Positions 1 to 29,322 of a DNA stretch of 29,322 bases are shown here, one piece after another. The DNA lies in IMG/VR virus record IMGVR_UViG_3300029814_000010, positions 1-29,322 of that record; one strand, written 5' to 3'. The translations under genes were made by a program, and so were the position numbers. A model generated the notes under the pieces. It was not told the DNA's origin. It worked only from the letters and a program-made list of their open reading frames with translations, and did not search any database. The stretch is from a virus. Positions within the stretch are counted from its first letter, which is position 1; every line of letters begins with the position of its first letter.

Positions 1-103
1 AAGGTTCGAGTGACTAGTGAAACCATCGTTATTTTATGGAAATTATAGAGCGTTTTAGTAACCTTCATTTCAAATAAGGACACTAAAATTCTTGATTGAG
101 CAT

Positions 104-135
104 AAAAAAAAGACTTGGCAGCATGAGCTACCAAG
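104..135 (-). terminator. Intrinsic terminator (minus strand)
   Basis: Minus-strand read: CTTGGTAGC-TCAT-GCTGCCAAG (9-bp stem, 1 mismatch) followed by a run of 8 T. Confidence 0.6.
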
Positions 136-235
136 CGACATGAAAAACAAAAACATTCGGCACGTAATCGCCTAAAGTACATCTATAGTGTACCTTTATT
201 TAGATTAAATGTCTAACGATTTATCACGAATACAC

Positions 236-259
236 AAAAAGGCTAGGATAACCCTAGTC
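236..259 (-). terminator. Weak hairpin plus T-run just after the stop of the 183-aa gene
   Basis: CTAGG-GTTAT-CCTAG core stem starts 3 nt after the stop at 262-264 and is followed by TTTTTG on the minus strand. The stem is short. Confidence 0.4.
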
Positions 260-261
260 TT

Positions 262-813
262 TTAACGGATATTCTCTAAATTATTTTCAATCCACTCAAG
301 TCGATTTTGGCGACCTGCTGGTATCGGCTCTTGGCTTCGTGAATAGTCTTTAAATCTCATTTGCAACATGTACTCACCGCCACCGATAGAGCTGGATTCC
401 AATGCAATTTCTAAATAAGCACTAGAAATCCAATTACCGCCCGCTGTGTACATTCTGCCAGCACCTCCGATGATGTCATCATGGCTGTTTTCAAGCCATT
501 TTAAGAGTTGCTGTTTTTTGAATTGATCATAATAGGCATAAAACGGCATATTCATTTTTAAAGAATTATCCATGTAGTAATCAATTTGAGTCTTACCAAT
601 CATGGCAAGTTCAAAATCATCAAACAAGCAGTCGAGCATTGCATTTACTCGTGCCGCTCCCATCTTTTCAATAGAAGTATCCCCATTTTTGAATTTTTGC
701 CAATTGGCGTCAGTAAACTTAATATTAGGAAGACGGTAGAAGTCGTTTTCAAATTTAAAATAACGCCCTACGTATTCTAAAATTAGGTCTTTGATGTCGT
801 TGTTGATAATCAT
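262..813 (-). CDS. Hypothetical 183-aa protein, second gene of the post-lysin cassette; no family recognised with certainty
   Basis: Long ORF. I prefer the ATG at 813 (MIINNDIKDLILEY...) because AAGGAG lies 7 nt upstream. The track start at 840 lacks an SD. Confidence 0.8.
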   Translation of the reverse strand: MIINNDIKDLILEYVGRYFKFENDFYRLPNIKFTDANWQKFKNGDTSIEKMGAARVNAMLDCLFDDFELAMIGKTQIDYYMDNSLKMNMPFYAYYDQFKKQQLLKWLENSHDDIIGGAGRMYTAGGNWISSAYLEIALESSSIGGGEYMLQMRFKDYSRSQEPIPAGRQNRLEWIENNLENIR

Positions 814-824
814 GTTTATTCTCC

Positions 825-1160
825 TTACGCTACGTCCCAAACTTTTTCAGAAATATAGTAAGTACCAATGTTAGAACCGTCAGCTACTACTTCGATACCG
901 TAGTAAGCACCAATTTTGTGCATTACTTCGTTGAATTTAACCACTTTAGCACTGTCTAGCACTTCAACCATTGACCATTTGCCAGATTTACGCATTTTAG
1001 CTTCAACTGCTTGGAATTTAGCAAGGCTAGTGTCACTATCTTTGATAGCAGCCCACGCCATTTTCATTGCTCCTGCGATGTATTCAATAGCTTTACCGCC
1101 GAATTTTTTAGCAGCTTCTTTTGAAATTTCCCAAGCGTTTGTCATAAGTTCTTTTTTCAT
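825..1160 (-). CDS. Hypothetical 111-aa protein, first gene of the post-lysin cassette
   Basis: ORF with SD AAAGGGAG upstream of the ATG at 1160. The N-terminus is helical (TNAWEISKEAAKKFGGKAIEYIAGAMKMAWAAIK). The stop lies 11 nt before the next start. Confidence 0.8.
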   Translation of the reverse strand: MKKELMTNAWEISKEAAKKFGGKAIEYIAGAMKMAWAAIKDSDTSLAKFQAVEAKMRKSGKWSMVEVLDSAKVVKFNEVMHKIGAYYGIEVVADGSNIGTYYISEKVWDVA

Positions 1161-1193
1161 GGTTCTTACTCCCTTTCTTTATCTTACATGTAT

Positions 1194-1222
1194 ATTATAT
1201 ATCATATATGATAGTTTGTCAA
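1194..1222 (-). promoter_or_regulatory. Consensus sigma-A promoter driving the 111-aa/183-aa cassette
   Basis: Minus strand reads TTGACA (1222-1217), an exact 17-nt spacer, then TATAAT (1199-1194). The spacer contains the perfect palindrome ATCATATATGAT (1201-1212). Confidence 0.7.
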
Positions 1223-1254
1223 CGCTTTTGATAAAGAAATTTAAGTTTTTTTGT

Positions 1255-1285
1255 AAAATAAAAAAGCCCGGCGCAAAGTCGGGGC
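1255..1285 (-). terminator. Intrinsic terminator (third of a stack)
   Basis: GC-rich imperfect hairpin GCCCCGAC-TTTGC-GCCGGGC followed by TTTTTTATTTT on the minus strand. Confidence 0.5.
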
Positions 1286-1362
1286 AGTTCAAGAAATTTA
1301 TCGAAATGACGCCAAGCATTCCGAAATCTATGTTATCACTTATCTATTGAAATCACAAATAT

Positions 1363-1393
1363 AAAAAAGAGCTATGAGACTAACTCATGGCTC
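1363..1393 (-). terminator. Intrinsic terminator (second of a stack)
   Basis: Minus strand: GAGCCATGAG-TTAGT-CTCATAGCTC (9 of 10 bp) followed by TTTTTT. Confidence 0.7.
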
Positions 1394-1415
1394 TTTGCCT
1401 ATGATGGATAGATAT

Positions 1416-1424
1416 ATTATAGCA
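1416..1424 (-). promoter_or_regulatory. Extended -10-like element (TGCTATAAT) between terminators
   Basis: The minus strand reads TGCTATAAT. No convincing -35. It could be chance in AT-rich DNA. Confidence 0.25.
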
Positions 1425-1427
1425 AAT

Positions 1428-1454
1428 AAAAAAAGCCCCAGCAAATGCCGGGGC
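1428..1454 (-). terminator. Strong intrinsic terminator closing the late/lysis operon
   Basis: Minus strand: GCCCCGG-CATTTG-CTGGGGC (7 bp including one G-U) followed by TTTTTTT. The G-U pair makes it minus-strand specific. Confidence 0.8.
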
Positions 1455-1549
1455 TTCGACCACTACTGCCATTGTATCCCTACTGCAGTCTGAGGGGAGG
1501 TGATATACTCCTTTTATTTTATTTTGTTTCGTGGTCTGTTATTTACAGT

Positions 1550-2296
1550 TTAAGCGAATGAACCGAACGACGTTACACGGCGGCCATTCTCTGATTGCCC
1601 AACTGCGACATAGCGACGATTTCCAGACCAGCTAATGTAGCTAATCCAGATATAGCCGTCAACGTCACACCAACCGTCATAGTTGATAGTTTCACCAGCT
1701 CCATAGACTGCCACGATTTCAGCACCTAAACCAGCGCCAGCTCGAACATTAAGAGCTGAGACTTCAACTGTGAATGTTCCGATTTCTTCGTTAATAGTAA
1801 TTATACCATCGAACGGGGTCGGAGTTGGTGCAGGAGCTTGTGATTGGTTGTCTGTTGGGAAGTAGAACCAGCCTACAATACCGTCAAAATTGCGTGTATT
1901 GTAACGAGCAGGACCACCAACATACAAGCTATCAGCGTTGCCGTCAATATTCTGCTCAATTGTTCGCATGGTATAGCCGTCTGAATCTTCGATAACCAGA
2001 CCAGTGTGTCCGTATGAATGCCCTGCGATGTAAGTAGTATCCATGACGAATACAGCCCCACGACGTGGACGACTGTCAAGGTTTCCCACTTGGTTATACT
2101 CGATTTCATAGCCCGCTGCTGCCGCTGAGTTTAGCAAGTCAATAGCGTTGCCCCAAAGGGCACGACCAAAGAAGTTAATTGAGATAGAGTTAGGCAGGTC
2201 AACGCATTGTGTCCCCCAACTTCCATCTGCATCGGTACCAATCCCAGCATTAGCTAGGTCTTCTGCAAATTGAATGATGTCGTTATCTGTTGCCAT
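1550..2296 (-). CDS. Endolysin, N-terminal CHAP domain plus C-terminal SH3b cell-wall-binding domain
   Basis: Catalytic-Cys context WGTQCVDL and downstream His (SYGHTGLV). A PAPTPTP linker follows. The SH3b-like tail is ALNVRAGAG...VDGYIWISYISWSGNRRYVAVG. Start moved to ATG 2296 (SD GGAAGGA), one nt from the holin stop. Confidence 0.9.
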   Translation of the reverse strand: MATDNDIIQFAEDLANAGIGTDADGSWGTQCVDLPNSISINFFGRALWGNAIDLLNSAAAAGYEIEYNQVGNLDSRPRRGAVFVMDTTYIAGHSYGHTGLVIEDSDGYTMRTIEQNIDGNADSLYVGGPARYNTRNFDGIVGWFYFPTDNQSQAPAPTPTPFDGIITINEEIGTFTVEVSALNVRAGAGLGAEIVAVYGAGETINYDGWCDVDGYIWISYISWSGNRRYVAVGQSENGRRVTSFGSFA

Positions 2297-2297
2297 A

Positions 2298-2594
2298 TTA
2301 ATATCCTTCCTTGTCGTTTCGTGGTTCGTGGTAGCCCAATGCTTGTTCGCTGTCTCCAAGACCCTTGGTTGTTGGATCTGGAATGATATTTAAGATGTTT
2401 ACAATTGTCAAACCTACTAAATAAGGGTTTGAGACAAACTTGCCAAACAAGTTGAACACCGCATCCCAGCTTGTGATATCTTCGAACTTGATACCAAAGT
2501 AAGCCAAGATGGGTAGTGCAATCGCAAGCGCCACACGATACAAGAACGCTTTATTCTTTGAGTTAAAACGTACAGACCAGTTAATTTTATTCAT
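2298..2594 (-). CDS. Holin, phi-LC3/Phage_holin_1-like
   Basis: 98 aa. It has the MNKINWSVRFNSKN N-terminus, two hydrophobic helices and the signature IPDPTTKGLGDSEQALGY. It sits directly upstream of the lysin. Confidence 0.85.
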   Translation of the reverse strand: MNKINWSVRFNSKNKAFLYRVALAIALPILAYFGIKFEDITSWDAVFNLFGKFVSNPYLVGLTIVNILNIIPDPTTKGLGDSEQALGYHEPRNDKEGY

Positions 2595-2805
2595 CAGTTG
2601 ATTTTCCTTTCAATTTTTCGATTTCTTTTTTGAGTTTATCGAATTCGAAGCGAGTTACAACTTCGCCCAAAATTTGATCCAAGTTAGTTGCTAGAGCCTC
2701 AACTGTTGGTTGTAGCTCTTCTAGCGCTTTTTCATTTTTATCAGTTTTGGTCACAAGAGCCTTGATATCTCGTCCGATCTGCTTAAATGCTTCGATTAGA
2801 TTCAT
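2587..2805 (-). CDS. Hypothetical small coiled-coil protein (72 aa)
   Basis: ORF overlapping the holin start by 8 nt. It shares the IGxDIKxL and ILGE motifs with the next gene. Confidence 0.7.
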   Translation of the reverse strand: MNLIEAFKQIGRDIKALVTKTDKNEKALEELQPTVEALATNLDQILGEVVTRFEFDKLKKEIEKLKGKSTDE

Positions 2806-2808
2806 TCG

Positions 2809-3135
2809 CTACTCTCCCTTTGCTTGATTATATGCAGATAGATAATCTACATCAGCCACAGCGTCAATCTTTTTGCCAAGCTCTGTCAACTTAGCTACGA
2901 TCGCTTCGCTAGTATCGCTATTGAGAGTACTAATCTTATCTGCAATCTCTTTTAGAGTGTCAAGATTCTCTGGAACTCCTTCGCCGAGAATTTCCGCTTT
3001 TAGCTGTTTGACTGCCTCGTTTAGCTGCTGCTCAGTGATGCCACTCCCTGCCTCTTTATCATTGATTGCTTTTTGCAAATTCTTGATGTCTGTACCGATT
3101 GCAACCACTACAGCTTCTAATTTATTTTTAGCCAT
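2809..3135 (-). CDS. Hypothetical coiled-coil protein (108 aa)
   Basis: I prefer ATG 3135 (MAKNKLEAV...), preceded by AGGGAG. The track start at 3150 is a TTG inside the SD region. Confidence 0.7.
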   Translation of the reverse strand: MAKNKLEAVVVAIGTDIKNLQKAINDKEAGSGITEQQLNEAVKQLKAEILGEGVPENLDTLKEIADKISTLNSDTSEAIVAKLTELGKKIDAVADVDYLSAYNQAKGE

Positions 3136-3241
3136 GCATTCTCCCTTCAAATTTTAGCTAAATTATATATAGCTACTAAATCTGGAAGCTCATCTACAGT
3201 ATCGCTGTCTAAGTGCTTCCGTACTTCCTCAGCCAGCGCTT

Positions 3242-3601
3242 TTATTTTGGGTCTTCGGTATTGCTTGGAATACTGTCAGATGGATTGAATGACGGGCGAA
3301 CACGTATTTTAAATTCATCCGTCGGGAAAATAAACCCATCTAGTTTTAATTCCAACTTGTAACGACCAGGATCTACAGCGTCTTTGAATTTGAAGTTGAA
3401 ACGACCTGATTCTACAGATACATCTTCATACAGAATTACTTTTTTCGCATTGAAGATGGCAAGCTTACCTGCGCCAGATAAGTCTTTCTTCAAGCCGTCA
3501 TCGCCCAAAATCTCAAATTCAAATACTGATGCAGTGTCTCCCGATTTAATTACACACCCGCCGTCAACTTGCCTAATGCTTGTCATGACATCATTAATCA
3601 T
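3242..3601 (-). CDS. Hypothetical phage protein (119 aa), probably beta-rich
   Basis: ORF overlapping the stop of the upstream holin-like gene by 8 nt. No family recognised. Confidence 0.7.
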   Translation of the reverse strand: MINDVMTSIRQVDGGCVIKSGDTASVFEFEILGDDGLKKDLSGAGKLAIFNAKKVILYEDVSVESGRFNFKFKDAVDPGRYKLELKLDGFIFPTDEFKIRVRPSFNPSDSIPSNTEDPK

Positions 3602-4013
3602 TCTCGTCGGTCTCCTTTAGATAAAACTTCTCTTTATCAATATTCCTCTTTACATACTTGTCAATAAAAGGTATTTCCACTCCTAACGCTGATAGACTAG
3701 CCAAGATACTAGAAGTGTAAGCCGCAATCATGGAAAAAATGAATGCATCAACAATGCTCGTCAGATTCATGAAATTTGCGAATGGATAGAATATTGCCAC
3801 GAACACAATCATTACTGTATGGCTGATTGCCCCTTTACGAAATTTTGCACTTGAAAGTTCGTGAGCAGCCCAAGCTCTGGACACACCCACGGCAACGTCT
3901 GAAAAAATGATTATGACGAGGAAAAGTACCCATGGATGCTCATCGATACCATGCGCATAAAAGTCTCGGACGACATCAAAGAGCCCAAAGATTCCGTCTG
4001 GTTTCTGTGCCAT
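3594..4013 (-). CDS. Holin-like membrane protein (Phage_holin_4_1 / toxin-secretion holin-like)
   Basis: 139 aa from ATG 4013 (SD GAAGGAGAA; TAATG overlap with the upstream stop). It has 3-4 hydrophobic helices, and FSDVAVGVSRAWAAHELSSAKFRKGAISH resembles the family core. Confidence 0.65.
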   Translation of the reverse strand: MAQKPDGIFGLFDVVRDFYAHGIDEHPWVLFLVIIIFSDVAVGVSRAWAAHELSSAKFRKGAISHTVMIVFVAIFYPFANFMNLTSIVDAFIFSMIAAYTSSILASLSALGVEIPFIDKYVKRNIDKEKFYLKETDEND

Positions 4014-4612
4014 TAATTCTCCTTCGGTTTGAATAGCCATGCAGTGGCAATCCCATTGTTTTCGAGCTTGCCACCTTTTGCGAAATCAGCGAATGGCTGA
4101 TTTTCGTAAATGAAAGACCCGTTAACTTGGATAAGTACCAGCTTGCCTTCTCCATCCACTTCTTCGTGGTCTGGGGCTTCGATAGCGAAGATATCCCCAG
4201 CGTTGAACACATCGCCTTTTTTAGCGACTGGCAACAATTCCAAGTATTGCTTGTAGATTGTGCCATACTGGATATTCTGACTCATTACCGCATTGAGGAT
4301 GGACACATTAGCAATCTTACGAGTCAACTCGCCTTGTTCAGCGACTTTCTCAGCCAAATTCAAGCGGTTGTCAAGCTCTTTAATAGATTCTTCTGACTTG
4401 GCTTGATAGCGTGCCAATGCCCCGGCGGGGTCCAGCTCAGTCGTCAAGATGTCCAAGATAAGCTGGATTTTAGCTTCATCCGTCTTGCTCGTGTGGTCGC
4501 CCGGAACGTCTCGTGTCAACCACGTCGAGCCATCTTTGGACTGGATGGCAACCCGTGTTGTTGTCGGGTTGGTCAGATAACTCGATGTAACACTGAAATT
4601 AGATTTATTCAT
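4013..4612 (-). CDS. Hypothetical tail-fibre-associated protein (199 aa)
   Basis: ORF in the conserved slot between tail fibre and holin, with an overlapping start. Confidence 0.75.
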   Translation of the reverse strand: MNKSNFSVTSSYLTNPTTTRVAIQSKDGSTWLTRDVPGDHTSKTDEAKIQLILDILTTELDPAGALARYQAKSEESIKELDNRLNLAEKVAEQGELTRKIANVSILNAVMSQNIQYGTIYKQYLELLPVAKKGDVFNAGDIFAIEAPDHEEVDGEGKLVLIQVNGSFIYENQPFADFAKGGKLENNGIATAWLFKPKEN

Positions 4613-4826
4613 CGGCCGCTCCTTTCTGCGCTACCTCGTTAAAGAGGTCATTAAGGTCTGAATCGGACGCTAGTACATTTTGATAGTGCTCTAGTTGAGA
4701 TTTGGCTTGCTCAAATTCGCTAACTGTCGACTGCAAGCGAGCCTTAAACTCAGCTTTTTCAATCGTTAAATTAGCGTTCTGACTTGCGATGTCTTGAATC
4801 ATTGAAGTGTAAATTTGTTCGTTCAT
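4605..4826 (-). CDS. Hypothetical small coiled-coil protein (73 aa)
   Basis: ORF just downstream of the tail fibre gene, with an SD-like GGAGGAAAA upstream. Confidence 0.7.
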   Translation of the reverse strand: MNEQIYTSMIQDIASQNANLTIEKAEFKARLQSTVSEFEQAKSQLEHYQNVLASDSDLNDLFNEVAQKGAADE

Positions 4827-4838
4827 TAGTTTTTCCTC

Positions 4839-7800
4839 CTACCAGTGATCAATTTTGCCGAAAGTGGCTTGCTCGTTTTTTAAAGCGTTAATAAATGCTG
4901 GGTCTCTCCCGTTTCCGCCTACATTTAGAAAATGCTGCCAAACCCTTGCGAGAGCTGCAGCAGCAAATGCTAGATTGGTGACATTAATCCAGCGGCCCTT
5001 TGGAAGTGAAGCCGGGTGGAAAGAGTACCCACGGTCAATATAAAAATCGTCTTTTAGCAATATTCTGTCACCATAAAGTTCAGCTTGGTCGAAAACTGCA
5101 TTATGCTCCAACCCTCTTGCGGCTCGATACACTCGAAGCCCAGCGAAACGGCCGGATGATGCTGAATTAACTCCATCTCCGGACGATGTTACGCCTATTG
5201 CAGCAAACAGCGAACCAGTGTTCTGGTCCTCGTCTGGCGGGGTGTCGTTGAAATGCACAAACGCCGTGTGCGGCCCTTTGCGTCGAATCAGCGCATTGTC
5301 TTTGTTGTGAAATTCGATCGTTGCATTGTCGTAGAAATGAATCTCAGATTGGTTTAAGTCAACTCTCATTGACCCGTTAAGTCCTTCTATTTTGCCTCCT
5401 CGATAATTCAAACCAGTAAACGTACCACTAGTGACACTTGAAGCGTTTAGATTGACGACGTCAATCAGTGAAGCGTTTAAGCGCCCGCTAGTAATTTTGC
5501 TTGCAGACAGTTCCCCGATTTTTGCTGAACTAATGACACCATCCTCGATGTACGTAGAACCGGTGATTTGGACCAGTTTACCGTCGATTTTAACTGAGCC
5601 GTCCTTGTTAAGGTTGATTTGGTTAAGCACATCACCGGACCTTGTCAGATTCTTGACTGCCCAAGACCCTGCAATCTGGGACATTTCGGATTTTGTAGCT
5701 TCTAAACCGGTGCCTAACTTGTCTAGTTGCTTATTAGTAACACCGAGATTGAACGCCCACTTATCCTCTAGGTTCTCTACCTTCCAAACTGTACCCTCGG
5801 CCTCTTGGATAATCTGAGAAATAGACCGCCCGTGTTCGCCGATGGTACGACTGAAACCGTCAACAGTTGACTTGATTTCGTTGAACTTAACTGCTATCTC
5901 TTGACTTGCGTCCTTCGGGGACGGCTGCCAAGCACGATCCATAGTACCCTCGTAGCAGTCTAGCTCGGTAAAAAATAACAGCGACTGGCTGCCATTGGTC
6001 GAGCCCGTGTTATCTATACGGATAAAACCTTCATCGCAATCACTCGTGTCGAAAGTTGAATGCCATTTAACCATCTGTGCGCTCGACAATGTGCCAGCGT
6101 GTGTTTTGATTACAACAGCCTTGCTGAAATTCTCACGCTGTTCATTCGATTTTCGTCCGAGAAAATAAATGTTGATGCCGTTGATGTTTTTAGACGCAAA
6201 TAATTGTATGTTGAGCGAATACAACGTGTTCCGTTTGACTGAAAATCTACCAATTGCAGCCGGAACCCTAGATGTTCCTTTTAGCAGGAACAACGGTTTG
6301 GAATTGTTATAATAAACCGAATGATTTGAAGTAGATAGATTCGAGTTAGTTTGCGAAGGCCCCCAAACGCCCCAGTCATCCAAATTTTCCGGGAAAGCAG
6401 AATTACGGATAAGATTCTCACCGCCTACAGACAGCGTATCAACTGACGGAATCTGTTTCTTGACCTCGCTAATAAGCTGTGTCGTTCCTCGCTCAGACTG
6501 TTGGATAAGGTTTGTTACAGCCGTAGCCGTCGCAAAACCTTTGCTATCAATAGCACTGTCTAGATCAACCCTAGAGAGTTTAGTCTCAATCTTGCCAGCT
6601 AGTGTGCTGATTTGCGTTTCAGCGTTTGTGACTTTATTTCCAAGATTGTCAAAATCGACTCTTGAAACCTTTTGAGCAATAGCATCTGCTGTAACACGCA
6701 ATTCTGCATTAGTCTGGTTTATTTTACGCTCTAACTCTTGACCTTTAGACACTGCACTGTCAGCCGTAGCTTTGACAGTTTGAACTTCTGTCCGGTCTGC
6801 TTTCAAACTGATTTTGTTATCGGTCTGAGTGATTGCTGTGTTATTAGCCGCTACGCTCTTAGAGAGCTTGTCAAATTCAGTTGAAATCTTGCTATCTACT
6901 CTACTAATTTCTGTAGTGATTTTGTTTCCTAGCTGCGTAATTGAACTCTCAGCCGTTGCGAGTCTTTGAGTAGCGTTGTTAAAAGTGCTTATCTTCACTC
7001 GTTGGCTGATTTCATTAGCTTGTTGAGTGATAGATGTTTCAGCGCTATTCACACGCCCTGTGAGCGTGTCTACATCCTGCTTGTTGGCTTTCTGGGTGAT
7101 TTGCCCAGCTTGCACTGTCAACGAGCTCTCAGCTTTGTTTAAACGCCCAGAAACAGCATTAACGTCCTCTTTGCTAGCCTTGGCTGAGATCTGTCCAGCT
7201 TGTTGCGTCAAAATCGTCTCAGCATTAGACACACGCTGACTGACCTTGTCGACATCTTGTTTGCTAGCTACTGAAATCAATGTGTTATTGATTTTGGCAA
7301 ACTGCACTGACGTGTCGTTTGACAATGTCCCGATAGAACCTTTTAAGGCTTCTACTTTCTTTTCAGTTTCGGATAAGTCCGTGTTTAGCGTACTTTTAGC
7401 GTTATCGACTAGTTTGACGGCTTCTGAAAGTGCATCTTTTTTAGATGCAGCAATCTTCTTTTCTGTTTCTGCACGCTCAACGCTGTCCAAGTAACGAGCT
7501 TCTGCGATAGCTTCACTCTTAATGTCATTTAGACGACCAAAAGCGTCTTCTGCAGTCGATTTTGCTGAACTAGCTAGCGTTTCTGCATTAGTAGCCTTGG
7601 CTGCGATTTCAGCAACCACTCGGTCATGTTCAGATTGTTGTTTAGCCATGCTGGCTGCGACTTTTTCAAATTCTTTTTTGATTTTGTCTTGCAGCCCCGT
7701 TCCGTCCCACGTTCTCAAAACCTCTTGCCACATTTCACCGGTCCAGCGATACATGATAGTGTGTCCTTCGTGTTCTGGGTCCGGTTTGTACCAAGAATCA

Positions 7801-9083
7801 TTGATTAAGACTTGCCCTGGATGTGATTCTGTTGGGTCAGTGCTTGTGTACCAGTTATGGTTGAAACCATTAGCTGACGGGATAAACTCTGGCAACTTTT
7901 TGACAAACTCAGTGAACTCACCAGCTTTAAACTCATCAAGAGCTTTGCTGACGGCACTCTGTACCTTCGCATCGTTGCTTTCGCTAACTCTGTCCCCTAG
8001 CTTAATGTCGCTAGATTCATTGTTTAAGCGATTGAACGTGATCTCAAAGATGCGTGTATCGTAATCAAGGTGCCTGTCATGTCGGACTACTCGAATAGTA
8101 TCGCCAATTTGGACACCTTTAAGATACACTGTTGACGTTTTAAGTGTCAGTTTAGGTCTTGATGACTCAATCAAAGCCTCGTAAGTCTGCTTGATAAGCT
8201 CGTTCTTATCCTCTTCTTCGCTAAATTCGACAAAGCCAATCTTAGGGCGCATCTTGCCGTCTGGTTGTTTAATGCCGTATTTAGCGGTCATTTCTGGAAT
8301 TTCAAGGTATTTCTGACCAAGGGGCTTGTCTAGCGGGTCTCCTTTTGCTTTAGACCAGACAATTTCCTCGAAGTTGATTTTTCGACCATACCCATCAGCG
8401 TCTTTTCCGGTATCTTCCGCTGAGCTGACTTGTTCCCCTTTTCCACGCCCTACCAAGGCAGTGTATAAGTTTGTCTTCTCAACCTCTTGCAGAATTTCAA
8501 GGGCGTTATGCCCGTAAACTACACGCTTTCCGACAGCTTCACCTATTTTGCGCTTGAAATCAATGTATCTAGCACCAATCTGACTGCCGTTCATTTCAAC
8601 AAAGAACTGCATTTCTAAGCCCCACACCTTGCACACTTTTTTCAAAGCATCAAATGTGGAAATGTAATAGAAATTGGTACTCTTTGGGTTTGTTTCAGCA
8701 ACAAACCGAGGGGACCAGTTCGTCCCAGCTAAAAGCCATTCAATAACCGGTCTAGCACGTTGGTCTGTCGGGCGCTTGTCATAAACGACTGTCTTGCGTA
8801 GCTCCTCAATGCCAGACTGAACACCGATAAGCGTTGTGATATCCCCTTTGGTGTTACCTTGGGCAATATAGAAGTAATGGAATTTATGGGTATCGTCGAT
8901 TGACTGAATAGCCATGTATTCCAGTTTTGCCAGTTCGTCATCCTTCAAGGCTTTCATTTCGACAGTCAAGCGGTCTGAAATGTAATTTTCAGTGGTAAGG
9001 CTAAATTTTTGCAAAGCCGTCTTAATTGCGGGCTTACGAATAATCTTGATAAGTTTTTCGTCCTTATCGAATAAATAGATCAT
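4839..9083 (-). CDS. Tail-associated/host-specificity protein (Tal-like N-terminus, coiled-coil repeat shaft, C-terminal carbohydrate-binding-like and fibre-tip domains)
   Basis: 1414 aa directly after Dit, with an ATGA overlap. The first ~390 aa look like the 'phage minor structural protein N-terminal/prophage tail' region. The middle holds ~30-aa repeats. The C-terminal part has a beta-sandwich-like segment (GENLIRNSAF...CYEGTMDRAW). Confidence 0.9.
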   Translation of the reverse strand: MIYLFDKDEKLIKIIRKPAIKTALQKFSLTTENYISDRLTVEMKALKDDELAKLEYMAIQSIDDTHKFHYFYIAQGNTKGDITTLIGVQSGIEELRKTVVYDKRPTDQRARPVIEWLLAGTNWSPRFVAETNPKSTNFYYISTFDALKKVCKVWGLEMQFFVEMNGSQIGARYIDFKRKIGEAVGKRVVYGHNALEILQEVEKTNLYTALVGRGKGEQVSSAEDTGKDADGYGRKINFEEIVWSKAKGDPLDKPLGQKYLEIPEMTAKYGIKQPDGKMRPKIGFVEFSEEEDKNELIKQTYEALIESSRPKLTLKTSTVYLKGVQIGDTIRVVRHDRHLDYDTRIFEITFNRLNNESSDIKLGDRVSESNDAKVQSAVSKALDEFKAGEFTEFVKKLPEFIPSANGFNHNWYTSTDPTESHPGQVLINDSWYKPDPEHEGHTIMYRWTGEMWQEVLRTWDGTGLQDKIKKEFEKVAASMAKQQSEHDRVVAEIAAKATNAETLASSAKSTAEDAFGRLNDIKSEAIAEARYLDSVERAETEKKIAASKKDALSEAVKLVDNAKSTLNTDLSETEKKVEALKGSIGTLSNDTSVQFAKINNTLISVASKQDVDKVSQRVSNAETILTQQAGQISAKASKEDVNAVSGRLNKAESSLTVQAGQITQKANKQDVDTLTGRVNSAETSITQQANEISQRVKISTFNNATQRLATAESSITQLGNKITTEISRVDSKISTEFDKLSKSVAANNTAITQTDNKISLKADRTEVQTVKATADSAVSKGQELERKINQTNAELRVTADAIAQKVSRVDFDNLGNKVTNAETQISTLAGKIETKLSRVDLDSAIDSKGFATATAVTNLIQQSERGTTQLISEVKKQIPSVDTLSVGGENLIRNSAFPENLDDWGVWGPSQTNSNLSTSNHSVYYNNSKPLFLLKGTSRVPAAIGRFSVKRNTLYSLNIQLFASKNINGINIYFLGRKSNEQRENFSKAVVIKTHAGTLSSAQMVKWHSTFDTSDCDEGFIRIDNTGSTNGSQSLLFFTELDCYEGTMDRAWQPSPKDASQEIAVKFNEIKSTVDGFSRTIGEHGRSISQIIQEAEGTVWKVENLEDKWAFNLGVTNKQLDKLGTGLEATKSEMSQIAGSWAVKNLTRSGDVLNQINLNKDGSVKIDGKLVQITGSTYIEDGVISSAKIGELSASKITSGRLNASLIDVVNLNASSVTSGTFTGLNYRGGKIEGLNGSMRVDLNQSEIHFYDNATIEFHNKDNALIRRKGPHTAFVHFNDTPPDEDQNTGSLFAAIGVTSSGDGVNSASSGRFAGLRVYRAARGLEHNAVFDQAELYGDRILLKDDFYIDRGYSFHPASLPKGRWINVTNLAFAAAALARVWQHFLNVGGNGRDPAFINALKNEQATFGKIDHW
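6560..7256 (-). repeat. In-frame ~90-bp (30-aa) degenerate tandem repeats inside the tail fibre gene
   Basis: Repeating unit DV(D/N)xVSxRxxxAE(T/S)xxTQxAxxIxxKxxKx, seen at least 4 times cleanly and about 7 times loosely. Confidence 0.7.
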
Positions 9084-9871
9084 AGACTTTCATCCCTCCA
9101 CTGTACTTCCCGAATAGTCACGTTTTTACCAGTCAATCGGTCCCCGTCTTTAACAAAAAACTGCTCAAGCGGGCTAAATCGCTGCAATTCACTTAGGATA
9201 TTGCGACCATCATAAGTAGCAGTCACTTCTTCGGTGCCAAATTTAATGACGATTTCCTTATTAGCTGCATAGCTACCCTTAAACGATAGCTTGGTTTGAC
9301 CGTTGATAATTTCAAATTCTGTTGCCGCTGTCGATGTCATGGCTACAATCTTCTCGGGTATTACCTTCTTAGCGTAAGTTAGATAAACAACATCGCTAGA
9401 ACGCTCTGGAACCCGTTTTTTATAGCCGTCTGGCACTAACAGGACAAAACTGCTAATAATTGAAAGCCTGTCTTCCTCCACTTCGTCCGCTTCTTTGAAA
9501 ATAGCGTAATAAGTGAAATCCGGCTCATCGTCAAAGGTTACTTCGAGATAGCCGCTAGGGCCTACTTCTCTCAAAATGCGGTTGAGCTCTCGGAAAGAGG
9601 TCCTCATGACTTGACTGGTAACTGTCGTTAACTGATACTTAACTTCAATCTCACGCTCTGAGTCATTAACGCTGTCCACCCAGACACCACGGCGTCCAGG
9701 AACACGAGTAGTTGAAATTTCACGATTGAGCAACGAGCGACCTTTGACTGTAAGCTGTCGATATCCTTGGATGATATCTTCTATAGGTGTCCCGTTGATA
9801 CGCATGTTATCAACCGGCGCTCTTTGCAGCACCGTTGATTCCGTGCGCTTCAATGAAGCATAATCATACAT
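9080..9871 (-). CDS. Distal tail protein (Dit)
   Basis: 263 aa in the invariant position between tape measure and Tal. Confidence 0.8.
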   Translation of the reverse strand: MYDYASLKRTESTVLQRAPVDNMRINGTPIEDIIQGYRQLTVKGRSLLNREISTTRVPGRRGVWVDSVNDSEREIEVKYQLTTVTSQVMRTSFRELNRILREVGPSGYLEVTFDDEPDFTYYAIFKEADEVEEDRLSIISSFVLLVPDGYKKRVPERSSDVVYLTYAKKVIPEKIVAMTSTAATEFEIINGQTKLSFKGSYAANKEIVIKFGTEEVTATYDGRNILSELQRFSPLEQFFVKDGDRLTGKNVTIREVQWRDESL

Positions 9872-9892
9872 TAGCTAAAACCTCTTTTCTCT

Positions 9893-12800
9893 CTAATAGT
9901 TATCAAGCATTAATTCCATTGATTGAGTGTTAGTGATGTCATTAGTAAATGCTCTGTAAGTCGCATCGCCCATTTTAAGGACGATATCCGCTGCTTGTTG
10001 GGTAACTGACATCTTGCCGCCATTGAATGAAACGGATGGGTCATACCCTGCCAAACGACCTAGCTGACCGTCCATGCTACCAAGTTCATCATTGATAGCT
10101 CCGTTGATATCTTGACCAGTGAATGCGTCGATAGCACCTTGAGCCATATAGCGCATTGAACGGGCCACTTGGTCAGCTTTGCTATCAATACCGATGATGA
10201 AACCTTTATCCGTATAGATACCGAATTGACGGAATACACGGGATGGTGATTTGATACCAAGCAAGGCTTTAGCTCCGTTAATAGCATTACTTACAGCACC
10301 TTTAACCGCTGAAATCAGCTTCCCAGCTGCGGATTTTACGCCGTTAACGAACCCGCTAATAAGGTTAGCACCGACGCTTGCAGCTTGCCCAACGAATCCA
10401 CGGGCGGCACTAAGTGCACCGCTGAACGCTGAACGAACCGCTGAAATGATACGCTGACCAGCACTTGTTACCGCTGATACAACGGCACTAAATCCGCTAG
10501 TGATAGCCGACTGGATTGAGCTCATGGCGCTTGATACTGCTGATCTAACAGCACTCCAAGCTGAGCTGATAATGCTCTGAACGGAACTCATAGCACTTGA
10601 AACAATTGACTGGATAGCTGACCATGTACTTGATACAGTGCTAGCTATTGCACTCAATACGCTACTGATAAGCGACAAAATAGCGTTCCAAATTGCGCTG
10701 ATAGTTGCTTGAATAGCAGACATGATCGATGTGATAGCTGATTGAACTTGTGAGAAGTTACCGGTCACCAATCCGACAATAGCAGCCAATACACCAGCTA
10801 AAACAGCTTGAATTCCAGTCCAGATAGCGTTCCAAATTGCACTGATAGCTGAAAGCGTGCTTGAAATAACGCTTGAGATACCAGCCATGATAGGTGACAG
10901 AATGGACATGATTGTATTCCAAACCGTTGAAAAGACAGTCTGGATAACCGTCCACGCTGCTGACCAAATGGACTGGATCACAGCAATCCCAGCGCTAATA
11001 ACACCACTAATGGCAGACATAGCCCCACCAGCGATAGATTGAAGCAACGCCCAAAGCGCTTGGAATGGAACAGCTAACAATGCCCACGCTGCATTCCATA
11101 TAGCAAGAATGAACTGAATCCCCGCTTGGATAATTGGGCCGATAGCATTGATACCGATTGAAACAAGCGACTTGATGCCTTCCCAAACAGTAGACAAGAT
11201 GGTTTTAAACGTTTCCCACGCTCCAGACCAGTCACCTTGCAGAATCTGCATCCCCATCTTGATGATATTTAAAATAACTTCAATGACTGTTGAAATAACA
11301 GTCGTAATCATTTGCCAGCTTGTCGAGAACAGTGTAATTAGCAAATTCAATCCAGTTTGAACCACTGGAAGAATTGCGTTCATGACGTTTTCAATCATGC
11401 CCTTGAACATATTCCAGTAAGTCGTTGCCGTCTGCATAATTAAGGCGTGATTTTCATTCCAGAAGGAAGTCAACTGGCCCCATATTGACATGACAAACGA
11501 CACAATGGCTTGAACGGCGTTAGTAATCGCACTCTTAATAGTTTCCCAAATTGCAATGACTTGCGAACGGAAATTTTCGCTATTATTCCATAGATCAATA
11601 AGCGCAGCTACTACCATTCCGACAGCTAACGCAATCCCGGCGAATGCTGCAAGAGCTGCAGCCGAAACCCCACTGGCAGCACTACCAAATGAAACCATCA
11701 TAGCTTCACCGCCTTCGAAAGCCATCGAAAAACCTTCTACTGCTGCTGCGCCGCTTGAGAAGAACCCTGCAAGCGAACTGATGGCGCCGCCGATTGTGCT
11801 TAATGCAGACACGACGTTTCCGACCCAAATGATTAAGGTCCCAAGTATTGCGATAATAGGCCCCGCTGCTCCAACGATAAGCGCTGCCCATTTAACCCAG
11901 CCGTCAACTGGCAGATTGTCCCAGATAGTGCCTAGAACACGCACCACATTGTCTTTAAATGTGATGATAGTCTGTTTCATGTTTTCCATTAGCTGCTTGA
12001 TATTAGCTTCGTTATTACCGAGACCGGCCACTAAGTTTTCAGCGGCAGCCTTCATGGAATTAAACGAACCGGACACGGTTGTACTCGCTTCTTTTGCAGT
12101 TGTTCCAGTAACACCGAGCCTATCTTGAGTAATACCGATGGCATCAATCAAGGTATGGAATGGGATATCACGGATATTGTCAGCCGTAGCTTCAAATTCA
12201 CCATTTAAGACACCAGACTCATTGACCAAACGAGCCATTTCGGACATGGTACCGCCATAACCAAGTTTCAAGTTATCCAGCATTGAATAGTTGTCTTTTG
12301 CAAAACCTTGATAAGCGTTTTGAATGTCCGTCATGTTAGTACCGAACTTGTTCGCATTATCTGACATTTGGACAAGGGCTTTATCGCCATATTTTGCAGC
12401 CTTGGCAGTATCTCCGCCTAAACCTTGTAGCAAGGTAGCTGAGAACGATGTTACCTGCTCCATATAGCGGTTAGCAGACACACCAGCCGTCCTATAGGCT
12501 CGATTGGCATTCTCGATGACGTTGGTTCCCTCACGGTCCATTGTATTGTAGAGCGCTTGGGCTTGCTGTCTGGTCATGCCGTAGTCTCTAGCAAGGGTGT
12601 TGACGCTTGAACCATTCTGTTTGAACAATGTTGATACACCACCCAAAGATTGCTCAAGGTCTGCATAACCTTTGATTACAGCCGTCAGACCACCGACCAT
12701 CGGAAGTGTGAAAGCTGTAGTCATTCCAGCTCCGACTGACTGCATAGCACTCCCGACTGACTTCAAACTGCTACCAACTTGAGCGAGCATGCCCCCAGAC

Positions 12801-12904
12801 TGACTTCTCAAATCAGCAAGGGCAGACTTGGCAGCGTTGACACCATTAGTGAAATCGCTTGAGTTGGCACGAAGTATGGCCGTAACGTCAAAAGATGCTC
12901 CCAT
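9893..12904 (-). CDS. Tail tape measure protein
   Basis: 1003 aa following the chaperone pair. It has a TP901-type N-terminal core, hydrophobic segments, and a long Ser/Ala/Ile/Trp periodic region. Confidence 0.95.
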   Translation of the reverse strand: MGASFDVTAILRANSSDFTNGVNAAKSALADLRSQSGGMLAQVGSSLKSVGSAMQSVGAGMTTAFTLPMVGGLTAVIKGYADLEQSLGGVSTLFKQNGSSVNTLARDYGMTRQQAQALYNTMDREGTNVIENANRAYRTAGVSANRYMEQVTSFSATLLQGLGGDTAKAAKYGDKALVQMSDNANKFGTNMTDIQNAYQGFAKDNYSMLDNLKLGYGGTMSEMARLVNESGVLNGEFEATADNIRDIPFHTLIDAIGITQDRLGVTGTTAKEASTTVSGSFNSMKAAAENLVAGLGNNEANIKQLMENMKQTIITFKDNVVRVLGTIWDNLPVDGWVKWAALIVGAAGPIIAILGTLIIWVGNVVSALSTIGGAISSLAGFFSSGAAAVEGFSMAFEGGEAMMVSFGSAASGVSAAALAAFAGIALAVGMVVAALIDLWNNSENFRSQVIAIWETIKSAITNAVQAIVSFVMSIWGQLTSFWNENHALIMQTATTYWNMFKGMIENVMNAILPVVQTGLNLLITLFSTSWQMITTVISTVIEVILNIIKMGMQILQGDWSGAWETFKTILSTVWEGIKSLVSIGINAIGPIIQAGIQFILAIWNAAWALLAVPFQALWALLQSIAGGAMSAISGVISAGIAVIQSIWSAAWTVIQTVFSTVWNTIMSILSPIMAGISSVISSTLSAISAIWNAIWTGIQAVLAGVLAAIVGLVTGNFSQVQSAITSIMSAIQATISAIWNAILSLISSVLSAIASTVSSTWSAIQSIVSSAMSSVQSIISSAWSAVRSAVSSAMSSIQSAITSGFSAVVSAVTSAGQRIISAVRSAFSGALSAARGFVGQAASVGANLISGFVNGVKSAAGKLISAVKGAVSNAINGAKALLGIKSPSRVFRQFGIYTDKGFIIGIDSKADQVARSMRYMAQGAIDAFTGQDINGAINDELGSMDGQLGRLAGYDPSVSFNGGKMSVTQQAADIVLKMGDATYRAFTNDITNTQSMELMLDNY

Positions 12905-13239
12905 TAACTACCCCCTTTCTTTTGTTGATTGATGATTCTATTCTTATCAGCTAACGAGAGCGCTCGACTTCTAGGCGCAGTGTCCTCTGGCTTGAATATC
13001 TTACTGAACTCTTTTTCATGGTCATAAAACTCATTAAAGGTCCTGTAAGCTGAGCGAACGCTTTTGCCCTTGCCTTTGGTAGCTTGGACGGTCTGGTTAT
13101 ACCATGCTTGAATTGCTGCGTTAAAACGGATGTCCTCTTGTTTAATTGCGTAGGCGGTATTGTACACCTCAAATTCAACAAGTGTCGTCCTAGCAGCTTC
13201 TACGTAGCTCATGCCGTGCCTTGCAATTAATAGAGCCAT
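12904..13239 (-). CDS. Tail assembly chaperone, -1 frame extension (gpT-like); probably made only as a fusion with the 13281-13622 product
   Basis: This reading frame stays open upstream of its first ATG back to 13336, overlapping the 3' end of the preceding ORF in the -1 frame. There is a TAATG overlap with the TMP start. Confidence 0.6.
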   Translation of the reverse strand: MALLIARHGMSYVEAARTTLVEFEVYNTAYAIKQEDIRFNAAIQAWYNQTVQATKGKGKSVRSAYRTFNEFYDHEKEFSKIFKPEDTAPRSRALSLADKNRIINQQKKGGS

Positions 13240-13280
13240 TGCGTCGTCATAGCTAAAATCATAATCTGGTTGACTGTGCC

Positions 13281-13622
13281 CTACTCTTGAACGTTCATTG
13301 CGAGTTTGAGTAGGGATGACGCTTTTAACTCGTCAATAATAGAGTCGATTGTCTCTTTGTACTTACCTTTGTCAATCAAATCAGCAAGATAGGCTTCAAT
13401 GTCAGCATCACTTGGCTTTTGTGGCGCCGTAATCGTACCAGCTTTAATGATATCCACAAATGCTAACGGGTCATTGATAGCGACACCCGCCGAAATCAAT
13501 GTCATAGCTCCGTAGCCGGTCTTCATGCCTTCAAGCTCTGCTGAGTGCAATTTGTTGATCTCACGTAAAAACGCAAGTCCGAAAATCAAATTAAAGTCTC
13601 GTCCGTTGATAGATAGAATCAT
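13281..13622 (-). CDS. Tail assembly chaperone (gpG-like)
   Basis: 113 aa, acidic, located between the major tail protein and the TMP. Confidence 0.7.
   Translation of the reverse strand: MILSINGRDFNLIFGLAFLREINKLHSAELEGMKTGYGAMTLISAGVAINDPLAFVDIIKAGTITAPQKPSDADIEAYLADLIDKGKYKETIDSIIDELKASSLLKLAMNVQE
13322..13328 (-). promoter_or_regulatory. Candidate -1 programmed frameshift site (TTAAAAG; A_AAA_G Lys slippage)
   Basis: This is the only A-run inside the ~55-nt overlap between the two open frames. It is not a canonical XXXYYYZ heptamer. Confidence 0.35.
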
Positions 13623-13642
13623 GTTTTATTTCTCCTTTATAC

Positions 13643-13670
13643 AAAAAAAGCAAGGGCACAAAGCCCCTGC
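13643..13670 (-). terminator. Intrinsic terminator/attenuator after the major tail protein gene
   Basis: Minus strand: GCAGGGGC-TTTGT-GCCCTTGC (8 bp, one G-U) followed by TTTTTTT. Confidence 0.8.
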
Positions 13671-13677
13671 AGTTAGA

Positions 13678-14220
13678 CTAGATAGATGTCGTTAGGCCGT
13701 CTTCTTTAGCAAGAGTGTGATAGTCGTATTGAGCGCTTGCAACTGCTTTCTTCTGAGCTTCTGTCAAGCTGTCAGTTGAAATAATACCGTTACCATCGAT
13801 AGCCATCTCATAAGAAAGCTCCACTTTGTCGTCAGCGGGTGCTGCGATTTCAAAGTTCTTAAGATAGCCTTGGTAATATTCAACGTCATAGACATCTTTG
13901 CCACCAGCAGCACGTTTAGAAGCAAGGTCAACTTGCCAGCACTCTACTTTATCGCAGGCGATAAACCATTTACGCATTTCACGCCACATCTCAGTAGTAG
14001 CGCCATCTTCACGATATGCAAGTGATACGAATTCCCCAGATACTTCACCGTCTGAAATTGAGTTAACCGTACCGTCTTTAGTTTTGGTAGTTTCAACCTC
14101 TTTTTCAGCATTGAAAGTGTGTTCTGTTTGGAAACGCACCTTAGCAGCGTCTTGCGTCTTTTGGTCTTTCACACGACGGAAGAAGACCATTAGATCTTTA
14201 CCCAAAATAAGTTCTGCCAT
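13678..14220 (-). CDS. Major tail protein
   Basis: 180 aa upstream of the chaperones. Its size and position resemble the phi13-family major tail protein, and it is followed by an attenuating terminator. Confidence 0.85.
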   Translation of the reverse strand: MAELILGKDLMVFFRRVKDQKTQDAAKVRFQTEHTFNAEKEVETTKTKDGTVNSISDGEVSGEFVSLAYREDGATTEMWREMRKWFIACDKVECWQVDLASKRAAGGKDVYDVEYYQGYLKNFEIAAPADDKVELSYEMAIDGNGIISTDSLTEAQKKAVASAQYDYHTLAKEDGLTTSI

Positions 14221-14601
14221 TTATTCCTCCTTTTTGGTATATGTAAATGAAAAATCCAGCACAATGTGTATCAATGGCTGGATGTCTGTATTATCTGGTA
14301 AAACTTGCTTGTCTGTACCAGTTTTTAATAAGTTGTATTCAAACCCTTTGATTCGTTCGCTAGCTCGTTCCAACGTTTGACAGTGAGCGTCTAGCTCTGC
14401 ACGCTGCACTCTAGTCCCGTAGATATGGACGGTTTGTCTTATCGTTCCAAAATTGTCGTTATTGAGCGTAGGTGCTGAGCTATTCTCACCAACGAAAGCG
14501 AAAGGATAGCTTGCGGATGAATCGGGTAAATAGTCGTAAGTTGCCAGTTTCTCACTAGCAATAGCAAATAGATTTCTGAATAAGTCGTGGCTAGGTGTCA
14601 T
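14221..14601 (-). CDS. Tail completion/terminator protein
   Basis: 126 aa in the slot immediately before the major tail protein. Assigned by synteny only. Confidence 0.55.
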   Translation of the reverse strand: MTPSHDLFRNLFAIASEKLATYDYLPDSSASYPFAFVGENSSAPTLNNDNFGTIRQTVHIYGTRVQRAELDAHCQTLERASERIKGFEYNLLKTGTDKQVLPDNTDIQPLIHIVLDFSFTYTKKEE

Positions 14602-14951
14602 TTAAAGGCTCCTTCCATTACTTTTCGGATTTGGTCTGTGAAATAAGGCTCGATTTCTGTCATCATAGGGCGCATGAATGGCGTCCCCGGCTGATAACGT
14701 GTCCCATATTCTTGATAGCCGCTATAAGAGGCAGCTGAATGGATGTGATACTCATCGCCTTTTGGGAGGCCGGTGATTTTACTTTCTAAAAAGCCGGTAT
14801 CTACCGGAGCTTTCCCTTGAGCAATATTAGTACCTTTTTCGCCAGCATTTTTTAAAACATTGTTAGCTTGGGTTCTCATTTTTGCGCTTGCATTCCCTAA
14901 TGCAGCAGCAAGTTCCAAATCCCCACGCCATTCAATCGAAAAGTTAGCCAT
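14598..14951 (-). CDS. HK97 gp10-like head-tail joining protein
   Basis: 117 aa with the motifs PVDTGFLESKI and YQEYGTRYQPGTPFMRP, typical of the gp10 family. Confidence 0.75.
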   Translation of the reverse strand: MANFSIEWRGDLELAAALGNASAKMRTQANNVLKNAGEKGTNIAQGKAPVDTGFLESKITGLPKGDEYHIHSAASYSGYQEYGTRYQPGTPFMRPMMTEIEPYFTDQIRKVMEGAFK

Positions 14952-15252
14952 TTAGCTCACCTCGCTTCAATCGGATTGCCCCTTTTATCGGTGCGTCAAT
15001 GCGTTCGATAGGATAATACTTCTTGCCCTCATATAGAGCATAGTCAAACGGCTTCTGCTCTTGATTGAATCTGCATATCATGACCACGTCCGACCTACTC
15101 CCGTAGGCTTCAAATGCACGCTGTTGGTCAATAAAATTGACTAAACAAGGCACAATCTTGCTAGACTGTGCCTTTTCTTCGTGCTTATCAGTAATCGGGT
15201 TATAAGTCGAAACACCTTGCTTCACTAGCTTAATGCGGTGTGGTGTTTTCAT
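14944..15252 (-). CDS. Head closure / head-tail adaptor protein
   Basis: 102 aa. Assigned by synteny between the gp6-like connector and the gp10-like protein. Confidence 0.6.
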   Translation of the reverse strand: MKTPHRIKLVKQGVSTYNPITDKHEEKAQSSKIVPCLVNFIDQQRAFEAYGSRSDVVMICRFNQEQKPFDYALYEGKKYYPIERIDAPIKGAIRLKRGELNG

Positions 15253-15596
15253 AAGAACTTCACCTTACCTTTTCGAGCTAACGAGCCATCTAGGCCAAAA
15301 TCTTTATCCAGAATCTTTCTGTAAGGCTTGAACATGTCGTCCCAATCTTCATAGGTGACTGAATAGCCGTCTACGTTCTCGGTTTTGACACCTTCTGACC
15401 CCTTACGACCATAGAGCTTGTAAACAACATTTTCGATGATGAAGTGATATCTCTTGTCAATCTCGGTTGTTCCGACTAATGCTTTGAAATAACTCTCGGC
15501 GTCGTTGACTAAGTCTTCAATCAATTCATCCTCAAGATCGTCTTCAACGTCGATACCCAACCGACGTTTAATCTTCTCAAGTTGGATATCGTTCAT
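15249..15596 (-). CDS. gp6-like head-tail connector protein
   Basis: 115 aa with an acidic N-terminus (LGIDVEDDLEDELIEDLVNDAESYF), typical of the DNA-packaging/connector family. Confidence 0.7.
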   Translation of the reverse strand: MNDIQLEKIKRRLGIDVEDDLEDELIEDLVNDAESYFKALVGTTEIDKRYHFIIENVVYKLYGRKGSEGVKTENVDGYSVTYEDWDDMFKPYRKILDKDFGLDGSLARKGKVKFL

Positions 15597-15597
15597 T

Positions 15598-15870
15598 TTA
15601 GACCTCCTCCGCAGCCTTTAGAAGTTCTTCTAAATCTGCTTTTTTCGCTTTGGCGTCATACTCGACACCAGCTTCATCAAGTTTTGCTTTGAGCTCCTTG
15701 ACTGTAAGTTCTTTTGGCGGCTCGACTTGTTCGATACCGCCTTTTTCAAGAACTTCTGCCACACGCTCTTTAGATGGCTCATAGCCTTCTCGTGGGTAAA
15801 CTTCCCCGACTTGATAGATATACTCGTTATCTTGCAAGTCTCGGAATGTAATCTTAGCTTTATAGGTCAT
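15598..15870 (-). CDS. Small head-associated protein with C-terminal HeH/SAP (Rho-N-like) motif
   Basis: LTVKELKAKLDEAGVEYDAKAKKADLEELL at the C-terminus, located just after the major capsid gene. Confidence 0.6.
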   Translation of the reverse strand: MTYKAKITFRDLQDNEYIYQVGEVYPREGYEPSKERVAEVLEKGGIEQVEPPKELTVKELKAKLDEAGVEYDAKAKKADLEELLKAAEEV

Positions 15871-15883
15871 TTAAACCTCCTGA

Positions 15884-16816
15884 CTAGACTCCTACTGGTT
15901 GGATCGCTGCAAATGCTTCGTCGTTTGGAATCGCTACGGCAATTTCAAAGATTGCACGAAGTGCTTGCATGTCTTGTTCAAACAAGTGAACGTCACCAGA
16001 ATCAACTGTGCCATCATTTTGAACTTTAGACAAAGTAGCTTGGTCTGCGATTTTAAGACGCAAGTTAGTACCGTTTGGAATACCGTAAACCAAACCATTG
16101 AAGTTACCAGTGATCAATGTACCTGCTGGGTAAGTTTGCCCATCTTGCAATTGAAGTTGAGAATATGGAAGGCCATCAAGCTCACCGATTGCGTTAGGGT
16201 TAGCTGGTTTAGTGAAGATGTGTTGACCACCGTTAACATTGTCGACGATCCCACGAAGTGTGCGGTTAATAGTGCGGTGTCCAACGAATGCGTTAGGTTC
16301 TTTTTCTGACTTATCTTCCACATCGTAGATGTTATTAAGGTTGATATCCCCAGATACGATGTTTTGAGCACGTTTAGCAGACGCCAAAACATTGGCACCG
16401 AATGGGTTGTTATACAAACCGAGGAATGCTGCCCCGTCGATTTTCTTGTTAAACAAGTCAACAATCTTATCTTTGATTGACTCAAAGAAGTCAGTCCAAG
16501 TGTAGTTGAGGACTTCTTCTGTAACTGGCAAGATAACTGCCAATTTACGAGATTCAAGGACGTAAGATTTGGTTTGTACTTTTGCAGTACCGATTTTTTG
16601 ACCTTCGCCAACAAAGTAAGCGTCTGTCAATTGACCAACTTCAACTCCTTTGCGGACCATTTTGCCGTCCATTTCAACTTTTTGGCCAAGCTGAATAACT
16701 TTTGAAGTTTTAACGAGTTCGTCAGTGAATAGATCAGTGATTTGTTCTGATGTGACCTCTTTCCCAAGAGAATCAGACAATAGGACTGTGTCTGGATTAA
16801 ATTTTTGTTGAGCCAT
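15884..16816 (-). CDS. Major capsid protein
   Basis: 310 aa directly after the scaffold gene, with a strong SD. It occupies the usual position of an HK97-fold capsid served by a separate scaffold. Confidence 0.9.
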   Translation of the reverse strand: MAQQKFNPDTVLLSDSLGKEVTSEQITDLFTDELVKTSKVIQLGQKVEMDGKMVRKGVEVGQLTDAYFVGEGQKIGTAKVQTKSYVLESRKLAVILPVTEEVLNYTWTDFFESIKDKIVDLFNKKIDGAAFLGLYNNPFGANVLASAKRAQNIVSGDINLNNIYDVEDKSEKEPNAFVGHRTINRTLRGIVDNVNGGQHIFTKPANPNAIGELDGLPYSQLQLQDGQTYPAGTLITGNFNGLVYGIPNGTNLRLKIADQATLSKVQNDGTVDSGDVHLFEQDMQALRAIFEIAVAIPNDEAFAAIQPVGV

Positions 16817-16834
16817 GCGCTCTCCTTTCTTAAA

Positions 16835-17386
16835 TTAGAAATTAGTGATTTTGGCTTTGTCAAACTTGTCTTTTCCACGATGAGAACGCCCTTCCTCTCC
16901 GCCACTAGTGCGAGGTGGGAGAGCTTTTGCTTCTTCTCGTTTCTGCAAGTTTAAGATGTTAGCCATGTTTGAAACAGCTAACCTGGTAGCTTCTTCGTCG
17001 CCTTTTACAACGAAAGCAAGCGTCGACTCATTAACAGGAACGCCTTGAGCTTCGAGCTCTTTAATAGCGACATCCTGCATTTGACGTTGAGCGATTTGAG
17101 CTTGAAGTGCTGCAATTGTGCTCTGGGCTTCTTCGAATTCTTTATCCCGCTGTTTCTGTTGCAGCTCTTGAAGTTCTTCTTCGCTCATTTTAGCTTTAGC
17201 AACGGCTTCTTCGATTTGAGATTGAATACCGGTTTGCATATCAGCAATTTCAAGAGTATGTTTTTCTTCCATCTGCTTGAGTCTACGCTGCATTTCAGCA
17301 ACAGACACCATTTTCTCCTCTTTTTCTGGTTGGCTAGCTTCAACCTCTTGAGGATTCTCAACTGTTTCAAGTTCTTTTTCTGCCAT
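16835..17386 (-). CDS. Scaffolding protein
   Basis: 183 aa, very acidic and coiled-coil (EEKMVSVAEMQRRLKQMEEK...), between the minor head and capsid genes. Confidence 0.8.
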   Translation of the reverse strand: MAEKELETVENPQEVEASQPEKEEKMVSVAEMQRRLKQMEEKHTLEIADMQTGIQSQIEEAVAKAKMSEEELQELQQKQRDKEFEEAQSTIAALQAQIAQRQMQDVAIKELEAQGVPVNESTLAFVVKGDEEATRLAVSNMANILNLQKREEAKALPPRTSGGEEGRSHRGKDKFDKAKITNF

Positions 17387-17474
17387 GATAGGCTCCTTTC
17401 TTTACGCTTTAACGTCCAACCTCGACGAACTCATGCAGCTTTTAATGTCCTCAGCACGGTCTGGACAAGGGGGG

Positions 17475-18431
17475 TTATTCACCCCAAACGCCGTTAACAG
17501 CTTCTTCATCAAGAGTGCTGCCACCAGCTTTATATTCCATTTTGATGTGCCCATACGCTGAACATCGACAGTTGGGGTGCATTGGGTACATGTTAACCCC
17601 TTTTTCTGCCTTATTAATCGGTATGGCTTTCTTATCTAAAGGTTTACAGATATCGCAAGCCCCGCTTTCTGCTACATAGATTAAATGTGTGAAGTTATTT
17701 TCTTTTAACATCATCAACTCTGTATCAGCATTAATGCGAGCTATTTCGGTCTTGAGTAGCCGTTGGGCATTGGACTGGCTTGTGTTATATTTCTTAGCTA
17801 ATCGCTGCCGTTCCTGCTTAAAACCGTCCATGTCGGTGAAGATACGTGCTAACGAGCTAAACACATCCTTCTGCATATTTGCTTGAAGGCCGTTTCTGCC
17901 CCAGACTCTACGGCTAAAATTCTGCCCGTAAAAATCAGCGTCTAAAATCGCTCTCATGCGACTTACTGCATTGATGGCAGAATTCCCCAAGATGCCCGCT
18001 TGACGCTTAAACTCAGCTAAGTATTCACTCTCACGTGCCTCATCAAAGACTTCGTTAACGTCTGATATAAGACTAGCTATTTCAAGCCTTAATTCTGCTT
18101 TGAGCAGCTCCAAGCGACTGACTTTCATTTTGAGGTTAAACAGTCTTAACCATTGGTTAGTTCCGTGTGAGAAATCTTTCTCAACTACCGCCTTCCTAGC
18201 TCGGTCCTTGTACTCAGTGACATCAAACTCACTAGCTCGCTTCATAGCTTCGGCACGACTCAGTCCCTCTTTGTCGGCATATCGCATGTAAAAACCGTTT
18301 ATTTGGCTTTGCATACGATTATAAGACGTTTGATAGAGCTCTTTTAAGACTTTGTCCCGTTCTATGTCACGCTTGATTAGGTCTGATTGTGCTTTTCGTT
18401 CAGCATTGTAGCGTTCATTATTCGTCATCAT
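17475..18431 (-). CDS. Minor head / head morphogenesis protein (SPP1 gp7 / Mu F-like)
   Basis: 318 aa after the portal, with the C-terminal CDICKPL...MYPMHPNCRCS motif typical of the family. Confidence 0.85.
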   Translation of the reverse strand: MMTNNERYNAERKAQSDLIKRDIERDKVLKELYQTSYNRMQSQINGFYMRYADKEGLSRAEAMKRASEFDVTEYKDRARKAVVEKDFSHGTNQWLRLFNLKMKVSRLELLKAELRLEIASLISDVNEVFDEARESEYLAEFKRQAGILGNSAINAVSRMRAILDADFYGQNFSRRVWGRNGLQANMQKDVFSSLARIFTDMDGFKQERQRLAKKYNTSQSNAQRLLKTEIARINADTELMMLKENNFTHLIYVAESGACDICKPLDKKAIPINKAEKGVNMYPMHPNCRCSAYGHIKMEYKAGGSTLDEEAVNGVWGE

Positions 18432-19917
18432 CCTCAGTACCTACAATCTGACTAACTTCTAAATCAGTAGCGCCACCCTCTTTGAGCAAACGGCTCTTCT
18501 CTTTGCGTGCATCGGTGAAGCTAGCTGATTCCATAAGTGTTTCTTGTGAGATTTCCATGCCAGAATTGATAGCTGATTGAATCTCAGCCCATACGTCTGT
18601 CGGTAAGTTCTCATGGAACGTGAATGTCAACATGTCAGCATCCACCGGTTCGATACCCTTGAGATTGTTAGACAGTAGCTCAAGCAATTTATAGCGTCGT
18701 CTGAGCGCCTTAACGAAGAACCCACGCTTTACGGCTGTAACTTGTTGCAAGTCAACCAGCTTATAGCGGATAGCAATCCCAGACGTAGCTGAAAATGTTG
18801 AGTCGTCCTGCAAATTAGGCAACCCGACAATGCGGAAGAAGTCTTTAATCAGACGTGACTTGTACGCTTCGACACCGCTCACATCGTATTGCTTGTAGAT
18901 ATAGCCGGCGTCTAGCGGCGTTTGTTGTCCGTTGTGTCCGACACCATTTTCAAGCACTAACACGTTAGCTTGTTTCATTTTCATAACGTCAGACGCATTC
19001 ATCCCTGTACTTTCAACATCTCCCTTGATAACAAGCATGGCATCATTAAGGTCTGACATATAGTTAGCCGTGTCAGATTCCGCTGCATCGTAAGCGTCAA
19101 TGATTGGAATACCTTTCTCCCAATCTCCAGAACGCTCACGGTTATTCTGCCACTCCACCACTGGCACCATTCCGAACGGGTTTTCTTTGCGTTCGATTTC
19201 CTGCCAGTTTGGATCATAACCAACAATCTTGCTATCTGTGTAGACTGTGACAAACATCTCACCGTCATACACTGGGCAATGGACGGCCGCAACGATATCC
19301 TTTCGGACGTCTGCGCTACGAATAGTGAACATTTCCCTTGCGTCAATCAAGACTACTGCGGGATTGCCAAACTCGTCATAGTAGTGCAGCTCAAACGCTC
19401 GCCCAAATCGTGAAGCGTCATAGACTAATTCACGGTTAAGGGCTTCAATGTCGTTGTAAGCATTAAAATCGTCAATAGCCGTCAAGTCGCTGTTGGTGTC
19501 AGCGGCACCGATTGAAATAGGCTGCCCCACTGTGTACCCAGTAAAGAAACGGCTAGCTTGTCCGCCCAGGTCATGCCTAATGCGATAGTCAGCCTTCTCT
19601 GGTTCCAATCGCTTACGCCCATTTAGAATAGTGTAGTTATTCCCGTTTGAGTAGCTCTCTAGGATATTCAAGCGGTCTATCTGTTCGTCTTGGAACTGAG
19701 CTACCATCTTCTCTAACTTCTCACGCCCTTGGAACGTGTCCACAAGGTCGTCTGCTGACTGAGCCATGAAGTGAGTATTAGCTTCTTTTGGGAAATGTAG
19801 AAAATCTTCACGTTTCTGTAAGCTAGTCGGCTCCATATCTCGCTCGAATTGGTATGATCTAGGAATGTACTGTCCTTCATGCAAAATATCGTCAGCACTA
19901 TGTGTTGTGTTCGTCAT
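18418..19917 (-). CDS. Portal protein (SPP1 gp6-like)
   Basis: 499 aa immediately after TerL, with SD GGAGA and an acidic C-terminus. Confidence 0.9.
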   Translation of the reverse strand: MTNTTHSADDILHEGQYIPRSYQFERDMEPTSLQKREDFLHFPKEANTHFMAQSADDLVDTFQGREKLEKMVAQFQDEQIDRLNILESYSNGNNYTILNGRKRLEPEKADYRIRHDLGGQASRFFTGYTVGQPISIGAADTNSDLTAIDDFNAYNDIEALNRELVYDASRFGRAFELHYYDEFGNPAVVLIDAREMFTIRSADVRKDIVAAVHCPVYDGEMFVTVYTDSKIVGYDPNWQEIERKENPFGMVPVVEWQNNRERSGDWEKGIPIIDAYDAAESDTANYMSDLNDAMLVIKGDVESTGMNASDVMKMKQANVLVLENGVGHNGQQTPLDAGYIYKQYDVSGVEAYKSRLIKDFFRIVGLPNLQDDSTFSATSGIAIRYKLVDLQQVTAVKRGFFVKALRRRYKLLELLSNNLKGIEPVDADMLTFTFHENLPTDVWAEIQSAINSGMEISQETLMESASFTDARKEKSRLLKEGGATDLEVSQIVGTEDDDE

Positions 19918-19918
19918 T

Positions 19919-21199
19919 CTATCTCCTTAACAATTTGTTAACCCGTCTAATCTTAGCGTCTACGTCCTGTCTATCCTTGACGAAGATAAGATTTTGCAGT
20001 GCGTACCTAATAGCGTCGATACAGTGGTTATAGCTATCACACGGCTTGTTGATGTACTCGTTTGTATGTTTATCTTTCTGCCATGTATAGTTCTCAAGCT
20101 CCTCAATCGTCTTGACACATCTTTCATCGACAATGATGTCGAACTGCTGCAAGAACTGAATCCCTTGTAATACCGAACCTTTACCCTTATCTACTGGAAT
20201 AGCCCGACGCAAGCCTAATGTTTGCAGTTCAGCAATAGACTTCTGCTCCGCTGAGTCAGCCATAATCACCTCTTTTGAATAGCCAAGACTAGTTATAGCT
20301 TCTGCTATCTGGTTGTTAAGCAGCCCCTTCTTGACGTATTCCTCTAGGATGTATAGCCGCTTGTTTTCTCTGTCTATTTTGACGTGCATGAAAGCCGTCG
20401 GGTCGTTAGTAAATCCAAAATCAAGACCAAACAAGGACGGCAACTGTTTAAGCTCGTCCTTGTTAAGTAATCTCTTTTCGTATTTTGGAAAAACTAGTTT
20501 GTCGAGTGTCGCAAACTCACCTAAAGCATAGATTTTGTAATAGGCTTCGTTTCGATTTGCTAACTCCTCGATATTCTCCTTGGTCAAGTCGTCCAGGAAT
20601 CGATTATCTTTATACGTTGTTTGGTAAACCACTGTATTCTTAGGGTTCTTCACAAAGAACGCATTATATACCCAGTTAGCTTTAGACACGGGGTTAAACA
20701 TCAAATAGATTTGTTTCTGCTTGTGCGCTTTATCCCTCAAGCGAAGCGTCAGCTGCGTGTAATCATCGAGCGTAAATTCTGACGCTTCTTCCATAACCAC
20801 GTCAGAAATTCCTTTGATAGACTTGATTTTCTCTGGGTTATCCATCCCTTTAAAAATCAGCTCAGCGCCGTTTGGCAATTCGATTCGGAATGCGCTCATG
20901 TTAACCTTGCATAGATTAAGCACCCCGAAATAAGATAAGGCTGCTTGAACGTCCGCAAATACCGAGTCACGAACAGTAGAGCCTACTTTTCGCAATATCA
21001 ATATTTTACGGGGTTTGTCCCACTTTTTAAGAGCTTTAAGGACTATCTTCTGAAAAACCCCATGGCTCTTACCGCTTGATGCTCCGCCATAGTGTACTTC
21101 TGTGAAAGTGTCATAATCAAACAAATGCTCATAGATATGCCGATTAAACACCCTACTTGGGTTGATGTCAAGATTAATCGTCATTCCATTCACCGACAT
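19919..21199 (-). CDS. terL: Terminase large subunit (PBSX/Terminase_3-like)
   Basis: Walker A-like YGGASSGKSHG near the N-terminus. 426 aa, overlapping the TerS end. The true start may instead be the ATG at 21184. Confidence 0.95.
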   Translation of the reverse strand: MSVNGMTINLDINPSRVFNRHIYEHLFDYDTFTEVHYGGASSGKSHGVFQKIVLKALKKWDKPRKILILRKVGSTVRDSVFADVQAALSYFGVLNLCKVNMSAFRIELPNGAELIFKGMDNPEKIKSIKGISDVVMEEASEFTLDDYTQLTLRLRDKAHKQKQIYLMFNPVSKANWVYNAFFVKNPKNTVVYQTTYKDNRFLDDLTKENIEELANRNEAYYKIYALGEFATLDKLVFPKYEKRLLNKDELKQLPSLFGLDFGFTNDPTAFMHVKIDRENKRLYILEEYVKKGLLNNQIAEAITSLGYSKEVIMADSAEQKSIAELQTLGLRRAIPVDKGKGSVLQGIQFLQQFDIIVDERCVKTIEELENYTWQKDKHTNEYINKPCDSYNHCIDAIRYALQNLIFVKDRQDVDAKIRRVNKLLRR

Positions 21200-21605
21200 T
21201 AATATTGATATCTTGCGTTACATCGGCTTCGACCTTATCTGTCCACATTCTATAACGCTTACCGATATCAACTGCCGCAGCTCGACGGGTAGCGACGTTT
21301 GGTTTGGCTTGAGCAATACGCTGCATGCCTTCGCCGTCGAGAACAAGCAGGGGTTCTTCAACCTCACCACGCATTACGGATGTGAGAAATTCCATGACCT
21401 CTTGTTGATCCGCAACACGTTCTGACTTCAACTTTTCAAGTTGCTCGTCTATATAAGCCTTGATGTTAGCTTTAGCAAGCAGTCTACTTCCATTAGCCTT
21501 TGCAACATCATTGTTCTTAATATTAGGATAAGCCTTCTTATATGCTTGCGAAGCATTTAGGCTGATGATGTACTCATCGGCAAACTTCATTTGTTTCTCG
21601 GTCAT
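21174..21605 (-). CDS. terS: Terminase small subunit (P27/Terminase_4-like)
   Basis: The N-terminus MTEKQMKFADEYIISLNASQAYKKAY is the typical HTH of this family. 143 aa upstream of TerL. Confidence 0.85.
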   Translation of the reverse strand: MTEKQMKFADEYIISLNASQAYKKAYPNIKNNDVAKANGSRLLAKANIKAYIDEQLEKLKSERVADQQEVMEFLTSVMRGEVEEPLLVLDGEGMQRIAQAKPNVATRRAAAVDIGKRYRMWTDKVEADVTQDININVGEWNDD

Positions 21606-21637
21606 CCCATTTTTCCATCAACTCCTTTCCGATACTG

Positions 21638-21666
21638 AAAAAGACAACCCACAAAATGAGTTGTCT
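21638..21666 (-). terminator. Intrinsic terminator between arpU and terS
   Basis: Minus strand: AGACAACTCA-TTTTG-TGGGTTGTCT (10 bp, one G-U) followed by TTTT, ending 32 nt before the terS ATG. Confidence 0.65.
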
Positions 21667-21689
21667 CCGTTTTTCTTCGATAATATAAT
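21661..21689 (+). promoter_or_regulatory. Candidate plus-strand promoter firing antisense into arpU
   Basis: TTGTCT (21661-21666), a 17-nt spacer, then TATAAT (21684-21689) on the plus strand. Confidence 0.3.
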
Positions 21690-21746
21690 AATACCACTTT
21701 AAACACTTGTAAGATACCGTGCTTTATCCGTCAAAATACCGAAACA

Positions 21747-22163
21747 TCAACATTCTACGACTAATTGACCATTTCTGTACAATTCTGCAAATGCTAGGAT
21801 AGCATTATTTAGTAATTCTTGAAACGCTGTTCTTTCAAATCCGATTGCTTGGGCGATTTGCCAGTTTGGTTTCGTTGGGTATTCCAGATATTTCTCTATC
21901 AGTATTCTGCGATAGTCTGGACGATATAGCCCGCTAACTGCTTGCTCTATGGCTTCAAGCTCGTTCATTGCATCGACACGCCTAACTGCAATATTTTCCA
22001 CTGGTCTACTCACTCCGCTACCACCTCTGGGCATAAAAGTAAACTCTTGTGTGATCTTCTGCTCAGCTCCGTCGTGTGCAATCTCTCGCCAGCGTGGATA
22101 TTCTCGAAGTTTTCGCTTGCAACGTTTGATAGTTGCTTTTTCATCAATTTCCGGCAATAGCAT
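21747..22163 (-). CDS. arpU: ArpU-family phage late transcriptional regulator
   Basis: 138 aa in the canonical slot just upstream of terS. It has the N-terminal KRCKRKLREYPRW motif and a C-terminal HTH-like segment (NWQIAQAIGFERTAFQELLNNA). Confidence 0.8.
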   Translation of the reverse strand: MLLPEIDEKATIKRCKRKLREYPRWREIAHDGAEQKITQEFTFMPRGGSGVSRPVENIAVRRVDAMNELEAIEQAVSGLYRPDYRRILIEKYLEYPTKPNWQIAQAIGFERTAFQELLNNAILAFAELYRNGQLVVEC

Positions 22164-22209
22164 TGTTCTGCCCTCTCTGGTATAATAGTAGTGTTGACTT
22201 TCAAAGAGT

Positions 22210-22240
22210 GCCGGCCATTGTGTCGGTCTTTTTTTATTTT
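22210..22240 (+). terminator. Candidate plus-strand-specific intrinsic terminator just beyond the arpU 5' end
   Basis: GCCGGC-CATTGT-GTCGGT (6 bp including two G-U pairs, which become A-C mismatches on the other strand), followed by C, then TTTTTTTATTTTTT. Confidence 0.35.
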
Positions 22241-22508
22241 TTCCGGCTCAAGTATTAAGAGATATGAAAAGATTGAGTTTGTGAGCCTTGTTGTCGCCTC
22301 CTTCCTAGCCATCGACACCAGCAAGGCCTTTGGCTTTTATTTTGTAATGCGATATCAATAAGAAAGAGGGTGTTTCACATCCTTTTTTCTTAAAATTTGC
22401 TGGTTTTGTTTGGACAAGGTCTGTCAGCTTGTCCGGTATTGAAAAAGTGTTAAAAGTGTCCAAGCCACTAAAAATCTATATTCATTTTTTTAGTGTATTT
22501 TGACAGAC

Positions 22509-22540
22509 TAATGACTGGCAAGGGGGTCGAACCCTTGGCA
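22509..22540 (-). other. tRNA 3'-end-like motif B (T-arm plus acceptor 3' strand); not a complete tRNA
   Basis: Minus strand: AAGGG-TTCGACC-CCCTT-GCCAGTC-A. This gives a 5-bp T-stem, a 7-nt TTCRANY-type loop and a 7-nt acceptor-like tail. No D arm or anticodon arm could be found. Confidence 0.4.
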
Positions 22541-22731
22541 GCCTACGATATAGTGAAATCATTTTTTGGAGTTTTTCTCCTTCGATTTGAAATAATAAAA
22601 GAATTATGGAGATTTCTGACCTATATCTTTTGCAGGCATAGAGCCTTGAATAATCACGCCACCAGTAAGACGCTTTAGATTAGTGAACGAAATAAAAAAG
22701 GATTCCTCGATTCTAATTTCTTATTTACTGG

Positions 22732-22762
22732 TAATAGCTAGCAAGGGAGTCGAACCCTCGTA
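22732..22762 (-). other. tRNA 3'-end-like motif A (T-arm plus acceptor 3' strand); not a complete tRNA
   Basis: Minus strand: GAGGG-TTCGACT-CCCTT-GCTAGCT-A. The upstream AGCTAG can pair with the acceptor-like tail. It starts 12 nt after the stop of the 236-aa gene. Confidence 0.4.
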
Positions 22763-22773
22763 GACCGTTCTAG

Positions 22774-23484
22774 CTACACGCCTAGTGCGTAGGCTGTATA
22801 TAGGGCTTTTCTGACCGTTGCTTTATTACGACCTACCTTGCCCTTAGTTCTATATTTAAGAATGATGCGATCAACTTCATTGTCCAATCTCTCGGCCCAT
22901 TCATAGTTATTGAAGACATAATCGATAATCTCGCTGAATAGCTCTCTTGAAAGTAGTCCTTCCATTTGAATAGCTTTCAACGGTGTTAGAGCGGCTTTTT
23001 CCACATAGCAACAATTGAGGGCGCTTTGGGTGTTGTTAGCTGCTTTTTTATCACAGCCTTTAACGTATCTAATATAGTTGTTTAAATCGTTAGGGTGTTC
23101 CTTGCGTAATCCTTCCACTTCCTTCTGGAACCGTTTGAACAGTTCCTCTGGCAGTCCTGCGTTGGTTTTCTCCAACACTGGGCGCGTGGTTTTCCCTCTT
23201 GTGTAATTAGTAGACAGATAGTCTTGAAGGTCGTCGAATAATTCATCAGAAATAATGCCTTCTAACCTGTCGACAGTCGCTGGCGATATCCTCGCACGCT
23301 CAACGACTGCGCTGTTAAAGGCTTGATATATGATGCGAGCTTGTACTTCACTGCACTGTTTCACATCTTGAAAGAACTGTTTATAAGAGCCCTTTTTGTG
23401 CGTCTCTCTCAGTGCCGCATGTTCATTGACCAAGCGTTGATATAATTCCTCGGTCAATCCGGAATATTTGTATTTCACGCTCAT
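22774..23484 (-). CDS. Hypothetical 236-aa protein made of two homologous ~110-aa repeats
   Basis: Repeat 1 runs GLTEELYQRLVNEHAALRETH...LEGIISDELFDDLQDYLSTNY. Repeat 2 runs GLPEELFKRFQKEVEGLRKEH...MEGLLSRELFSEIIDYVFNNY. Confidence 0.8.
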   Translation of the reverse strand: MSVKYKYSGLTEELYQRLVNEHAALRETHKKGSYKQFFQDVKQCSEVQARIIYQAFNSAVVERARISPATVDRLEGIISDELFDDLQDYLSTNYTRGKTTRPVLEKTNAGLPEELFKRFQKEVEGLRKEHPNDLNNYIRYVKGCDKKAANNTQSALNCCYVEKAALTPLKAIQMEGLLSRELFSEIIDYVFNNYEWAERLDNEVDRIILKYRTKGKVGRNKATVRKALYTAYALGV

Positions 23485-23497
23485 GAGCTCACCTCTG

Positions 23498-23929
23498 CTA
23501 AGCCTCGACTACTGGGAAATGAATGCCCCCAATCACTAGAGAGCCTACACTGTAGTAAAATCCACCATTACCATCATCCGCCTCGCACTCTGCTAATGCT
23601 ATGGGATTTTGATTATGATAAATAGTGACTGTGTTCTTACTTTCTGATGTTCCCGAATCACTTTTATCTGTTACTTGTTCACCAATTTTAATATCGGTGA
23701 TAATAGCGTCTAGCTTGACATCTTTGAACTCCCCTCCCGCATAAGCACAACAATCACTTTCAGACATTTCAATAGTGACCCTTGTGCCATCTTCAAGTAA
23801 CAGAAAGTCTTTATCCCATTTCACGATACGCTTGTAGAGTAACAACTCTTTAAGTTCTTCCAATGAGCCATATCTTGCATTTTTCCAATCAGGCTCGTAG
23901 TAGTTTGGTGGTTTAATAATTTCTGTCAT
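23498..23929 (-). CDS. Hypothetical protein (143 aa)
   Basis: ORF with a tight 1-nt gap to the upstream gene. No family recognised. Confidence 0.75.
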   Translation of the reverse strand: MTEIIKPPNYYEPDWKNARYGSLEELKELLLYKRIVKWDKDFLLLEDGTRVTIEMSESDCCAYAGGEFKDVKLDAIITDIKIGEQVTDKSDSGTSESKNTVTIYHNQNPIALAECEADDGNGGFYYSVGSLVIGGIHFPVVEA

Positions 23930-23930
23930 C

Positions 23931-24263
23931 TTAATTTCCTCTCCCTTTCAAATAGCTAGGGATGTCATCCCCAACATTCACACTGTCGTACTGCTCTTTG
24001 CTTACCAGAAACTTACCGTAGGCCCCGCAATCGAGCGTATAGAGTTTTCCGACCATAGATTTGCCAGTAACCTTGCCATGCATCTCAGAACCAGCATTAT
24101 CTACCCGATGGATAGCTACCGTCTCTACTCTGCGTGGAACCGTCAGAACGTAGTAGACTGACAGCATGTTGATGACTAGGCTGACGACTAAGATAGCGCT
24201 TGAAACAGTCAAACTATCCGTGTACCACTTCTTAGAGGCCTTCTTCTTTAACAAATGTGCCAT
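23931..24263 (-). CDS. Hypothetical membrane-anchored protein (110 aa, single N-terminal TM helix)
   Basis: A basic N-terminus (KKKASKKW) is followed by the hydrophobic stretch LTVSSAILVVSLVINMLSVYYVL. SD GAGGGG upstream. Confidence 0.75.
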   Translation of the reverse strand: MAHLLKKKASKKWYTDSLTVSSAILVVSLVINMLSVYYVLTVPRRVETVAIHRVDNAGSEMHGKVTGKSMVGKLYTLDCGAYGKFLVSKEQYDSVNVGDDIPSYLKGRGN

Positions 24264-24266
24264 TAA

Positions 24267-24344
24267 TTAATCCCCTCTTCCAAACAGCGTGCGCAAAGCG
24301 TAAACCGCAGCTAAGACTGCCAAAATGAATTTAATCGTTTCCAT
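24267..24344 (-). CDS. Candidate 25-aa hydrophobic micropeptide (not in ORF track)
   Basis: ATG at 24344 is preceded by GAGGAGG at 6-nt spacing. The product is METIKFILAVLAAVYALRTLFGRGD. It overlaps the upstream stop and ends 3 nt before the next ATG. Confidence 0.45.
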   Translation of the reverse strand: METIKFILAVLAAVYALRTLFGRGD

Positions 24345-24831
24345 CGTCCACCTCCTCAACTTCAATACCCTCGCAGTCGAATACCCAGCCGAAATTAGCT
24401 TCTTCTAGCTCTTTGCGGGTGTGTTGGGTTCTACGATGCCTCGTACCCGACGCCCAGAAAATTTCTTGAGTGTCTCTGCAAAGGAATTGAGGGTATCCGT
24501 TGTAACTTGCGCTTTTCATTTTGACTCTGTATTTCGTCTCTTCCTTCACCTCGTAGCCAAACTGGTGCATGTTGACGAGGGTTGTGATGGCTTTGTTCCT
24601 GCCAGTATGGTACATCCAGTATTTGAACTCGTCCCATTTCGTATCAGCCCAGCTTGTAAGATATGCCCAAATATCCTCATTTAAGTCATTCTTATGTTCC
24701 TCATACCAGTCCGCCACGACTTGCGATACTACTGGTTTAGGGAAAAATGAATCATATAGGTCTTCTGCGTGGGCTATTGATAGGCGCCCTGCTGTTGCTA
24801 GTTTCTGTACTGCTTCATCTTTATTCATCAT
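24331..24831 (-). CDS. Hypothetical phage protein (166 aa), possibly DUF1642-like
   Basis: ORF translationally coupled to its neighbours. The family guess rests only on size and context in streptococcal/lactococcal phages. Confidence 0.7.
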   Translation of the reverse strand: MMNKDEAVQKLATAGRLSIAHAEDLYDSFFPKPVVSQVVADWYEEHKNDLNEDIWAYLTSWADTKWDEFKYWMYHTGRNKAITTLVNMHQFGYEVKEETKYRVKMKSASYNGYPQFLCRDTQEIFWASGTRHRRTQHTRKELEEANFGWVFDCEGIEVEEVDDGND

Positions 24832-25040
24832 CGTTGGTTCTCCTTGTAAATGATTAAGGCTGAGGTGTGATAATATTCTGCACTAACATAATTATCTGCT
24901 ACCGCTGACACGTTCGATTGAAATTTAATGTCAATGATTTCTATTTCTGGGTGACATTTAATAAAATCGTTAATTAATTCATCGATTTCTTCGAAATTAT
25001 CAAGCCCTTGCGACACCTCCAAATATTTCGTTCTAACCAT
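24828..25040 (-). CDS. Small protein resembling the Cse60 family (70 aa)
   Basis: The EIDELINDFIKCHPEIEIIDIKFQ...TSALIIYK pattern resembles Cse60-type small proteins common in Firmicutes phages. Confidence 0.6.
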   Translation of the reverse strand: MVRTKYLEVSQGLDNFEEIDELINDFIKCHPEIEIIDIKFQSNVSAVADNYVSAEYYHTSALIIYKENQR

Positions 25041-25191
25041 CCGTTTGCTCCATTTCTACTCTATACATCCTTGAATTTCGATATTTAACACCTCTCAAAC
25101 GATGTAGCTCATTGATAGCGTCGTTCTTATCGTTGAAAACATGCACGCTGTCTTCCATGTTGTCGTAGTACACGATTACTTTATATTTCAT
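25033..25191 (-). CDS. Hypothetical 52-aa protein (not in ORF track)
   Basis: ATG at 25191 is preceded by GAGGAGG. It overlaps the upstream stop by 11 nt and the downstream start by 8 nt. The product is MKYKVIVYYDNMEDSVHVFNDKNDAINELHRLRGVKYRNSRMYRVEMEQTDG. Confidence 0.6.
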   Translation of the reverse strand: MKYKVIVYYDNMEDSVHVFNDKNDAINELHRLRGVKYRNSRMYRVEMEQTDG

Positions 25192-25399
25192 CTTCTACTT
25201 CCTCCTCGTAATAATCAATCTTTGCGAAATTCTTAGGGCTGATAGTAATCACCCTTTTTTCTGGCTCAATCTGCTGTAAATAAAGATAATTCACATCGCC
25301 GCTTTCAAGCCATTTCAGCATGTTCAGAATATATTTATAATCTTCTTCCACCTTGATAGTTTCATCCATGTATGGATTTTGCAGTCTAATATTTGTCAT
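25181..25399 (-). CDS. Hypothetical protein (72 aa), acidic C-terminus
   Basis: ORF with SD GGAAGGAGA and an ATGA overlap with the upstream small HTH ORF. Confidence 0.75.
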   Translation of the reverse strand: MTNIRLQNPYMDETIKVEEDYKYILNMLKWLESGDVNYLYLQQIEPEKRVITISPKNFAKIDYYEEEVEDEI

Positions 25400-25566
25400 A
25401 ATTCAACTAATCTCCTTCCTCTCTCCGTTGTTCTACGGGCATATACCGGCGTACCGTAGTAACCAACGGTGCTAGGTGAGACGCCTAGTTGCTCAGCTAT
25501 TTCACGCTTAGTTCCCATTGCCAGTAATTCCTCACCCTTATATAGCGCATATTCCTTTACTTGCAT
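25396..25566 (-). CDS. Small helix-turn-helix DNA-binding protein (56 aa; not in ORF track)
   Basis: My own translation is MQVKEYALYKGEELLAMGTKREIAEQLGVSPSTVGYYGTPVYARRTTERGRRLVEL. It has a classic HTH core (TKREIAEQLGVSPSTVGYY) and overlaps both neighbours. Confidence 0.65.
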   Translation of the reverse strand: MQVKEYALYKGEELLAMGTKREIAEQLGVSPSTVGYYGTPVYARRTTERGRRLVEL

Positions 25567-25793
25567 AATTCCATCATCCTTGCTAGTAATTCCTTGTCTG
25601 GTAACTGCTCCAGTGTTAGAATGCGATTTAATTTCTTGGCGTTAATGCCTAACTTCGCACTAATCAAATCCATATCCTTGCGGTTAGACCAAAACCACCT
25701 TGAAAATTCTTGCGTCTGATCTAATACGCTAGTATGCCCATAATTGCCCGGTGCATAGACCCCAACCAACTTGTCTTTATACCTGCTATTCAT
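25557..25793 (-). CDS. Hypothetical 78-aa protein with possible HTH
   Basis: I prefer ATG 25793 (SD GAAGGAA) over the TTG at 25808, which lies inside the RusA gene. LISAKLGINAKKLNRILT looks HTH-like. Confidence 0.7.
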   Translation of the reverse strand: MNSRYKDKLVGVYAPGNYGHTSVLDQTQEFSRWFWSNRKDMDLISAKLGINAKKLNRILTLEQLPDKELLARMMELCK

Positions 25794-25794
25794 T

Positions 25795-26187
25795 TCACAT
25801 TCCTTCAATGTCTAACACAATCTTAAATTTCCCAGACTCACCACTTAGCCCGCCATATTGAAACGACATCATTTTGATAACTTCGTGATTGTCGTCTGGC
25901 CACAAATTGGCATCCGTCAAGCCGTCTATAAGGGCTTTAACAGTAGGATATAGGTTCGGCGGGTCTAATCTTCGTCTGGTTGGTGCATAGACCGTGACAA
26001 TCACTTTACAAGGCTTATCTGGGCTATATACCGGCTTAATGTTAAGTCCTGCTTCTGCTCTTGCTATCAATCGCAGTTTCTTGACCATTCGCCCCTCTGC
26101 TTGATAGTGAAATCTGTCGTTACTGTTGATAACTAGATTTTGAGCAGGTTTAGCTTTTGACCTGGGTAATAGAAATTCTAGTTTCAT
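25795..26187 (-). CDS. rusA: RusA-like Holliday junction resolvase
   Basis: 130 aa. It has RRRLDPPNLYPTVKALIDGLTDANLWPDDNHEV (the D..N...K...D.L......DD pattern of RusA) and follows SSB in the recombination module. Confidence 0.6.
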   Translation of the reverse strand: MKLEFLLPRSKAKPAQNLVINSNDRFHYQAEGRMVKKLRLIARAEAGLNIKPVYSPDKPCKVIVTVYAPTRRRLDPPNLYPTVKALIDGLTDANLWPDDNHEVIKMMSFQYGGLSGESGKFKIVLDIEGM

Positions 26188-26198
26188 AGTTCACCTGT

Positions 26199-26702
26199 TT
26201 AGAATGGCAAATCATCATCACTGATTTCCATAGGGTTTGAGTTCCCGTAAGGCCCGCTATCCCTTGCAAAGTTTGGCCCTTGCTGTTGCGGTGCTTGCTG
26301 ACCGTAAGGCCCAGCGTAGCCGTTATCATTGCCAAACGCTCCCGATGTATTGCCTTGGTTTGCATTGCTGCCTTCACGAGCCGCACGGCTCTCCAACATT
26401 TGGAAGTTCTCAGCGACTACCTCGGTCACATACACTCTTTGGCCTTGCTGATTCTCATAGCTACGAGTCTGAATGCGTCCAGTAATACCAATCAAAACAC
26501 CTTTTTTAGCCCAGTTAGCCAAATTCTCAGCTTGCTGACGCCAAATAACGCAATTGATAAAATCTGCTTCACGCTCGCCGTTAGCGTCTTTGAAGTTGCG
26601 GTTAACAGCAAGGCTGAAAGATGCGACTGCTACATTGCTAGGCGTATAGCGTAGCTCTGGGTCTTTGGTTGTTCTTCCAACCAGCACGACATTATTGATC
26701 AT
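26199..26702 (-). CDS. ssb: Single-stranded DNA-binding protein
   Basis: An OB-fold N-terminus ([35 protein letters not shown]...[15 protein letters not shown]), a Gly/Gln/Pro-rich linker and the acidic tip DDDLPF. Confidence 0.95.
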
Positions 26703-27682
26703 TGATTTTCTCCTAGAATTTCATAATTAACAAAGTTGTCATCAAGTAATTTAGCGAATTGATGCCACTGTTGCTCACCGCCATGGAACGTAAGAGCAAG
26801 ATTGACCTTGTACGGCTCAGCAGGCTTGCTAGGTACTTCCTCGACTGGTTTAGTGTCTTCGATAACCTCACCAGTTTCAGCGTTGACTGCTTTGATTTCC
26901 TCGCTAGCTGACTGTTGAGCCATGGCTTCAATCTCTGCCAAGCGTGCCGCTTCTGCTTTCGCTTTGGCTTCTGCTTGCTGCTTACGCTCTACGGCTGTAT
27001 CACGGTCCTTTTTCATTTGTTTGAGGATTTCAACTAGAGGTGTATCATTCTGTAACGCTCTAGTGTATGGCTCAGCCAGTAGCTCATAGTCAAGGGCTTG
27101 TCCCTCAATCATGTTAAGGTTAGCCTTGTATTCTTCAAGACGGTCATACTCGGCCAATACAAGAGCGTCGATTTCTTCTTCTGTCGCTTTTTTGAGCTTC
27201 ATTTTCTTATCCATGAAATCACCGACTTTAGAAAAGCTCTCGTACTTGTCCTTGAATGTGTCCTTGTCTAGTCCGGCTAGCTCGCATTTGCTTTCAAAAA
27301 CTGATCTAACGTGGTCAATTCGCAGCATCTTTTTGTGTTCTTTGACTTCATCACGTTTAGCACGTAGTTTGTCAAGAAGTGCATTCAACGGCTCTAGTGA
27401 AGTCGCTAGTTTAGATTCAAACTCTGTGAGTGGATCTTTGTAGATTTTTCCGATTTCTTTACGTTTGTCATCGAGCTTGTCCCCAAGCCCTTTGAAACGG
27501 GTAATTTCTTTTAAGACTTGGTCATATTCAAGCTGCTCTAGTTGTTCGTCTGATAACTCGCTAACTGCCGCTTGGATAGCTGCATCGAATTTGTCAAAAT
27601 CAAAATTAATTGTTCCCGGCGTATAGATTGGTTCGATTGTTTCAAGAAAATTGTTTGTTACATCTTTCATGTCTAGTTTCAC
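26699..27682 (-). CDS. DUF1351-like recombination-module protein (327 aa, coiled-coil)
   Basis: Its size, long central coiled-coil and position between Erf and SSB match the Gram-positive siphovirus recombination module. Confidence 0.5.
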
Positions 27683-28371
27683 CTTCTTTTGTTGATTTCC
27701 CCTTGAATGTCGTTGACCACAATTTCAAGCCCAGGCACTAGCAACTCATGGAAATTTTTGAGTTTATATTTCTGTAAATAGTAGTTCCCGATAGCTTCAA
27801 AATCTTTGTTGCTTAACAAAGCCAACTCATTGATTTGTTGCATAATAAGGTCATGCTGATCGTTGCTAATGAAGTTAGGTTGTGGGTTGGTTTGTTGCTG
27901 GGGTTGTGCTTGCGGTTGCTTATTTTGATGCAGTTGAGGGTTGTGAGGTTGGTTTGGTCTCAAACTCTCCTCTGCCACTTCGAAGTGATCCACATCTTCC
28001 TCACCGATTGCAAAGAGTGCTTGTATGGCGTACTTGCCGGCGTATGATTGCACGGCTCCCACCCATTGCGGCTCGTTCATTTGTTTTAAATCACCGTTAC
28101 GAGTTTTCAAAATAGGTACCGGAGACAATTCTGCGAAAGCTACCGCTTGCTCTTTTTCCTCTCGGTTAGACGCCGTTGCAGTAGCTTTGACAAAAGTCTT
28201 GCCAGAAAATTCGACTAGATCATAGTTGACGACAATGCTCCAGTTCGATTTCAAACTTTTAAAAGCGTCGTAAATGTCCTCGACGTGCCTTGAAGCGTAC
28301 TTAGCTGTACCCTCTTTCTTTTTTTCAAGTTGCATTTTTTGCTGCAACTCCGTGAATGTCATTTCTTCCAT
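27679..28371 (-). CDS. erf: Erf-family single-strand annealing recombinase
   Basis: It shows the Erf core pattern: HVEDIYDAFKSL, FVKATATASN and QWVGAVQSYAGKYAIQALFAIGEEDVD. A Q/P-rich linker and a C-terminal domain follow. Confidence 0.8.
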   Translation of the reverse strand: MEEMTFTELQQKMQLEKKKEGTAKYASRHVEDIYDAFKSLKSNWSIVVNYDLVEFSGKTFVKATATASNREEKEQAVAFAELSPVPILKTRNGDLKQMNEPQWVGAVQSYAGKYAIQALFAIGEEDVDHFEVAEESLRPNQPHNPQLHQNKQPQAQPQQQTNPQPNFISNDQHDLIMQQINELALLSNKDFEAIGNYYLQKYKLKNFHELLVPGLEIVVNDIQGEINKRR

Positions 28372-28400
28372 GTCATATCCTTTTTATATGCCCCTAATTC

Positions 28401-28598
28401 TCAAATTTTGGGGGTTATTTGCCGTTTTCTGTCCTTCGACTTTTTTAGGTGCCAAAGCTCCCGTTTGAGCTTGTTGTTTTCGTGAGACAATGACAAGATT
28501 CTGTCTTGCTGACTATTGATAATCTCGCCTAGCTCACGCCCTAGATTCATGTACTTGTTACGCCATCGGTTTTCGGCGTTGTAAGTTTCTTGTTCCAT
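28401..28598 (-). CDS. Hypothetical small basic coiled-coil protein (65 aa)
   Basis: ORF in the same orientation as its neighbours. No family recognised. Confidence 0.6.
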   Translation of the reverse strand: MEQETYNAENRWRNKYMNLGRELGEIINSQQDRILSLSHENNKLKRELWHLKKSKDRKRQITPKI

Positions 28599-28632
28599 GT
28601 TTAATACCTACCCTCCCACCACTGCTAATTAT

Positions 28633-28953
28633 TTAATCAAGCAATGATTTCAAAAATGCTTTGATATCGTCTTTTGCAACTTCTTCACACGCTGTGCGTT
28701 CAAAGTCCGAACCGCCAGGTTTAGTTACATTGTATTCAGCTTCCACGATAAGCACTTCGCAGTCAAACGCTTCAGCAAGTTTGTCGATTTCAGTTTTTTG
28801 TTCTTCATATGGTTCAACTGGCAAGTATAGTGCGTCTCTCAAACGGTCAGTAAATGTTGCTTCGAAAACTAGAGTTTCTCTATCTTTGTAACTTTTAAGA
28901 AATCCATCTTTTTCAGCGTTGTAAAATACGACTTGTTTATTGTTTTCTTTCAT
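28633..28953 (-). CDS. Hypothetical protein (106 aa)
   Basis: I prefer ATG 28953 (MKENNKQ...) with AAAAGGGGA upstream. The track start at 28971 is a TTG. Confidence 0.7.
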   Translation of the reverse strand: MKENNKQVVFYNAEKDGFLKSYKDRETLVFEATFTDRLRDALYLPVEPYEEQKTEIDKLAEAFDCEVLIVEAEYNVTKPGGSDFERTACEEVAKDDIKAFLKSLLD

Positions 28954-29322
28954 GATTATTCCCCTTTTCAATTTCTAAAACCGTCTCAATAAATGTGAAG
29001 ACAGCTTGATATTTAGCGTAGATGCTAGGATTGTCCTTCTTGTGTGCCTCTTCGACCCTCTCTTTGAGTTCGTCGAGGGTGCCGAAGAAGCAGCCTGCGG
29101 TGATTAAATTTAAGTCTGGGTAATAAGCGATATTGCGGTTTTGATCACTAGTATTTAATTGGCATGAGATAATACGCAGGTTCCTAACATTGATGGTTGA
29201 CGCCCAGCGTAGGTCCGCAGAGCTTAGGTTCGCAAAGCTTAGGTCCGCAGAGCTTAGGTTCGCCCAGCGTAGGTCCGCAGAGCTTAGGTCCGCAGAGCTT
29301 AGGTCCGCAGAGCGTAGGTTCG
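28937..29322 (-). CDS. Pentapeptide-repeat protein, C-terminal 127 aa (5' end beyond window; absent from ORF track)
   Basis: My own translation has no stop from 29320 down to the TAA at 28937-28939. It reads NLRS ADLSS ADLSS ADLRW ANLSS ADLSF ANLSS ADLRW ASTINVRNLRIISCQLN..., then a ~70-aa non-repeat tail ending ...ETVLEIEKGNNHERKQ. The repeats fit the A(D/N)LXX consensus. Confidence 0.8.
   Translation of the reverse strand, partial: NLRSADLSSADLSSADLRWANLSSADLSFANLSSADLRWASTINVRNLRIISCQLNTSDQNRNIAYYPDLNLITAGCFFGTLDELKERVEEAHKKDNPSIYAKYQAVFTFIETVLEIEKGNNHERKQ
29201..29322 (-). repeat. 15-bp tandem DNA repeat (about 8 units in window) encoding the pentapeptide repeats
   Basis: The unit AGGTCCGCAGAGCTT and variants (AGGTTCGCAAAGCTT, AGGTTCGCCCAGCGT) repeat head-to-tail to the window edge. 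Confidence 0.9.

Follow-up and report, generated by a model that had tools for sequence, protein, structure and literature searches.

Layout of the cassette and its flanking signals

The window analysed here (29,322 nt, positions 1 to 29,322 of the IMG/VR record IMGVR_UViG_3300029814_000010) carries two minus-strand genes close to its first nucleotide. A gp111-family leader gene (825..1160; 111 aa, Pfam PF07410 Phage_Gp111) is followed by acrIIA6 (262..813; 183 aa, full length including the N-terminal HTH/dimerisation region), and the window ends 261 nt beyond acrIIA6. The gp111 stop codon TAA (827-825) is separated from the acrIIA6 ATG (813-811) by a gap of 11 nt. Shine-Dalgarno motifs were read off the minus strand at 1169..1175 (AAGGGAG, with the gp111 ATG 8 nt downstream) and at 821..826 (AAGGAG, overlapping the gp111 stop codon). 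The position of the latter is consistent with translational coupling of acrIIA6 to gp111. A preliminary description of this DNA had reported two coupled minus-strand ORFs with this gap and with the second Shine-Dalgarno sequence at the stop of the first gene, and the coordinates were confirmed.

Outside the cassette, the late operon ends with an endolysin gene (1550..2296, minus strand; likely start ATG 2296). Its product was assigned by the Pfam domains CHAP (6e-12) and SH3_5 (1e-9) and by phrog_1309 endolysin (1e-86), and the stop codon was found at 1550, where it had been placed before. Three terminators had been claimed downstream of this gene. Two of them are strong, namely an intrinsic terminator at 1432..1457 (minus strand; 11-bp stem and T-run, dG -20.5, z -3.6) and a terminator-like hairpin with T-run at 1363..1396 (minus strand; inverted repeat I3, dG -15.4, z -4.1), but the third, a hairpin with T-run at 1255..1285 (minus strand), is weak or degenerate in the window (dG -6.7, z -0.5). 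Relatives (L005, L007, L011) have a clean GC hairpin at this place. Similarly, of the two terminators claimed after the second gene, the distal one was upheld as a strong intrinsic terminator closing the operon (113..136, minus strand; 10-bp stem with T8, dG -16.5, z -4.2), but the hairpin with T-run right after the acrIIA6 stop (243..257, minus strand; 6-bp stem) is weak and marginal (z -1.3).

The operon is preceded by a sigma-A consensus promoter (1194..1222, minus strand) with the -35 box TTGACA at 1222-1217, a spacer of 17 nt and the -10 box TATAAT at 1199-1194. The perfect match that had been noted at this position was verified: it is the sole 12/12 consensus match within the first 3 kb, and about 100 related loci have kept the promoter ahead of gp111 or acrIIA6. 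The A/T-rich stretch TTTTACAAAAAAACTTAAATTTCTTTATCAAAAGCG directly upstream (1223..1262, minus strand) is conserved in related loci and likely represents an UP element. The 5'-UTR contains the conserved motif GTAAGATAAAG (1177..1187, minus strand), in which AAGATA(A) was invariant in the locus alignments. The variable region downstream of the lysin gene, which encodes Acrs, was previously described as preceded by perfect sigma-A promoters with UP elements (PMC13575424).

The GC content of the two coding sequences is 37.8% (36.5% for positions 1-1549) vs 44.1% for the lysis, structural and terminase genes, and equally low values were found in only 7 of 285 sliding 900-nt windows. The lower GC content had been estimated by eye before and was borne out by these values. 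With its own promoter and terminator, a deviating base composition and, in relatives, different cargo at the same slot, the locus has moron-type traits, in agreement with the earlier view that an accessory cassette with a promoter of its own occupies the post-lysin position. Rfam and tRNA scans of the window gave no matches.

Identity of the encoded proteins

A phmmer search of the PDB with the 183-aa protein retrieved AcrIIA6 (6eyy_A) with an E-value of 1.1e-104 over residues 1-183 of both proteins. The protein also matches phrog_4964 (E 1.9e-114), and its homologue in SA-TP2 carries the annotation AcrIIA6. By homology, it is identified as full-length AcrIIA6, a member of the family of the solved allosteric St1Cas9 inhibitor. 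AcrIIA6 of phage D1811 (PDB 6EYY/6EYX; complexes 6RJ9, 6RJA and 6RJG) also has 183 aa and was aligned end to end without gaps at 83.1% identity. Both share the post-lysin slot, an upstream gp111-type gene, the HTH/dimerisation region and residues G167, R168 and N170. Unlike the D1811 protein, the window allele, which is known here from its sequence, has 31 substitutions including N81M and T118A. Taken by itself it is of little importance, being a diverged natural variant of a much-studied Cas9 inhibitor at the usual genomic position.

The N-terminal HTH/dimerisation region (residues 1-75) is present, with only 2 substitutions in residues 31-74, and the HTH region (residues 31-75) is also the most conserved part among 60 unique AcrIIA6 alleles. 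Truncated forms of AcrIIA6 (delta-1-59) were reported to lose inhibition of interference (PMC9120153). G167, R168 and N170, which were named as contact residues (PMC8632846), are kept in the window allele, and positions 81 and 118, which the literature also places at the St1Cas9-sgRNA surface, are changed. Among the 60 natural alleles, position 81 is hypervariable (L/I/F/M/S) and A118 is the majority state. Since both changes lie at the described Cas9/RNA interface, the target range of the window allele may differ from that of D1811 AcrIIA6. Alleles differing at these two positions may help to tune St1Cas9-type genome editors. Pfam searches found no HTH in either cassette protein; that of AcrIIA6 is known from the crystal structure only. 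Binding of nucleic acids by the HTH dimer of AcrIIA6 was observed by BLI (PMC6060171), and the protein is listed among the HTH-bearing bifunctional Acrs (PMC10901769).

The 111-aa protein was assigned to PF07410 with an E-value of 1.8e-25 and 90.2 bits (cutoff 27.1), aligning residues 4-110 with positions 1-116 of the 117-position profile. It matches phrog_8487 (E 2.8e-60) and equals gp111 of Sfi11/Sfi19. Its N-terminal module is helical, and the C-terminal helix/beta domain is specific to the family. The N-terminal module, about 45 aa long, recurs in about 750 protein clusters whose C-terminal domains are diverse. Sequence and profile searches of the PDB with gp111 gave nothing below E 0.3, and a sequence scan against genome contigs gave no confirmed relative. 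Two AlphaFold models of mediocre quality (pLDDT 60.8 and 69.3) were compared with PDB and BFVD using Foldseek. The only significant match was a 72-aa sequence homologue of gp111 itself, and no nucleic-acid-binding fold was detected in the structure comparison.

The cassette thus is a known streptococcal anti-CRISPR operon and neither new nor uncharacterised: the proteins are AcrIIA6 (PDB 6EYY) and PF07410, the gp111 of Sfi11/Sfi19. The preliminary description had listed it as an uncharacterised conflict system, which does not hold; its guess of an anti-defence function, with anti-CRISPR named at the top of its list, was right. Two other options of that list were abandoned. An anti-phage defence system was ruled out by a PADLOC check, in which neither protein matched a family at E <= 0.1. 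A toxin-antitoxin pair was ruled out by the non-obligate co-occurrence of the two genes described below, and by the lack of homology to toxin-antitoxin families in Pfam, PHROGs and PADLOC.

Related loci and the candidate operator

The cassette pair equals gp111/gp183 of Sfi11 and Sfi19. Compared with gp111/gp183 of Sfi11, Sfi18, Sfi19 and CHPC919 and with gp8/gp9 of SA-TP2, it has the same genes, gene order, promoter region and post-lysin position, and the DNA is 79-83% identical to these pairs over about 1.15 kb. SA-TP2, a prophage of S. salivarius, is the closest phage. There the integrase gene directly follows the acrIIA6 operon, whereas in S. thermophilus phages further genes (83-aa, 59-aa and, in some, Aca12) precede the cro-like early genes. 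The operon of the window ends after acrIIA6 with terminators, as in SA-TP2. Its phage is of temperate type and belongs to the salivarius group, with a backbone only patchily similar to cultured phages. In the comparison across relatives that had been proposed earlier, the post-lysin slot was found to carry different cargo.

The first gene of the operon is likewise variable. Among 81 AcrIIA6 loci for which promoter and first gene could be assigned, the latter was gp114 in 42, gp111 in 23, AcrIIA6 itself in 7, a 60-aa gene in 6 and a 74-aa gene in 3, so that gp114 and gp111 are the commonest first genes and 58 loci are without gp111. Conversely, gp111 precedes AcrIIA31.1, AcrIIA25 or orf14/AcrIIA5 elsewhere, and further genes may lie between gp111 and AcrIIA6. 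It is probably the unnamed "conserved gene" by which Hynes 2018 found acrIIA5 and acrIIA6, both of which sit downstream of a conserved gene (PMC6060171). In P7602, the 111-aa gp111 homologue orf1 (ARU14016.1) is directly followed by AcrIIA25 and AcrIIA6, all in one orientation; because orf1 was toxic in E. coli, it was not possible to score it for activity (Song et al. 2022; PMC8934645). In the same study, orf10, a homologue of the alternative first gene gp114, was inactive against SpyCas9, St1Cas9 and St3Cas9. A kinship of the gp114 and gp111 N-termini was considered and found to be weak (35% identity over 40 aa; 14.7 bits for PF07410, under the threshold).

Between the -35 and -10 boxes of the window promoter, a perfect 14-nt palindrome, TATCATATATGATA, was read at 1200..1213 (minus strand) and is regarded as a candidate operator. 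The family consensus of this spacer palindrome is AAACTATC-N6-GATA. Of 83 loci with full-length AcrIIA6, 81 carry TATC-N6-GATA (here called the type A promoter), irrespective of which gene comes first. In IMG/VR (2.9 million viral contigs), 67 exact sites were found, of which 63 adjoin AcrIIA6 and 4 are cut off by contig ends; none was demonstrably without AcrIIA6. A search of the window for more copies returned the promoter site only.

Other palindromes occupy the same promoter position in other operons. Type B was found in gp111 operons with an Aca13-fused AcrIIA31.1, and types C and D in operons with Aca12 and without AcrIIA6. At a type B locus, gp111 is 93% and the upstream 70 nt are 91% identical, yet the spacer palindrome is a different one and AcrIIA31.1-Aca13 is encoded. 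At a distant type A locus, the spacer is 100% kept despite only 73% identity of gp111 and 64% of the upstream region. Across loci, the repeat type thus co-varies with the regulator (A with AcrIIA6, B with the Aca13 fusion, C and D with Aca12), although this reflects few independent events, because types B, C and D may each go back to a single recombination event. From this co-occurrence, AcrIIA6 would act as its own Aca, binding TATC-N6-GATA and repressing its own promoter, and the chances of this appear somewhat better than even. The arrangement resembles that of Acr-Aca fusions (AcrIIA1, AcrIIA13-15, AcrIF24 and AcrIIA32/Aca13), in which a DNA-binding dimerisation domain and a Cas-inhibiting surface are combined in one protein and a palindrome lies in the acr promoter. 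As in the window, the inverted repeat to which Aca13 binds in streptococcal acr promoters is flanked by the -35 and -10 boxes (PMC12282945). In contrast to these self-repressing fusions, the operator of AcrIIA6 is proposed here by comparative inference.

The palindrome may instead be bound by another protein, for instance a regulator encoded by the prophage or the host (at other loci, Aca12 or an AP2-domain protein), or may simply be inherited promoter sequence; the operon would then be constitutive or regulated in trans. We give this alternative somewhat less than an even chance. It is favoured by the shortness of the invariant arms (TATC and GATA, 4 bp each, the latter abutting the -10 box) and by the 18 variants of the 6 central nt. 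In many type A loci, acrIIA6 is immediately followed by a gene for Aca12 or an AP2-domain protein, and at these loci that protein could be what actually binds the palindrome. For Aca12, an inverted repeat in acr promoters has been validated by EMSA (PMC13551039), and for the published DNA binding of AcrIIA6 sequence specificity was not demonstrated. On the other hand, type A promoters occur in the window and in at least 20 other loci with neither Aca12 nor AP2 in the available DNA, and Aca12 operons without AcrIIA6 bear other palindromes (types C and D). Selective conservation of the spacer where the flanks had diverged to 64-73%, and the absence from IMG/VR of sites demonstrably away from AcrIIA6, also argue for AcrIIA6 as the binder.

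Two further explanations concern gp111 and are both improbable. gp111 and AcrIIA6 could form a two-component unit (toxin/antidote or chaperone/effector) with gp111 as toxic effector, as might be suspected from the tight coupling of the genes, with a Shine-Dalgarno motif over the stop codon, and from the toxicity of the P7602 homologue when expressed alone. Such a unit is made very unlikely by the exchange of partners in both directions, with a different or no first gene in 58 of 81 AcrIIA6 loci and other Acrs behind gp111 elsewhere, by the absence of toxin-antitoxin or defence family matches, and by the finding that AcrIIA6 alone, expressed from a plasmid, suffices to abolish CRISPR immunity (PMC6060171). 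Scarcely more probable is gp111 as an Aca-like, non-HTH regulator of the operon, perhaps acting via the 5'-UTR motif. It heads operons of all four operator types, all with the AAGATAA motif; non-HTH Acas are known (Aca13, PMC12282945), and RNA motifs in acr 5'-UTRs were proposed (PMC13551039). However, the motif lies behind every operator type and also occurs in the 58 type A operons without gp111, no nucleic-acid-binding fold was detected, and operator type does not track gp111. For the last reason, gp111 was rejected as an operator-specific regulator.

Proposed working and implications

Overall, the locus is best explained as an acr operon in a siphophage or prophage of salivarius-group streptococci, located in the variable region between the lysin and the lysogeny or early genes (probability about 85%). 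The preliminary description had suggested a moron that is probably active in the lysogen. An early anti-defence operon describes the cassette better than a lysogenic-conversion gene, because virulent S. thermophilus phages carry it as well, in a variable region which the literature treats as early-expressed and in which acr genes of streptococcal phages lie (PMC9120153, PMC13575424). The operon would work as follows. The sigma-A promoter with its A/T-rich element probably fires upon DNA entry, a timing taken over from the literature on S. thermophilus phages, and gp111 and AcrIIA6 would both be translated from the resulting bicistronic mRNA. The AcrIIA6 dimer is expected, by homology, to bind Cas9 in complex with guide RNA in CRISPR1-type (St1Cas9-like) type II-A systems. 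Allosteric lowering of Cas9 DNA binding would then protect the phage genome or, in a lysogen, the prophage. Once enough protein is present, the conserved N-terminal HTH dimer may bind the palindrome and turn the strong promoter off. As a tentative best guess, gp111, which is conserved at the head of several such operons, would be a second anti-defence or host-takeover protein with a target other than Cas9; what bears on its function is its position and the toxicity reported for the homologue. Variable-region Acrs against all four CRISPR systems of S. thermophilus have reportedly been described by Johnson et al. in 2025 (CRISPR J, Nat Microbiol).

That both parts hold jointly, with AcrIIA6 as a true Acr-Aca fusion using a TATC-N6-GATA operator and gp111 as a new anti-defence or host-takeover protein, is rather unlikely. 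For AcrIIA6, the candidate operator provides a concrete and cheap prediction of the missing regulatory half. If it is correct, streptococcal acr operons swap an operator of about 18 bp along with the regulator, with the first gene and the remaining promoter sequence left in place. Such an exchange of operator and regulator modules could help to predict the regulator for each acr promoter, and the promoter used as a search query could help to find new Acrs. If the assignment of gp111 is correct, a large modular family of early counter-defence proteins in Firmicutes phages might be recognisable by the N-terminal module of gp111.

Distant proteins with the N-terminal module of PF07410 were also inspected for gene context, on contigs that are mostly too short to be informative. 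One of these proteins has a phage lysis module and an HTH gene as neighbours; downstream of another lies the gene for a protein that gives a faint AP2 match.

Organisation and identity of the cassette

Within the first 1.6 kb, the minus strand was found to be laid out as in the preliminary description, except that two of the five hairpins were weak. The endolysin (CHAP and SH3_5 domains, minus strand, stop at 1550) was followed on the same strand by two strong terminators at 1432-1457 (dG -20.5, z -3.6) and 1363-1396 (dG -15.4, z -4.1), whereas a supposed third one at 1255-1285 was weak (dG -6.7, z -0.5); relatives carry a clean GC hairpin at the same place. The promoter, described as perfect, matched the sigma-70 type at 12/12 positions (1222-1194, TTGACA, 17-nt spacer, TATAAT). 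Tight coupling of gp111 (825-1160, minus strand, 111 aa) and acrIIA6 (262-813, minus strand, 183 aa) was likewise confirmed, with 11 nt between the ORFs and the second Shine-Dalgarno sequence overlapping the first stop codon. Of the two hairpins reported 3' of acrIIA6, that at 113-136 was a strong terminator (dG -16.5, z -4.2) and that at 243-257 only marginal (z -1.3). The AT-richness judged by eye was borne out by 37.8% GC in the two genes versus 44.1% in the lysis, structural and terminase genes; equally low GC occurred in just 7 of 285 sliding windows.

The 183-aa protein matched AcrIIA6 (PDB 6EYY/6EYX) across all 183 residues with E 1e-104, and also AcrIIA6 in the St1Cas9 complexes 6RJ9, 6RJA and 6RJG. 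The 111-aa protein was assigned to Pfam PF07410, "Streptococcus thermophilus bacteriophage Gp111 protein" (90 bits, cutoff 27). As both proteins match published AcrIIA6 and gp111, the cassette belongs to an already known type of anti-CRISPR operon. Among the roles proposed for it, anti-defence was the right one, and the toxin-antitoxin-like and defence options were not. The label "uncharacterised" does not apply, since AcrIIA6 is solved and published and gp111 is a Pfam family. Judged from homology, which also assigns the activity, the locus is of an ordinary, already understood kind, a new AcrIIA6 allele with its usual partner gene, and the protein would inhibit CRISPR1-type (St1Cas9-like) Cas9. 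Residual interest lies in a testable operator prediction and in the function of gp111.

acrIIA6 was originally found through its position downstream of an unnamed "conserved gene", which lies ahead of acrIIA5 as well (Hynes et al. 2018, PMC6060171); from gene order, this is probably gp111. acrIIA6 is carried by 35% of S. thermophilus phages, and its product, a dimer whose HTH domain escapes detection from sequence, bound nucleic acids in bio-layer interferometry (PMC6060171); AcrIIA6 is counted among the bifunctional HTH-bearing Acrs (PMC10901769). A later guilt-by-association search used AcrIIA6 as its bait (Song et al. 2022, PMC8934645). Orf1 of that study (ARU14016.1, phage P7602, 111 aa) was identified here as a gp111 homologue; its Acr status was undecidable for those authors because it was toxic in E. 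coli (PMC8934645).

Against the gp111/gp183 pair of phages Sfi11, Sfi18, Sfi19 and CHPC919, and likewise against gp8/gp9 of S. salivarius prophage SA-TP2, the cassette showed 79-83% DNA identity; in SA-TP2 the second of these genes carries the annotation AcrIIA6, and an integrase gene lies directly next. DNA similarity to SA-TP2 stopped at position 107, just beyond the operon terminator; the unrelated stretch 1-106 is very short and could represent either the attachment-site region or another kind of integrase end. The window protein was 83.1% identical to the crystallised one from S. thermophilus phage D1811 (31 substitutions). Among 60 unique alleles, residues 31-75 (HTH region) were the best-conserved part. 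Position 81 (window ~571-573) is N in the crystallised form and reportedly points towards the Cas9-RNA surface. Across the 60 natural alleles it was hypervariable, with L in 31, I in 14, F in 7, M in 5, S in 3 and N in none; at position 118 (~460-462), 37 alleles have A and 21 have T. Such variation may be an adaptation to different Cas9 orthologues.

The remaining genes, all on the minus strand, were those of an ordinary streptococcal siphophage with only patchy backbone similarity to cultured phages, and encoded Erf, SSB, RusA, an ArpU-like activator, terminase, tail proteins, two holin-like proteins and the endolysin. The holin-like genes are separate (2298-2594 and 3594-4040, minus strand; phrog_33625/297 and phrog_199), with small coiled-coil ORFs (2587-2805 and 2809-3150) between them, upstream of the endolysin.

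Operator types and proposed autoregulation

Compared were 36 IMG/VR loci with gp111, 79 IMG/VR loci with AcrIIA6 and 7 genome loci with AcrIIA6. The promoter was conserved in every one of these loci, and its spacer fell into discrete palindromic types. Type A (TTGACA-AAC-TATC-N6-GATA-TATAAT) goes with AcrIIA6 and is present in the window as the perfect 14-mer TATCATATATGATA (1200-1213, minus strand). Type B, the 24-nt palindrome TATTATAGTACATGTACTATAATA, goes with a 125-aa AcrIIA31.1, an Aca13 fusion identified via Song 2022 Table S1. Types C (GTTGACGTATGTCAAC) and D (ACTTGACGTACGTAAAGT) belong to gp111-orf14-AcrIIA5-Aca12 and truncated gp111-AcrIIA31-Aca12 operons, respectively, both without AcrIIA6. 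In type B loci (L006, L008, L011, L012, L015, L021 and L038; promoter at ~2940-2970) the palindrome is perfect across spacer and -10 box and is likely the Aca13 operator. A 5'-UTR motif, (G)TAAGATAA(A/G)G (window 1177-1187, minus strand), a few nt after the -10 box, was invariant in loci L003-L123, across all four operator types and every first gene; it may belong to the transcription start region, act in translation or be an RNA motif.

By these comparisons, operator type tracks the DNA-binding protein of the operon, not gp111. Full-length AcrIIA6 was encoded at 83 loci, of which 81 had a type A promoter ≤1.3 kb upstream; of the other two, one had too little upstream DNA and one a decayed copy. 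The first gene behind it was gp114 (42), gp111 (23), a 60-aa gene (6), a 74-aa gene (3) or AcrIIA6 itself (7, promoter 19 nt upstream). Conversely, 2.9 million viral contigs contained 67 sites with the exact pattern TTGACAAACTATC-N6-GATATATAMT, 59 of them with AcrIIA6 nearby, 4 more with AcrIIA6 on the same contig and 4 cut by contig ends; none of the 67 was demonstrably without AcrIIA6. Identity to type B locus L011 was 91% in the upstream 70 nt, 93% in gp111 and 71% in the spacer, versus 64%, 73% and 100% for the distant type A locus L029; on these alignments the operator swap is local.

Streptococcal acr genes lie in a region with early expression during infection (PMC9120153), and, from the literature, the operon promoter would be a strong early one. 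We propose that the AcrIIA6 dimer binds TATC-N6-GATA and thereby shuts off its own operon. This repressor role rests on co-occurrence, and we put its probability at roughly 0.55. Precedent for the architecture is provided by Aca13, which represses streptococcal acr promoters via an inverted repeat between -35 and -10 (PMC12282945); Aca12 promoters also contain an inverted repeat, bound by Aca12 (PMC13551039). Elsewhere, the type A site could instead be acted on by Aca12 or AP2 proteins, but the window encodes neither, so that AcrIIA6 is the sole candidate regulator there. The invariant type A arms are, however, short, one abutting the -10 box, and the operator/regulator pattern may stem from few independent swap events. 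A prophage has to escape targeting by its own host's CRISPR system, and autorepressed but leaky expression in the lysogen would suit that need, although this is speculative.

In many oral-streptococcal loci (L080-L112, L120-L123), the stop codon of acrIIA6 overlaps the start of a gene for a ~200-aa Cys-X2-Cys-rich protein with an AP2-like domain, homologous to orf2 of Song 2022; here, the 6 nt at the operator centre were mostly TTAxAx, not ATxTAT. A second type A promoter was found downstream of acrIIA6, driving further small genes, at L070:3081, L074:3096, L075:2930 and L114:3081 (including Aca12 in L070), which suggests that a single regulator may control adjacent operons, a behaviour already reported for Aca11 and Aca13. 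At the decayed locus L113:2100-3003, Acr and promoter were lost together: acrIIA6 is frameshifted and, with the promoter deleted, the terminator runs directly into a 5'-truncated gp114.

gp111 and its N-terminal module

The C-terminal domain of gp111 (~residues 45-111; invariant K55, H81, G84, Y86, Y87, G88, E105 and W108) is the family-defining part and occurred alone in 69-72-aa proteins of type D loci. The N-terminal ~45 residues are a widespread module (AWEIAK..A.KKFGGK..EY..EALK.AW). A profile search yielded 750 representative clusters, ~16 at E <= 1e-10; most matched by this module only, located at the N-terminus of 100-340-aa proteins with unrelated C-termini, and PF07410 scored in 10 of 10 scanned proteins. 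AlphaFold models (pLDDT 61 and 69) predicted four helices followed by a three-stranded sheet; sequence, profile and structure searches returned no solved structure or fold relative, and no defence-model match was found. Since gp111 is constantly the first gene of acr operons and was reportedly toxic in E. coli, an anti-defence or host-takeover function is our best, albeit tentative, guess.

More AcrIIA6 operons begin with gp114 (MKSQVMSLAWKIFKNEKNDVTFSEALKFAWKAVK..., 114 aa) than with gp111 or any other first gene. Homologous to Song 2022 orf10, gp114 lies ~34 nt behind the type A promoter in 42 loci, among them L041, L043 and L047. Its likeness to gp111 was weak and N-terminal only (35% over 40 aa), with PF07410 below threshold.

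The N-terminal module seems to have been exchanged between small accessory proteins of phages. In many proteins, among them P0131, P0154, P0156, P0215 and P0236 from the profile search, it is fused to a domain bearing SEGSRKHKSY.A...G, a motif partly similar to Song 2022 orf4, which neighbours Aca11. At L189:202-1399, in an unrelated phage, a distant 163-aa protein with the module lies beside a gene with a weak HTH_59 match, the pair being convergent on the lysis module (Amidase_2, XhlA) in a similar post-lysin slot.

Follow-up and report, generated by a model that had tools for sequence, protein, structure and literature searches.

A predicted AcrIIA6 anti-CRISPR gene in a two-gene operon of a temperate Streptococcus salivarius phage

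Organization of the locus

The window (the whole stretch of viral DNA analyzed here) is 29,322 nt long and corresponds to positions 1 to 29,322 of IMG/VR record IMGVR_UViG_3300029814_000010. On its minus strand, read 5' to 3', the lysis module is followed by a terminator, a promoter, gp111, acrIIA6, and a further terminator, at these positions:

1 to 48, plus strand: 3' end of a large serine recombinase (integrase) gene, comprising the last 15 codons and the stop, identical here to two related contigs (L002 and L006)
61 to 71, no strand assigned: attP crossover region, where phage-form and integrated-form contigs diverge between 65 and 66; minus-strand core ...GAAATG
113 to 136, minus strand: strong intrinsic terminator that closes the operon, with a 10-bp stem and T8 (-16.5 kcal/mol, z = -4.2)
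243 to 257, minus strand: weak hairpin and T-run immediately 3' of the acrIIA6 coding sequence, perhaps acting as a leaky terminator (-7.6 kcal/mol, z = -1.3)
262 to 813, minus strand: acrIIA6 coding sequence, 183 aa, from the ATG at 813 through the stop codon (264 to 262, included); identified from the ORF and its translation and from PDB, PHROG, and Pfam matches
821 to 826, minus strand: Shine-Dalgarno motif AAGGAG of acrIIA6, read from the sequence, 7 nt from the ATG
825 to 1160, minus strand: gp111, 111 aa, first gene of the operon (Pfam PF07410, Phage_Gp111, E = 1.8e-25; PHROG 8487)
1194 to 1222, minus strand: perfect sigma-70 promoter, TTGACA-17-TATAAT, matching 12 of 12 consensus positions and the sole perfect match in the scan
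1432 to 1457, minus strand: strong terminator after the lysin gene (-20.5 kcal/mol, z = -4.7)
1553 to 2296, minus strand: endolysin, last gene of the lysis module (Pfam CHAP, 6e-12; SH3_5, 1e-9)
2301 to 2594, minus strand: Phage_holin_1, by domain match
3597 to 4013, minus strand: Phage_holin_4_1, by domain match

The original prediction had described a 183-aa ORF at 262 to 813 with an ATG backed by a Shine-Dalgarno motif. This holds, and we add the strand (minus), which had not been given. Two observations support the ATG at 813 as the start: the motif lies 7 nt upstream, and the first residue aligns with the first residue of AcrIIA6 from phage D1811. The motif (826 to 821) overlaps the TAA stop codon of gp111 (827 to 825). 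The ORF listing runs the frame up to a TTG at 840, for a total of 192 aa; this start was rejected, as it lacks a Shine-Dalgarno motif and the homologues all begin at the ATG. Two antisense ORFs on the plus strand (586 to 780 and 602 to 739) were set aside as spurious overlaps of a conserved gene. The ORF itself is not a chance product, given a full-length phmmer match to a solved protein (E = 1e-104).

A strong promoter in front of the gene had also been predicted, and there is indeed one. It precedes gp111, however, and acrIIA6 is the second cistron. At the other end of the operon, none of 200 shuffled sequences was as stable as the terminator at 113 to 136. The terminator at 1432 to 1457 insulates the acr operon from late transcription. 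Together, gp111 and acrIIA6 form an insulated two-gene operon with a constitutive-looking promoter of its own, and this operon is the last transcription unit before attP (or attR, in the integrated form).

The slot downstream from the lysis module is as predicted, with the holins and the CHAP/SH3_5 lysin upstream of the gene. The two holins belong to different families, and four small ORFs annotated without function lie between them, upstream of the lysin. The order of lysin, gp111, and acr is the same in phages Sfi11, Sfi19, P7602, and SA-TP2 and in more than 30 viral contigs, and it agrees with the slot published for the family (lysin, conserved gene, then acr; PMC6060171). Both the size of AcrIIA6 (183 aa) and its position after the lysin, as given in the original prediction, are correct according to the literature and the related loci.

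Between the lysin gene and gp111 is a 390-bp spacer (1161 to 1549, minus strand) that contains one strong terminator and two to three weak, tandem terminator-like hairpins. No convincing ORF was found in this spacer, which looks like the remains of exchanged cassettes. In phage DT1, its counterpart holds an internally deleted gp111 remnant (L056, at about 2180 to 2270). An Rfam search over positions 1 to 1700 of the window returned nothing near the gathering scores.

The gp111 family is confined to Streptococcus and occurs in 111-aa and 114-aa forms. It corresponds to the “conserved gene” that served as the guide in the discovery of AcrIIA6 (PMC6060171). Searches of PDB, NCBIfam, and PADLOC yielded no match for gp111, an AlphaFold2 model built with 29 homologues is of low confidence (pLDDT 54.8), and a literature search on gp111/PF07410 found nothing. 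The homologue in phage P7602 (ARU14016.1, “orf1”) is toxic in E. coli, and for this reason its anti-CRISPR status was left open (Song et al. 2022; PMC8934645). Possibly, gp111 is an anti-CRISPR as well.

Integration site and host

Several contigs carry the identical acr gene. L002, L006, and the window are in phage form, with the recombinase gene next after the acr operon; the full gene, present in L002, encodes 480 aa with Resolvase, Recombinase, and Zn_ribbon_recom domains. In those in integrated form (L003, L004, L005, and L007), the sequence runs instead into comGC, comGE, comGF, a methyltransferase gene, and acetate kinase. To locate the attP region, the phage-form sequences (the window, L002, and L006) were aligned with two copies integrated in comGC (L003 and L007). 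The flanking acetate kinase, methyltransferase, and glutamyl aminopeptidase of the integrated form are exact S. salivarius proteins, from which it follows that the element is a temperate phage of S. salivarius with comGC as its integration site. Carriage of acrIIA6 by a temperate phage agrees with the finding that acrIIA6 occurs in nine of the 12 temperate S. thermophilus phages known at the time and acrIIA5 in the other three (PMC6060171).

Insertion in comGC (comYC) was seen at seven loci (L003, L004, L005, L007, L014, L024, and L026). Gene callers report a chimeric phage::ComGC ORF at the junction (e.g., MLPSLFYAQSRILVSLIEMLVV...), apparently without the normal prepilin leader, so that competence is probably disrupted. 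A 2025 review lists prophage insertion in comYC for S. pneumoniae, S. mutans, S. parauberis, and L. lactis; S. salivarius is not in its list.

When genome contigs were searched with the acr protein, only mitis-group genomes were recovered and none of S. salivarius. In these mitis-group chromosomes (L049 to L055; S. pseudopneumoniae, S. oralis, and Streptococcus sp. F0441), AcrIIA6 homologues with 80% to 83% identity stand behind the same promoter, some of them without gp111 in front. Dairy phages are therefore far from the only carriers of the AcrIIA6 family. One cluster is labeled as a “Staphylococcus sp.” MAG (P0101), and here we suspect a binning error.

Membership in the AcrIIA6 family

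In the original prediction, AcrIIA6 identity was a guess from size and context, and a pairwise alignment with the D1811 protein was proposed as the check. We ran this alignment. Residues 1 to 183 align with residues 1 to 183 of AcrIIA6 from D1811 without gaps, and 152 of the 183 residues are identical (83.1%). A phmmer search against all PDB chains matched AcrIIA6 only (crystal structures 6EYY and 6EYX and Cas9 complexes 6RJ9, 6RJA, and 6RJG; E = 1.1e-104), and PHROG 4964 covers residues 1 to 183 of 183 (E = 1.9e-114). The guess is thereby supported. Identity within the family ranges from 76.5% to 100% over 48 alleles (Hynes et al.; PMC6060171). At 83% identity to D1811, above the 76.5% family minimum, the protein therefore lies inside the AcrIIA6 family.

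The identical protein is on record in 34 blocks of a metagenome collection. It is named “hypothetical protein” there, and it carries a precomputed assignment to Pfam PF28149 (AcrIIA6). Our local Pfam-A copy, NCBIfam, and PADLOC gave no match for the 183-aa protein; for PF28149, the precomputed annotations are the only source. When 5.8 billion proteins were searched, 151 clusters came back, and among the 120 of 151 listed, the proteins are 171 to 191 aa long and at least 78% identical. The named relatives among these 120 are called AcrIIA6, Acr-like, or gp183, several of them being AcrIIA6 according to NCBI. Deposited phage genomes include 138 records with a homologue, all of them Streptococcus phages, and the best of these homologues is a gene annotated as AcrIIA6 in S. 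salivarius phage SA-TP2 (88% amino acid identity).

Homology, profile matches, length together with the N-terminal ~59 residues, and genomic slot all place the protein in this family. Going by its sequence, the gene is a full-length AcrIIA6 family member of a temperate S. salivarius phage.

The AcrIIA6 fold runs alpha1 to alpha7, beta1 to beta4, and alpha8, with a helix-turn-helix (HTH) domain, and the protein is a homodimer. AlphaFold2, run on the 183-aa protein with a 36-sequence alignment, gave a low-confidence model (pLDDT 43.9) with a predicted order of helices and strands that is compatible with this fold. The family offers too little depth (its members are at least 78% identical), and the predicted fold is taken from the 83% identity to the crystal structure.

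Proposed function and the Cas9 interface

We think it very probable that the gene encodes an AcrIIA6 inhibitor of a CRISPR1-type Cas9, with the canonical function, in the gp111 operon of a comGC-integrating S. salivarius siphophage. In outline, gp111 and acrIIA6 would be transcribed from the dedicated consensus promoter between the lysis module and attP. The protein would then dimerize through its N-terminal HTH domain, as AcrIIA6 is known to do (PMC6060171). AcrIIA6 binds the protein–RNA surface of St1Cas9–sgRNA with its beta2–beta3 hairpin (residues 119 to 133) and the L8 (142 to 148) and L9 (156 to 171) loops, and it reduces DNA binding through an allosteric effect, without blocking the DNA site itself (PMC9953297; PMC8632846). 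By homology, the same hairpin and loops would insert here into the WED/PAM-interacting surface and the guide-RNA stem-loop of a CRISPR1-type (St1Cas9-like) type II-A Cas9. Binding of target DNA by this Cas9 would be lowered allosterically, and the phage or prophage genome would thereby be protected from spacer-directed cleavage.

Two sets of residues bear on this proposal. First, deletion of the first 59 residues leaves AcrIIA6 unable to inhibit interference, these residues being needed for dimerization (PMC9120153). They are present and conserved in this allele, and residues 1 to 75 are the most conserved part of the family. Second, 11 of the 15 published contact residues (listed in PMC8632846) are identical to those of D1811, among them N83, R120, Y122, A124, N127, G146, Q151, G167, R168, and N170. 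The differences at contact positions are N81M, T118A, Y128W, A130S, and S147E. A hydrophobic residue at 81 is tolerated, as I81 is found in DT1, an allele with full activity (PMC6060171). The other four (T118A, Y128W, A130S, and S147E) are unlike every tested allele that we found in the literature. Those alleles (D1811, D1024, DT1, and D3288) all come from dairy S. thermophilus phages.

Given these differences in the contact positions and in the tip of the hairpin, affinity for dairy St1Cas9 could differ from that of the tested alleles. One reading is that this allele is a specificity-shifted AcrIIA6, in which the hairpin of the oral clade (A118, W128, S130, and S131) and E147 in L8 are tuned to the CRISPR1-type Cas9 of S. 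salivarius or other oral streptococci, or to escape variants of St1Cas9. Against the dairy St1Cas9 that defined the family, such an allele might have little or no activity. The pattern of variation lends this some support. Across 36 alleles, the Cas9-contacting segments (119 to 133, 142 to 148, and 156 to 171) are the most variable part of the family, with a mean column entropy of 0.65 versus 0.38 elsewhere (Mann-Whitney p = 0.008), as would fit an arms race with Cas9. The hairpin tip is GNWISS in metagenomic, S. salivarius, and mitis-group alleles, this one included, which separates them from the named dairy alleles with G(N/S)YIAN; no member of the GNWISS sub-clade is among the tested alleles found in the literature. 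Furthermore, St1Cas9 variants at 993/1008/1010 escape AcrIIA6 (PMC8632846), and the interface is therefore under reciprocal selection. However, the contact residues are for the most part unchanged, the replacements Y128W and A130S are conservative, and one S. thermophilus allele (P0058) already has W128. Also, D1811, D1024, and DT1, which are 92% identical to one another, all inhibit St1Cas9 fully when expressed from a plasmid (PMC6060171). On balance, we regard retuning of this kind as possible but rather doubtful. A measurable shift would in any case be compatible with the canonical function (the two are not mutually exclusive), and to this weaker form we give a similarly tentative standing.

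Returning to the canonical inhibitor, this allele likely inhibits Cas9, and its likely Cas9 specificity is likewise taken from the family. A literature search for an St1Cas9-type Cas9 in S. salivarius found nothing.

The promoter element and possible autoregulation

In the operon promoter, a perfect 14-bp dyad, TATCATATATGATA (1200 to 1213), with the pattern TATC-N6-GATA, takes up the spacer. The promoter/leader element as a whole reads TTGACAAACTATC-N6-GATATATAAT-ATACATGTAAGATAAAG and shows striking conservation across 56 loci, which come from S. thermophilus, S. salivarius, and mitis-group streptococci (seven mitis-group loci of the 56 were found via the protein, not via the promoter). Over ~75 bp (1165 to 1240, minus strand), it is better conserved than the genes that it drives. 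The leader also contains a second, partial inverted repeat, CATGTAAGATA (1180 to 1190).

What stands between the promoter and acrIIA6 varies: gp111 or its 114-aa variant, gp111 and AcrIIA25 (P7602), an 87- to 103-aa protein, a 59- to 60-aa acidic protein, or nothing. This phage has the minimal version, with gp111 alone. Both this gap and the region just 3' of acrIIA6 form a cassette hotspot (L010 to L016, L019, L021, L024, L026, L036, L039, L040, and L046). In P7602-like phages, the hotspot holds AcrIIA25 (96 aa). Elsewhere, it holds small proteins without a match to any tested Acr, including those of 87 to 103 aa (“MATYKEYKQGLKEQRER...”) and the very acidic ones of 59 to 60 aa (“MALTQEQINQLVKEY...”), as well as proteins of 72 aa, 93 aa (acidic), 102 aa, and 140 to 143 aa. 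These small proteins are natural anti-defense candidates. A BLAST search for AcrIIA5 in the related loci gave no match, but the query was an unverified sequence, so the result carries no weight for absence.

AcrIIA1 and AcrIF24 are self-regulating HTH anti-CRISPRs that follow an Acr/Aca fusion logic. A comparable dual role, in which the AcrIIA6 HTH dimer would also repress its own promoter through the spacer dyad, is tempting because this dimer has had no assigned role since the structure was reported in 2018 (PMC6060171). In the crystal, it superimposes on operator-bound C.Esp1396I, and AcrIIA6 binds DNA in vitro, although the published binding was not sequence-specific (PMC6060171). The dyad is perfect in this operon, and in L053 both half-sites are changed (TATCTT..AAGATA) with the symmetry kept. 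However, it is imperfect in most mitis-group loci. The promoter and dyad outdo the genes in conservation and stay with acrIIA6 where gp111 is replaced or absent (L016, L026, L029, L046, and L049 to L051), and no separate HTH gene was seen in the acr operons of the related loci. Against this, the same promoter and dyad occur at three loci without acrIIA6 downstream (L023, L024, and L047). Because of these three loci, and because a literature search for AcrIIA6 autoregulation found no report, we consider self-repression improbable. We rate as unlikely to about the same degree the joint reading, in which the dimer would repress the acr promoter via the dyad and the oral sub-clade (A118/W128/S130/S131) would also differ from the dairy alleles in its Cas9 specificity.

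Finally, the family does include truncated, interference-dead alleles (phage 123; PMC9120153), but that this ORF is a decayed, nonfunctional remnant or no real gene is highly improbable, as nothing in it supports decay: it is full length with no frameshift or truncation, has a good Shine-Dalgarno motif, promoter, and terminator, keeps the invariant family positions, and recurs as an identical protein in the 34 metagenome blocks.

Comparison with known anti-CRISPR loci

Publications already cover AcrIIA6 as a family, with its structure, mechanism, and genomic slot, and a close S. salivarius homologue already bears the AcrIIA6 annotation. What is new is modest: the non-dairy hairpin sub-clade gains an allele, and this allele is carried by an S. 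salivarius phage that inserts in comGC. Beyond annotation, the importance of this ordinary find is small. It does place an anti-CRISPR of dairy phages on the same promoter cassette in temperate phages of a human commensal, S. salivarius, with relatives in mitis-group genomes. The allele could serve as a natural variant for mapping AcrIIA6–Cas9 specificity or for controlling St1Cas9-type editors, and phage-resistance or probiotic engineering of S. salivarius based on type II-A CRISPR should expect this inhibitor.

One comparison is with AcrIIA1 and AcrIF24. Like AcrIIA6, they are dimeric HTH anti-CRISPR proteins with a palindrome in the promoter of their own operon, but they have no sequence similarity to AcrIIA6. 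Furthermore, the dyad described here is found at loci without acrIIA6 as well, and autoregulation by AcrIIA6 is only putative. The AcrIIA25/AcrIIA24 loci of Streptococcus phages (Song et al. 2022; PMC8934645) share the promoter-driven cassette site. In P7602, AcrIIA25 lies between gp111 and acrIIA6, whereas the window has no cassette there and represents the two-gene minimum.

The closest deposited phage gene is acrIIA6 of SA-TP2 (PQ571305.1, XPO97352.1), with 82.7% identity at the nucleotide level. SA-TP2 shares the gp111–acrIIA6 pair, the promoter, the W128/S130/S131 hairpin, and the host species. However, its own integrase, encoded beside the acr operon, is different (annotated as the tyrosine-recombinase type), and its lysis and structural modules are unrelated to those of the window at the nucleotide level.

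The reference for the family is AcrIIA6 of D1811 (PDB 6EYY; complexes 6RJ9, 6RJA, and 6RJG; Hynes et al. 2018; Fuchsbauer et al. 2019). The two proteins have the same length and align without gaps, the N-terminal HTH/dimerization region and most of the Cas9/sgRNA contact residues are conserved, and in both cases the gene follows the lysin, downstream from a gp111-type gene. They differ by 31 substitutions, including N81M, T118A, S125G, Y128W, A130S, N131S, S145G, and S147E in or near the Cas9-binding hairpin and L8. The phages differ too: D1811 is a virulent dairy phage, whereas the gene described here is carried by a temperate S. salivarius phage with a serine recombinase and an integration site in comGC.
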